64,000 nt of DNA, taken from assembly GCA_002269645.1 (NCBI GenBank), contig NIVC01000019.1, positions 992,001 to 1,056,000 on the forward strand. Direction: 5' to 3'. Below the pieces are notes generated by a model that was not told the DNA's origin, ran no database searches, and saw nothing but the letters and a program-made list of their open reading frames with translations. The DNA comes from Macrostomum lignano. Taxonomy: Eukaryota. The position numbers and the translations under genes are program-made. Shown one piece after another: positions 1 to 64,000 of the stretch (positions are counted from its first letter, which is position 1; each line of letters opens with the position of its first letter).

Positions 1-752
1 TCTTTTCAGTTTTGGCGCTTCTCTCTCTTTCTCTCTCTACAGTTTTGGCGCCTCACTCTACAGTTTTGGCGCCTTTCTCTCTACAGTTTTGGCGCCTTTC
101 TCTCTACAGTTTTGGCGCCTTTCTCTCTACAGTTTTGGCGCCTCTCTCTCTACAGTTTTGGCGCCTTTCTCTCTACAGTTTTGGCGCCTTTCTCTCTACA
201 GTTTTGGCGCCTCTCTCTACAGTTCTGGCGCCTCACTCTCTACAGCTTTGGCGCCTCTCTCTCTACAGTTTTGGCGCCTTTCTCTCTACAGTTTTGGCGC
301 CTCACTCTACAGTCTTGGCGCCTTTTTCTCTACAGTTTTGGCGCCTTTCCCTCTACAGTTCTGGCGCCTCATTCTACAGTTTTGGCGCCTCTCTCTCTAC
401 AGTTTTGGCGCCTTCATCTCTACAGTTTTGGCGCCTTTATCTCAACAGCTTTGGCGCCTCACTCTACAGTTTTGGCGCCTCTCTCTACAGTTTTGGCGCC
501 TCTCTCTCTACAGTTTTGGCGCCTTCATCTCTACAGTTTTGGCGCCTTTATCTCTACAGTTTTGGCGCCTCACTCTACAGTTTTGGCGCCTCTCTCTACA
601 GTTTTGGCGCCTTATCTCTACAGTTTTGGCGCCTTTCTCTCTACAGTTTTGGCGCCTTTCTCTCTACAGTTTTGGCGCCTTTCTCTCTACAGCTTTGGCG
701 CCTTTCTCTCTACCGTTTTGGCGCCTCTCCCTACAGTTTGGCGCCTTTTTCT
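1..752. repeat. Minisatellite, about 23-27 bp unit CTCTCTACAGTTTTGGCGCCT(TT)
   Basis: Tandem units visible directly; truncated by the window start. Confidence 0.95.
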
Positions 753-1489
753 ACTTTTATTGCAGAGAATTATTTACCCGATCAGTGCGACTTTCACATC
801 GATTTGAATCATTTGGTCTGTCTAAACAGGCTTGGACAATCATAGCGGTGGAACGCTGAACAGTCTGACAGTCAGGGGCCTCGGGCGGAATTTTCCAACA
901 ACGCCGAGAGCACCAGAGCCGAGTCTCCTCAACCCCTCGAGCAAAATTATCATCAGGTGTTAATTATAGAACAGCCCAACCGTGGAACGAGACAGAGTGC
1001 TACTAAGTGACTGGGGTTCCGCAATGTTTACTAAATAGAAATCCAATTCTCCAGTTTATCTGGGAGCTGCATTGCAGATCTTTTAGCCTTGAGAAGAGAT
1101 GGCGATCAGACCATAGGTGAGAGTGATTGTGCAAGGCTGAGATTGCAACGCTTTGATAGGCCCTGTTTAGTGTGAATAATTGATCTGATAAGGCAGTCTC
1201 AGTGGACACGGTCGTATTTATTAGACTCTTATCTGTTATCTGTGTCCTCTGTGTGTGATTGTTATGATCTCGGCGGCAAATATTGACTCATTTGGGCAGA
1301 CTCAATTATTCTGAGTAAGCCCCCCCCCTGCAAACCAGAGTATAGGCAATAGACAAGAGACCATTTATAAAAAAACAACAAAACAGAGACTTAGCACTCA
1401 TATTTCAGAGCACCAATTTACCTGTTTAATTATTTTGCAAACGGCGTTTTATGATACAGACTTGATTTTGGCCTAGTAGGGTGTTGCGG

Positions 1490-1992
1490 GCGCCTGAAGG
1501 TCTGAGGAAGGTATTAGAGGCTCACTGAAGGAGATTTGAGGAAGATATTAGATTCTCATTGAAGGAGATCTGAAGGAGGTATTAGAGGCTCATTGAAGGA
1601 GACCTGAGGGGGGTATTAAAGGCTCATTAAAGGAGATCTAAGGGAGATATTAGAGGTTCATTGAAGGAGATCTGAGGGAGATATTAGAGGCCCCCTGAAG
1701 GAGATCTGAGGGGGGTATTAGGGCTCACTGAAGGAGATCTGAGGGGGTATTAGAGGCTCATTGAAGGAGATCTGAGGAAGATATTAGAGGCTCATTAAAG
1801 GAGATCTGAGGGAGATATTAGATTCTCATTGAAGAAGATCTGAAGGAGGTATTAGAGGCTCACTGAAGGAGACCTGAAGGAGGTATTAGAGGCTCACTGA
1901 AGGAGACCTGAAGGAGGTATTAGAGGCTCACTGAAGGAGACCTGAAGGAGGTATTAGAGGCTCACTGAAGGAGATCTGAGGGAGGTATTAGA
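1490..1992. repeat. Minisatellite, about 34 bp unit GAGGCTCACTGAAGGAGATCTGAGGGAGGTATTA
   Basis: About 14 diverged tandem units. Confidence 0.9.
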
Positions 1993-2397
1993 GACGACAT
2001 CTGCTTGAAGTTCTGCTCGTCCGAAATTTCTCTGGCGTCCGTCCAAGAGCACCGCAAATCAGAGGGGAAATTGTGTTTACCGGGTTTTCTACAGAGACAA
2101 AAAATATCCCGAATTCAGCTTGTAAAATAAGATAAGGCCGCCGTTAGGCCAAGGCATGGGAACAGAATTTCAGACAATTATCAATGAGCCGCATAATTCT
2201 TATCGGCGGGGGTCTGGGTGGCTACTGCGACAGAACAAGGAGCCTGCTTGTTAACAGTGTACAAGCTATACGATATTCTTGAGTTGACTTCCTGAATTAC
2301 TTTATTTTTTTGTTTTGATCACAAGAGACAGCTGATATGCGTGGGTGGCCGCAGTTGCATTTTAAAGGTTACTGTAACATTATCTATGAAATTTCCA

Positions 2398-2648
2398 TGA
2401 AGATAGAAGATAGAAGATAGAAGACAGAAAGAAGATAAAAGATAGAAGGTAGAAGATAAAGATAGAAGATAGAAGAAGAAGATAGAAGATAGAAGATAGA
2501 AGATAGAAGATAGAAGATAGAAGATAGAAGATAGAAGACAGAAGATAGAAAACAGAAAATAGAAGATAGAAGACAGAAGATAGAAAACAGAAAATAGAAG
2601 ATAGAAGACAGAAGATAGAAGATAGAAGATAGAAGATAGAATATAGAA
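2398..2648. repeat. (GATAGAA)n microsatellite
   Basis: 7-bp tandem unit. Confidence 0.92.
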
Positions 2649-3008
2649 TATCAAAATTTTCCCCTTGCTTTGGCCAAAGACCGGAAGTGCGGGCTTGTAA
2701 AAAATATAACCCAGTGCTGGAACCTGCGGTCTGGACCATGCTGGGCCCAATGGAAGTCAAGGATATCCTCATTGAAGCTATACGATGAAGTTACTTTAGT
2801 ACATCTGCATTCTATTATTATAGGGTCTGTTTGTTAAAAGCAAAATATTAAATAGTGAATATAAATTCAGCGTATAAATTCAGTAAATCTTCAGTTTATG
2901 CAACTAGGTTTTCTAATATTATCTGCAATTCACTGAAGCTTTGTTCAGTGAAATTAATCTTTCTCTTTAGCTGTGATCGTTGGTGGGTCCAGGTGACTTA
3001 CCGAAATA

Positions 3009-4808
3009 TGGCACCCTCAGATTGGCGCCCTCAGATTGGCACCCTCAGATTGGCGCCCTCAGATTAGCACCCTCAGATTGGCGCCCTCAGATTGGCGCCC
3101 TCAAATTGACGCCCTCAGATTGACGCCCTCAGATTGGCGCCCTCAGATTGGCGCCCTCAGATTGACGCCCTCAGATTGGCACCCTCAGATTGGCGCCCTC
3201 AGATTGGTGCCCTCAGATTGACGCCCTCAGATTGGCGCCCTCAGATTGGTGCCCTCAGATTGGCACCCTCAGATTGGCGCCCTCAGATTGACGCCCTCAG
3301 ATTGGCGCCCTCAGATGGACGCCCTCAGATTGACGCCCTCAGATTGACGCCCTCAGATTGGCGCTCTCAGATTGACGCCCTCAGATTGACGCCCTCAGAT
3401 TGGCGCCCTCAGATTGGCGCCCTCAGATTGACGCCCTCAGATTGGCACCCTCAGATTGGTGCCCTCAGATTGGTGCCCTCAGATTGACGCCCTCAGATTG
3501 GCGCCCTCAGATGGACGCCCTCAGATTGGCGCCCTCAGATTGGCGCCCTCAGATTGACGCCCTCAGATTGGCACCCTCAGATTGGTGCCCTCAGATTGGT
3601 GCCCTCAGATTGACGCCCTCAGATTGGCGCCCTCAGATGGACGCCCTCAGATTGACGCCCTCAGATTGGCGCCCTCAGATTGGCGCCCTCAGATTGGCGC
3701 CCTCAGATTGACGCCCTCAGAGTGGCGCTCTCAGATTGACGCCCTCAGATTGACGCCCTCAGATTGGCGTCCTCAGATTGGCGCCCTCAGATTGGCGCCC
3801 TCAGAGTGGCGTCCTCAGATTGGCGCCCTCAGATAGGCGCCCTCAGATTGACGCCCTCAGATTGACGCCGTCAGATTGGCACCCTCAGATTGGCACCCTC
3901 AGATTGGCGCCCTCAGATTGACGCCCTCAGATTGGCGCCCTCAGATGGACGCCCTCAGATTGACGCCCTCAGATTGGCGCCCTCAGATTGGCGCCCTCAG
4001 ATTGGCGCCCTCAGATTGACGCCCTCAGAGTGGCGCTCTCAGATTGACGCCCTCAGATTGACGCCCTCAGATTGGCGTCCTCAGATTGGCGCCCTCAGAT
4101 TGGCGCCCTCAGAGTGGCGTCCTCAGATTGGCGCCCTCAGATAGGCGCCCTCAGATTGACGCCCTCAGATTGACGCCGTCAGATTGGCACCCTCAGATTG
4201 GCACCCTCAGATTGGCGCCCTCAGATTGACGCCCTCAGATTGGCGCCCTCAGATGGACGCCCTCAGATTGACGCCCTCAGATTGACGCCCTCAGAGTGGC
4301 GCTCTCAGATTGACGCCCTCAGATTGGCGCCCTCAGATTGGCGCCCTCAGATTGACGCCCTCAGATTGGCGCCCTCAGATTGGCGCCCTCAGATTGGCGC
4401 CCTCAGATTGGTGCCCTCAGATTGACGCCCTCAGATTGGCGCCCTCAGATGGACGCCCTCAGATTGACGCCCTCAGATTGGCGCCCTCAGATTGGCGCCC
4501 TCAGATTGGCGCCCTCAGATTGACGCTCTCAGATCGGCGCCCTCAGATTGACGCCCTCAGATTGACGCCCTCAGATTGGCGCCCTCAGATTGGCGCCCTC
4601 AGAGTGGCGTCCTTAGATTGGCGCCCTCAGATAGGCGCCCTCAGATTGACGCCCTCAGATTGACGCCCTCAGATTGGCACCCTCAGATTGGCACCCTCAG
4701 ATTGGCGCCCTCAGATTGGCGCCCTCAGATTGGCGCCCTCAGATTGACGCTCTCAGATCGGCGCCCTCAGATTGGCGCCCTCAGATTGACGCCCTCAGAT
4801 TGGCGCCT
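3009..4808. repeat. 14-bp minisatellite CAGATTGGCGCCCT, about 128 units, with a 308-bp higher-order period
   Basis: Tandem units; near-identical ORF translations recur at 3582, 3890 and 4198. Confidence 0.95.
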
Positions 4809-5485
4809 TTAGTTGTATTCGAAAAGCTAAAATAAAATTGACCGCAGAAAATGGCCAATATGTAAGCATCAAAATACTGATTCTAGGCTTCTACAAGGAG
4901 AAGCCTCCTACAGTGTCTAAAAATGGGGATTTCGCTGCTAAAAGCAGACAGAATTTTGCACTGGCCCAGCCGAAGGGAAACAAACAACTGAGAGGCAAAA
5001 AATGAGGACAAGCAGAGAAGGCGCGAAGCACACGCGTCGAGAATTTGCTGCTTGGATACCGGGGCGTGCCTCTTTTGCATTGCCTGGCCCAGATACGGGA
5101 GCAGCATAGCAATGGAAGTTTTTGTATATTATATGCTCGTATGAATGCATGCATAATAAGTAAAATACTGCGCTGGTCAAATAATTGGGTCAGAGAGGCG
5201 GCAACAGAGAGCGGAGAACCGAACTTCCTGACAGCCGCAGGGGAGCGTGTCAGGGTATTGAATTTCTGCTTTTGCCACCAATGGAAAATATGAAACCAAG
5301 CGGTTGAATATTATTCTGCTTGGCTGAGAAGTTTCAAACAGACTCGATGGCAATGCATACGACTGGATCCTCGCTGCGCAAATCGTTAGATGACTTTCTG
5401 TATTGCCTCAAAATTTTTGTGGAATGAGAAATGATGAGACATGAACTATGATTTTAAAGGAAGGTTGTGAGGTAAAGTATGGGGT

Positions 5486-6560
5486 AGTGTGAGAGAGTAT
5501 GAGGGTTTGTGTGAGGGAGATTATGAGAGAGAGTGTGAGAGAGAGTATGAGGGAGAGTGTGAGGGTGAGTGTGAGGGAGATTATGAGAGAGAGTATGAGG
5601 GAGAGTGTGAGGGAGAGTATGAGGGAGAGTGTAAGGGAGAGTATGAGGGAGAGTGTGAGGGAGATTATGAGAGAGAGTGTGAGAGAGAGTATGAGGGAGA
5701 GTGTGAGGGTGAGTGTGAGGGAGATTATGAGAGAGAGTGTGAGAGAGAGTATGAGGGAGAGTGTGAGGGTGAGTGTGAGGGAGAGTATGAGGGTGAGTGT
5801 GAGGGAGAGTATGAGAGAGAGTGTGAGAGAGAGTATGAGGGAGAGTGTGAGAGAGAGTATGAGGGAGAGTGTGAGGGTGAGTGTGAGGGAGAGTATGAGG
5901 GTGAGTGTGAGGGAGAGTATGAGGGTTTGTGTGAGGGAGATTATGAGAGAGAGCGTGAGAGAGAGTATGAGGGAGAGTGTGAGGGTGAGTGTGAGGGAGA
6001 TTATGAGAGAGAGTATGAGGGAGAGTGTGAGGGAGAGTATGAGGGAGAGTGTGAGAGAGAGTATGAGGGAGAGTGTGAGGGTGAGTGTGAGGGAGAGTAT
6101 GAGGGAGAGTGTGAGGGTGAGTGTGAGGGAGATTATGAGAGAGAGTATGAGGGAGAGTGTGAGGGAGAGTATGAGGGAGAGTGTAAGGGAGAGTATGAGG
6201 GAGAGTGTGAGGGAGATTATGAGAGAGAGTGTGAGAGAGAGTATGAGGGAGAGTGTGAGGGAGATTATGAGAGAGAGTGTGAGAGAGAGTATGAGGGAGA
6301 GTATGAGGGTGAGTGTGAGGGAGAGTATGAGGGAGAGTGTGAGGGAGAGTGTGAGGGAGAGTATGAGGGAGAGTGTGAGGGAGAGTGTGAGGGAGAGTGT
6401 GAGGGACAGTATGAGGGAGAGTGTGAGAGAGAGTGTGAGAGAGAGTGTGAGGGAGAGTGTGAGGGAGAGTATGAGGGAGAGTGTAAGGGAGAGTATGAGG
6501 GAGAGTATGAGGGAGAGTATGAGGGAGAGTGTGAGGGAGAGTATGAGGGAGAGTATGAGT
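5486..6560. repeat. 12-bp minisatellite GAGGGAGAGT(G/A)T
   Basis: Tandem units. Confidence 0.95.
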
Positions 6561-7164
6561 AAGGTTGTGAGGGAATCAAGATATTGAGGAATCCGGTGAC
6601 AATGAGAAGCAAAGGGTGTTCGGCAAGCCGAAGTATATATGAATATAAAAGGTGGCAGAAAGAGGTTGAGATGGCCTGAGCAAAAAACATAGAAAGGGCG
6701 CACAGCACAAGTGAAGCAGACAAACTGCCAGAATGAGAAGACAGAGAGTAGGAGAACAAAGACTTTCAATTATCTGGTTGATTTCGCAACAGCTTTGAGC
6801 CGCTCCTGTTGACACAATTAAAATTCGCACCCAAGCGTTGCTCAGTTCGGAAGAAAGCAGATGATGCATTTATTCGAGACCCATTTGTCAACCAAGAATG
6901 GGATTCCCCAGCCCAAAACTTAATCCCCGATCTCCACTTTAATGTATTTTTCGTCTACTTTATGACCGCTTCAGCGAGCATTTCTGCTGGAACACTTGAC
7001 TGCCTGATTGCTGCTCAACCCAGCAAGCAGACAAATGGGCGGCATCGCAATTCGAAACTGCATGGTTGCGCAATGCTTTCTGACGAGCTCGTCGCCTGAT
7101 GTACGCAATTAGGGGGCTTTTTCAGGAGAAATTCGAGAGATGTAGATAGCCAGCTTCTCAACTA

Positions 7165-7630
7165 ATTTTCCTGACACCTTGCAATACCCCTGACCCTTCT
7201 AATATCCTGACTGCTTCTAATACCCCGACCATTCTTCCGCATGTAATATCTCCCTGACCCTTCTTCCGCACGTACATGTAATACCCCCGACTACCCGCAT
7301 GTAATACCCGTGACCATTCTTCCGCATGCAATACCCCTGACCATTCTTCTGCATGTAATACCCCTGACCATTCTTCCGCATGTAATATCTCCCTGACCCT
7401 TCTTCCGCACGTACATGTAATACCCCCGACTACCCGCATGTAATACCCGTGACCATTCTTCCGCATGCAATACACCTGACCATTCTTCTGCATGTAATAC
7501 CCCTGACCATTCTTCTGCATGTAATACCCCTGATCATTTTTCCGCATGTAATACCCCTGACCCTTCTTCCGCATTTAATTACCCCTGACCCTTTCGAACT
7601 TCGACTTCTTCTAATGACCCTGACCCTTCA
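7165..7630. repeat. About 27-bp minisatellite CCCCTGACCATTCTTCCGCATGTAATA
   Basis: Tandem units with variants. Confidence 0.9.
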
Positions 7631-7839
7631 TTCACTGAGCCAAAAAGTAGACTGACCTCCTAGTAGTCCCTGGCCTGTTCTCAATAACTGAGTTCTCATC
7701 TCAGTTTCAATTTCTCAAACAACTTCATAGCCAAACAAAACAATAAGATCGAGCCAAGCAGGTTAAGAGAAACATTTTTAGGTGGGAAAAACTCGCTGCA
7801 ACACACAGCTGCGTGTAGCAGGCGCGCCTCGCTTGTGCA

Positions 7840-7845
7840 TTTATT
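7840..7845 (-). terminator. Candidate polyadenylation signal of the RhoGAP gene
   Basis: AATAAA on the minus strand about 350 nt after the stop, in AT-rich sequence. Confidence 0.4.
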
Positions 7846-8197
7846 TATATAGTGTGCAAACTAGCTATAATAATTATTTAATAAAAAACAATAACCATCA
7901 TTCATCTTCTACTCTCTAAGAATGGCTGCACAGAGTGAGAACGCGTGCGCTAAAAGCGATTGATTACGCAATATGCAGTACTAATAATGGCTACCAGTGC
8001 TATACAAGTTTTAAAATAAATATTTACAAAACGCATCGAATGCTAAAATTAATTACAGACAGCGTAAAACCTAAATAATTAAAGTACTGTACGCTCTTTG
8101 CTGAGATTGATAAAAGCTTATAACTTTGATAAAACAAAGTATGCAACAGGTAAAAGTGGGCGCATCCGATAAAAGTACATCTGCAGCGGTTTTGCTT

Positions 8198-8818
8198 CTA
8201 GAGTGCGGTTTCTTGGAAATGCAGCTTCCTCGTGGCGGCTGCAGCGGCGGCCGAGGCTGCCAGAAACGCCGGCGGACTCTCGAAGATGGTCGAGCAGCAC
8301 GACTGACGGGACTGCATCGGCGACTGTGGCGACTGCGGCGAAATCGGCGACTGCGGCGATTGAGGCGACGGCGAGGACAGACAGGCGGCGTGGTCAGTGA
8401 AGATCAACCGCGGCGAGGAGACGCTCAGAAGGCGGGGCAGCGAGCGGCTGCCTGCGGAGGCCACGGCGGAGCTGCAACCGCGAGTCAGGCGGCGTCGTTT
8501 TGCCGGCATCGACGACTGCTGCTGGCGCCGCCTGGACATCGACATGGTCTCCGACCTCGACTTTTTCTTGGGAGTTGGTGCCGACGGCGTCACAGTGGCT
8601 TCTTCGGCTAACAGATGATCGAAGTTGAGCCTCGCTGGCAGCTCCGGCTGCTGCTGCTGCTGAAGGTCCTCCGGGAAGCGGTGGCGCTGCTGCTGGCAGG
8701 CGCGATAGACCCGGATGCTGGACAGCGCCCGGATGAGGCGCCGGTCGCGATTGAAAAATCGACCAACCGGCGTCGCGCCGACCTCCGCGGCGGCTTCGGC
8801 AACTTCGTCGTCCGGGAT
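8198..8818 (-). CDS. ARHGAP19: RhoGAP exon 9 (terminal, low-complexity tail ending ETAL*)
   Basis: Strong pyrimidine tract plus CAG, stop TAG at 8200-8198. Confidence 0.8.
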   Translation of the reverse strand: MPDDEVAEAAAEVGATPVGRFFNRDRRLIRALSSIRVYRACQQQRHRFPEDLQQQQQPELPARLNFDHLLAEEATVTPSAPTPKKKSRSETMSMSRRRQQQSSMPAKRRRLTRGCSSAVASAGSRSLPRLLSVSSPRLIFTDHAACLSSPSPQSPQSPISPQSPQSPMQSRQSCCSTIFESPPAFLAASAAAAAATRKLHFQETAL

Positions 8819-11110
8819 CTGCGGAAGGAAAAAAATTAAATTGGTTTTTTTAATGAGAATTGTCTCGAGACATTCCACTCAACTTTTCCCATCCCTCGGG
8901 AGTGACGCAACTCAGGTGAGTATGGTGTGAGAATCCCACTGCCGGACACCTTCCCCACCCCCTAATCATTATCCCTTGAAGGTTTTTTATCCCGATTTCC
9001 CAATTTTTTCCTGATTGCGTCGGGCTGGGAGGCAGGAATTGCGCAGGCGGGACCTGAGGTGGGAAATTAAAGCAGCTCTATCTACCAACCCCACCCACTC
9101 ATTACTCAGGGGGATTTTGGAAGTGAAAAAAACAAGATGAGAAGTTTTCGATTTTGCTTACCTCGGCTACTCCAATCTCGTCGACGCTCATGAGCTTGGC
9201 GCAGCTGCGCATTGCCGCGCGGTGGAAGCGCTTCTGAAATTTTGTATGGAGAATGTGAGGGGCGTGAGTAGAGACTGCAGGGTTTGCTGAGGCATTTGAA
9301 ATGGTCACCGAAGGATCTGAGGGGTCACTGAAGGATCTGAGGGGTCACTGAAGGATCTGAGGGGTCACTGAAGGATCTGAGGGGTCACTGAAGGATCTGA
9401 GGGGTCACTGACGGATCTGAGGCGTCACTGACGGATCTGAGGAGTCACTGAAGGATCTGAGGAGTCACTGAAGGATCTGAGGGGTCACTGAAGGATCTGA
9501 GGGGTCACTGACGGATCTGAGGCGTCACTGACGGATCTGAGGAGTCACTGAAGGATCTGAGGCGTCACTGACGGATCTGAGGCGTCACTGACGGATCTGA
9601 GGCGTCACTGACGGATCTGAGGCGTCACTGACGGATCTGAGGAGTCACTGAAGGATCTGAGGGGTCACTGAAGGATCTGAGGGGTCACTGAAGGATCTGA
9701 GGAGTCACTGAAGGATCTGAGGAGTCACTGAAGGATCTGAGAGGTCACTGAAGGTGGCACTAAAGGAGTCACTGAAGGAAGCAAGCCAGACTCACCCTGA
9801 ACGATGCGAACTGCTTCAGCTTCGAACTGGCAGCGGCGCCAACATCGGTGGCGGTGGCAGTAGCGGCGGCGGCGCCAGCTTTTGCACAGCCGACCATGCC
9901 GAGGCGCTCCATCTCGTTGAGTCGCTTCTCTAAACGGCGCTTCTCCCTGGAGTCGGGCAGGCGGCGGATGTGGGCGCACAGGGCCTGCAGTTGGTGCCGG
10001 CCGTAGGCCGAGGCCGGCTGGTACCGGCGCGGCTCGGAGAAGCGCACGTTCGTGTCCAGGGCTTCGTCTAAGGAGCCACTGGATCCGGCGACGGCGCCGG
10101 CATCGGCTAGGGAGAATGCATCGTCGCCGTCGGCAAACAGAATGCCGCCGACGCAGCCGCTTGGGCTTTGACCAGCGTAGGAATCCGGCGAGGACGCCCA
10201 GCAAGCCGCGTCGTTGGCAACCGCCGGCGACGGGGAGGTCGAGCCGGACAGCTGACGGCGAGGCGTCGAGGCCAGCTGCTTGCCAGCGTTGCGAAGGACG
10301 TCGTCGGCAAGGGATCGGGGGATCTGAATGCGGGAATGGGAAAATATTTAATATATATTAAATGAACTTTTCGGAGTGCAGGTATGTACTTTTGCTTGAA
10401 ATGTACTTTTACTTGAAATGTACTTTTACTTGAAATGTACTTTTACTTGAAATGTACTTTACTTTAAATGTACTTTTACTTGAAATGTACTATGTTTAGG
10501 CGTACTTTTGTGTTTGAATGTACTTAGGGTTTGGGTGTCCCATCTGCGTTGACCTAAAACAGATTTTTTAAAAGCATTGAGCTAAGTAAACTCACCTCAG
10601 CCAGTTGGCAACAGTTGCTAATCAGGAAGGTGGCCGAACGATTCAGACCGTCGATTTGCTGTCGCTGAGCTGGAGAAGCCATTTCGACCTGCTGCTGCTG
10701 CTGCAGAGAAACAAGGGGTTTGGGGATGTGGTTTGTGAGACTGCGGATCTGGGAACTGCCGGCACCTTTAAGGATTGTGGATTATAAACTTGAACCAATT
10801 AGTAACAAGACTGAACCACTCACCAGCTTGTCAATCAGCGGTGACCCGAACAGCACGGGTCCGAACACGGTGCCCAGATTGTCGGCGCCCATCCGGCTGA
10901 AGGCGCTGGCACCAGCAACGCGGCGCAGAAGGCGCAGCAAGCGGTGCAGCAGCTCGAGACAGGGCTCCGGCAGGAGCTGGGCAAACAGACGGAGCGCCTT
11001 CAGCTGACGGCTGCGGGCCAGCTGAGACCGGAGCTGCGCCTCCGGCTGCTGCTGCTGGCTGACGGGTGCCGAGCCCGCCGAGTCTGCAGGTAGATAGATA
11101 GATAGATAGG

Positions 11111-11165
<55 letters not shown>

Positions 11166-13562
11166 GCAATGTAGATAGACAGGTAGATTGACAGGTAGAT
11201 TGACAGGTAGACAGACAGGTAGATAGGCAGGTAGACAGACAGGTAGATTGACAGGTAGACAGACAGGTAGATTGACAGGTAGATTGACAGGTAGACAGAC
11301 AGGTAGATAGGCAGGTAGACAGACAGGTAGATTGACAGGTAGACAGACAGGTAGATTGACAGGTAGATTGACAGGTAGACAGACAGGTAGATAGGCAGGT
11401 AGACAGACAGGTAGACAGACAAACTCACCAACAACAGCCAACAGGATCTCGAACAGTTTGCCACCGATCAGAGGCTCCTCCAGGTCCCTGACCGCCTGCT
11501 TCAACACATTGGCAGCGTCGTGCACAGAGTAGGCGGACAGGTCCAGACTGGTCACCTCAACATCCTCGCAGGCTGACGGCTGCCTCATCAGTTGGAGCCG
11601 CAGCTCTCGCTGTCTGGCGCAGTTGCCAGTTTTTCGAAAAATGCCTTCAGTTTTGTAGCCTGCAGCAATGATTAAAAATGGGAAAGAAACGATGGGATTA
11701 TTTATGCATCCACTCGGGCCGGCAACTCCCTGCTCTGGGTGCGTCGTGCCATGTTTTACGATTTTCAAATCATAAAATTTCGCTTTTTCCCTCATCTGTT
11801 CGCCCCCAGACTTGAAATTGAGTTGTTGGCAGTAAAAAAGTAAGCCTTCTTAATTTGCGAAGTTTGATCCGAAGAAAACAGCTGCCTTGCTTTCAACTCC
11901 ACTCTTCTTTCGGGAAAGCGGTTGTGGGGCCTAATATCTAGAGGGGGGACCTTGGGCATTCCATTTTGGGACTTGGGGATAGTGATCCTAATGGATTCCA
12001 TTTCGGGACTAAGGGATAGTGATCCTAATGGATTCCATTTCGGGACTAAGGGATAGTGATCCCAATGGATTCCATTTTGGGACTTAGGGATAGTGATCCT
12101 AATGGATTCCATTTCGGGACTAAGGGATAGCGATCCCAATGGATTCCATTTTGGGACTTGGGGATAGTGATCCCAATGGATTCCATTTTGGGACTTAGGG
12201 ATAGTGATCCCAAATGGGGGATTTGGGAGAGGGACAATTAAACTTGCATATGCAAATTATAAGCAAATCAAGACAATAGCAAATAATAAAAAAATATCTC
12301 TACTCACGTTCGTGCTCAGTCAGAAATTCAATCAGCTGACAAATTCTGTTAACAAACAATGGACAGTGAATGCTGCCTGACACAGCATTGGGTGTGACCG
12401 GCGCTGTTGCCTTGACAACCGACGGAGAGCGAGGAACGCAACTTTTCGAACGCTTGCCTGCGCAATAATTAAGATTTTAAAAATGGTAGGTTTATTACCT
12501 GTCTTTATTAAGCTTTATAAAAGGTAAACCGATTGCCAGACACAGAGGCTGGCCAACAGACAGACAGACACACGGGCCATGATGATGATGATAAATATTG
12601 AATGAAGCTGCTGGGTCTGTATGCTGCACGGCGCGTGCACGATATATGAGTGTTAAATCTTTTTTAAGCTGTTCAAACAGTCTGTCTGCATGTATCCTGG
12701 AGTCTCTCCTCTTTCTTCAACTCCTAAACTTGACCCCGCGTGACCTTACTACTCGTGCATAAATAAAAATTCGAGTAAGTTATAGAAAACAACTCCATAG
12801 TGCCTGTCTTGTGAGTCAATTGAATTAAAAAAGAAGTTTACTTCAAGTGCGCGGACCAGATGAAAGAAAGTCACGCGTATAGCCTAGGTTCTCTCCCTTC
12901 AGATTTCATTATTTAGTTAAAAACAGATCGGTAACCTGGCCTCTGCGTGGCAACTATCTAAACTATATAGAAAGTAAAATAATCTTGAATTAAAACTTAC
13001 ATTTGCTTCTAGTAGAGGCACTGGAAGCAGAAGACAGAACGGGAACTGGGAGGCGAAGCATTCGACGCCGATGCTGCTGCTGCTGCTGCTCCTTGCTCCG
13101 GCGAGGCTTCGGCGAGGCGCAGTCGAATGCCGAATCGTCGTCGAAAATTGGCAGCTCGACTAGGAAAGAGAGCTGGACGCGGACCAGGTCGCGAAATTTC
13201 TCGGGATTTCTGCGCCGGTAGCCGCGAATGGCGCAGGCAACGGCGCCGTCGGCCAGACGGTTGGCTGGGTCCAGCACCGAGTCCAAGCGATGGCAGTAGG
13301 ATCGAATGCCGTCCTGCACGAATTAGGAATTAGGAATTAGGAAGACGATTAAGCGAACAGCAATAACGTATTAATGGTCTCGATCTAGATGGACTATTTG
13401 TATTATTATTAAATAATATCATATATGCAATATGCATAGTCATAGATGGCTAACATAATCATATGATACATATGCCCTATGGCTATGCGAGCAACTTACC
13501 AGGTCTGCCTGCGCTTGGCTGCCAATAGCGGATGCTTGAGTCGGTGTCTGCAGTTGTGCCAT
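8198..13562 (-). CDS. ARHGAP19: Rho GTPase-activating protein, ARHGAP19-like (9 coding exons, 780 aa)
   Basis: Exons 13562-13500, 13313-13001, 12457-12308, 11659-11429, 11083-10824, 10700-10596, 10323-9796, 9233-9162 and 8818-8198 join with GT-AG sites and consistent phases (2343 nt). RhoGAP domain with arginine finger (YKTEGIFRKTGN) and later NLGTVFGPVL. RRRNPEKFRDLVRVQLSFLVELP, RICQLIEFL, LNRSATFLI and QLQALCAHIRRLPDSREKRRL recall ARHGAP19-family segments (from memory, not a database search). Confidence 0.85.
9162..9233 (-). CDS. ARHGAP19: RhoGAP exon 8 (KRFHRAAMRSCAKLMSVDEIGVAE)
   Basis: TTTCAG acceptor, GTAAG donor, phase 0. Confidence 0.65.
9305..9778. repeat. 20-bp minisatellite CACTGAAGGATCTGAGGGGT (RhoGAP intron 7)
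   Basis: About 23 tandem units. Confidence 0.95.
9796..10323 (-). CDS. ARHGAP19: RhoGAP exon 7
   Basis: CAG/GTGAG sites, 176 open codons, includes ORF 9769..10047. Confidence 0.8.
10385..10520. repeat. 17-bp repeat AAATGTACTTTTACTTG (RhoGAP intron 6)
   Basis: About 7 units. Confidence 0.85.
10596..10700 (-). CDS. ARHGAP19: RhoGAP exon 6 (QQQQVEM..LNRSATFLISNCCQLAE)
   Basis: Pyrimidine tract plus (CAG)5 acceptor, GTGAG donor, phase 0; start ambiguous in 3-nt steps. Confidence 0.75.
10824..11083 (-). CDS. ARHGAP19: RhoGAP exon 5 (..MGADNLGTVFGPVLF..)
   Basis: CAG/GTGAG sites; C-terminal half of the RhoGAP domain. Confidence 0.9.
11088..11421. repeat. Compound (AGAT)n plus (ACAGGTAG..)n microsatellite (RhoGAP intron 4)
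   Basis: Fills the intron almost end to end. Confidence 0.92.
11429..11659 (-). CDS. ARHGAP19: RhoGAP exon 4 (arginine finger EGIFR)
   Basis: CAG/GTGAG sites; part of ORF 10782..11795. Confidence 0.9.
11955..12215. repeat. 37-bp minisatellite GGGACTTAGGGATAGTGATCCCAATGGATTCCATTTT (RhoGAP intron 3)
   Basis: About 7 units. Confidence 0.92.
12308..12457 (-). CDS. ARHGAP19: RhoGAP exon 3 (..RICQLIEFLTEHE)
   Basis: CAG acceptor, GTGAG donor, phase 1 to 1, open frame. Confidence 0.8.
13001..13313 (-). CDS. ARHGAP19: RhoGAP exon 2
   Basis: CAG acceptor, GTAAG donor; corresponds to ORF 12990..13319. Confidence 0.85.
13500..13562 (-). CDS. ARHGAP19: RhoGAP exon 1 (MAQLQTPTQASAIGSQAQADL)
   Basis: ATG at 13562, GTAAG donor, phase 0, in frame with exon 2. 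Confidence 0.7.
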
Positions 13563-13879
13563 ACTCGTTGTATAGTAAGGCACGTTCGAGAGCATATATT
13601 TAGCGGCTTGGGCTTTTACCCTCTCTGATGCTTCGATTGCTAATCAATATCAAAGTGACCTACTTTCTAAAGCTATAATATTTAATAGCTGTGCTGTATA
13701 ATAAAGTACTTGTTTAAATTGGACTCTATAGTCTAGACCTAGTAATTACTTTAGTCAAGTTGTTAGTGCTTTTAGTTACGTGGTCCCGACCAGTCCTTAA
13801 TATAGTCCGGGCCCGGGGCAGCCCTATTTCAAGGAGTGGGGTTGGACAAAGTGTGAATTCAACTGAAAGGGGGGTTTGG

Positions 13880-14110
13880 TTGGTCCGGACTGGTGAGGTG
13901 GGTGTGTGCGAGAGAAATAGGCGCCCAAATGGGGTGGCGTGTGAAATCTGGTGGAAAGTGGGAGGAGGCGGCCGTGAAATGTACAGTGGGCCGCTTCTTA
14001 TTGGCTGCGCCAATCTTTTACAGTGCAGAGCCCAATTAAACTACCACTTTGCCCTACGGCCAGGCCAATACTGTTTCCTCTACACAGTGGCGTCAATGAC
14101 GCCTTCTTGC
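13880..14110. promoter_or_regulatory. Candidate promoter upstream of the RhoGAP gene
   Basis: GC-richer island about 350-550 nt upstream of the ATG. Contains ATTGG (14000) and CCAAT (14010, 14065) boxes, GGCGCC at 13920-13925, and the palindrome GGCGTCA-A-TGACGCC at 14089-14103. Confidence 0.35.
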
Positions 14111-15329
14111 TACGCAGTTCGCACTTCCACTATCTTATGGCTAAGAAAAAGGTAGCTAAAGTTAGTTTTCTCAATCAAAAATCAAGAATTATGCAAACGT
14201 TTTTTTTCACACATCCTATATTCTCACAACACAATCAGTTACACAACTTAACTGATTTCTTTTTTCAAATCAGCTGTTTAGTTGTCTTGTTGGGTAAAAT
14301 TGTTCAAAAACCTTGGCTTAACAAAGGCGTAGACGCAGTTACAGAATGATTGCTGAATGAAACCAAAGAATGAAAGGGGGCCTGCATCTAATCAACCAGA
14401 AGATCTATATGCTTTTTGAAGCTATGGAATGCGTAACGAGCTTTATTGCTTTGTCCAATGTTATTTTATTGAAAAGGATCTGGATTCTTGAAGGAAGGTC
14501 AGCTGTTCTGTGCCCATCAAACAAATGCTGGAAATTCAGTGCACATGCACACGCATGCACAAGCGCAATTGGGTTTGGTGTTCATTGCCCAATGCAGCCG
14601 CAAAGCATGCAGACACTGGCCATGGAGATTAAGAAAATAATAACTCATATTAAAATTAGGCCTTATCGACACGCTGGATCAACACAGAAAGTCCCCGATC
14701 AAGACCAAGTATAAAGCCAGTCATCCGACTGTCAGCCTCCGCTGCCTGTCACCGTCACCGCGTGACAGACTTCAAATTCCTCATCTGTGATGATGCAACA
14801 ACAGCAACAAGCTTCTGTCTATGCAACTCTGTGCTCTGTTGCTATCTAGTTGGCGATGGTCATACTCGGAGGTCCTGCAGGCATCGATCCCCAGACCCTA
14901 GTTGGCTTCTTGACTTATAGACAGGTTGTCATGCATCTGCCCTGGCCGCGGGATGATGAAACTGACACTGAGGGATAGAGGCGGCTCCCGCATCCTTTAC
15001 CCAAATATATCCCCAAAATCATCAAAGCCAATGGTCACTTCATCTCCAGCTGCCCGTCTTAGGTGCAATCATCGCGATGATGAGATGACACAATGCATGC
15101 GCTATGCTATATATGCCTGTGCCTTACGCCTGATTAATTCTGCATATCGTAACAATACTTGCGTTTGCATTGGCGTTCGGCTTGGAAACTAAAAAAAATT
15201 ATGCGACAAGTTTGATTTGTTATATTTAGATAGTTGATTGCATCCCTCGATTATATTGCTATATTTATTACTTAATAATAAAGTAAATTATTTTATTTAA
15301 GTAAGCGGACTGTAAGCCGATTGAACTCA

Positions 15330-16208
15330 AATAGGCGCCTAGATCAGACTCAGATAGACGCCTAGATCAGACTCAAATAGCGCCTAGATCAGACTCAAAA
15401 TAGGAGCCTAGATCAGACTCAAATAGACTCCATAGATCAGACTCAAATAGGCGCCTACATCAGACTCAAATAGCGCCTAGATCAGACTCAAACAGGCGCC
15501 TAGATCAGACTCAAATAGGCGCCTAGATCAGACTCAAAATAGCGCCTAGATCAGACTCAAAATAGGAGCCTAGATCAGACTCAAATAGACGCCTAGATCA
15601 GACTCAAATAGCGCCTAGATCAGACTCAGAATGGCGCTTAGATCAGACTCAAATAGACGCCTAGCTCAGACTCAAATAGCGCCTAGATCAGACTCAAAAT
15701 AGGAGCCTAGATCAGACTCAAATAGACGCCTAGATCAGACTCAAATAGGCGCCTACATCAGACTCAAATAGCGCCGAAATCAGACTCAAATAGCGCCTAG
15801 ATCAGACTCAAACAGGCGCCTAGATCAGACTCAAACAGGCGCCTAGATCAGACTCAAATAGGCGCCTAGATCAGACTCAAAATAGGCGCCTAGATCAGAC
15901 TCAGATAGACGCCTAGATCAGACTCAAATAGCGCCTAGATCAGACTCAAAATAGGAGCCTAGATCAGACTCAAATAGACTCCTAGATCAGACTCAAATAG
16001 GCGCCTACATCAGACTCAAATAGCGCCGACATCAGACTCAAATAGCGCCTAGATCAGACTCAAACAGGCGCCTAGATCAGGCTCAAACAGGCGCCTAGAT
16101 CAGACTCAAATAGGCGCCTAGATCAGACTCAAAATAGGCGCCTAGATCAGACTCAAAATAGGCGCCTAGATCAGACTCAAATAGCGCCTAGATCAGACTC
16201 AACAGACT
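15330..16208. repeat. 22-24 bp minisatellite TAGATCAGACTCAAATAGGCGCC
   Basis: About 38 units with an internal block duplication. Confidence 0.95.
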
Positions 16209-16987
16209 CAATATTGTATGAGCCATACGTATGAGCATTAGCAAATATGCGACACTATTCACCATCAATATTAACCCATAAACATAACAGAAGTGTTAAC
16301 TCCATTATTAATCCTTTGTTATGCTATAATATCAACAATACTTGTTAACAAGTTTCATTGTTCTGCAATTTTGCATTGTTCAGCACAGACGCATTGTCTT
16401 GTGACTGGCTATATCATGTACTGCGCGTGGCTTACATGCTGCACACGGAGTTTTAACACCTTGTAATCTTGTTTATGGATGGCCAATTTTCCCAATTTAG
16501 TTATGTCCACAAACAGCAGGGGATGTGACTGAATGAGTCTCTTGTTTCGGAGAAAGGTTCAGGCTGCAGGTGTCAGACTGAAAAGCCCCCCTTAATTGCT
16601 TCGCCCATGCCACTGCGGGTACACCAGCGATTAAGCCAATTTATGCACCTGGGAAAAGTGGGCCCCGCGCGCGGCATCCTTTGACGCGCACGCACCAAAC
16701 GTGGGGGCAATAAACCTAATTAAGCAAATAAACTTTACTCTTGAAGAAGTGAGCTGCAGAGACTGGGGCTGGAAAAGCTGATTAAAATTCAGACATTTCT
16801 GGCCTTCTCCCTCACATTCTGACTGCGTCCAAACAGAAGAAGACAAGCATGTGAGAATCTGGAGTCACTGCAGAACTATGGTTGGACACGCTTCGATTCT
16901 TACAAAATTTCAATGCCAACTTTTATGAATTTTTGTTATAAACAAACAATTTAAGTAAAACCAAGTTTACTGGCAAAGTGAATCTGC

Positions 16988-17716
16988 TAACTCTTCAACT
17001 GACTCTCTCTGGTATCTCTCCTCAACTGACTCTCTCTGGTATCTCTCCTCAACTGACTCTCTCTGGTATCTCTCCTCAACTGACTCTCTCTGGTATCTCT
17101 CCTCAACTGACTCTCTCTGGTATCTCTCCTCAACTGACTCTCTCTGGTATCTCTCCTCAACTGACTCTCTCTGGTATCTCTCCTCAACTGACTCTCTCTG
17201 GTATCTCTCCTCAACTGACTCTCTCTGGTATCTCTCCTCAACTGACTCTCTCCGGTATCTCTCCTCTCTCACTGACTCTCTCTGGTATCTCTCCTCAACT
17301 GACTCTCTCTGGTATCTCTCTTCAACTGACTCTCTCTGGTATCTCTCCTCAACTGACTCTCTCTGGTATCTCTCTTCAACTGACTCTCTCTGGTATCTCT
17401 CCTCTCTCACTGACTCTCTCTGGTATCTCTCCTCTCTTACTGACTCTCTCCGGTATCTCTCCTCTCTCACTGACTCTCTCTGGTATCTCTCCTCTCTCAC
17501 TGACTTTCTCTGGTATCTCTCCTCTCTCCTCTTTCACTGACTCTCTCTGGTATCTCTCCTCTCTCACTGACTCTCTCTGGTATCTCTCCTCTCTCACTGA
17601 CTCTCTCTGGTATCTCTCCTCTCTCACTGACTTTCTCTGGTATCTCTCCTCTCTCCTCTTTCACTGACTCTCTCTGGTATCTCTCCTCTCTCACTGACTC
17701 TCTCTGGTATCTCATT
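16988..17716. repeat. 27-bp (grading to 30-bp) minisatellite CTCAACTGACTCTCTCTGGTATCTCTC
   Basis: Tandem units with a polar change in variant type. Confidence 0.95.
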
Positions 17717-18505
17717 CTGACTCCTGACTCTCCGAGTCCTATACCTGTATTTTTTACGAGCTAAGATTCTCTCTCCGTCTGTCTCATATTACCATCTAGC
17801 TGAGTATTCTCTTTTATATCCTTGATCTAGGACTCTATTCTTCATGTCTTCGTACAGGAAACTGTCAGCGCTAACAGTTTTGTGAGCAAAAGTTATCTGA
17901 ATTAAAAATTTTGAAATAATATTGTTTCTTTTGACCCGGAATCTGATTAAGTTCTGGACTCTGGTCGATCGGCTGATCCGAGCACTCAACGAACTCAAAA
18001 TTCATGGCCAGATGGAGCGCATGAGTCGAGCATAGTAATCAACTATTAGGCTATATACTATAGGTATGCCATTCCTCATGTATTCCCTTCAGCTAAAAGA
18101 ATTAGTGGATCTGGGGGGGGGGATTTTCGTGTCAAGTGTCAACAGAGAACACTCTTCAGGATCAAGACAGACATTCCCTTGTTTGGCAACCCGAAATTGC
18201 TCAAATAGCTGTTGGAGGCCGATTCCACTGGCGCAACACATGTAGGCCGGCCATCAATCACAGGGGTGCACCCTGTGTGCTCTTCTGAACTGTCTGTCAG
18301 CTTTTCCTTTTTTCTCTCCGGGTTCCCATTTACAAATCCATTTAACATTGTCCAACTCATTCTCAAGCCACTTTTCTCTCCCACTGCAGAGTCCTATTGC
18401 TGTCACTTTTACATAAACGAGCTCTGTGTTTGTTATTTCACAGCCTCCGAGCACGTTTTTAACTTCACCTCCAGTTGTATCCTACTCTTCTCTTCCCTCT
18501 CTGCC

Positions 18506-21500
18506 TCCGCCCTCTCCTCTCCCTCTCCGTCTCTCCCTCTCCGTCTCTCCCTCTCCGTCTCTCCCTCTCCGTCTCTCCCTCTCCGTCTCTCCCCTTCTGT
18601 GTCTCCCTCTCCGTCTCGCCCTCTCCGTCTCTCCCTCTCCGTCTCTCCCTCTCCGTCTCTCCCTCTCCGTCTCTCCCTCTCCGTCTCTCCCTCTCCGTCT
18701 CTCCCTCTCCGTCTCTCCCTCTCCGTCTCGCCCTCTCCGTCTCTCCCTCTCCGTCTCTCTCTCTCCGTCTCTCCCCTTCTGTGTCTCCCTCTCCGTCTCT
18801 CTCTCTCCGTCTCTCCCTCTCCGTTTCTCCCCTTCTGTGTCTCCCTCTCCATCTCGCCCTCTCCGTCTCTCCCTCTCCGTCTCTCTCTCTCCGTCTCTCC
18901 CCTTCTGTGTCTCCCTCTCCGTCTCTCTCTCTCCGTCTCTCCCTCTCCGTCTCTCCCTCTCCGTCTCTCCCCTTCTGTGTCTCCCTCTCCGTCTCTCCCC
19001 TTCTGTGTCTCCCTCTCCGTCTCGCCCTCTCCGTCTCTCCCTCTCCGTCTCTCTCTCTCCGTCTCTCCCCTTCTGTGTCTCCCTCTCCGTCTCGCCCTCT
19101 CCGTCTCTCCCTCTCCGTCTCTCTCTCTCCGTCTCTCCCCTTCTGTGTCTCCCTCTCCGTCTCTCCCCTTCTGTGTCTCCCTCTCCGTCTCGCCCTCTCC
19201 GTCTCTCCCTCTCCGTCTCTCTCTCTCCGTCTCTCCCTCTCCGTCTCTCCCTCTCCGTCTCTCCCTCTCCGTCTCTCCCTCTCCGTCTCGCCCTCTCCGT
19301 CTCTCCCCTTCTGTGTCTCCCTCTCCGTCTCGCCCTCTCCGTCTCTCCCTCTCCGTCTCTCTCTCTCCGTCTCTCCCCTTCTGTGTCTCCCTCTCCGTCT
19401 CGCCCTCTCCGTCTCTCCCTCTCCGTCTCTCCCCTTCTGTGTCTCCCTCTCCGTCTCTCCCCTTCTGTGTCTCCCTCTCCGTCTCGCCCTCTCCGTCTCT
19501 CCCTCTCCGTCTCTCTCTCTCCGTCTCTCCCTCTCCGTCTCTCCCTCTCCGTCTCTCCCTCTCCGTCTCGCCCTCTCTCGTCTCGCCCTCTCCGTCTCTC
19601 CCCTTCTGTGTCTCCCTCTCCGTCTCGCCCTCTCCGTCTCTCCCTCTCCGTCTCTCTCTCTCCGTCTCTCCCCTTCTGTGTCTCCCTCTCCGTCTCGCCC
19701 TCTCCGTCTCTCCCTCTCCGTCTCTCTCTCTCTCCGTCTCTCCCCTTCTGTGTCTCCCTCTCCGTCTCTCCCTCTTCTGTCTCCCTCTCCGTCTCTCCCT
19801 CTCCGTCTCTCCCCTTCTGTGTCTCCGTCTCCGTCTCGCCCTCTCCGTCTCTCCCTCTCCGTCTCTCTCTCTCCGTCTCTCCCTCTCCGTCTCTCCCCTT
19901 CTGTGTCTCCCTCTCCGTCTCGCCCTCTCCGTCTCTCCCTCTCCGTCTCTCTCTCTCCGTCTCTCCCCTTCTGTGTCTCCCTCTCCTCTCTCCCCTTCTG
20001 TGTCTCCCTCTCCGTCTCGCCCTCTCCGTCTCTCCCTCTCCGTCTCTCTCTCTCCGTCTCTCCCTCTCCGTCTCTCCCTCTCCGTCTCTCCCTCTCCGTC
20101 TCTCCCTCTCCGTCTCTCCCCTTCTGTGTCTCCCTCTCCGTCTCGCCCTCTCCGTCTCTCCCTCTCCGTCTCTCCCTCTCCGTCTCTCCCCTTCTGTGTC
20201 TCCCTCTCCGTCTCTCCCTCTCCGTCTCTCCCTTCTGTGTCTCCCTCTCCGTCTCGCCCTCTCCGTCTCTCCCTCTCCGTCTCTCTCTCTCCGTCTCTCC
20301 CCTTCTGTGTCTCCCTCTCCGTCTCTCCCCTTCTGTGTCTCCCTCTCCGTCTCGCCCTCTCCGTCTCTCCCTCTCCGTCTCTCCCTCTCCGTCTCTCCCC
20401 TTCTGTGTCTCCCTCTCCGTCTCTCCCTCTCCGTCTCTCCCCTTCTGTGTCTCCCTCTCCGTCTCGCCCTCTCCGTCTCTCCCTCTCCGTCTCTCTCTCT
20501 CCGTCTCTCCCTCTCCGTCTCTCCCTCTCCGTCTCTCCCTCTCCGTCTCTCCCTCTCCGTCTCTCCCCTTCTGTGTCTCCCTCTCCGTCTCTCCCTCTCC
20601 GTCTCTCCCCTTCTGTGTCTCCGTCTCCGTCTCGCCCTCTCCGTCTCTCCCTCTCCGTCTCTCTCTCTCCGTCTCTCCCTCTCCGTCTCTCCCTTCTGTG
20701 TCTCCCTCTCCGTCTCTCCCTCTCCGTCTCTCCCCTTCTGTGTCTCCCTCTCCGTCTCGCCCTCTCCGTCTCTCCCTCTCCGTCTCTCCCTCTCCGTCTC
20801 TCCCTCTCCGTCTCTCCCCTTCTGTGTCTCCCTCTCCGTCTCGCCCTCTCCGTCTCTCCCTCTCCGTCTCTCTCTCTCCGTCTCTCCCTCTCCGTCTCTC
20901 CCTCTCCGTCTCTCCCTCTCCGTCTCTCCCTCTCCGTCTCTCCCCTTCTGTGTCTCCCTCTCCGTCTCTCCCTCTCCGTCTCTCCCCTTCTGTGTCTCCC
21001 TCTCCGTCTCGCCCTCTCCGTCTCTCCCTCTCCGTCTCTCCCTCTCCGTCTCTCCCTCTCCGTCTCTCCCTCTCCGTCTCTCCCTTCTGTGTCTCCCTCT
21101 CCGTCTCTCCCTCTCCGTCTCTCCCCTTCTGTGTCTCCCTCTCCGTCTCGCCCTCTCCGTCTCTCCCTCTCCGTCTCTCTCTCTCCGTCTCTCCCTCTCC
21201 GTCTCTCCCCTTCTGTGTCTCCCTCTCCGTCTCTCCCCTTCTGTGTCTCCCTCTCCGTCTCGCCCTCTCCGTCTCTCCCTCTCCGTCTCTCTCTCTCCGT
21301 CTCTCCCCTTCTGTGTCTCCCTCTCCGTCTCGCCCTCTCCGTCTCTCCCTCTCCGTCTCTCTCTCTCCGTCTCTCCCCTTCTGTGTCTCCCTCTCCGTCT
21401 CTCCCCTTCTGTGTCTCCCTCTCCGTCTCGCCCTCTCCGTCTCTCCCTCTCCGTCTCTCTCTCTCCGTCTCTCCCTCTCCGTCTCTCCCTCTCCGTCTCT

Positions 21501-23907
21501 CCCTCTCCGTCTCTCCCTCTCCGTCTCGCCCTCTCCGTCTCTCCCCTTCTGTGTCTCCCTCTCCGTCTCGCCCTCTCCGTCTCTCCCTCTCCGTCTCTCT
21601 CTCTCCGTCTCTCCCCTTCTGTGTCTCCCTCTCCGTCTCGCCCTCTCCGTCTCTCCCTCTCCGTCTCTCCCCTTCTGTGTCTCCCTCTCCGTCTCTCCCC
21701 TTCTGTGTCTCCCTCTCCGTCTCGCCCTCTCCGTCTCTCCCTCTCCGTCTCTCTCTCTCCGTCTCTCCCTCTCCGTCTCTCCCTCTCCGTCTCTCCCTCT
21801 CCGTCTCTCCCTCTCCGTCTCGCCCTCTCCGTCTCTCCCCTTCTGTGTCTCCCTCTCCGTCTCGCCCTCTCCGTCTCTCCCTCTCCGTCTCTCTCTCTCC
21901 GTCTCTCCCCTTCTGTGTCTCCCTCTCCGTCTCGCCCTCTCCGTCTCTCCCTCTCCGTCTCTCTCTCTCTCCGTCTCTCCCCTTCTGTGTCTCCCTCTCC
22001 GTCTCTCCCCTTCTGTGTCTCCCTCTCCGTCTCTCCCTCTCCGTCTCTCCCCTTCTGTGTCTCCGTCTCCGTCTCGCCCTCTCCGTCTCTCCCTCTCCGT
22101 CTCTCTCTCTCCGTCTCTCCCTCTCCGTCTCTCCCCTTCTGTGTCTCCCTCTCCGTCTCGCCCTCTCCGTCTCTCCCTCTCCGTCTCTCTCTCTCCGTCT
22201 CTCCCCTTCTGTGTCTCCCTCTCCTTCTCTCCCCTTCTGTGTCTCCCTCTCCGTCTCGCCCTCTCCGTCTCTCCCTCTCCGTCTCTCTCTCTCCGTCTCT
22301 CCCTCTCCGTCTCTCCCTCTCCGTCTCTCCCTCCGTCTCTCCCTCTCCGTCTCTCCCCTTCTGTGTCTCCCTCTCCGTCTCGCCCTCTCCGTCTCTCCCT
22401 CTCCGTCTCTCCCTCTCCGTCTCTCCCCTTCTGTGTCTCCCTCTCCGTCTCTCCCTCTCCGTCTCTCCCCTTCTGTGTCTCCCTCTCCGTCTCGCCCTCT
22501 CCGTCTCTCCCTCTCCGTCTCTCTCTCTCCGTCTCTCCCCTTCTGTGTCTCCCTCTCCGTCTCTCCCCTTCTGTGTCTCCCTCTCCGTCTCGCCCTCTCC
22601 GTCTCTCCCTCTCCGTCTCTCCCTCTCCGTCTCTCCCCTTCTGTGTCTCCCTCTCCGTCTCTCCCTCTCCGTCTCTCCCCTTCTGTGTCTCCCTCTCCGT
22701 CTCGCCCTCTCCGTCTCTCCCTCTCCGTCTCTCTCTCTCCGTCTCTCCCTCTCCGTCTCTCCCTCTCCGTCTCTCCCTCTCCGTCTCTCCCTCTCCGTCT
22801 CTCCCCTTCTGTGTCTCCCTCTCCGTCTCTCCCTCTCCGTCTCTCCCCTTCTGTGTCTCCGTCTCCGTCTCGCCCTCTCCGTCTCTCCCTCTCCGTCTCT
22901 CTCTCTCCGTCTCTCCCTCTCCGTCTCTCCCCTTCTGTGTCTCCCTCTCCGTCTCTCCCTCTCCGTCTCTCCCCTTCTGTGTCTCCCTCTCCGTCTCGCC
23001 CTCTCCGTCTCTCCCTCTCCGTCTCTCCCTCTCCGTCTCTCCCTCTCCGTCTCTCCCCTTCTGTGTCTCCCTCTCCGTCTCGCCCTCTCCGTCTCTCCCT
23101 CTCCGTCTCTCTCTCTCCGTCTCTCCCTCTCCGTCTCTCCCTCTCCGTCTCTCCCTCTCCGTCTCTCCCTCTCCGTCTCTCCCCTTCTGTGTCTCCCTCT
23201 CCGTCTCTCCCTCTCCGTCTCTCCCCTTCTGTGTCTCCCTCTCCGTCTCGCCCTCTCCGTCTCTCCCTCTCCGTCTCTCCCTCTCCGTCTCTCCCTCTCC
23301 GTCTCTCCCTCTCCGTCTCTCCCCTTCTGTGTCTCCCTCTCCGTCTCTCCCTCTCCGTCTCTCCCCTTCTGTGTCTCCCTCTCCGTCTCGCCCTCTCCGT
23401 CTCTCCCTCTCCGTCTCTCTCTCTCCGTCTCTCCCTCTCCGTCTCTCCCCTTCTGTGTCTCCCTCTCCGTCTCTCCCTCTCCGTCTCTCCCCTTCTGTGT
23501 CTCCCTCTCCGTCTCTCTCTCTCCGTCTCTCCCTCTCCGTCTCTCCCTCTCCGTCTCTCCCCTTCTGTGTCTCCCTCTCCGTATCTCCCCTTCTGTGTCT
23601 CCCTCTCCGTCTCGCCCTCTCCGTCTCTCCCTCTCCGTCTCTCCCCTTCTGTGTCTCCCTCTCCGTCTCTCTCTCTCCGTCTCTCCCTCTCCGTCTCTCC
23701 CTCTCCGTCTCTCCCCTTCTGTGTCTCCCTCTCCGTCTCTCCCCTTCTGTGTCTCCCTCTCCGTCTCGCCCTCTCCGTCTCTCCCCTTCTGTGTCTCCCT
23801 CTCCGTCTCGCCCTCTCCGTCTCTCCCTCTCCGTCTCTCCCTCTCCGTCTCTCCCTCTCCGTCTCTCCCCTTCTGTGTCTCCCTCTCCGTCTCTCCCTCT
23901 CCGTCTC
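18506..23907. repeat. 5.4-kb pyrimidine-rich satellite, 14-bp CTCCCTCTCCGTCT with a 16-bp variant CTCCCCTTCTGTGTCT
   Basis: Continuous tandem array with long internal duplications. Confidence 0.97.
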
Positions 23908-25478
23908 CCCATCACTCTCGGCCCCACTCTATTCCTCAGTGTCATAGTCACCCTGTTCCAACTGTGATTGACAATTGACAGTTATGCACACAAATTTACA
24001 CAATAGATAACTTGAATGCTTGTCACTATCAGTCAGAGCTTTCTGTAATGACAATAATTGCTAAAATACAATCAATATCTCCACATTATATCCCAGTCTA
24101 TTCATTGCATGTCGGCAGCCACTTACAGAACACAAACCGAGATCTCATCGGTGCACGCACGCCATTTATTGTACGACCCCATTGAAGTCAATTGAAATTT
24201 ATCCGTGTTGTATACTGAGGAAACCGTCAAGGACCTCAAAACCGCTTTCTCTCCCTCTATCTCCCTTGAAAGAAAATTAGCGTGCAAATCAACTTGACCT
24301 TATCTATAATGGCACATCAGCAGCTCATCAACATCATTAGTTAGCGGCGGTGTTGCACAAACACTGCAGGTTATCATATACAATTGACAACTGTGTGTGC
24401 CCGACAATGTCATATACAAAGCCAATTTTCTCAATGGGTGGGGGTGGAGCAGGACAGGCAAAAGCAACGCAAGCAGGAGAAAAAGTTCGAACAATTTCAT
24501 CATGCAATGCAGGTCAACGGTATTTTTAGTAGGTTGCATGCAAGGTCACTTGAAGACTCCAGCAGTTGACATTATTAGGGCGTTATACGCTAACTACGCT
24601 CCTAAATGCCCTTAACGTGAGAGATCGTCCATTTTTTCGTTCAAATATCAAAAGCAATCTCTAGAACAAGAGCTAATTAGCAACCAAGACTTATTAGAGA
24701 ATTTTAATCCCAGCAACTTCTAATTCCTTCGTTGGATTAGAGCAGTGAACTTTTGCTATGACGAGATAAATTCTCCTCGAAATCCATGCGAGTTGGCCTT
24801 TAGCACCCTTTTAAGAAAAGAGCGGCTTTTACTGTAGGGGATTGGAGCATCAATTGCTAGACTTGGCAATTTTCATTGTATTGTAGTTGCCAGGCCGCGG
24901 ACAGAACAGACAGCCGCAATATTGCTTGACCTCATGGATGCAGCTATCATCATCATAATACCCAAATTTTCATCCATTTGCACCCTTTAGAGCTGGCCCA
25001 ATCTGCAGATCCCCAAGCCAAATTTTGTAGCGGTCGGTTAATTTAGCGTGACCATGCAGAGAGAGAATCGCTTGAGCTCTCGTCTGTGCTCAACTAACCG
25101 GAACCTCTCTCATGCTTTATGCTCAGTGAAGTTTCTATTCAATTTTCAACAGTTTTCTAACAATGTTTCGCCTGTTGAACCTGAGCAAGTTGCAAATATT
25201 AATGGGATTGGGCTTGGGATGCGGGCGGCCCTTCAGCACGGTCCAGATTGTTGCGGTGCTGTACACCCCCCAAGGCGATGAATCAATATTGTATGATAAA
25301 GCTCGACAGAGGTCTCCATTGTCTGTGAGCCCGCGGGGGTTGTTGCCAACCAACTGACCATTCATTCCATACAGCTCCGGGCGGTTCCATCTTTGTTAAA
25401 TTGGTCTCGATGCCCTCTGTGTATCGGTGAAAATCTTGTGCCCTTCAATACACAGGAGCAACAGAAACTGTCGGCACC

Positions 25479-25850
25479 GTCTCTCCTTCCCCTCTCTTTT
25501 CCTTCTCTTCCCCCCTTTTTTTCCTCTCTCTTCCCCCTCTCTTTCCCTTCTCTTTCTCTTTCCCTCTCTTCCCCCTCTCTTCCCCCCTCTCTTCCCCCTC
25601 TCTTCCCCTCTCTTCCCCCTCTCTTCCCCTCTCTTCCCCTCTCTCCCCCTCTCTTCCCCCTCTCTTCCCCTCCCTTCCCCCTCTCTTCCCCCTCTCTTCC
25701 CTCTCTCCCCCTCTCTTCCCCCTCTTTTCCCCCTCCCTTCCCTTCCCTTTCTCTCTTTCCCCTCTCTTTCTCCTCTTTTCCCTTCTCTTCTCCTCTCTTC
25801 CACTCTCTTTCCCCTCTGCCCTCTCTCTTCTCCCCTCTTTTCTCTCCCCA
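25479..25850. repeat. (TCTCTTCCCC)n pyrimidine array
   Basis: About 10-bp unit. Confidence 0.9.
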
Positions 25851-26534
25851 AAGAACAGCAAATTTGATGACCCATTGCAAATTTCGAAAGCAACTGCAGG
25901 ATGCTTAAAATTATTCATTTTAAACTCAGACTACGTGTTTCGAAAATTCTTATAAAGGCTTCTTAGTGCAGTACTAACCATAGAAACATCATTTTTGGAT
26001 TCATTCGGGTTAAATTCAATCAATTCTATTGCAAATTTGACTCATGTCTGTTCTAGACAGGGTCCATAGCCTCCAGAGGTCCTCGATTTGCGATGCTTCT
26101 ATGTGATAAGCCGGAAGCTCAAATGCGCGAAGACACACGCTGAGGTCTCACAGTGGACTGAAAGCTAGTTGTTTCTCGGGAAAAAATGAAATCGAAATCT
26201 GACTGAGATCTCACATCGAACTGAACTCACGCGGATAATGGTCTAGACATTATAGTGCATGCTCTAATGCCCCCACCGATTTGCAGTCAGTAGAAGGTTG
26301 TAGCAGAGACTTAACATGCTTATTTTAGCCATTGCCGAATCTGTCTAAATCTCCTAAACTCCCTGCGTGTGATTTTTTGCACATTTTTAGGGCTGCTAAG
26401 GTATCGGGGGAGAAAAGTTAGGTATTAGGGTGGGGGATTATCAGATACAGATGTGTGGATAGTAATGTCCTGCAATCTGCTTCGAGAAGGTACGAAGAGA
26501 AAGCATAGATAAAACTATATGGATGGAGGCACAA

Positions 26535-27400
26535 GATGAGGGAAGAGAGAGGGGAAGAGAGGGGAAGAGAGGGGAAGAGAGAGGGGAAGAGAGGGGAAGA
26601 GAGGGGAAGAGAGAGGGGAAGAGAGGGGAAGAGAGGGGAAGAGAGGGGGGAAGAGCTGGGGGAAGAGAGAGGAAGAGAGGGGGAAGAGAGAGGGGAAGAG
26701 AGGGGAAGAGAGGGGAAGCTGGAAGAGAGGGGAAGAGAGGGGAAGAGAGGGGGAAGAGAGAGGGGAAGAGAGAGGGGAAGAGAAGGGAAGAGAGGGGAAG
26801 AGAGGGGAAGAGAGGGGAAGAGAGGGGAAGAGAGGGGAAGAGAGGGGAAGAGAGGGGAAGAGGGGAAGAGAGGGGAAGAGAGGGGAAGAGAGGGGGGAAG
26901 AGAGGGGAAGACATGGGGGAAGAGCTGGGGGAAGAGAGGGGAAGAGATGGGGGAAGAGAGGGGAAGAGAAGGGGAAGAGAAGGGAAGAGAGGGGAAGAGA
27001 GGGGAAGAGGGGAAGAGAGGGGAAGAGAGGGGAAGAGAGGGGGGAAGAGAGGGGAAGACATGGGGGAAGAGAGGGGAAGAGCTGGGGGAAGAGAGGGGAA
27101 GAGATGGGGGAAGAGAGGGGAAGAGAAGGGGAAGAGAGAGGGGAAGAGAGAGGGGAAGAGAGAGGGGAAGAGAGGGGAAGAGAGAGGGGAAGAGAGAGGG
27201 GAAGAGAGGTGGAAGAGAGAGGGGAAGAGAGGGGAAGAGAGGGGAAGAGAGGGGAAGAGAGGGGAAGAGAGGGTAAAGAGGGGAAGAGATGGGGGAAGAG
27301 GGGAAGAGAGGGGAAGAGAGGGAAAGAGAGGGGAAGAGATGGGGGAAGAGAGGGGAAGAGAGAGGGGAAGAGATGGGGGAAGAGAGGGGAAGAGAGGAGA
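26535..27400. repeat. (GGGGAAGAGA)n purine array
   Basis: About 10-bp unit, reverse complement of the 25.5-kb array. Confidence 0.92.
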
Positions 27401-28959
27401 ATAGTAGAATCAGCAGAATCAAAAGTTAAGTTCCCAGAGACCAGAGCAGGAGGCGCCAATTCATGTTGACTTAGTCTATCTGCTTGTTGACTTTCCTAAA
27501 TCATACAAAAGCAATTATGCAATTCAGCTTTTATAGCCGCTAGCGTTGCACAGTGTTATTCGAGAAGGTCGACAGGAATAGAGCAAATATATGAGCTTCT
27601 TTGAGAGCAAAACTTCTAGTTGCTAGCCGAATGGACCAATAACTTTATATATGTTTTTGAAAATCCAACAAGCCAACAGAAGCAAAAGAATAGATTTACA
27701 AAACACTCCTCCCAATGCTTTAAAACAACAAACAGACTCTGGCAGTGTTCTGTTTATTGTTTTTATTGATGCGACTTTTGACATCTGTGGTTCCGCCTGC
27801 AGAGCAAAGGAAAGCGAAAAAATGCTTCAGTTTTTCTGCATAGAATAGGTAAGATTCTGGAAAACATATCATTAGATCTGACACAGCGATCAAAATATGT
27901 CTTTTATGCAGCATTTTCATTTCCATGCTTTTGGACAACTGCATGCCCGTCAGTCTGTCAGTTGTCTCCCAAATGCTCCATCCCTATCTGCCGCTTCCAT
28001 CACAGAGCCTAATTATATTCTTGGAATACAAAGCTAACTTTTGAAAAATAGAGATTTTCGCCCCAGCAGAAGAAGACAAGAAATTCCTACGGAACACCTG
28101 ACTCTGGAGTCTTTGTCTGGACGGCACGCCTGCACCTGCTGCAGCCATGGTTCGTGACCTTCAGGCTTTTAGTCCCCTGTCATCCCCTTTCTTCCGCTTC
28201 ACAACGCCAGGCTGCAAGTTCAAGCATGGAAGCAGGTGTGCCAACTCGAAGGCGAACGGAGTCAAGTGTGCTTAATGATTAGCAGCGGGGTCAACCGAGG
28301 TCGAGTGCAAGAATCTGCGAATAGCGTGCGGAGCCACGAAACGTGACAGCGCAGCGTTTCACAGTTTTGTTTTTGTGACAAAAGGTGCGAAAACGGGAAC
28401 GGGGGTGTCAAGGTTATTTTTAGACTGAGGCCTAGCATAACCGTTAGCGCCACTCTGTAGCTTTAGCACCGATGGTGTTGACTTGACCCCCAGGTCTCCG
28501 CTGATGCGCTGGCCGAAATGTGAGGAATTTCGTATTTTTCAAATCAGTTTCTGAATCTTTGGCTAAATCTGTTTTTAATGCACCATGCTTTTACTTAATG
28601 CGCAGGATCAACTACTGCACAGTAGAATGGCAGGATTTTATACAATTATCAACTTACTCATACTTTGAATATACATATTGCAGTAAAATGAGCTCAATGC
28701 TTACCTACCGAATAACCTTACTTATCATATCGATCTACCTATTCGTATTTCCTTAACAGCCTGTTTACTACCTTACCTATTTACCTAGCTACTGATGATG
28801 CTCAGTAGAAGAAGTAAGCTACAAACCTGTACCTAACTCTCTACCTACCACGGATCTACTTATCTGTCTACCAGCCTATCTACCAGAAAAATTAGCTAAC
28901 TGCTATCTGCTCAGTTTACAAGCCCACAGACCATTTCTGACCTAACCTACAGTAACTCC

Positions 28960-29432
28960 CAACCTACTTATCTACCTACCTACTTATCTACCTACCTACT
29001 CACCTACCTACCTGCCTACTTACCTACCCACCTACTTACCTATTTACCTACTAACCTACTTGCCTACTTTACCTGCTTACCTACCTACCTACTTACCTAC
29101 CTACAATGTACCTACCTACCTACCTACCTACTTACTTACCTACCTACCTACCTACCTACCTACCTACCTACCTTCCTACCTACCTACCTACCCACCTACA
29201 ATGTACCTACCTACCTACCTACCTACTTACTTACCTACCTACCTACCTACCTACCTACCTACATACATACCTACTTACCTATTTACCTACTAACCTACTT
29301 GCCAACTTTACCTGCTTACCTACCTACCTACCTACCTACCTACCTACCTACTACCTACCTACCTACCTACCTACCTACCTACTACCTACCTACCTACCTA
29401 CCTACCTACCTATCTATCTATCTATCAATCTA
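28960..29432. repeat. (CTAC)n microsatellite
   Basis: Imperfect tetranucleotide array. Confidence 0.92.
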
Positions 29433-29720
29433 TCTAACCTGTTCCACATCGCACGAGTGAAAATACGCTAATACTGCAAGAAAATCCGATTAAACTACTA
29501 TTAGTAGAAAAAGTAGAACTTAGTAGAACTAATTAGAAAATCTGGGATATTTTATTATACCACTATCATTCCAGCCGCACGGAAGGAATTCTACCCGGAT
29601 TGGCCGGGAGGAAACAGACCATGCATCCATAGAAACCGTGTGCCTCTCCTTAAGTGCTTATTTATTGCCAAGCAGAAACAATGCAGCAATGCAAACTCAG
29701 CGTAATGGCAAAACCGCGAA

Positions 29721-42071
<12,351 letters not shown>

Positions 42072-42110
42072 AGGCCCCGACCACCAACTTTCTGAATATA
42101 TTGACGACTC

Positions 42111-42116
42111 AATAAA
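42111..42116 (+). terminator. Polyadenylation signal of the iGluR gene
   Basis: AATAAA 40 nt after the stop codon. Confidence 0.55.
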
Positions 42117-42349
42117 AGCTTAAGTAAACTATGGCTACAATGCCTCGTCAGCTAATCAGTAAAGTTGAACAATTCGAGTTAAGTTCAAGTTACTTATTGA
42201 CTTGACATCAAGATTCATAATGCGCAACATATTTATTTGATATTAATTTAAGTTCAAACCTGTTATTAATGAGAGACAAATGAAAATCAAAATATACAGC
42301 TTACAATCCTTTGTTTCCTTTATTCACCCATTACAAAGTCTCAGTTGAA

Positions 42350-43400
42350 TCTCACTCCGCTCACCACACCTCACCACATCTCGCCCCCAGCCCAGCCTCC
42401 CACATACCACACCACCCCCATCCCAGCCTCCCAAATCCCATACTACCCCCATCCCAGCCTCCCAAATCCCATACTACCCCCATCCAAGCCTCCCATCTAC
42501 CACACTCCACCCATCCTGCATTCTTCATCACACCTCCTACATCCCACACTCCCCATCCCAGCCTCCGACATCCCACACTCCCCATCCCAGCCTCCGACAT
42601 CCCACACTCCCCATCCCATAATCCGCCATCACACATTCCGTCATTCTACACTCCCCCATCCCACACTTTCCAATCCCACAATCCCCCATCCCACACTTCC
42701 CAATCCCACAATCCCCCATCCTACACTTTCCAATCCTACAATCCCACACTCCCCCATCCTACACTTTCCAATCCTACAATCCCACACTCCCCCATCCTAC
42801 ACTTCCCAATCCCACAATCCCCCATCCTACACTTTCCAATCCTACAATCCCACACTCCCCCATCCTACACTTCCCCATCCTACACTCCCCCATCCTACAC
42901 TTCCCCATCCCACACTCCCCATCCCAGCCTCCGACATCCCACACTCCCCATCCCAGCCTCCGACATCCCACACTCCCCATCCCATAATCCGCCATCACAC
43001 ATTCCGTCATTCTACACTCCCCCATCCCACACTTTCCAATCCCACAATCCCCCATCCTACACTTCCCAATCCCACAATCCCCCATCCTACACTTTCCAAT
43101 CCTACAATCCCCACACTCCCCCATCCTACACTTCCCCATCCTACACTCCCCCATCCTACACTTTCCAATCCTACAATCCCCACACTCCCCCATCCTACAC
43201 TTCCCCATCCTACACTCCCCCATCCTACACTTTCCAATCCTACAATCCCCAATCCCACACTCCCCCATCCAACACTTCCCCAAGCCCACTCGAATCTCAT
43301 TCGATTCCACACTACGGAGATACCACACTCCCTATGGCACTTCTCAATCCCACACCCTCTATCCCACATTCCATATCCAACATTTACCCAGTGTCCCATT
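42350..43400. repeat. C-rich degenerate repeat (CCCATCCCACACTCC-like)
   Basis: About 15-bp units with an internal block duplication. Confidence 0.88.
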
Positions 43401-43691
43401 CTGCATTGACCAATCCACACCATCTAACTACCTCATCTCAAACTCATCTTATCCCTAATGTCAGTCAGACAGGCGAGGGAATTGTCCTTTAGAATTTTCT
43501 TGCCGAGTTACGCATCTTCCTATCAATTGATACAATTAATGCACAGATGTACATGTGGATATTTCATCACAGATAAATTTTGGTCTTAATATTAATAAGA
43601 GGAGAATTGTGAGTCGAGTAGTTATTAAAAGACAGTACACAACAGTTTGAGCACCCCAACAGAGAAATCAGTGCAAGTCCACTCAGGTAGA

Positions 43692-43873
43692 CTAGTATTG
43701 ATCAACATTGAGCACCAGATTGCCCAGCCCGTCATCTGTCGAGTAGGCCTCCTCGGCCACCTCAGCGTTTGCTTCGCCCGGCAGCGACACCATGGAGCTC
43801 TGCGTGCCAAAGGCCACCCGGCTGAAGATGCTGCGCCGCGTCTTCAGGACTTTGTGCTTGTTGGCTGGCGGGC
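43692..43873 (-). CDS. NPC1: NPC1 alternative terminal exon 10B (GPPANKHKVLKTRRSIF..NVDQY*)
   Basis: Strong pyrimidine tract plus CAG, phase 1, GC-rich island; GPPANKHK resembles the GPSVNKAK that follows LSYI in vertebrate NPC1. Confidence 0.7.
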
Positions 43874-43889
43874 CTGCGATGGGAAGGGT

Positions 43890-44795
43890 TGAGGGAGTGA
43901 GGCGGATGTGGAGTGAGGTGGGTGTGCGGAGTGAGGCGGATGTGGAGTGAGGGGGGTGTGCGGAGTGAGGTGGTTGTGGAGTGAGATGGGTGTGAGAGTG
44001 AGGTGGGTGTGAGAGTGAGGTAGGTGTGAGAGTGAGGTGGGTGTGAGAGTGAGGTGGATTTGGAGTGAGGTGAATGTGAGAGTGAGGTGGTTGCGGAGTG
44101 AGGTGGATGTGGAGTGAGGTGGGTGTAGAGTGAGGTGGTTGTGGAGTGAGGTGGGTGTAGAGTGAGGTGGTTGTGGAGTGAGGTGGTTGTGGAGTGAGGT
44201 GGGTGTGGAGTGAGGTGGGTGTGGAGTGAGGTGGGTGTGGAGTGAGGTGGGTGTGGAGTGAGGTGGGTGTGGAGTGCGGTGGGTGTGGAGTGAGGTAGGA
44301 GTGGAGTGAGGTGGGGTACAGAGTAAGATGGGTGTGCAGAGTGAGGCGGGTGTGGAGTGAGGTGGGTGTGGAGTGCGGTGGGTGTGGAGTGAGCTGGGTG
44401 TGAGAATGAGCTGGGTGTGAGAGTGAATTGGGTGTGAAAGTGAGGTGGGTGTGAGAGTGAGCTGGGTGTGAGAGTGAGTTGGGTGTGAGTGACTTGGGTG
44501 TGAGAGTGAGGTGGGTGTGAGAGTGAGTTGGGTGTGAGAGTGAGTTGGGTGTGAGTGAGTTGGGTGTGAGAGTGAGTTGGGTGTGAGAGTGAGTTGGGTG
44601 TGAGAGTGAGTTGGGTGTGAGAGTGAGTTGGGTGTGAGAGTGAGTTGGGTGTGAGAGTGAGTTGGGTGTGAGAGTGAGCTGGGTGTGAGAGTGAGTTGGG
44701 TGTGAGAGTGAGTTGGGTGTGAGAGTGAGCTGGGTGTGAGAGTGAGTTGGGTGTGAGAGTGAGGTGGGTGTGAAAGTGAGGTGGGTGTGGAGTGA
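43890..44795. repeat. GT-rich repeat GGAGTGAGGTGGGTGT / GAGAGTGAGTTGGGTGT
   Basis: 16-17 bp units. Confidence 0.9.
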
Positions 44796-45594
44796 CAAAT
44801 TTTTCAGTTGAAGTTTTTCATTTTTAATCGCCTTAGTTACAATGTAGAACTTACAATTAAAAAAATTACATGTACGATGTACCTGTAGGAAACCTAAATG
44901 CTTTCACATACTAAATAATACTGAGAACCTACGTAACAAATTCGATAATAAATTAGCTGTCAAAATCAAGGTGTGCAAATCAAGCGCTGCGCTTATAATC
45001 AAGCAGTGTTAACCTCCTTTAACCGTACTTAAAAATCGAAGCAAAGGCGCCAAGACAATTCAGGATTAAAAATTAAAAATTAATGTGATGATGCCTGTAA
45101 TGCTCTTATGCATAACACATGTACTTGATATTGTTTAAAGGTCGAACTTACTATTAATGAGACAGCTGACAATCGAAATTTACTGCTTAAAATCTGAGTC
45201 GGATAAATATTCTTAATAGGCTGGGCATAAAATTGTATTTAATTTTTATAAATGTCTCATAGAGCATGAGAGAATTAATATTAAAATGCGCGAACAATGC
45301 GGTAACTTCGTTCCATCATTAACACAAAACTGGAGGAAAGCGAGCGGTAGGCAGATGCATCATGGCTGGGATAGCAGTTCTTTGCGGCTGCTTTAAATTC
45401 ATGATTTATTACTGGGAATAAATAATTCATATCACACTATATATATTAGGTTGTTGATCCGTAATAAATGTTAGATCCAATATCCGGCACTTGTGAAATT
45501 TTTCAGATGCAAAAATCAGAGACTGAGATGGAGATAGAAAATACTCGTAGGTAATGAGATGGATAGAAATTGAAATATTATAAAATGGAATGAA

Positions 45595-46190
45595 TATGAG
45601 ATGAGAGACATAGAATATGGAGATAGGAGAGATAGACTATGAGATGAGAGAGATAGAATATGGAGATATGAGAGATAGACTTTGAGATGAGAGAGATAGA
45701 ATATGGAGACAGGAGAGATTGACTTTGAGATGAGAGAGATAGAATATGGAGATAGGACAGATAGACTATGAGATGAGAGAGATAGAATATGGAGACAGGA
45801 GAGATTGACTTTGAGATGAGAGAGATAGAATATGGAGATAGGACAGATAGACTATGAGATGAGAGAGATAGAATATGGAGATAGGAGAGAGAGACTATGA
45901 GATGAGAGAGATAGAATATGGAGACAGGAGAGATTGACTTTGAGATGAGAGAGATAGAATATGGAGATAGGACAGATAGACTATGAGATGAGAGAGATAG
46001 AATATGGAGATAGGAGAGAGAGACTATGAGATGAGAGAGATAGAATATGGAGATAGGACAGATAGACTATGAGATGAGAGAGATAGAATATGGAGACAGG
46101 AGAGATTGACTTTGAGATGAGAGAGATAGAATATGGAGATGAGAGAGATAGAATATGAGATGAGAGAGATAGACGGTGAGATGGAAGGTG
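45595..46190. repeat. 43-bp purine-rich minisatellite GAGATGAGAGAGATAGAATATGGAGATAGGAGAGATAGACTAT
   Basis: About 13 units. Confidence 0.92.
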
Positions 46191-46474
46191 AGATGAGAAA
46201 AGAACGTGCACAAAGAGAAGCAAAGAAAGGTGACAAGTGCCAGACAGAACACTCAAATTAAATACGTGCAAAGCGAAATTTTTACGAGAAAAAAGACAGC
46301 AATAATCTTGCAGTACTACTGAGGCTCGAGTAGAGTGAACTGATAATTAACAATCGAGAAATATGAAGCAGATTTCTGTCTGGACACAGCAAACCATTAC
46401 AAAATAGATGGGGGGCATACAATATAATAAAAAAGGAATATAAAATCTACAATAATCGATATTGTGCAATTGGC

Positions 46475-46480
46475 TTTAAT
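46475..46480 (-). terminator. Candidate polyadenylation signal (ATTAAA) after NPC1 exon 10A
   Basis: ATTAAA on the minus strand about 130 nt after the stop. Confidence 0.35.
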
Positions 46481-46610
46481 AGTGAGAGGAGTTCACAAAG
46501 GTCACTTCTGTAAACCAACAGGTCCAATCAGATTGGCAAGATTCAACGGAGTCTACAGTTTCTTATTTGAGTAGTTTCACAGATTCCGCCCCACTCGGGC
46601 CTCATCATTT

Positions 46611-46705
46611 TCAGCTCCTGGACTCGCCGCCGCTGCTGTCCTCCGCCTCTTCAAGCAGGCCGTAGCGCCGTCGCCTCCTCAGGCGGCCCCCGGTGCCCGC
46701 TGGTC
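46611..46705 (-). CDS. NPC1: NPC1 terminal exon 10A ([31 protein letters not shown])
   Basis: CTAAC branch-like motif, CAG acceptor, phase 1, GC-rich island, TGA stop, ATTAAA about 130 nt downstream. Confidence 0.65.
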
Positions 46706-49700
46706 CTGTTTTTTCGCATTGTTAGTTATTTGAGATAATCGATTAGCATCTCAATCAGGGCTGACAATCAGAACGAAAAATAGCCAACAAATCAAAACGT
46801 TGATAAAATGCTAACTAAATTCAATCTTGGCGGTTATTGCATTTTAATTTTTCTCATATAATGTCGCCGCTGCAGAAATATAAATTGTTTCATTTCGCGT
46901 CACGCTACTTACAGTACACTAAATAGCGTATGTTAGATTTTTTAATTTAACGATTTTATCCATCTTTTATAGTGGAATAAAAAAGATTTGAGGGACTAAC
47001 TGATCCCGATTGAATCTGGGACTGATTTGGGACTAACTGATCCCGATTGAATCTGGGACTGATTGTGGGACTAACTGATCCCGATTGAATCTGGGACTGA
47101 TTGTGGGACTAACTGATCCCGATTGAATCTGGGACTGATTGTGGGACTAACTGATCCCGATTGAATCTGGGACTGATTCGGGACCAACTATCCCGATTGA
47201 ATCTGGGACTGATTGTGGGACTAACTGATCCCGATTGAATCTGGGACTGATTGTGGGACTAACTGATCCCGATTGAATCTGGGACTGATTGTGGGACTAA
47301 CTGATCCCGATTGAATCTGGGACTGATTGTGGGACTAACTGATCCCGATTGAATCTGGGACTGATTCGGGACCAACTATCCCGATTGAATCTGGGACTGA
47401 TTGTGGGACTAACTGATCCCAAATAAACTAAATTTTCGATACATATCGGCATAACTCACCGACATAGCTGAGCAGCACAGGCAGGAACACGAGGCCGTGC
47501 AGGGCTCCGAACAGCACAATGCCCAGGTACATGCGGAAGTAGAAAATTTTGAACAGCTGGGATTTGGCAAAACCGAGGATCACAATGCCGCCCAGCTTGG
47601 TGAGGGTGATGCCGGAGAACACGGAGCTGCCCATATGGACAAAACTGTCCCGAGCTCTGGCCAGCCGGCTGGTCTCCTTGGAGACGGCGAAAGCACGGAC
47701 CAGGTGCGAGCAGAACTCCACCGAGATGCCCACGGTCTGGGGGGTTGGGGGTCAGAGGGGTCGACATTTCAACAATGATAATCATCATTTCAACCATGAT
47801 AATCATCATTTTAAGCATGAAAATCATCATTTCAACCATAACAATCATCATTTTAACCATGATAATCATCATTTCAACAATGATAATCATCATTTCAACA
47901 ATGATAATCATCATTTCAACGATGATTTTCATCATTATCAACAATCACAATCATCATTTTAACTATCACTATCAGCATTTAAACAATGATAATAATCATT
48001 TCAATAATAATAATCATCATTTTAAGCATGAAAATCATCATTTCAAACATGAAAATCATCATTTCAACCATGACAATCATCATTTCAACCATGATAATCA
48101 TAATTTTAAGATTGAAAATCATCATTTCAACCATGATAATCATCATTTAAGCATGATAATAATTATTTCAACAATGAAAATAATCATTTCAACCATGATA
48201 ATCATCATTTTAAGCATGATAATAATTATTTCAACAATGAAAATAATCATTTCAACCATGATAATCATCATTTTAAGCATGATAATCATTATTTCAACCA
48301 TGACAATAATCATTCCAACAATGATAATCATCAATTCAACGATGATATTCATCATTATCAACAATCACAATCGTCATTTTAACTATCACTATCAATATTT
48401 AAACAATGATAATAATCCTTTCAATAATAATAACCATCATTTTAACAATGACAATCATCATTTTAACAGTCATAATCATCATTTTAACAACCATGATAAG
48501 CGATAGGCATCTTTAAAAAGCTAGGATAAATGGTTTTTCTTTCATCAACGTTGCAGCTGTGAAAATCACTATATCAACCACAAAATGAATACTAAAAAAG
48601 TAACGAGTGTTAAAAACGTAACAAAACCAATAGCGGCAGTTTGAGCAGCTTGAAACACGCACGCTAGCACTAATTTCATTTCAGTGCCAGGCAGTGCTAA
48701 GAGAATATGTTTCAATTTGACCCGAAATAAAGTGCATATAGCATTAGAATTGGCTACATTTCCCTGATAAGCAATGTCACGCTATAACTCATATAGGCCC
48801 TGCAGTGCCTGACTTGACCTATGGATTGTGAACATTCAACCTGGGCATTTCATTGCGCAGTCCAGTCACGCCAGTTACTTATCGGAGACTATGCTACTTC
48901 ATTTTTGGTGTTCCAATTTTAATTTTCCTCGCCCTAACTTTCTAGAACTGTTTTTATAATCTCATAAATCAGGGCAGTGTTGGTTGATTAAAGTGTGCCA
49001 ATGCACTTTTCTCAAGTTAAAGTACATGCCGTGAATGACGACTATACCAATATATATCCACATCGCTACCCACAGACACGGTGTCCAGGCTACCCACAGA
49101 CACAGAGTCCAGGCTACTCACAGACACAGTGTCTAGGCTACCCACAGACATAGTATCCAGGCTACCCACAGACAGTATCCAGGCTATCCACACCGTGTCC
49201 AGGCTACCCACAGACACAGTGTCCAGGCTACCCACAGACACAGAGTCTAGGCTACCCACAGACACAGTGTCTAGGCTACCCACAGACAGTATCCAGGCTA
49301 TCCACACTGTCCAGGCTACCCACAGACATAGTATCCAGGCTACCCACAGACAGTATCCAGGCTACCCACAGACACATTGTCTAGGCTACCCACAGACACA
49401 TTGTCTAGGCTACCCACAGACATAGTATCCAGGCTACCCACAGACACAGTGTCTAGGCTACCCACAGATAGTATCCAGGCTACCCACAGACAGTATCCAG
49501 GCTACCCACAGACACATTGTCTAGGCTACCCACAGACATAGTATCCAGGCTACCCACAGACACAGTGTCCAGGCTACCCACAGACACAGTATCCAGGCTA
49601 CCCACAGAGACAGTATCCAGGCTACCCACAGAGACAGTATCCAGGCTACCCACAGAGACAGTATCCAGGCTACCCACAGAGACAGTATCCAGGCTACCCA

Positions 49701-52700
49701 CAGACACAGTATCCAGGCTACCCACAGACACAGTATCCAGGCTACCCACAGACAGTGTCCAGGCTACCCACAGACACAGTATCCAGGCTACCCACAGACA
49801 CAGTATCCAGGCTACCCACAGACAGTGTCCAGGCTACCCACAGACACAGTGTCTAGGCTACCCACAGACACAGTGTCTAGGCTACCCACAGTATCCAGGC
49901 TACCATCGCTCACCATGACGAGGTTCACCAGTGACACAGCGTTAAGCGTGATATCCCAGAAGTACATGAAGCCAAGCATGGAGTTGAGAATCAGGCCGAT
50001 GGTGAGCAGTATGATGCAGGTGGAGAACAGGTCGAATCCAAGCAGGATGAAGGTCACAACGCCGATAGCGGCAACGCAGATTGACAGGTTGACAACCGTG
50101 TCGTGCACAATGGTCAGGTATTGCTCGTAGAATACATAGAACACGCTGTACGGGAATACATTGATCTCCCTGGCAACAATTCGGTTGGAGGGTTGATCGA
50201 TTTAGAAGCATGCAGACAAAGCGGGACTAACTGATCCCGAATGAATCTGGGACTGATTGCGGGACTAACTGATCCCGAATGAATCTGGGACTGATTGCGG
50301 GACTAACTGATCCCGAATGAATCTGGGACTGATTGCGGGACTAATCCAATGAATCTGGAACTGACTGCGGGACTAACTGATCCCGAATGAATCTGGGACT
50401 GACTGCGGGACTAACTGATCCCGAATGAATCTGGGACTGATTGCGGGACTAATCCAATGAATCTGGGACTGATTGCGGGACTAACTGATCCCGAATGAAT
50501 CTGGGACTGACTGCGGGACTGAACCAATGAATCTGGGACTGACTGCGGGACTAACCCAATGAATCTGGGACTGATTGCAGGACTAACCCAATGAATCTGG
50601 GACTCAAATACAATAAAATACACAAATAACTCACTTTGATTGAGTAACATTCTCAAAGTACTCATTAATATCGTCAGTCATTTTAATAGCCATCTTGTAG
50701 GCGTTAATAAAATCGTCGCCGGTCCTGAGCACGGAGTGGTAGGTCATGTAGTAGGAGGCGGTCACTGCCCCGGTGGCGTTGGACCTCGCTATGGCCGTAG
50801 CGTAGGCGGCGTGTCCGCCTTTGGCGCAGGCGGGCCCGGGGTTGTCCATGAGGAAATAGTCCAGGTAGCGGTAGAACTCCGACTGCACTGGCCGGCCGTC
50901 TGAAGTGAAATTCACGTTGCAGGAGACGCAGTCGGTGGCCGAGCTGGTGGCCGGACAGAAGCCGCCGGAGCCGGCCGTGTGATAGCGGCAGCAGGGCGGG
51001 TGTCCGCTTGGGTCCAGCCAGTCCACATAGTCGTCAAACCAGGAGCTGGGCGGGCTAACAATATAGGAATAGGTTGGAATCTCGGACATCTGGGACAGCT
51101 GGCCGACCATGGACTTCTGTGGACAGCCGGCCCGGCTGCACACCAGGTTCTGCTGGCTGGGATCCGAGTAGTCCAGCGGGCCGCGAACTACAAAGTAGAC
51201 GGGCGGCCCGACGCTCAAATACCGCTTGATGCCGTCGAAATAGTCGATCACGTAGCTGTCCTCGGGCATGCTGAGCTCCTGGTCCAGGCCTACTCGGACA
51301 TTGTGCACCGAGGCCAGGCACAGGCAGGCCCAGCCGGTGAACAGCAGGATAACAAACGGCCGGACCCAGGATTGGAACAGCACAGCCGATATGTAGCGCT
51401 TGAATAGTTGGAATAGCAAGCCGCTGTTGTTGCTGTTAGATTGCGCAGAGTCCGGATTCGAGTCCAGGATCTCACGCGGAAGCTGCTGTTGCTGATGCTG
51501 CGCGGCCTGCTCATCCTTGGACGCCAGCAGGCAGCAGAGAACGTCCGGCCTGCCGGCTGCCTGACGCCTAGCGTCCAGCGACAGCAGCGCCACGAAGCAG
51601 CTGATCTGCAGCAGGAAGTCCACCAGCACGGCCATGCCAGCGTACAGGGCGAACACGCGGACGGCCGGCATGGAGGTCAGGGCGCCAAAGAAGAAGGCCA
51701 CGGACTCGCTCAGGCTGCTCAGCAGCATGCTGGGCCCCACGCTGCCCACTGAGCGGGCGATCCGGGCCTGTGGGGGAACAGCTGAAGGGCTTGAGATCCT
51801 GTCTAGATTCTAAATGACCCCACTATCTAGATCCTAAATGACCACCCTATCTAGATCCTAAATGACCACCCTATCTAGATCCTAAATGACCACCCTATCT
51901 AGATCCTAAATGACCACCCTATCTAGATCCTAAATGACCACCCTATCTAGATCCTAAATGACCCTCTTAGTTCTAGATCCAAAATGACCACCCTATCTAG
52001 ATCCTAAATGACCACCCTATCTAGATCCTAAATGACCACCCACCTAGTTCTAGATACTAAATGACCCCCCTAGTTCTAGATACCAAATGCCCCCCCCCCT
52101 AGTTCTAGATACTAAATTACCACCTACCCTAGTTCTAGATACTAAATTACCACCCCCCTAGTTCTAGATACTTAACTACCACCCATCCTAGTTCTAGATA
52201 CTAAATTACCACCCATCCTAGTTCTAGATACTAAATTACCACCCATCCTAGTTCTAGATACTAAATTACCACCTACCCTAGTTCTAGATACTAAATTACC
52301 ACCCACCCTAGTTCTAGATACTAAATTACCACCCCCCTAGTTCTAGATACTAAATGACCACCCACCCTACTTCTAGATACTAAATGACCACCCACCCTAG
52401 TTCTAGATACTAAATGCCCCCCCCCCTAGTTCTAGATACTAAATTACCACCCACCCTAGTTCTAGATACTAAATTACCACCCACCTAGTTCTAGATACTA
52501 AATTACCACCCACCCTACTTCTAGATACTAAATTACCACCCACCCTAGTTCTAGATACTTAACTACCACCCCCCTAGTTCTAGATACTAAATTACCACCT
52601 ACCCTAGTTCTAGATACTTAACTACCACCCACCTAGTTCTAGATACTAAATTACCACCTACCCTAGTTCTAGATACTAAATTACCACCCCCCCCTAGTTC

Positions 52701-55700
52701 TAGATACTAAATTACCACCCCCCCTAGTTCTAGATACTAAGTTACCACCCATCCTAGTTCTAGATACTAAACTACCACCCATCCTAGTTCTAGATACTAA
52801 ATTACCACCTACCCTAGTTCTAGATACTAAATTACCACCCACCCTAGTTCTAGATACTAAATTACCACCCCCCTAGTTCTAGATACTAAATGACCACCCA
52901 CCCTACTTCTAGATACTAAATGACCACCCACCCTAGTTCTAGATACTAAATTACCACCCACCTAGTTCTAGATACTAAATTACCACCCACCCTACTTCTA
53001 GATACTAAATTACCACCCACCCTAGTTCTAGATACTAAATTACCACCCACCCTACTTCTAGATACTAAATTACCACCCACCCTAGTTCTAGATACTAAAT
53101 TACCACCCCCCTAGTTCTAGATACTAAATTACCACCCACCCTAGTTCTAGATACTAAATTACCACCCCCCTAGTTCTAGATACTAAATTACCACCTACCC
53201 TAGTTCTAGATACTTAACTACCACCCACCTAGTTCTAGATACTAAATGACCACCCACCCTAGTTCTAGATACTAAATTACCACCCCCCTAGTTCTAGATA
53301 CTAAATTACCACCCCCCCCCTAGTTATAGATACTAAATTACCACCCATCCTAGTTCTAGATACTAAATTACCACCCATCCTAGTTCTAGATACTAAATTA
53401 CCACCTACCCTAGTTCTAGATACTAAATGACCACCCACCCTACTTCTAGATACTAAATTACCACCCACCCTAGTTCTAGATACTAAATTACCACCCACCC
53501 TAGTTCTAGATACTAAATTACCACCCACCCTACTTCTAGATACTAAATTACCACCCACCCTAGTTCTAGATACTAAATTACCACCCCCCTAGTTCTAGAT
53601 ACTAAATTACCACCCACCCTAGTTCTAGATACTAAATTACCACCCCCCTAGTTCTAGATACTAAATGACCCCCTAGTTCTAGATACTAAATGACCCCCTA
53701 GTTCTAGATACTAGATGGCCCCCACCCCCTATTATAGGATCCTAAGGAATCCTTGACCCTATTCCAGGCGGATAACGCACGTGATTCTGAGATGACTGGT
53801 TTACCTGCACGCAGTCGGCATAGGCGGTGTCCCGCTGGTAGTGCTGCACCAGAATGAATATGTTATCAACTCCAACGGCCAGCACTAGGAAAGGCACAAC
53901 CTCGATAATGATAAGCGTGGCCGGGAAGCCCAGATAGCTCCAGAATCCCAGGGAGCAGGCCACAGCGATCAGCACAATGACCACACCGGCCAGGCCCAGG
54001 GTGACCTTGGCGTCGATGAACAGCCGGTTGCAGGACTTGTACTGACCCAGCGTGATGGTCACGTAGGCAAACATCACCAGGTAGCTAATAAGGATTGTCA
54101 GCACGTCCGAGTTCGATTCTCGTTCCAGCTCGTCTTCAATCGAGCGCTCCGACGAGTAGCGCACATCGAATTCGGCCGAATTGTCCTCTTTGAACTGGCG
54201 AGCCACCTTGAGAAAGGCCGACTCCCATTCTTTGGCCGCGCGCACCTGTTTGAGGGATTTTAATTGAATAAATGACAGTATACTGTTGTGAAGGGCAATG
54301 TTCAGGAGAGGATGGTAGGGATAATGGGGATCTATAGCGGATAATGGAAATTTGTAGGGGAAATGAGGATCTGTAGGGGATAATGGGGATCTATAGGGGA
54401 TAATGGGGATCCATAGAGGATAATGGGGATCAATAGGGGATAATGGGGATCTACATGGGATAATGGGGATCTACATGGGATAATGGGGATCTGTAGGGGA
54501 TAATGTGGATCTTTAGGGGATAATGGGGATCCATAGAGGATAATGGGGATCTGTAAGGTATAATGGGGATCTGTAGGGGATAATGGGGATCTGTAGGGGA
54601 TAATGGGGATCTGTAGGGGATAATGGGGATCTGTAGGGGATGATGGAAACTTGTAGGGGATAATGGCGATCTGTAGGGGATAATGGGGATCTATAGAAGA
54701 TAATGTGGATCGATAGGGGACAATGGGGATCTGTAAGGGATAATGGGGATTTTTTAGTGATGATGAGAATTTTTCGGGGATAGTAGGGATATTTTATGAA
54801 GCATGGGGATATTTTAGGGATCATGAGAATCTTGCGATTTAAAGGAACTTAAGTGGATTTAAATAAGAGACTTACAGAAATTAGTTAAAATAGAGCAAAT
54901 TAAAATCAGATTTATAAAGTAACTGACCTGCTTCGACTCAGAATTAACATCGTTATTAACAATAAAGGTTAGCACAATAGCGCTGGCATTCAGATAAGCG
55001 GTTCCATTATAACCGCCAAACACCACCCAGGGATAAATTGGGCCGCCCCATTCGGCAAAGCAGCTCATCTGGTTCGGGCTGTTGTCGTTCATGCTGATAG
55101 GGTTCTGGGTGCAGGCCACCAGGTGGGTGATCCAATCAGCGTCCACAAGGTCGAAGTCGTTCAGGTGAGTCAGGTTCAAATTGGTGCCGTTGGATTGGAA
55201 ATAGCCCAGAGGGCTTTGCACCGCGCAGGTGGAGTAGTCCGGGGCCAGAGGCTTGAAGCAGATGTCCGTGAGGCTCATGTTCCTGCCGAGGGTGTCGCTC
55301 CACACTTCCATGTTGGTCACGTGGGTCTGCAGGTCCAGCAGCTTCTGGAGGAACTGCTTGCGTACCACCGGGCTGAACACTTTGTAGGGCAGCGGTTCGA
55401 AGTAGGGGTCGTGCGAGAACAGCGTCTGGTTCCTGGGGATCACGATGATCTGCTCAGAGCGGTAGAACGGGCTGTGGGACGGAGTGAGATAGGATGAAGA
55501 CTAGCGTGAACCAGCGTGACACACATGACTCACTGACTCTTGTTTAAATCTACAAACAATGGGTCAGTGCTGACCCACAGATAATTGCTTGACCCACTGA
55601 CACTTGCCGACCCACAGACACTTGCTGACCCACAGATACTTGCTGACCCACAGATACTTGCTGGCCCACAGATACTTGCTAACCCACAGACACTTGCTGA

Positions 55701-57364
55701 CCCACAGATACTTGCCGACCCACAGACACTTGCTGACTCACAGATAATTGCTGACCCACAGACACTTGCTGACCCAGAGATAATATTGCTGACCCACAGA
55801 TAATTGCTGACCCACAGATACTAGCTGACCCACAGACACTTGCCAACCCACAGACACTTGCTGACTCATAGACACTTGCCGACCCACAGACACTTGCTGA
55901 CCCACAGACACTTGCCGACCCACAGACACTTGCTGACTCACAGACACTTGCTGACTCACAGATAATTGCTGACCCACAGACACTTGCCGACCCACAGACA
56001 CTTGCTGACCCAGAGATAATATTGCTGACCCACAGATAATTGCTGACCCACAGATACTTGCTAACCCACAGACACTTGCTGACTCACAGACACTTGCTGA
56101 CTCACAGATAATTGCTGACCCACAGACACTTGCCGACCCACAGACACTTGCTGACTCACAGATAATTGCTGACCCACAGACACTTGCTGACCCAGAGATA
56201 ATATTGCTGACCCACAGATAATTGCTGACCCACAGATACTAGCTGACCCACAGACACTTGCTGACTCATAGACACTTGCTGACCCACAGACACTTGCCGA
56301 CCCACAGACACTTGCTGACTCACAGACACTTGCTGACTCACAGATACTTGCTGACTCACAGATAATTGCTGACCCACAGACACTTGCTGACCCAGAGATA
56401 ATATTGCTGACCCACAGATAATTGCTGACCCACAGATAATTGCCGACCCACAGACACTTGCTGACTCACAGACACTTGCTGACTCACAGATACTAGCTGA
56501 CCCACAGACACTTGCTGACCCAGTGACTCACCCGAAATTCTCATCAAAAAAGTTTTTCTGCTGCCTAGCCATGGAATCCGGTGCGCTCCACAGCTCCACG
56601 GGGTCGGTGGTGACCTGAAAGAAGAACACTCCGCATGACAGACCGACGCACAGCAACAACCCGGCAACCAGTACAATGACTGGCCTGTCGGCTACCAGAC
56701 GGCCCCAGGAGGTGAAAGCGGCTTCCAGGCGGGACTCGAACTCGGCGTTGATCCGGTCGCCGCAGCCGATGTCCTTGTCGCTCAGCGGCCGACCTTCCGA
56801 CGAAGAAGCGGCCGTCGCGTTGGAGGCGGCGGTCGATGCCGATGGCGGCTCATTCTGGAACAGCTTGAAACCCATGCTGTTGTTGGCGTACACGTGGAAG
56901 AAGATGTTGGCCCCGCCGAATAGCAGGATGAAAACGGCGTACACCAGGAAGAGGATCAGGTACCAGCCGTCTACGCCGAGGATGCGCCACGGCTTCGGCG
57001 GGGCCGGAATGGGCGGCGGCTTCACGCAGGCGGCCTGGGAAGGCAAAAGGGGATGAGGGGATAAATATAATAAATATTCTATTTATAAAACTCAATCATT
57101 GATTTAAACGGAAATTAGTTTAATCACTCATTCTTACGGAAATCACTCACCTTCTTAGTAATCATTTATTTATAACACGGCAATTTTTTTAACCCAAGGG
57201 CCAGAGACAGGAGATTAGAGAAGAGAGGGAATAGATGAGAAAAGAGAGAGGATAGAGGAGGGGAGAGGAGAGAGGGTAGAGGAGAGGGGGAGAGGAGATG
57301 AGAGGGGAGAGGAAAGGGAAGGAGAAAGAAGAGAGGGAAGAGAAGGGGAGAGAAGAGAGAGAGG

Positions 57365-57405
<41 letters not shown>

Positions 57406-60137
57406 GAGAGAGGAGAGAAGAGAGAGGAGAGAGGGGAGAGGAGAGGGAAGATGGGAGAGGAGAAAGGAGGAGAAAAAAAGAAGAAAAGGAGAGAGCTGAG
57501 AAGAGACTGCTAGTGTGAAGTTTCACGGACCCGAGGACCGGATAGAGAGGCTTCGCGGGCCGGAGATTGCAGACCCATGACGTAGCAACCAAAATAGCAA
57601 CCAACGCTTTGCTAAATAATTAATATACAATTATCTTCATCAAGCATATTAGAACTGTTTTGAATAGCTAAATATGACCCTTGACCACGGGCTATATTAA
57701 GCACAGTCATTACATATAAACTAAAGCACTAGGTTAGCACTAGAACGAGATGCCTGCTTTGCTATGTGTCCAGTAGGATTCACGCGCATTTCGCACACTA
57801 ATGATTTGACGCGTGTTTACACTGCGCTATGCTAAAACTGAAATTCATATCCGACTTGAAGGCGAAATTAGGCGGCCAGTCACTCTAATCTAAAATTTCC
57901 TATTTCAAGATATAGATACATAAATACTGGGTCCAAACTCTCAAGTCTCTCCTTGGTGCATTTGCAAATGTAGAAATTGTGAAAGCGTTTCGATACACTA
58001 GCTAGCTAGCTAGGACTGTGCGCACAATATCAAGCAAATTCACTTTTGCAGAGCGGTGACAAGCATCTGGAGATTTTGTTTTCGATTTTAAACTAACCGA
58101 GAAAAAAGTATATTTGCACTATCTGTACTGACTTAATCATAAATCATCAGTGTGCCTGCCAGGGGAGACAGTTACGATGCCAGGGGAGGCAATGGGGATG
58201 CCAGGGGAGGCAGCGGGGATGCCAGGGGAGGCAGCGGGGATGCCAGGGGAGGCAGCGGGGATGCCAGGGGAGGCAGCGGGGATGCCATGGGAGGCAGCGG
58301 GGATGCCAGGGGAGGCAGCGGGGATGCCAGGGGAGGCAACTGGGATGCCAGGGGAGGCAGCGGGGATGCCAGGGAGGGCAGCCGCCCTTTCTCACCTGAC
58401 AGTCGGTGCAGGAGCAAGGTGCTATGCCGCCAGACTTGTCTCCAAGCTCGCATTTAACCAGACTGGAGTTCATGGGGCACATAGACTCGCTGCCATTCGT
58501 GTAGCACTGGTCCTGAATGAGATATTTGGTATCGAAGGGAGCGAGCGAGTTGGCCTTGGTGTCGCCAATGAAGTTATAGATGTCCTGGATTGTGCACTTT
58601 TCAACGCTGACGCTGCCGCACAGACCGCCAATCGCTTTGCTGTTGCCCTGCATGACGTCTTTGCAGCTGTTGAACAGGCCATAGGAGAACGCGCTGGTGA
58701 TGTTGTAGTCGATGTTGAGAATGCCATGGCTAGTCTGGTTCACCTGAGTCGGTCTCAGATAGTGAGTCTGGTTTGGCGAACAGGTGAACTGGCAGAATAG
58801 TTCACGAAAATTTTTCCAGCAACCCGGGCAACGTTTGAATAGGAGGCCGGCCGGGTCCAGCTGCTGACTCAGCGTTTGCACCTGCGATGGGGTTTGGTTT
58901 GTGCGGCTAGTGCCCGGCTGACTGTCGGGTGTCAGGTAAAGGCAGCTGGGATTTTCAGGGACTCGTAGGAAACAGTGAGAAATTTTAGAAAGACTAATTG
59001 TGTCGGAAAAACATCAGGATATCGGAAAAGACACCAGGATGTTGGGGAAGACACCAGGATGTCAGGGAAGACACCAGGATGTCAGGGAAGACACCAGGAT
59101 GTCGGAAAAAACATCATAATATCGGAAAAGACACCAGGATGTTGGGGAAGACACCAGGATGTCAGGGAAGACACCAGGATGTCGGAAAAACATCATAATA
59201 TCGGAAAAGACACCAGGATGTTGGGGAAGACACCAGGATGTCAGGGAAGACACCAGGATGACGGAAAAAACATCATAATATCGGAAAAGACACCAGGATG
59301 TTGGGGAAGACACCAGGATGTCGGGGAAGACACCAGGATGTCGGGGAAGACACCAGGATGTCGGGGAAGACACCAGGATGTCGGGGAAGACACCAGGATG
59401 TCGGGGAAGACACCAGGATGTCGGGAAAGACACCAGGATGTAGGGGAAGACACCAGGATGTCGGGGAAGACACCAGGATGTCAAGAAAGACAGCAGGATG
59501 CCAAGTAAGACAGCAGGATGCCAGGTAAGACAGCAGGATGTCGGGGAAGACAGCAAGATGTCGGGGAAGACAGGAGGATATCAAAGATGGCAGTAGGTCG
59601 GGAAGATAGGAGGATGTCAGATAAGACAGCAGGATGTAATGGAAGGCAGCAGATATTAAAAACAGGGAAGCATGGAATACCATGGGAAACCCAAAAGGAT
59701 TGGTGACAAAAAGCAGTATATTAGTCTTAGTTATAGATAAATTAAAACATCTTACCTGAGATGGTGCACAGCAGGTATAGATAGTATCTGAGCCAGGATC
59801 AAATAGATCTGGGCATATAGATTTTAAAGAAGCCACTGCAGCAGAATCATTTAGTAATTTTGGTGGTCCATTGTATACACAGTTGGTAGACTTGCCAGTT
59901 GGGCCTTTGCCACATTGGTCATACATTATGCAATTACCCATAGCCTGTTAAATGCAAATTTACAGCTTTTAAAATCAGACACAAAAGTTAGACAAGCAAT
60001 ACCATTTACAAAAAAATTAAAGTAATATATCATTCAAATTTTTAGATCGATTTTAACATATTTTTAATTGTACTTACATATGAAACTCCAGAAACTAGAA
60101 GAAAAAATCCAAAAAGAGGAATCTTTAAAGATATCAT
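46611..60137 (-). CDS. NPC1: NPC1-like intracellular cholesterol transporter (10 exons; 1327 aa with exon 10A, 1356 aa with exon 10B)
   Basis: Exons 60137-60078, 59944-59756, 58881-58396, 57034-56532, 55471-54928, 54245-53805, 51767-50635, 50169-49914, 47736-47460, then 46705-46611 or 43873-43692; all phases consistent. Cys-rich NTD ([24 protein letters not shown]), [20 protein letters not shown], sterol-sensing domain ([18 protein letters not shown]), [34 protein letters not shown]. Confidence 0.95.
46990..47421. repeat. 38-bp minisatellite GGGACTAACTGATCCCGATTGAATCTGGGACTGATTGT (NPC1 intron 9)
   Basis: About 11 units. Confidence 0.95.
47460..47736 (-). CDS. NPC1: NPC1 exon 9 ([15 protein letters not shown])
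   Basis: CAG/GTGAG sites; ends in phase 1. Confidence 0.93.
47765..48500. repeat. 21-bp AT-rich repeat AATCATCATTTTAACCATGAT (NPC1 intron 8)
   Basis: Degenerate tandem units. Confidence 0.88.
49062..49904. repeat. 22-24 bp minisatellite GGCTACCCACAGACACAGTATCCA (NPC1 intron 8)
   Basis: About 35 units abutting the donor. Confidence 0.95.
49914..50169 (-). CDS. NPC1: NPC1 exon 8 (YEQY, TM helices)
   Basis: CAG/GTGAG sites; phase 2 to 0. Confidence 0.92.
50220..50605. repeat. 38-bp minisatellite GGGACTAACTGATCCCGAATGAATCTGGGACTGATTGC (NPC1 intron 7)
   Basis: Same family as 46990-47421. Confidence 0.93.
50635..51767 (-). CDS. NPC1: NPC1 exon 7 (end of SSD, C-terminal luminal domain)
   Basis: CAG/GTGAG sites; ORF 50631..51749. 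Confidence 0.93.
51800..53722. repeat. 30-bp minisatellite CTAGTTCTAGATACTAAATTACCACCCACC (NPC1 intron 6)
   Basis: About 60 units; a shorter 26-bp variant at the left end. Confidence 0.96.
53805..54245 (-). CDS. NPC1: NPC1 exon 6 (sterol-sensing domain)
   Basis: CAG/GTAAA sites; ORF 53742..54245. Confidence 0.93.
54312..54765. repeat. 20-bp minisatellite GGGGATAATGGGGATCTGTA (NPC1 intron 5)
   Basis: About 21 units. Confidence 0.92.
54928..55471 (-). CDS. NPC1: NPC1 exon 5 (middle luminal domain)
   Basis: CAG/GTCAG sites; ORF 54859..55443. Confidence 0.92.
55568..56523. repeat. 18-bp minisatellite GACCCACAGACACTTGCT (NPC1 intron 4)
   Basis: About 52 units abutting the donor. Confidence 0.95.
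56532..57034 (-). CDS. NPC1: NPC1 exon 4 (Pro-rich linker, TM1, TM2)
   Basis: CAG/GTGAG sites; ORF 56528..57046. Confidence 0.92.
57220..57500. repeat. GA-rich low-complexity tract (NPC1 intron 3)
   Basis: Purine-only tract on the plus strand. Confidence 0.8.
58160..58382. repeat. 21-bp minisatellite GGGATGCCAGGGGAGGCAGCG (NPC1 intron 3)
   Basis: About 10 units just after the donor. Confidence 0.93.
58396..58881 (-). CDS. NPC1: NPC1 exon 3 (NTD)
   Basis: CAG/GTGAG sites; ORF 58147..58881. Confidence 0.92.
59020..59600. repeat. 20-bp minisatellite GGGAAGACACCAGGATGTCG (NPC1 intron 2)
   Basis: About 28 units with interspersed variant blocks. Confidence 0.92.
59756..59944 (-). CDS. NPC1: NPC1 exon 2 (NTD)
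   Basis: CAG/GTAAG sites; [19 protein letters not shown]. Confidence 0.9.
60078..60137 (-). CDS. NPC1: NPC1 exon 1, signal peptide [20 protein letters not shown]
   Basis: ATG at 60137, hydrophobic 20 codons, GTAAGT donor, phase 0 matching exon 2. Confidence 0.75.
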
Positions 60138-60842
60138 GATCTGTAAAAAGTTGTTTGATTTATTATATTGCATTGCATGAGTTTATAAGATATAAGTTTA
60201 ATTAAATTAATTTTGAATAAATTTATCATTGCACTAATGACTAAAGAATTTTTGGAAAGATTTTAAAAATATATCTAGCATATATTTATTTTCTTAATTT
60301 TATTTATGCATTGCCCCACAATAAAAATTGAATAAATTTAAGTTGAGATCTAAAGGTGGTAGAAGAAAAATATATAACTTAATCTCAAAACTTAAGCAAA
60401 CAAAAGCCAAAACTCATTTTTCTATATATAATTTCATAGAAAAGAAAAACATTTTGTATGTCTTTGCAAATTTATAAATATAAAGTTTTACAATTTTTTA
60501 CAAATAAGCTGATTTTTCTATTATATATTATACCTGGCATATCACAAAACATGAGTCCACAACAAGATAAATGATACAATACAAGTATACGTTAAGCCTG
60601 CTAACAATAGTTTGCTAAGCACTAAGCAGCTTTTTAACCCTATGACTGTAGTAGGCCCCAAAAGTGAATTAAGTATCCAAGTAAAATTTAAAATAAATGG
60701 AAGTAATGTTAATGACATCATTGACATGTTCAGATGTAATAAATCCTTATATTATATTATATAATATGATGCAAAAGTTAAATCTTAATATTAGGCCTAA
60801 GAAGCAAAATAATCAGTTGCAATATGCCAATATATCTATATC

Positions 60843-61662
60843 GGCAATCCTACACTTCCGTTCGGTAAATTATTTTGACACTGAATTTTGAACAGGCGTG
60901 TTAAATAACAATGTAACCAAACAAAACTGAAACAGTGGAACATGGTAGCAGTCTGTTAGAGCGCATAGTCACTTAGAGGGTCTGCAGGTCATTAAGGTGT
61001 CTACAATGGATAATAATGTCCAATCTAGTACAGGATAGCCCCAAATGGACAATAGCCCCACTGCATTGCAGACAGCGTGTCCTGGGTGACGATGTGCAGA
61101 TCCCGTAGTGACATGTTGAGATTGAGTAGCTTGGCGGTGTTTCGAACCTCGTTTAACGGGATGATGAACCCGGGTGCTGCAGGTCGCCCAGCCATGGCAC
61201 TGAAGACAGGAAGATATGAGAAATTGAAGCTCAAAAAACAAGCAGCTCACAAGCAACAGCTTCCTTTAAACTGACACCCCCCTTAAACTCTGTTCGCTCA
61301 AACTTTTGGCCATAGACACATTGCCAATCAACGGGCCTTTTCATATTACCAATTCCAGAACCAGAATCGGTTCGGAATTCCAAGAAAAACAGCAGTATAA
61401 CTATTAAACTCTGTTAATATTTGACTGCCTTAACAACCTAACTTAGCACAATTTTTCACTTTCTTCTTGGCGATTGTCATTCAATAATAAAAACTTTATA
61501 GCACGTATCTCCCTCTAGTTATGGAGACAAAAAGTTATACTTCACAAATTGGTTCTGGTTCTGGAACCAGAGCAAGCAATATGAAAAGGCCCAACGTCAT
61601 TTGACTTGGTGGTACGAATTCAAATGTTAAAATAATTTACCGAACGGAAGTGTAGGATTGCC
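60843..61662. mobile_element. Non-autonomous DNA transposon (MITE-like, Merlin-type), 820 bp
   Basis: Perfect 34-bp TIRs GGCAATCCTACACTTCCGTTCGGTAAATTATTTT (60843-60876 and 61629-61662) flanked by the 8-bp direct repeat TCTATATC (60835-60842, 61663-61670). Confidence 0.85.
61333..61592. mobile_element. Nested 260-bp MITE (PIF/Harbinger Tourist-like)
   Basis: 15-bp TIR GGGCCTTTTCATATT (61333-61347, 61578-61592), 14-bp subterminal inverted match TTCCAGAACCAGAA (61353-61366, 61553-61566), 3-bp flanking repeat AAC. Confidence 0.72.
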
Positions 61663-63367
61663 TCTATATCTTATGTCGGTTTAAGATGTTCAAGAGTCGA
61701 GAATGAGAATAACTACAAATATACAATGGACTAGTGCATATTAATAGTCCTAGCTCGGTGCTCGAAGTTGCGTAGGTTAAGAAATTCAGGTTCATTGTTA
61801 GAGGGGCTTATTTGAACAGATCACTTTTATATTTAAATCGGGGAGATTCTCTGATAGCGTGACCAACCGTAGATTCCAAGGTCATTGTAATGACAAGTAA
61901 AAAGAAATGCTTATACAAAATTCTAAACATTGTTTAAAAATCTATATGTTAATAATACTATACTATGGCAGAATAAACTGTAGAAATTTGTACAAAATGT
62001 TTAAATTAGTTTAACTAAGAGTAATGTTTAAACGCACGCTTTCTAATAAATTAGTTATCGCGCATTTCAAAATTATCGTAGTTCATAAACATTACGAGCG
62101 TACAAGTAAATCAATCATTCATCATTCAGCGTCGTTTAGATCTTTTTAATACATAAATATTCCGTTCTTTTTTCATCTTACTTCGAACAGACTATTTTAA
62201 ACTCTTGGCTTTTCACACAAAGCATCATTAGTAGTGATGTTTAATTAAAATGGATTCAACAAACAGCATACTTAAATTCTTTCAAAATGTATTCACAGTT
62301 TTGAATGCTTTGATGTAGTTTGTTTTTCTGATTAATAACTTTATCATCAAATTTTTATAGTCATCTACACTAAGCTAATAAAATTGGATTTTGACCAGAA
62401 TCAATGCAAAATTAAAGACTAAATTTGTGATTTTTGTTTGCAGTTAGATATTGAGATTGAGACATAAGGACATTGCGATTCAAAACATTGTCTAAATATA
62501 ATCACTGACAGGCGTTGAAAATTTCGATTTTTTAGATTTTTTGAAACAATTTTGACAAATAACTTTGAGATCAGCAACTGTAATACTTCATTATAATTTA
62601 TTTTTTAAAACAAGTTTTAACTTTAGCTATTATAGTAAAGCAAGTATATATTAAACTGAGCTTTTAGCGTTTACTGCTTATTTTTGTACTATTTTCGCTT
62701 TTGTTGTATATTTTATATTTGTTCTAGTATTTATGGCAAGAACTTTAACTCTTAAACACTTTCTTAATCTTGGCTCTAGCAGCTTTTGAATTTTTCATAA
62801 TTATTTACATTTCTACAACTACATAGATAGAATTTCGTCGTGGTTCATAATCTATCTTTAATTTCTATCATGTTTTATAAAATCATTTTCATAAATATAA
62901 AAATGTTTAAAAGAATTAATATCCATGACTACGAGGATGATTAACCATAAAAAATGTAATAGTTTTAATTTGTAGGAAGAAGTAAAATTTACTGTTTCGT
63001 GCAAAATTGTGTTGTCTATAGTAGCTGGTATTGTTGATATTTATTAATTAAGTTGCTTAGTCAATCCTATAGACTTGTAGAGTTTAGTCTCTTATACAAG
63101 CTTTTCCTGTACGTAAACCAACTGAAAATCAGTTAAAGGGAATATCAAAAACAAAGAGTTTAGTTCATTTTCCATATAATTCGTAATGTGCATAATGATT
63201 TCTATAAATAATCTGAATTAGCATTGTCTAGCATTGAAAACAGCCCACCAAGAACTCATTTAGATTTGTAAGTAAACTGCGGGACTCTTCTACCCATCGA
63301 AATGAATTCGAACTGAAGAAGGAATTGTACTTTAGCCGAGACGGCTTGACGCTCTGCAGACATTTGA

Positions 63368-63555
63368 ATGAGCGCGGAGCACCGGGAAGAGAGGGGAAAT
63401 GCATGCGCTAGGCCGCCAATTTCTTCCGCTTCTTGCCTGGGAGAAGAGAAGCCGCTACTGACTTGGGGACGGAATGACGATGGGGAAGAGGAGTTAGTTA
63501 GAGAAAAATTCTCTCGGGGATGCGCCATGCTCGGGGCCTGTTGGGAAAATCAAGA
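63368..63555 (+). CDS. Possible first coding exon of an unidentified gene divergent from NPC1
   Basis: GC-rich island after 3 kb of AT-rich DNA; ATG at 63368, open to a GA/GTGAG donor at 63556. No recognisable domain. Confidence 0.25.
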
Positions 63556-63907
63556 GTGAGGGAAAGAGATCTGGAGGCCGAGGAAGAGAAGGGCGGAGAC
63601 GGCGCTGTCGCCATGAGCCGAAAAGGCGGAGTGGCTCTGGCAGTCGGTCTCTCTTCTTTTTTTCATCTGGCCTCCCGCCTCTCGATTGATTTCAACGCAA
63701 CTCCTCTCGATGTTTGCTCTCAGGGCTTCACTCTGCTCAGACCGACTCATTCCTCTTATTGGTCTCCCGCCGCCGTCAGGTTACACCGATTTTAAATGCT
63801 TTTAGTGTAGTGTTGCATTTTACATCGGAAAAGTCTGCAATACCACTTCAATCAGAAGTTAATGTAAAAAGGATCGTTCTGCGTGTGCTCAGGAGTCAGC
63901 GGAGTGC

Positions 63908-64000
63908 GCTGACACCCAATATGACCCTCCAGCTGACACCCAATATGACCTTCCAGCTCACACCCAATATGACCCTCCAGCTGACACCCAATATGACCTT
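63908..64000. repeat. 24-bp minisatellite CTGACACCCAATATGACCCTCCAG
   Basis: About 4 units, truncated by the window end. Confidence 0.85.

Follow-up and report, generated by a model that had tools for sequence, protein, structure and literature searches.

An NPC1 gene of Macrostomum lignano, lying on the minus strand of the window (the whole 64,000-nt stretch of DNA analysed here), probably makes two proteins that differ in their cytoplasmic tail. Its exon 9 donor is common to two candidate last exons, and the best reading, held with rather better than even confidence, is that these are true alternative last exons: 10A, proximal and new, and 10B, distal and ancestral. An earlier note on this DNA had proposed mutually exclusive last exons. 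Both of its islands stand as NPC1 tail exons; the exon 9-10B join was not seen. The polarity, which that note had left open, is as follows: the new-looking tail A is the annotated one and the canonical-looking tail B the unconfirmed one.

The NPC1 gene and its last intron

The sequence studied is GenBank NIVC01000019.1 (assembly Mlig_3_7), to which the window is 100% identical. The NPC1 model has 10 exons and agrees with GenBank protein PAA93975.1 (P0157) with 0 mismatches, except for a 35-aa gap in the GenBank record. Every junction of exons 2-9 is GT-AG. The first nine exons are:

60078-60137, minus strand: exon 1, ATG and 20-residue signal peptide, donor gtaagt, matching the P0157 N-terminus
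59944-59756, minus strand: exon 2
58881-58396, minus strand: exon 3
57034-56532, minus strand: exon 4
55471-54928, minus strand: exon 5
54245-53805, minus strand: exon 6
51767-50635, minus strand: exon 7
50169-49914, minus strand: exon 8
47736-47460, minus strand: exon 9, last transmembrane segments, phase-1 end, donor G/gtgagt

A possible spliced-leader site is the good acceptor ctttttacag, 3 nt before the ATG. The precomputed Pfam domains of P0157 (PF16414, PF22314, PF12349 and PF02460, i.e. NPC1_N, NPC1_MLD, Sterol-sensing and Patched) give the N-terminal, middle luminal and sterol-sensing domains and the Patched-type transmembrane core of the NPC1 family, and the protein is 42-47% identical to mollusc, echinoderm and vertebrate NPC1 across 96% of its length. 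Exon 9 ends ...CTC AGC TAT GTC G/gtgagt at 47460, in phase 1 after LLSYV-G; what the earlier note observed in the sequence is correct base for base. A phase-1 intron directly after the last transmembrane helix (LLSY[IV]G/P) occupies this same position across animals, and many genomic read-through fragments of other animals run on from the junction point as GE... or GK....

Minisatellites pack the introns of the gene. Three arrays lie in the last intron:

46988-47420: 38-bp minisatellite, 11.5 copies, taking up most of the exon 9-10A interval
45595-46173: 43-bp minisatellite, 13.5 copies, between 10A and 10B
43895-44795: 17-bp minisatellite, 54 copies, stopping 22 nt short of the 10B acceptor

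The 17-bp array is open for ~400 codons in the 10B frame, which is a chance ORF. Between 47459 and 43200, an interval that runs from the exon 9 donor to ~500 nt beyond the 10B stop, 62 AG sites are followed by a phase-1 ORF of 25 codons or more. These ORFs end at 31 distinct stops, and the minisatellites account for most of them. An AG followed by a phase-1 ORF is nothing special in this intron; 10A and 10B stand above chance through base composition, codon usage and external evidence, not through the ORF criterion. Their GC content is 0.74 and 0.61, respectively, against ~0.35-0.45 in the surrounding introns, and the sole open frame in each is the proposed one. The two GC-rich islands with CAG acceptors, phase-1 compatibility, a Gly-Pro start and a stop, on which the earlier note rested, are all present. 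Opposite-strand genes were considered as a source of the islands and rejected, there being no convincing plus-strand ORF over 10A or 10B.

Exon 10A and the annotated tail

The proximal exon and its signals are:

46611-46705, minus strand: exon 10A, proximal terminal exon, (G) plus 30 residues plus stop, the annotated C-terminus
46706-46730, minus strand: 10A acceptor region, aataACTAACaatgcgaaaaaacag, with a branch-point-like ACTAAC ~17 nt from the AG
46475-46567, minus strand: poly(A)-signal-like hexamers after 10A, AATAAG at 46567-46562 and ATTAAA at 46480-46475

10A is a real exon. It begins at the acceptor aaaaaacag/GA at 46705, has 31 codons including the split Gly, and closes with a TGA that ends at 46611. 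The exon 9-10A junction is supported indirectly by RNA-seq-based GenBank models of two gene copies, whose proteins both end in tail A: the C-terminus of PAA93975.1 is exactly this tail, and PAA75929.1 (P0277), from the second copy, ends in its 31-residue counterpart. The annotated gene ends at 10A. These M. lignano gene models combine StringTie/TACO assemblies with de novo transcripts and were trimmed to measured poly(A) sites (PMC5730564). With TACO set to --isoform-frac 0.75 (PMC5730564), the dominant form is the one kept; the tail-A mRNA is the annotated form and apparently the dominant one.

The hexamers lie at +44 (AATAAG) and +131 (ATTAAA) from the 10A stop; the second copy has AATAAA at the AATAAG position, and ATTAAA is shared by both. 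No usable donor was found after the stop, the best candidate between 10A and 10B scoring <=5.7 vs 7.6-10.6 for real donors and no candidate lying close to the stop. 10A is therefore a terminal exon, and 10A and 10B, if both serve, are terminal exons that exclude each other; the same lack of a donor rules out a cassette or poison exon. The arrangement of two terminal exons after one donor, with compatible AG acceptors and in-frame stops, is kept in the second copy.

Judged by sequence comparison, 10A is restricted to one NPC1 lineage. Both M. lignano NPC1 paralogues are without an A-like exon, and the start of tail A, PAGTGGRLR, departs from the juxtamembrane pattern P-x-x-N-K/R-x-K/R-L/V. An origin as copied sequence or transposon fragment was also considered and rejected, no other match being found in the window or four loci.

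The weak features of 10A suggest another interpretation, that 10B is the principal functional last exon and the 10A mRNA a by-product of premature intronic cleavage and polyadenylation, kept by the annotation pipeline. The 10A polypyrimidine tract is the weakest in the gene (0.29 vs 0.47-0.88), its codon score is 0.00 bits/codon, and the copies differ at 6/95 nt (6.3%, 3 amino-acid changes), about the neutral rate, while 10B carries the conserved, orthologous tail. This interpretation is nevertheless improbable: the pipeline, which retains the major isoform and trims models to measured poly(A) sites, arrived at 10A independently in each copy; its frame, acceptor AG and ACTAAC are all retained in the second copy; and its distal 51 nt (17 residues) together with the next 33 nt show a single, synonymous difference.

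Exon 10B and the evidence for its use

The distal exon and its flank are:

43692-43873, minus strand: exon 10B, distal terminal exon, strong acceptor cccttcccatcgcag, encoding (G)PPANKHKVLKTRRSIF...NLVLNVDQY plus stop
43292-43691, minus strand: conserved block after the 10B stop, candidate 3'UTR, between-copy divergence 3.1%

On homology, 10B is the ancestral NPC1 last exon. From the acceptor ccatcgcag/GC at 43873 to the TAG that ends at 43692 it encodes GPPANKHKVLKTRRSIF...NLVLNVDQY, giving a tail B of 60 aa. The start, PPANKHKVL, fits P-x-x-N-K-x-K-(L/V) directly after the LLSY[IV]G junction and resembles the animal tails PSVNKAK, PGINKAKL and PSLNKQKVLQR, and PVSKHRQIVRK of the paralogue P0158. 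This pattern occurs across animals and in both older M. lignano paralogues. The likeness to vertebrate GPSVNKAK that had been remarked upon earlier is real in the comparison of animal NPC1 tails. Beyond ~17 residues tail B has no detectable relative outside M. lignano among the cluster representatives searched with HMMER; used alone, it found there only the GenBank fragment described below and a spurious bacterial repeat protein (P0291). Of the two tails that the earlier note had proposed to look for in other species, B is found across animals by its start and A in this lineage only.

Read in its own frame, 10B has a codon score of 0.30 bits/codon, compared with 0.27-0.47 in exons 3-9; its other frames score -0.76 and -0.90. 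The exon's GC1/2/3 of 0.62/0.42/0.78 mirrors that of the core CDS (0.53/0.41/0.76). Acceptor, frame and stop are intact in both gene copies, which are identical at 178/182 nt with no indel. Because three of the changes are non-synonymous and one is synonymous, there is no protein-level sign of purifying selection. Between-copy divergence, taken from a MAFFT global alignment, is 2.8% (16/566) over 10B plus 400 nt vs 5.4% in non-repeat introns (p = 0.007) and 6.9% further downstream; for the 10B CDS alone the difference from introns is marginal (p = 0.059), and the block of ~400 nt after the stop is itself below both references. On these counts the second island looks maintained: it is intact in both copies, with exon-like codons and, together with the 3' flank, half-neutral divergence. 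Since the copies diverge by only ~5.5% at neutral sites, an unused ORF could also stay intact by chance, with a probability roughly estimated at 1 in 4. No canonical AATAAA or ATTAAA occurs within 700 nt of 10B, and the sole PAS-like hexamer 3' of it is AATAAC at 43626-43621 (+66).

GenBank lists 43865-43692 as a separate 57-aa 5'-partial CDS with the 10B frame and stop, beginning 8 nt inside 10B and unlinked to NPC1, from which it follows that 10B is transcribed, and on the NPC1 strand. This is the only RNA-based trace of the exon. In the record the next 7 kb downstream are free of other gene calls, and the 57-aa product, looked for on other contigs, was found in the GenBank record alone. A spliced-leader acceptor at 10B was considered as the source of the CDS and rejected, its start coordinate matching neither nearby AG. 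The separate listing would suit an independent downstream transcript, spliced-leader trans-spliced or non-coding and unrelated to the NPC1 protein; trans-splicing affects ~39% of M. lignano genes, and a precursor can hold several genes (PMC5730564). Such an origin is highly improbable, as the ORF has no start codon bar an internal Met giving 33 aa, its frame is exactly that continuing exon 9, homology to NPC1 tails extends over its first 10-17 residues, and the CDS start agrees with neither AG.

An unlinked island of coverage, such as read-through or an extended 3'UTR would produce, accounts for the 57-aa CDS no less well than a spliced isoform does. Among products of ~68-208 aa or of ~800 aa upward (windows inferred from the search output, sizes between them being outside its scope) no protein with tail B on an NPC1 body was found, and queries made of the exon 9 end plus either tail gave no near-identical match among products of ~0.6-1.75 times the query length, the range that the output suggests. 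An exact scan of public metagenome contigs contained no exon 9-10B junction, which is uninformative because the control exon 9-10A junction was absent too. The literature held nothing relevant on the M. lignano gene IDs or on NPC1 alternative last exons.

A less likely, though appreciable, alternative is exon replacement: 10A would be the sole coding last exon, the protein would always end in tail A, and 10B would be a recently retired relic, transcribed only by read-through or as a distal long 3'UTR (tandem alternative polyadenylation). The annotated proteins of both copies show tail A only, under a setting that retains the dominant form, and the 3:1 ratio of non-synonymous to synonymous changes in 10B points the same way. 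Splicing of exon 9 to 10A leaves no donor for the 10B acceptor, and read-through would give exactly the picture seen, an unlinked CDS starting at a non-splice position 8 nt inside 10B, near the unique sequence that follows the 17-bp array. However, in both copies 10B retains its strong acceptor, open frame and exon-like codons and diverges at about half the neutral rate; with the weakest acceptor in the gene, 10A should at times be skipped in favour of the strong 10B acceptor; and a purely untranslated role leaves the in-frame, ancestral PPANKHKVLK unexplained.

Under the favoured reading of alternative last exons, of the skipped-terminal-exon or intronic-polyadenylation type, the ancestral NPC1 would have had a single short last exon, now 10B, after the phase-1 intron behind the last transmembrane helix. 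In this M. lignano lineage the intron would have grown to 3.6 kb by minisatellite arrays, and 10A would have been born inside it from unique intronic sequence, with its own AG acceptor, stop and ATTAAA/AATAAG signals. Joining of the exon 9 donor to the 10A acceptor, with cleavage at the proximal poly(A) site, would give NPC1 with tail A. When 10A is skipped, the polymerase would continue for 2.7 kb and exon 9 would join the strong 10B acceptor, giving NPC1 with tail B. That the exon 9-10B junction is made, in what ratio the two isoforms occur and whether the proteins are sorted differently are matters of inference.

Sorting motifs, significance and comparison with known systems

The acidic di-leucine lysosomal signal is [DE]xxxL[LI], as in human NPC1 ERERLL. 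It is absent from both tails; RRYGLL of tail A has Arg at -4. Tail A matches, as previously proposed, a YxxL-type signal, a basic run and an acidic cluster: an RxR-rich run, and YGLL (YxxPhi) at residue 15 followed by an 11-residue acidic/Ser stretch, these last two being invariant in the second copy. The motif scan of tail B found no YxxPhi, RxR-rich run or acidic/Ser cluster and no LL/LI pair at all, in agreement with the claim that it has no canonical dileucine. The C-terminal di-leucine of human NPC1 is reported to be insufficient for late-endosome/lysosome targeting (PMC12772203). The idea of lysosome-versus-surface targeting is partly weakened, because neither tail has [DE]xxxL[LI] and the human di-leucine is reported not to suffice. 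It is conceivable, but unlikely, that one NPC1 gene switches between the ancestral tail and a new YGLL/Arg-rich/CK2-like acidic tail, sending the sterol core to different compartments or tissues. If so, i) one gene would do what other animals do with separate paralogues, e.g. NPC1 and NPC1L1; and ii) a cytoplasmic sorting tail would have been caught arising de novo from intron sequence.

Should both tails be produced, the gene would serve as a compact natural experiment on the part that C-terminal tails play in directing NPC1-family transporters, and it would exemplify the birth of a terminal exon within a repeat-expanded intron, where it has overtaken its ancestral counterpart. Should tail A alone be produced, the gene would be a neat example of turnover among terminal exons. 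In both cases the architecture is of an ordinary, known type and current understanding is unchallenged. GenBank annotates the ancestral last exon separately, as a 57-aa "hypothetical protein"; recognising it as NPC1 exon 10B corrects this. M. lignano, a transgenic, RNAi-tractable model, has three NPC1 lineages.

Alternative last exons and intronic polyadenylation isoforms are a general mechanism for membrane proteins. As in such genes, one donor is followed by two terminal exons, each with an acceptor and stop, the proximal one lies inside the otherwise last intron, and the choice alters only the cytoplasmic C-terminus and 3'UTR. Unlike typical cases, M. lignano NPC1 has transcript-based support for the proximal junction only, its distal exon is without a canonical poly(A) hexamer, and its intron consists mostly of minisatellite arrays. 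In animal NPC1/NPC1L1, too, the canonical tail exon comes after a phase-1 intron placed immediately behind LLSY(I/V)G. Its juxtamembrane P-x-x-N-K-x-K-(V/L) recurs in tail B, which differs in being 60 aa without [DE]xxxL[LI] or YxxPhi, and tail A has nothing in common with it but the Gly-Pro start. The M. lignano paralogues Mlig025683 (P0158) and Mlig006344 (P0159), 61-63% identical, have the same domain architecture, a last intron of unchanged position and phase, and tails that are short, basic and B-like; in each, just one last exon follows an intron of 0.24 kb or 1.1 kb. Tail variation through 3' end processing is annotated for NPC1-like X2/X3 of the ant Wasmannia auropunctata and for NPC1 isoforms of Pan troglodytes. 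The ant tails have their first 29 residues in common and diverge only distally, whereas tails A and B of M. lignano differ from the second residue past the junction.

The NPC1 gene and its surroundings

A full-length gene model on the minus strand, used as a protein query, matched Macrostomum lignano proteins, and across 27.4 kb the window is 100% identical to the locus of the best match, on NIVC01000019.1 (GCA_002269645.1, Mlig_3_7). The genome of this free-living flatworm is rich in repeats and has recently been duplicated (PMC5730564; PMC10468722). The gene has 10 exons, of which the first nine are:

60137-60078, minus strand, exon 1, encoding the signal peptide
59944-59756, minus strand, exon 2
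58881-58396, minus strand, exon 3
57034-56532, minus strand, exon 4
55471-54928, minus strand, exon 5
54245-53805, minus strand, exon 6
51767-50635, minus strand, exon 7
50169-49914, minus strand, exon 8
47736-47460, minus strand, exon 9, ending in phase 1 at 47460

All junctions of the model are GT-AG, internal stops are absent, and the model agrees with the GenBank protein of the window gene, PAA93975.1 (P0157), with 0 mismatches except for a 35-aa gap in that record. The protein carries NPC1_N, NPC1_MLD, sterol-sensing and Patched domains, and the gene is a genuine member of the NPC1 family. The 35 conserved residues missing from PAA93975.1 are encoded in the window at 51224-51120, within exon 7, and are present in the protein of the second gene copy, PAA75929.1 (P0277); since the gap boundaries are not GT-AG, the gap probably arose as an error of transcript modelling. 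At the start-codon region both GenBank proteins are 5'-partial. A good acceptor (ctttttacag, 60141-60137) lies 3 nt 5' of the start codon and would be suitable for spliced-leader trans-splicing, a common process in M. lignano (PMC5730564).

Tandem repeats account for 49.9% of the window and include the following:

18517-23907, 5.4-kb array of a 14/28-nt unit, with A absent on the plus strand
32493-37136, 4.6-kb array of a 25-mer unit
40184-40912, perfect (AGTC) x 182 array
46988-47420 and 50240-50587, one minisatellite family in two different NPC1 introns, its unit (about GGGACTAACTGATCCCGAWTGAATCTGGGACTGATTG) including the branch-point-like ACTAAC

Unannotated ionotropic-glutamate-receptor-like gene fragments on the plus strand (38643-42068) run towards the 3' end of NPC1. 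One of their ORFs (38643-39488, plus strand) matches Pfam Lig_chan over the cut-off (E = 8e-13, 48.8 bits), and the GenBank record calls no gene across 38643-42068. A second iGluR gene is found on the same contig just past the opposite end of NPC1 (1-4208 of L001, the locus on the window's contig).

Two candidate last exons

The proximal (10A) and distal (10B) candidate last exons are both already in GenBank, 10B being mislabelled as a separate hypothetical protein; a literature search with the gene IDs and NPC1 alternative last exons found no paper describing the locus. The earlier note proposed that the two exons are mutually exclusive, and the sequence elements it relied on are in place: exon 9 ends in phase 1 at 47460, CAG acceptors stand at 46705 (10A) and 43873 (10B), and the reading frames and stops of both exons are as described. 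A phase-compatible ORF behind an AG is unremarkable by itself in the last-intron region. Because the minisatellites are often free of stops, 62 AG sites between the exon 9 donor and a point ~500 nt beyond the 10B stop lead into an ORF of 25 codons or more, and these ORFs share 31 stops. What is noteworthy in both islands is the exon-like GC content (10A, 0.74; 10B, 0.61), the third-position GC enrichment and the single open frame, in each case the proposed one. A 17-bp minisatellite 5' of 10B stays open over ~400 codons in the frame of 10B, so that simple ORF prediction would yield a 403-aa "protein" (44903-43695, minus strand) with the 10B stop as its end; this candidate was rejected as a repeat artefact.

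10A is a real exon and the annotated end of the gene. The C-terminus of PAA93975.1 is exactly the 31-residue tail A, and PAA75929.1, encoded on another contig (locus L002), also ends in a 31-residue counterpart. The GenBank models are evidence-based: StringTie and TACO RNA-seq assemblies were merged with a de novo transcriptome, transcripts were cut at poly(A) and spliced-leader sites that had been mapped by experiment, and ORFs were called by TransDecoder (PMC5730564). AATAAG (AATAAA in the second copy) lies at +44 and ATTAAA at +131 3' of 10A. No plausible splice donor was found from the 10A stop to 10B (best score at most 5.7, whereas the eight genuine donors of the gene score 7.6-10.6); thus 10A is a terminal exon, and its use as a cassette exon is ruled out. 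It might still be a by-product of premature polyadenylation, which we regard as improbable. Of all acceptors in the gene, that of 10A has the poorest polypyrimidine tract (0.29), but ACTAAC lies ~17 nt upstream, and both this motif and the AG are kept in the second copy.

A further copy of 10A was found neither in the window nor in the four loci compared, and the two older NPC1 paralogues of M. lignano, 61-63% identical, lack a 10A-like exon and have one last exon each after the same intron. 10A is therefore lineage-specific, apparently born from unique intronic sequence. Between the gene copies 6/95 nt of 10A differ (6.3%, about the neutral rate), five of the six changes falling within the first 35 nt, and in frame it has an intermediate codon score (0.00, versus -0.65 and -0.73 in the other frames). 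The pattern fits a young exon in which a loosely constrained linker precedes an invariant 17-residue end.

Exon 10B, in use or relic

We lean towards alternative last-exon choice, with a new proximal and an ancestral distal terminal exon in competition. Splicing of exon 9 to 10A with proximal cleavage would give the annotated, apparently major mRNA. When the weak 10A acceptor is skipped, exon 9 would be joined instead to the strong acceptor of 10B, 2.7 kb farther on, yielding an NPC1 with the ancestral tail. The layout is the standard alternative-last-exon architecture, the exon 9-10B junction and a distal poly(A) signal being its sole unproven defining features.

Rather less probably, 10A has replaced 10B, which is now transcribed just as read-through or a long 3'UTR. 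The divergence of the two gene copies, taken from their global alignment, bears on this. The constitutive exons are 1.83% different (56 synonymous and 12 non-synonymous codon changes) and the non-repeat introns 5.4%, equal to the synonymous rate, so that these introns serve as a neutral yardstick. In favour of continued use, the second copy of 10B has an intact acceptor, frame and stop; 178/182 nt are identical, and indels are absent. Divergence is 2.2% in the 10B CDS, 3.1% in the following 400 nt and 6.9% farther downstream; 10B plus 400 nt (16/566 differ) falls under the intron rate (p = 0.007). On the other side, the CDS alone is marginal (p = 0.059), three of the differences within 10B are non-synonymous and one is synonymous, and an unused ORF could stay intact by chance, the two copies being so similar. 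Codon usage again speaks for use: scored against the gene's own exons, 10B gives 0.30 bits/codon in the proposed frame and -0.76 and -0.90 in the other two (exons 3-9, 0.27-0.47). The second copy also has a 34-nt insertion just 5' of the 10B polypyrimidine tract (L002 about 22700-22733), which adds an extra CTGCAG; the acceptor proper is unaltered despite it.

A 57-aa 5'-partial GenBank CDS equals tail B minus its first three residues, with the same frame and stop, and RNA evidence thus spans 10B on the NPC1 strand. This CDS starts at 43865 (L001 26258), 8 nt into 10B, where it matches neither the 10B AG acceptor nor the next CAG, a position that neither cis- nor trans-splicing would explain; the CDS resembles an unlinked island of coverage beside the 17-bp minisatellite. 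10B is present in GenBank only as this separate CDS, with no exon 9-10B link found, and no canonical poly(A) hexamer was found 3' of it. That 10B is part of an independent transcript is highly unlikely in our view. The GenBank record calls no other gene within 7 kb downstream, a further point for continued use of 10B.

Tail motifs and ancestry

Both tails are cytosolic extensions beyond the last transmembrane helix. The YxxL/LL motif, basic run and acidic cluster noticed earlier in tail A are found as YGLL (YxxPhi), an Arg run that includes several RxR triplets, and an acidic/Ser cluster bearing a CK2-type site; the second copy preserves all of them. In tail A [DE]xxxL[LI] is missing because Arg stands at -4. 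Tail B, described as having no canonical dileucine, indeed lacks [DE]xxxL[LI], as well as YxxPhi, an Arg run and an acidic cluster. Human NPC1 has a C-terminal di-leucine, which a passage of PMC12772203 (citing Scott et al. 2004) reports to be insufficient for late-endosome/lysosome targeting. Given this and the motif content of the tails, a switch between lysosomal export and surface uptake by tail choice, as the earlier note proposed, is hypothetical; tail A might equally well serve in Arg-based ER retrieval.

The phase-1 intron that follows LLSY(I/V)G is very widely conserved. Many database fragments are genomic read-throughs, in which translated gtgag/gtaag follows at exactly this junction. 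Spliced tails start with P-x-x-N-(K/R)-x-(K/R)-(L/V) in vertebrates, echinoderms, molluscs, nematodes, insects and parasitic flatworms, and the start of tail B, PPANKHKVLK, fits this pattern, bearing out its suggested resemblance to vertebrate NPC1. Past ~17 residues, a HMMER search with tail B detected no relative outside M. lignano. Judged by its sequence, 10B is the ancestral last exon of NPC1. The start of tail B can be compared with PVSKHRQIVRK in the older paralogue Mlig025683 (P0158) and with PSLNKQKVLQR in one metagenome fragment; tail B belongs to the canonical NPC1 tail type, and tail A does not.
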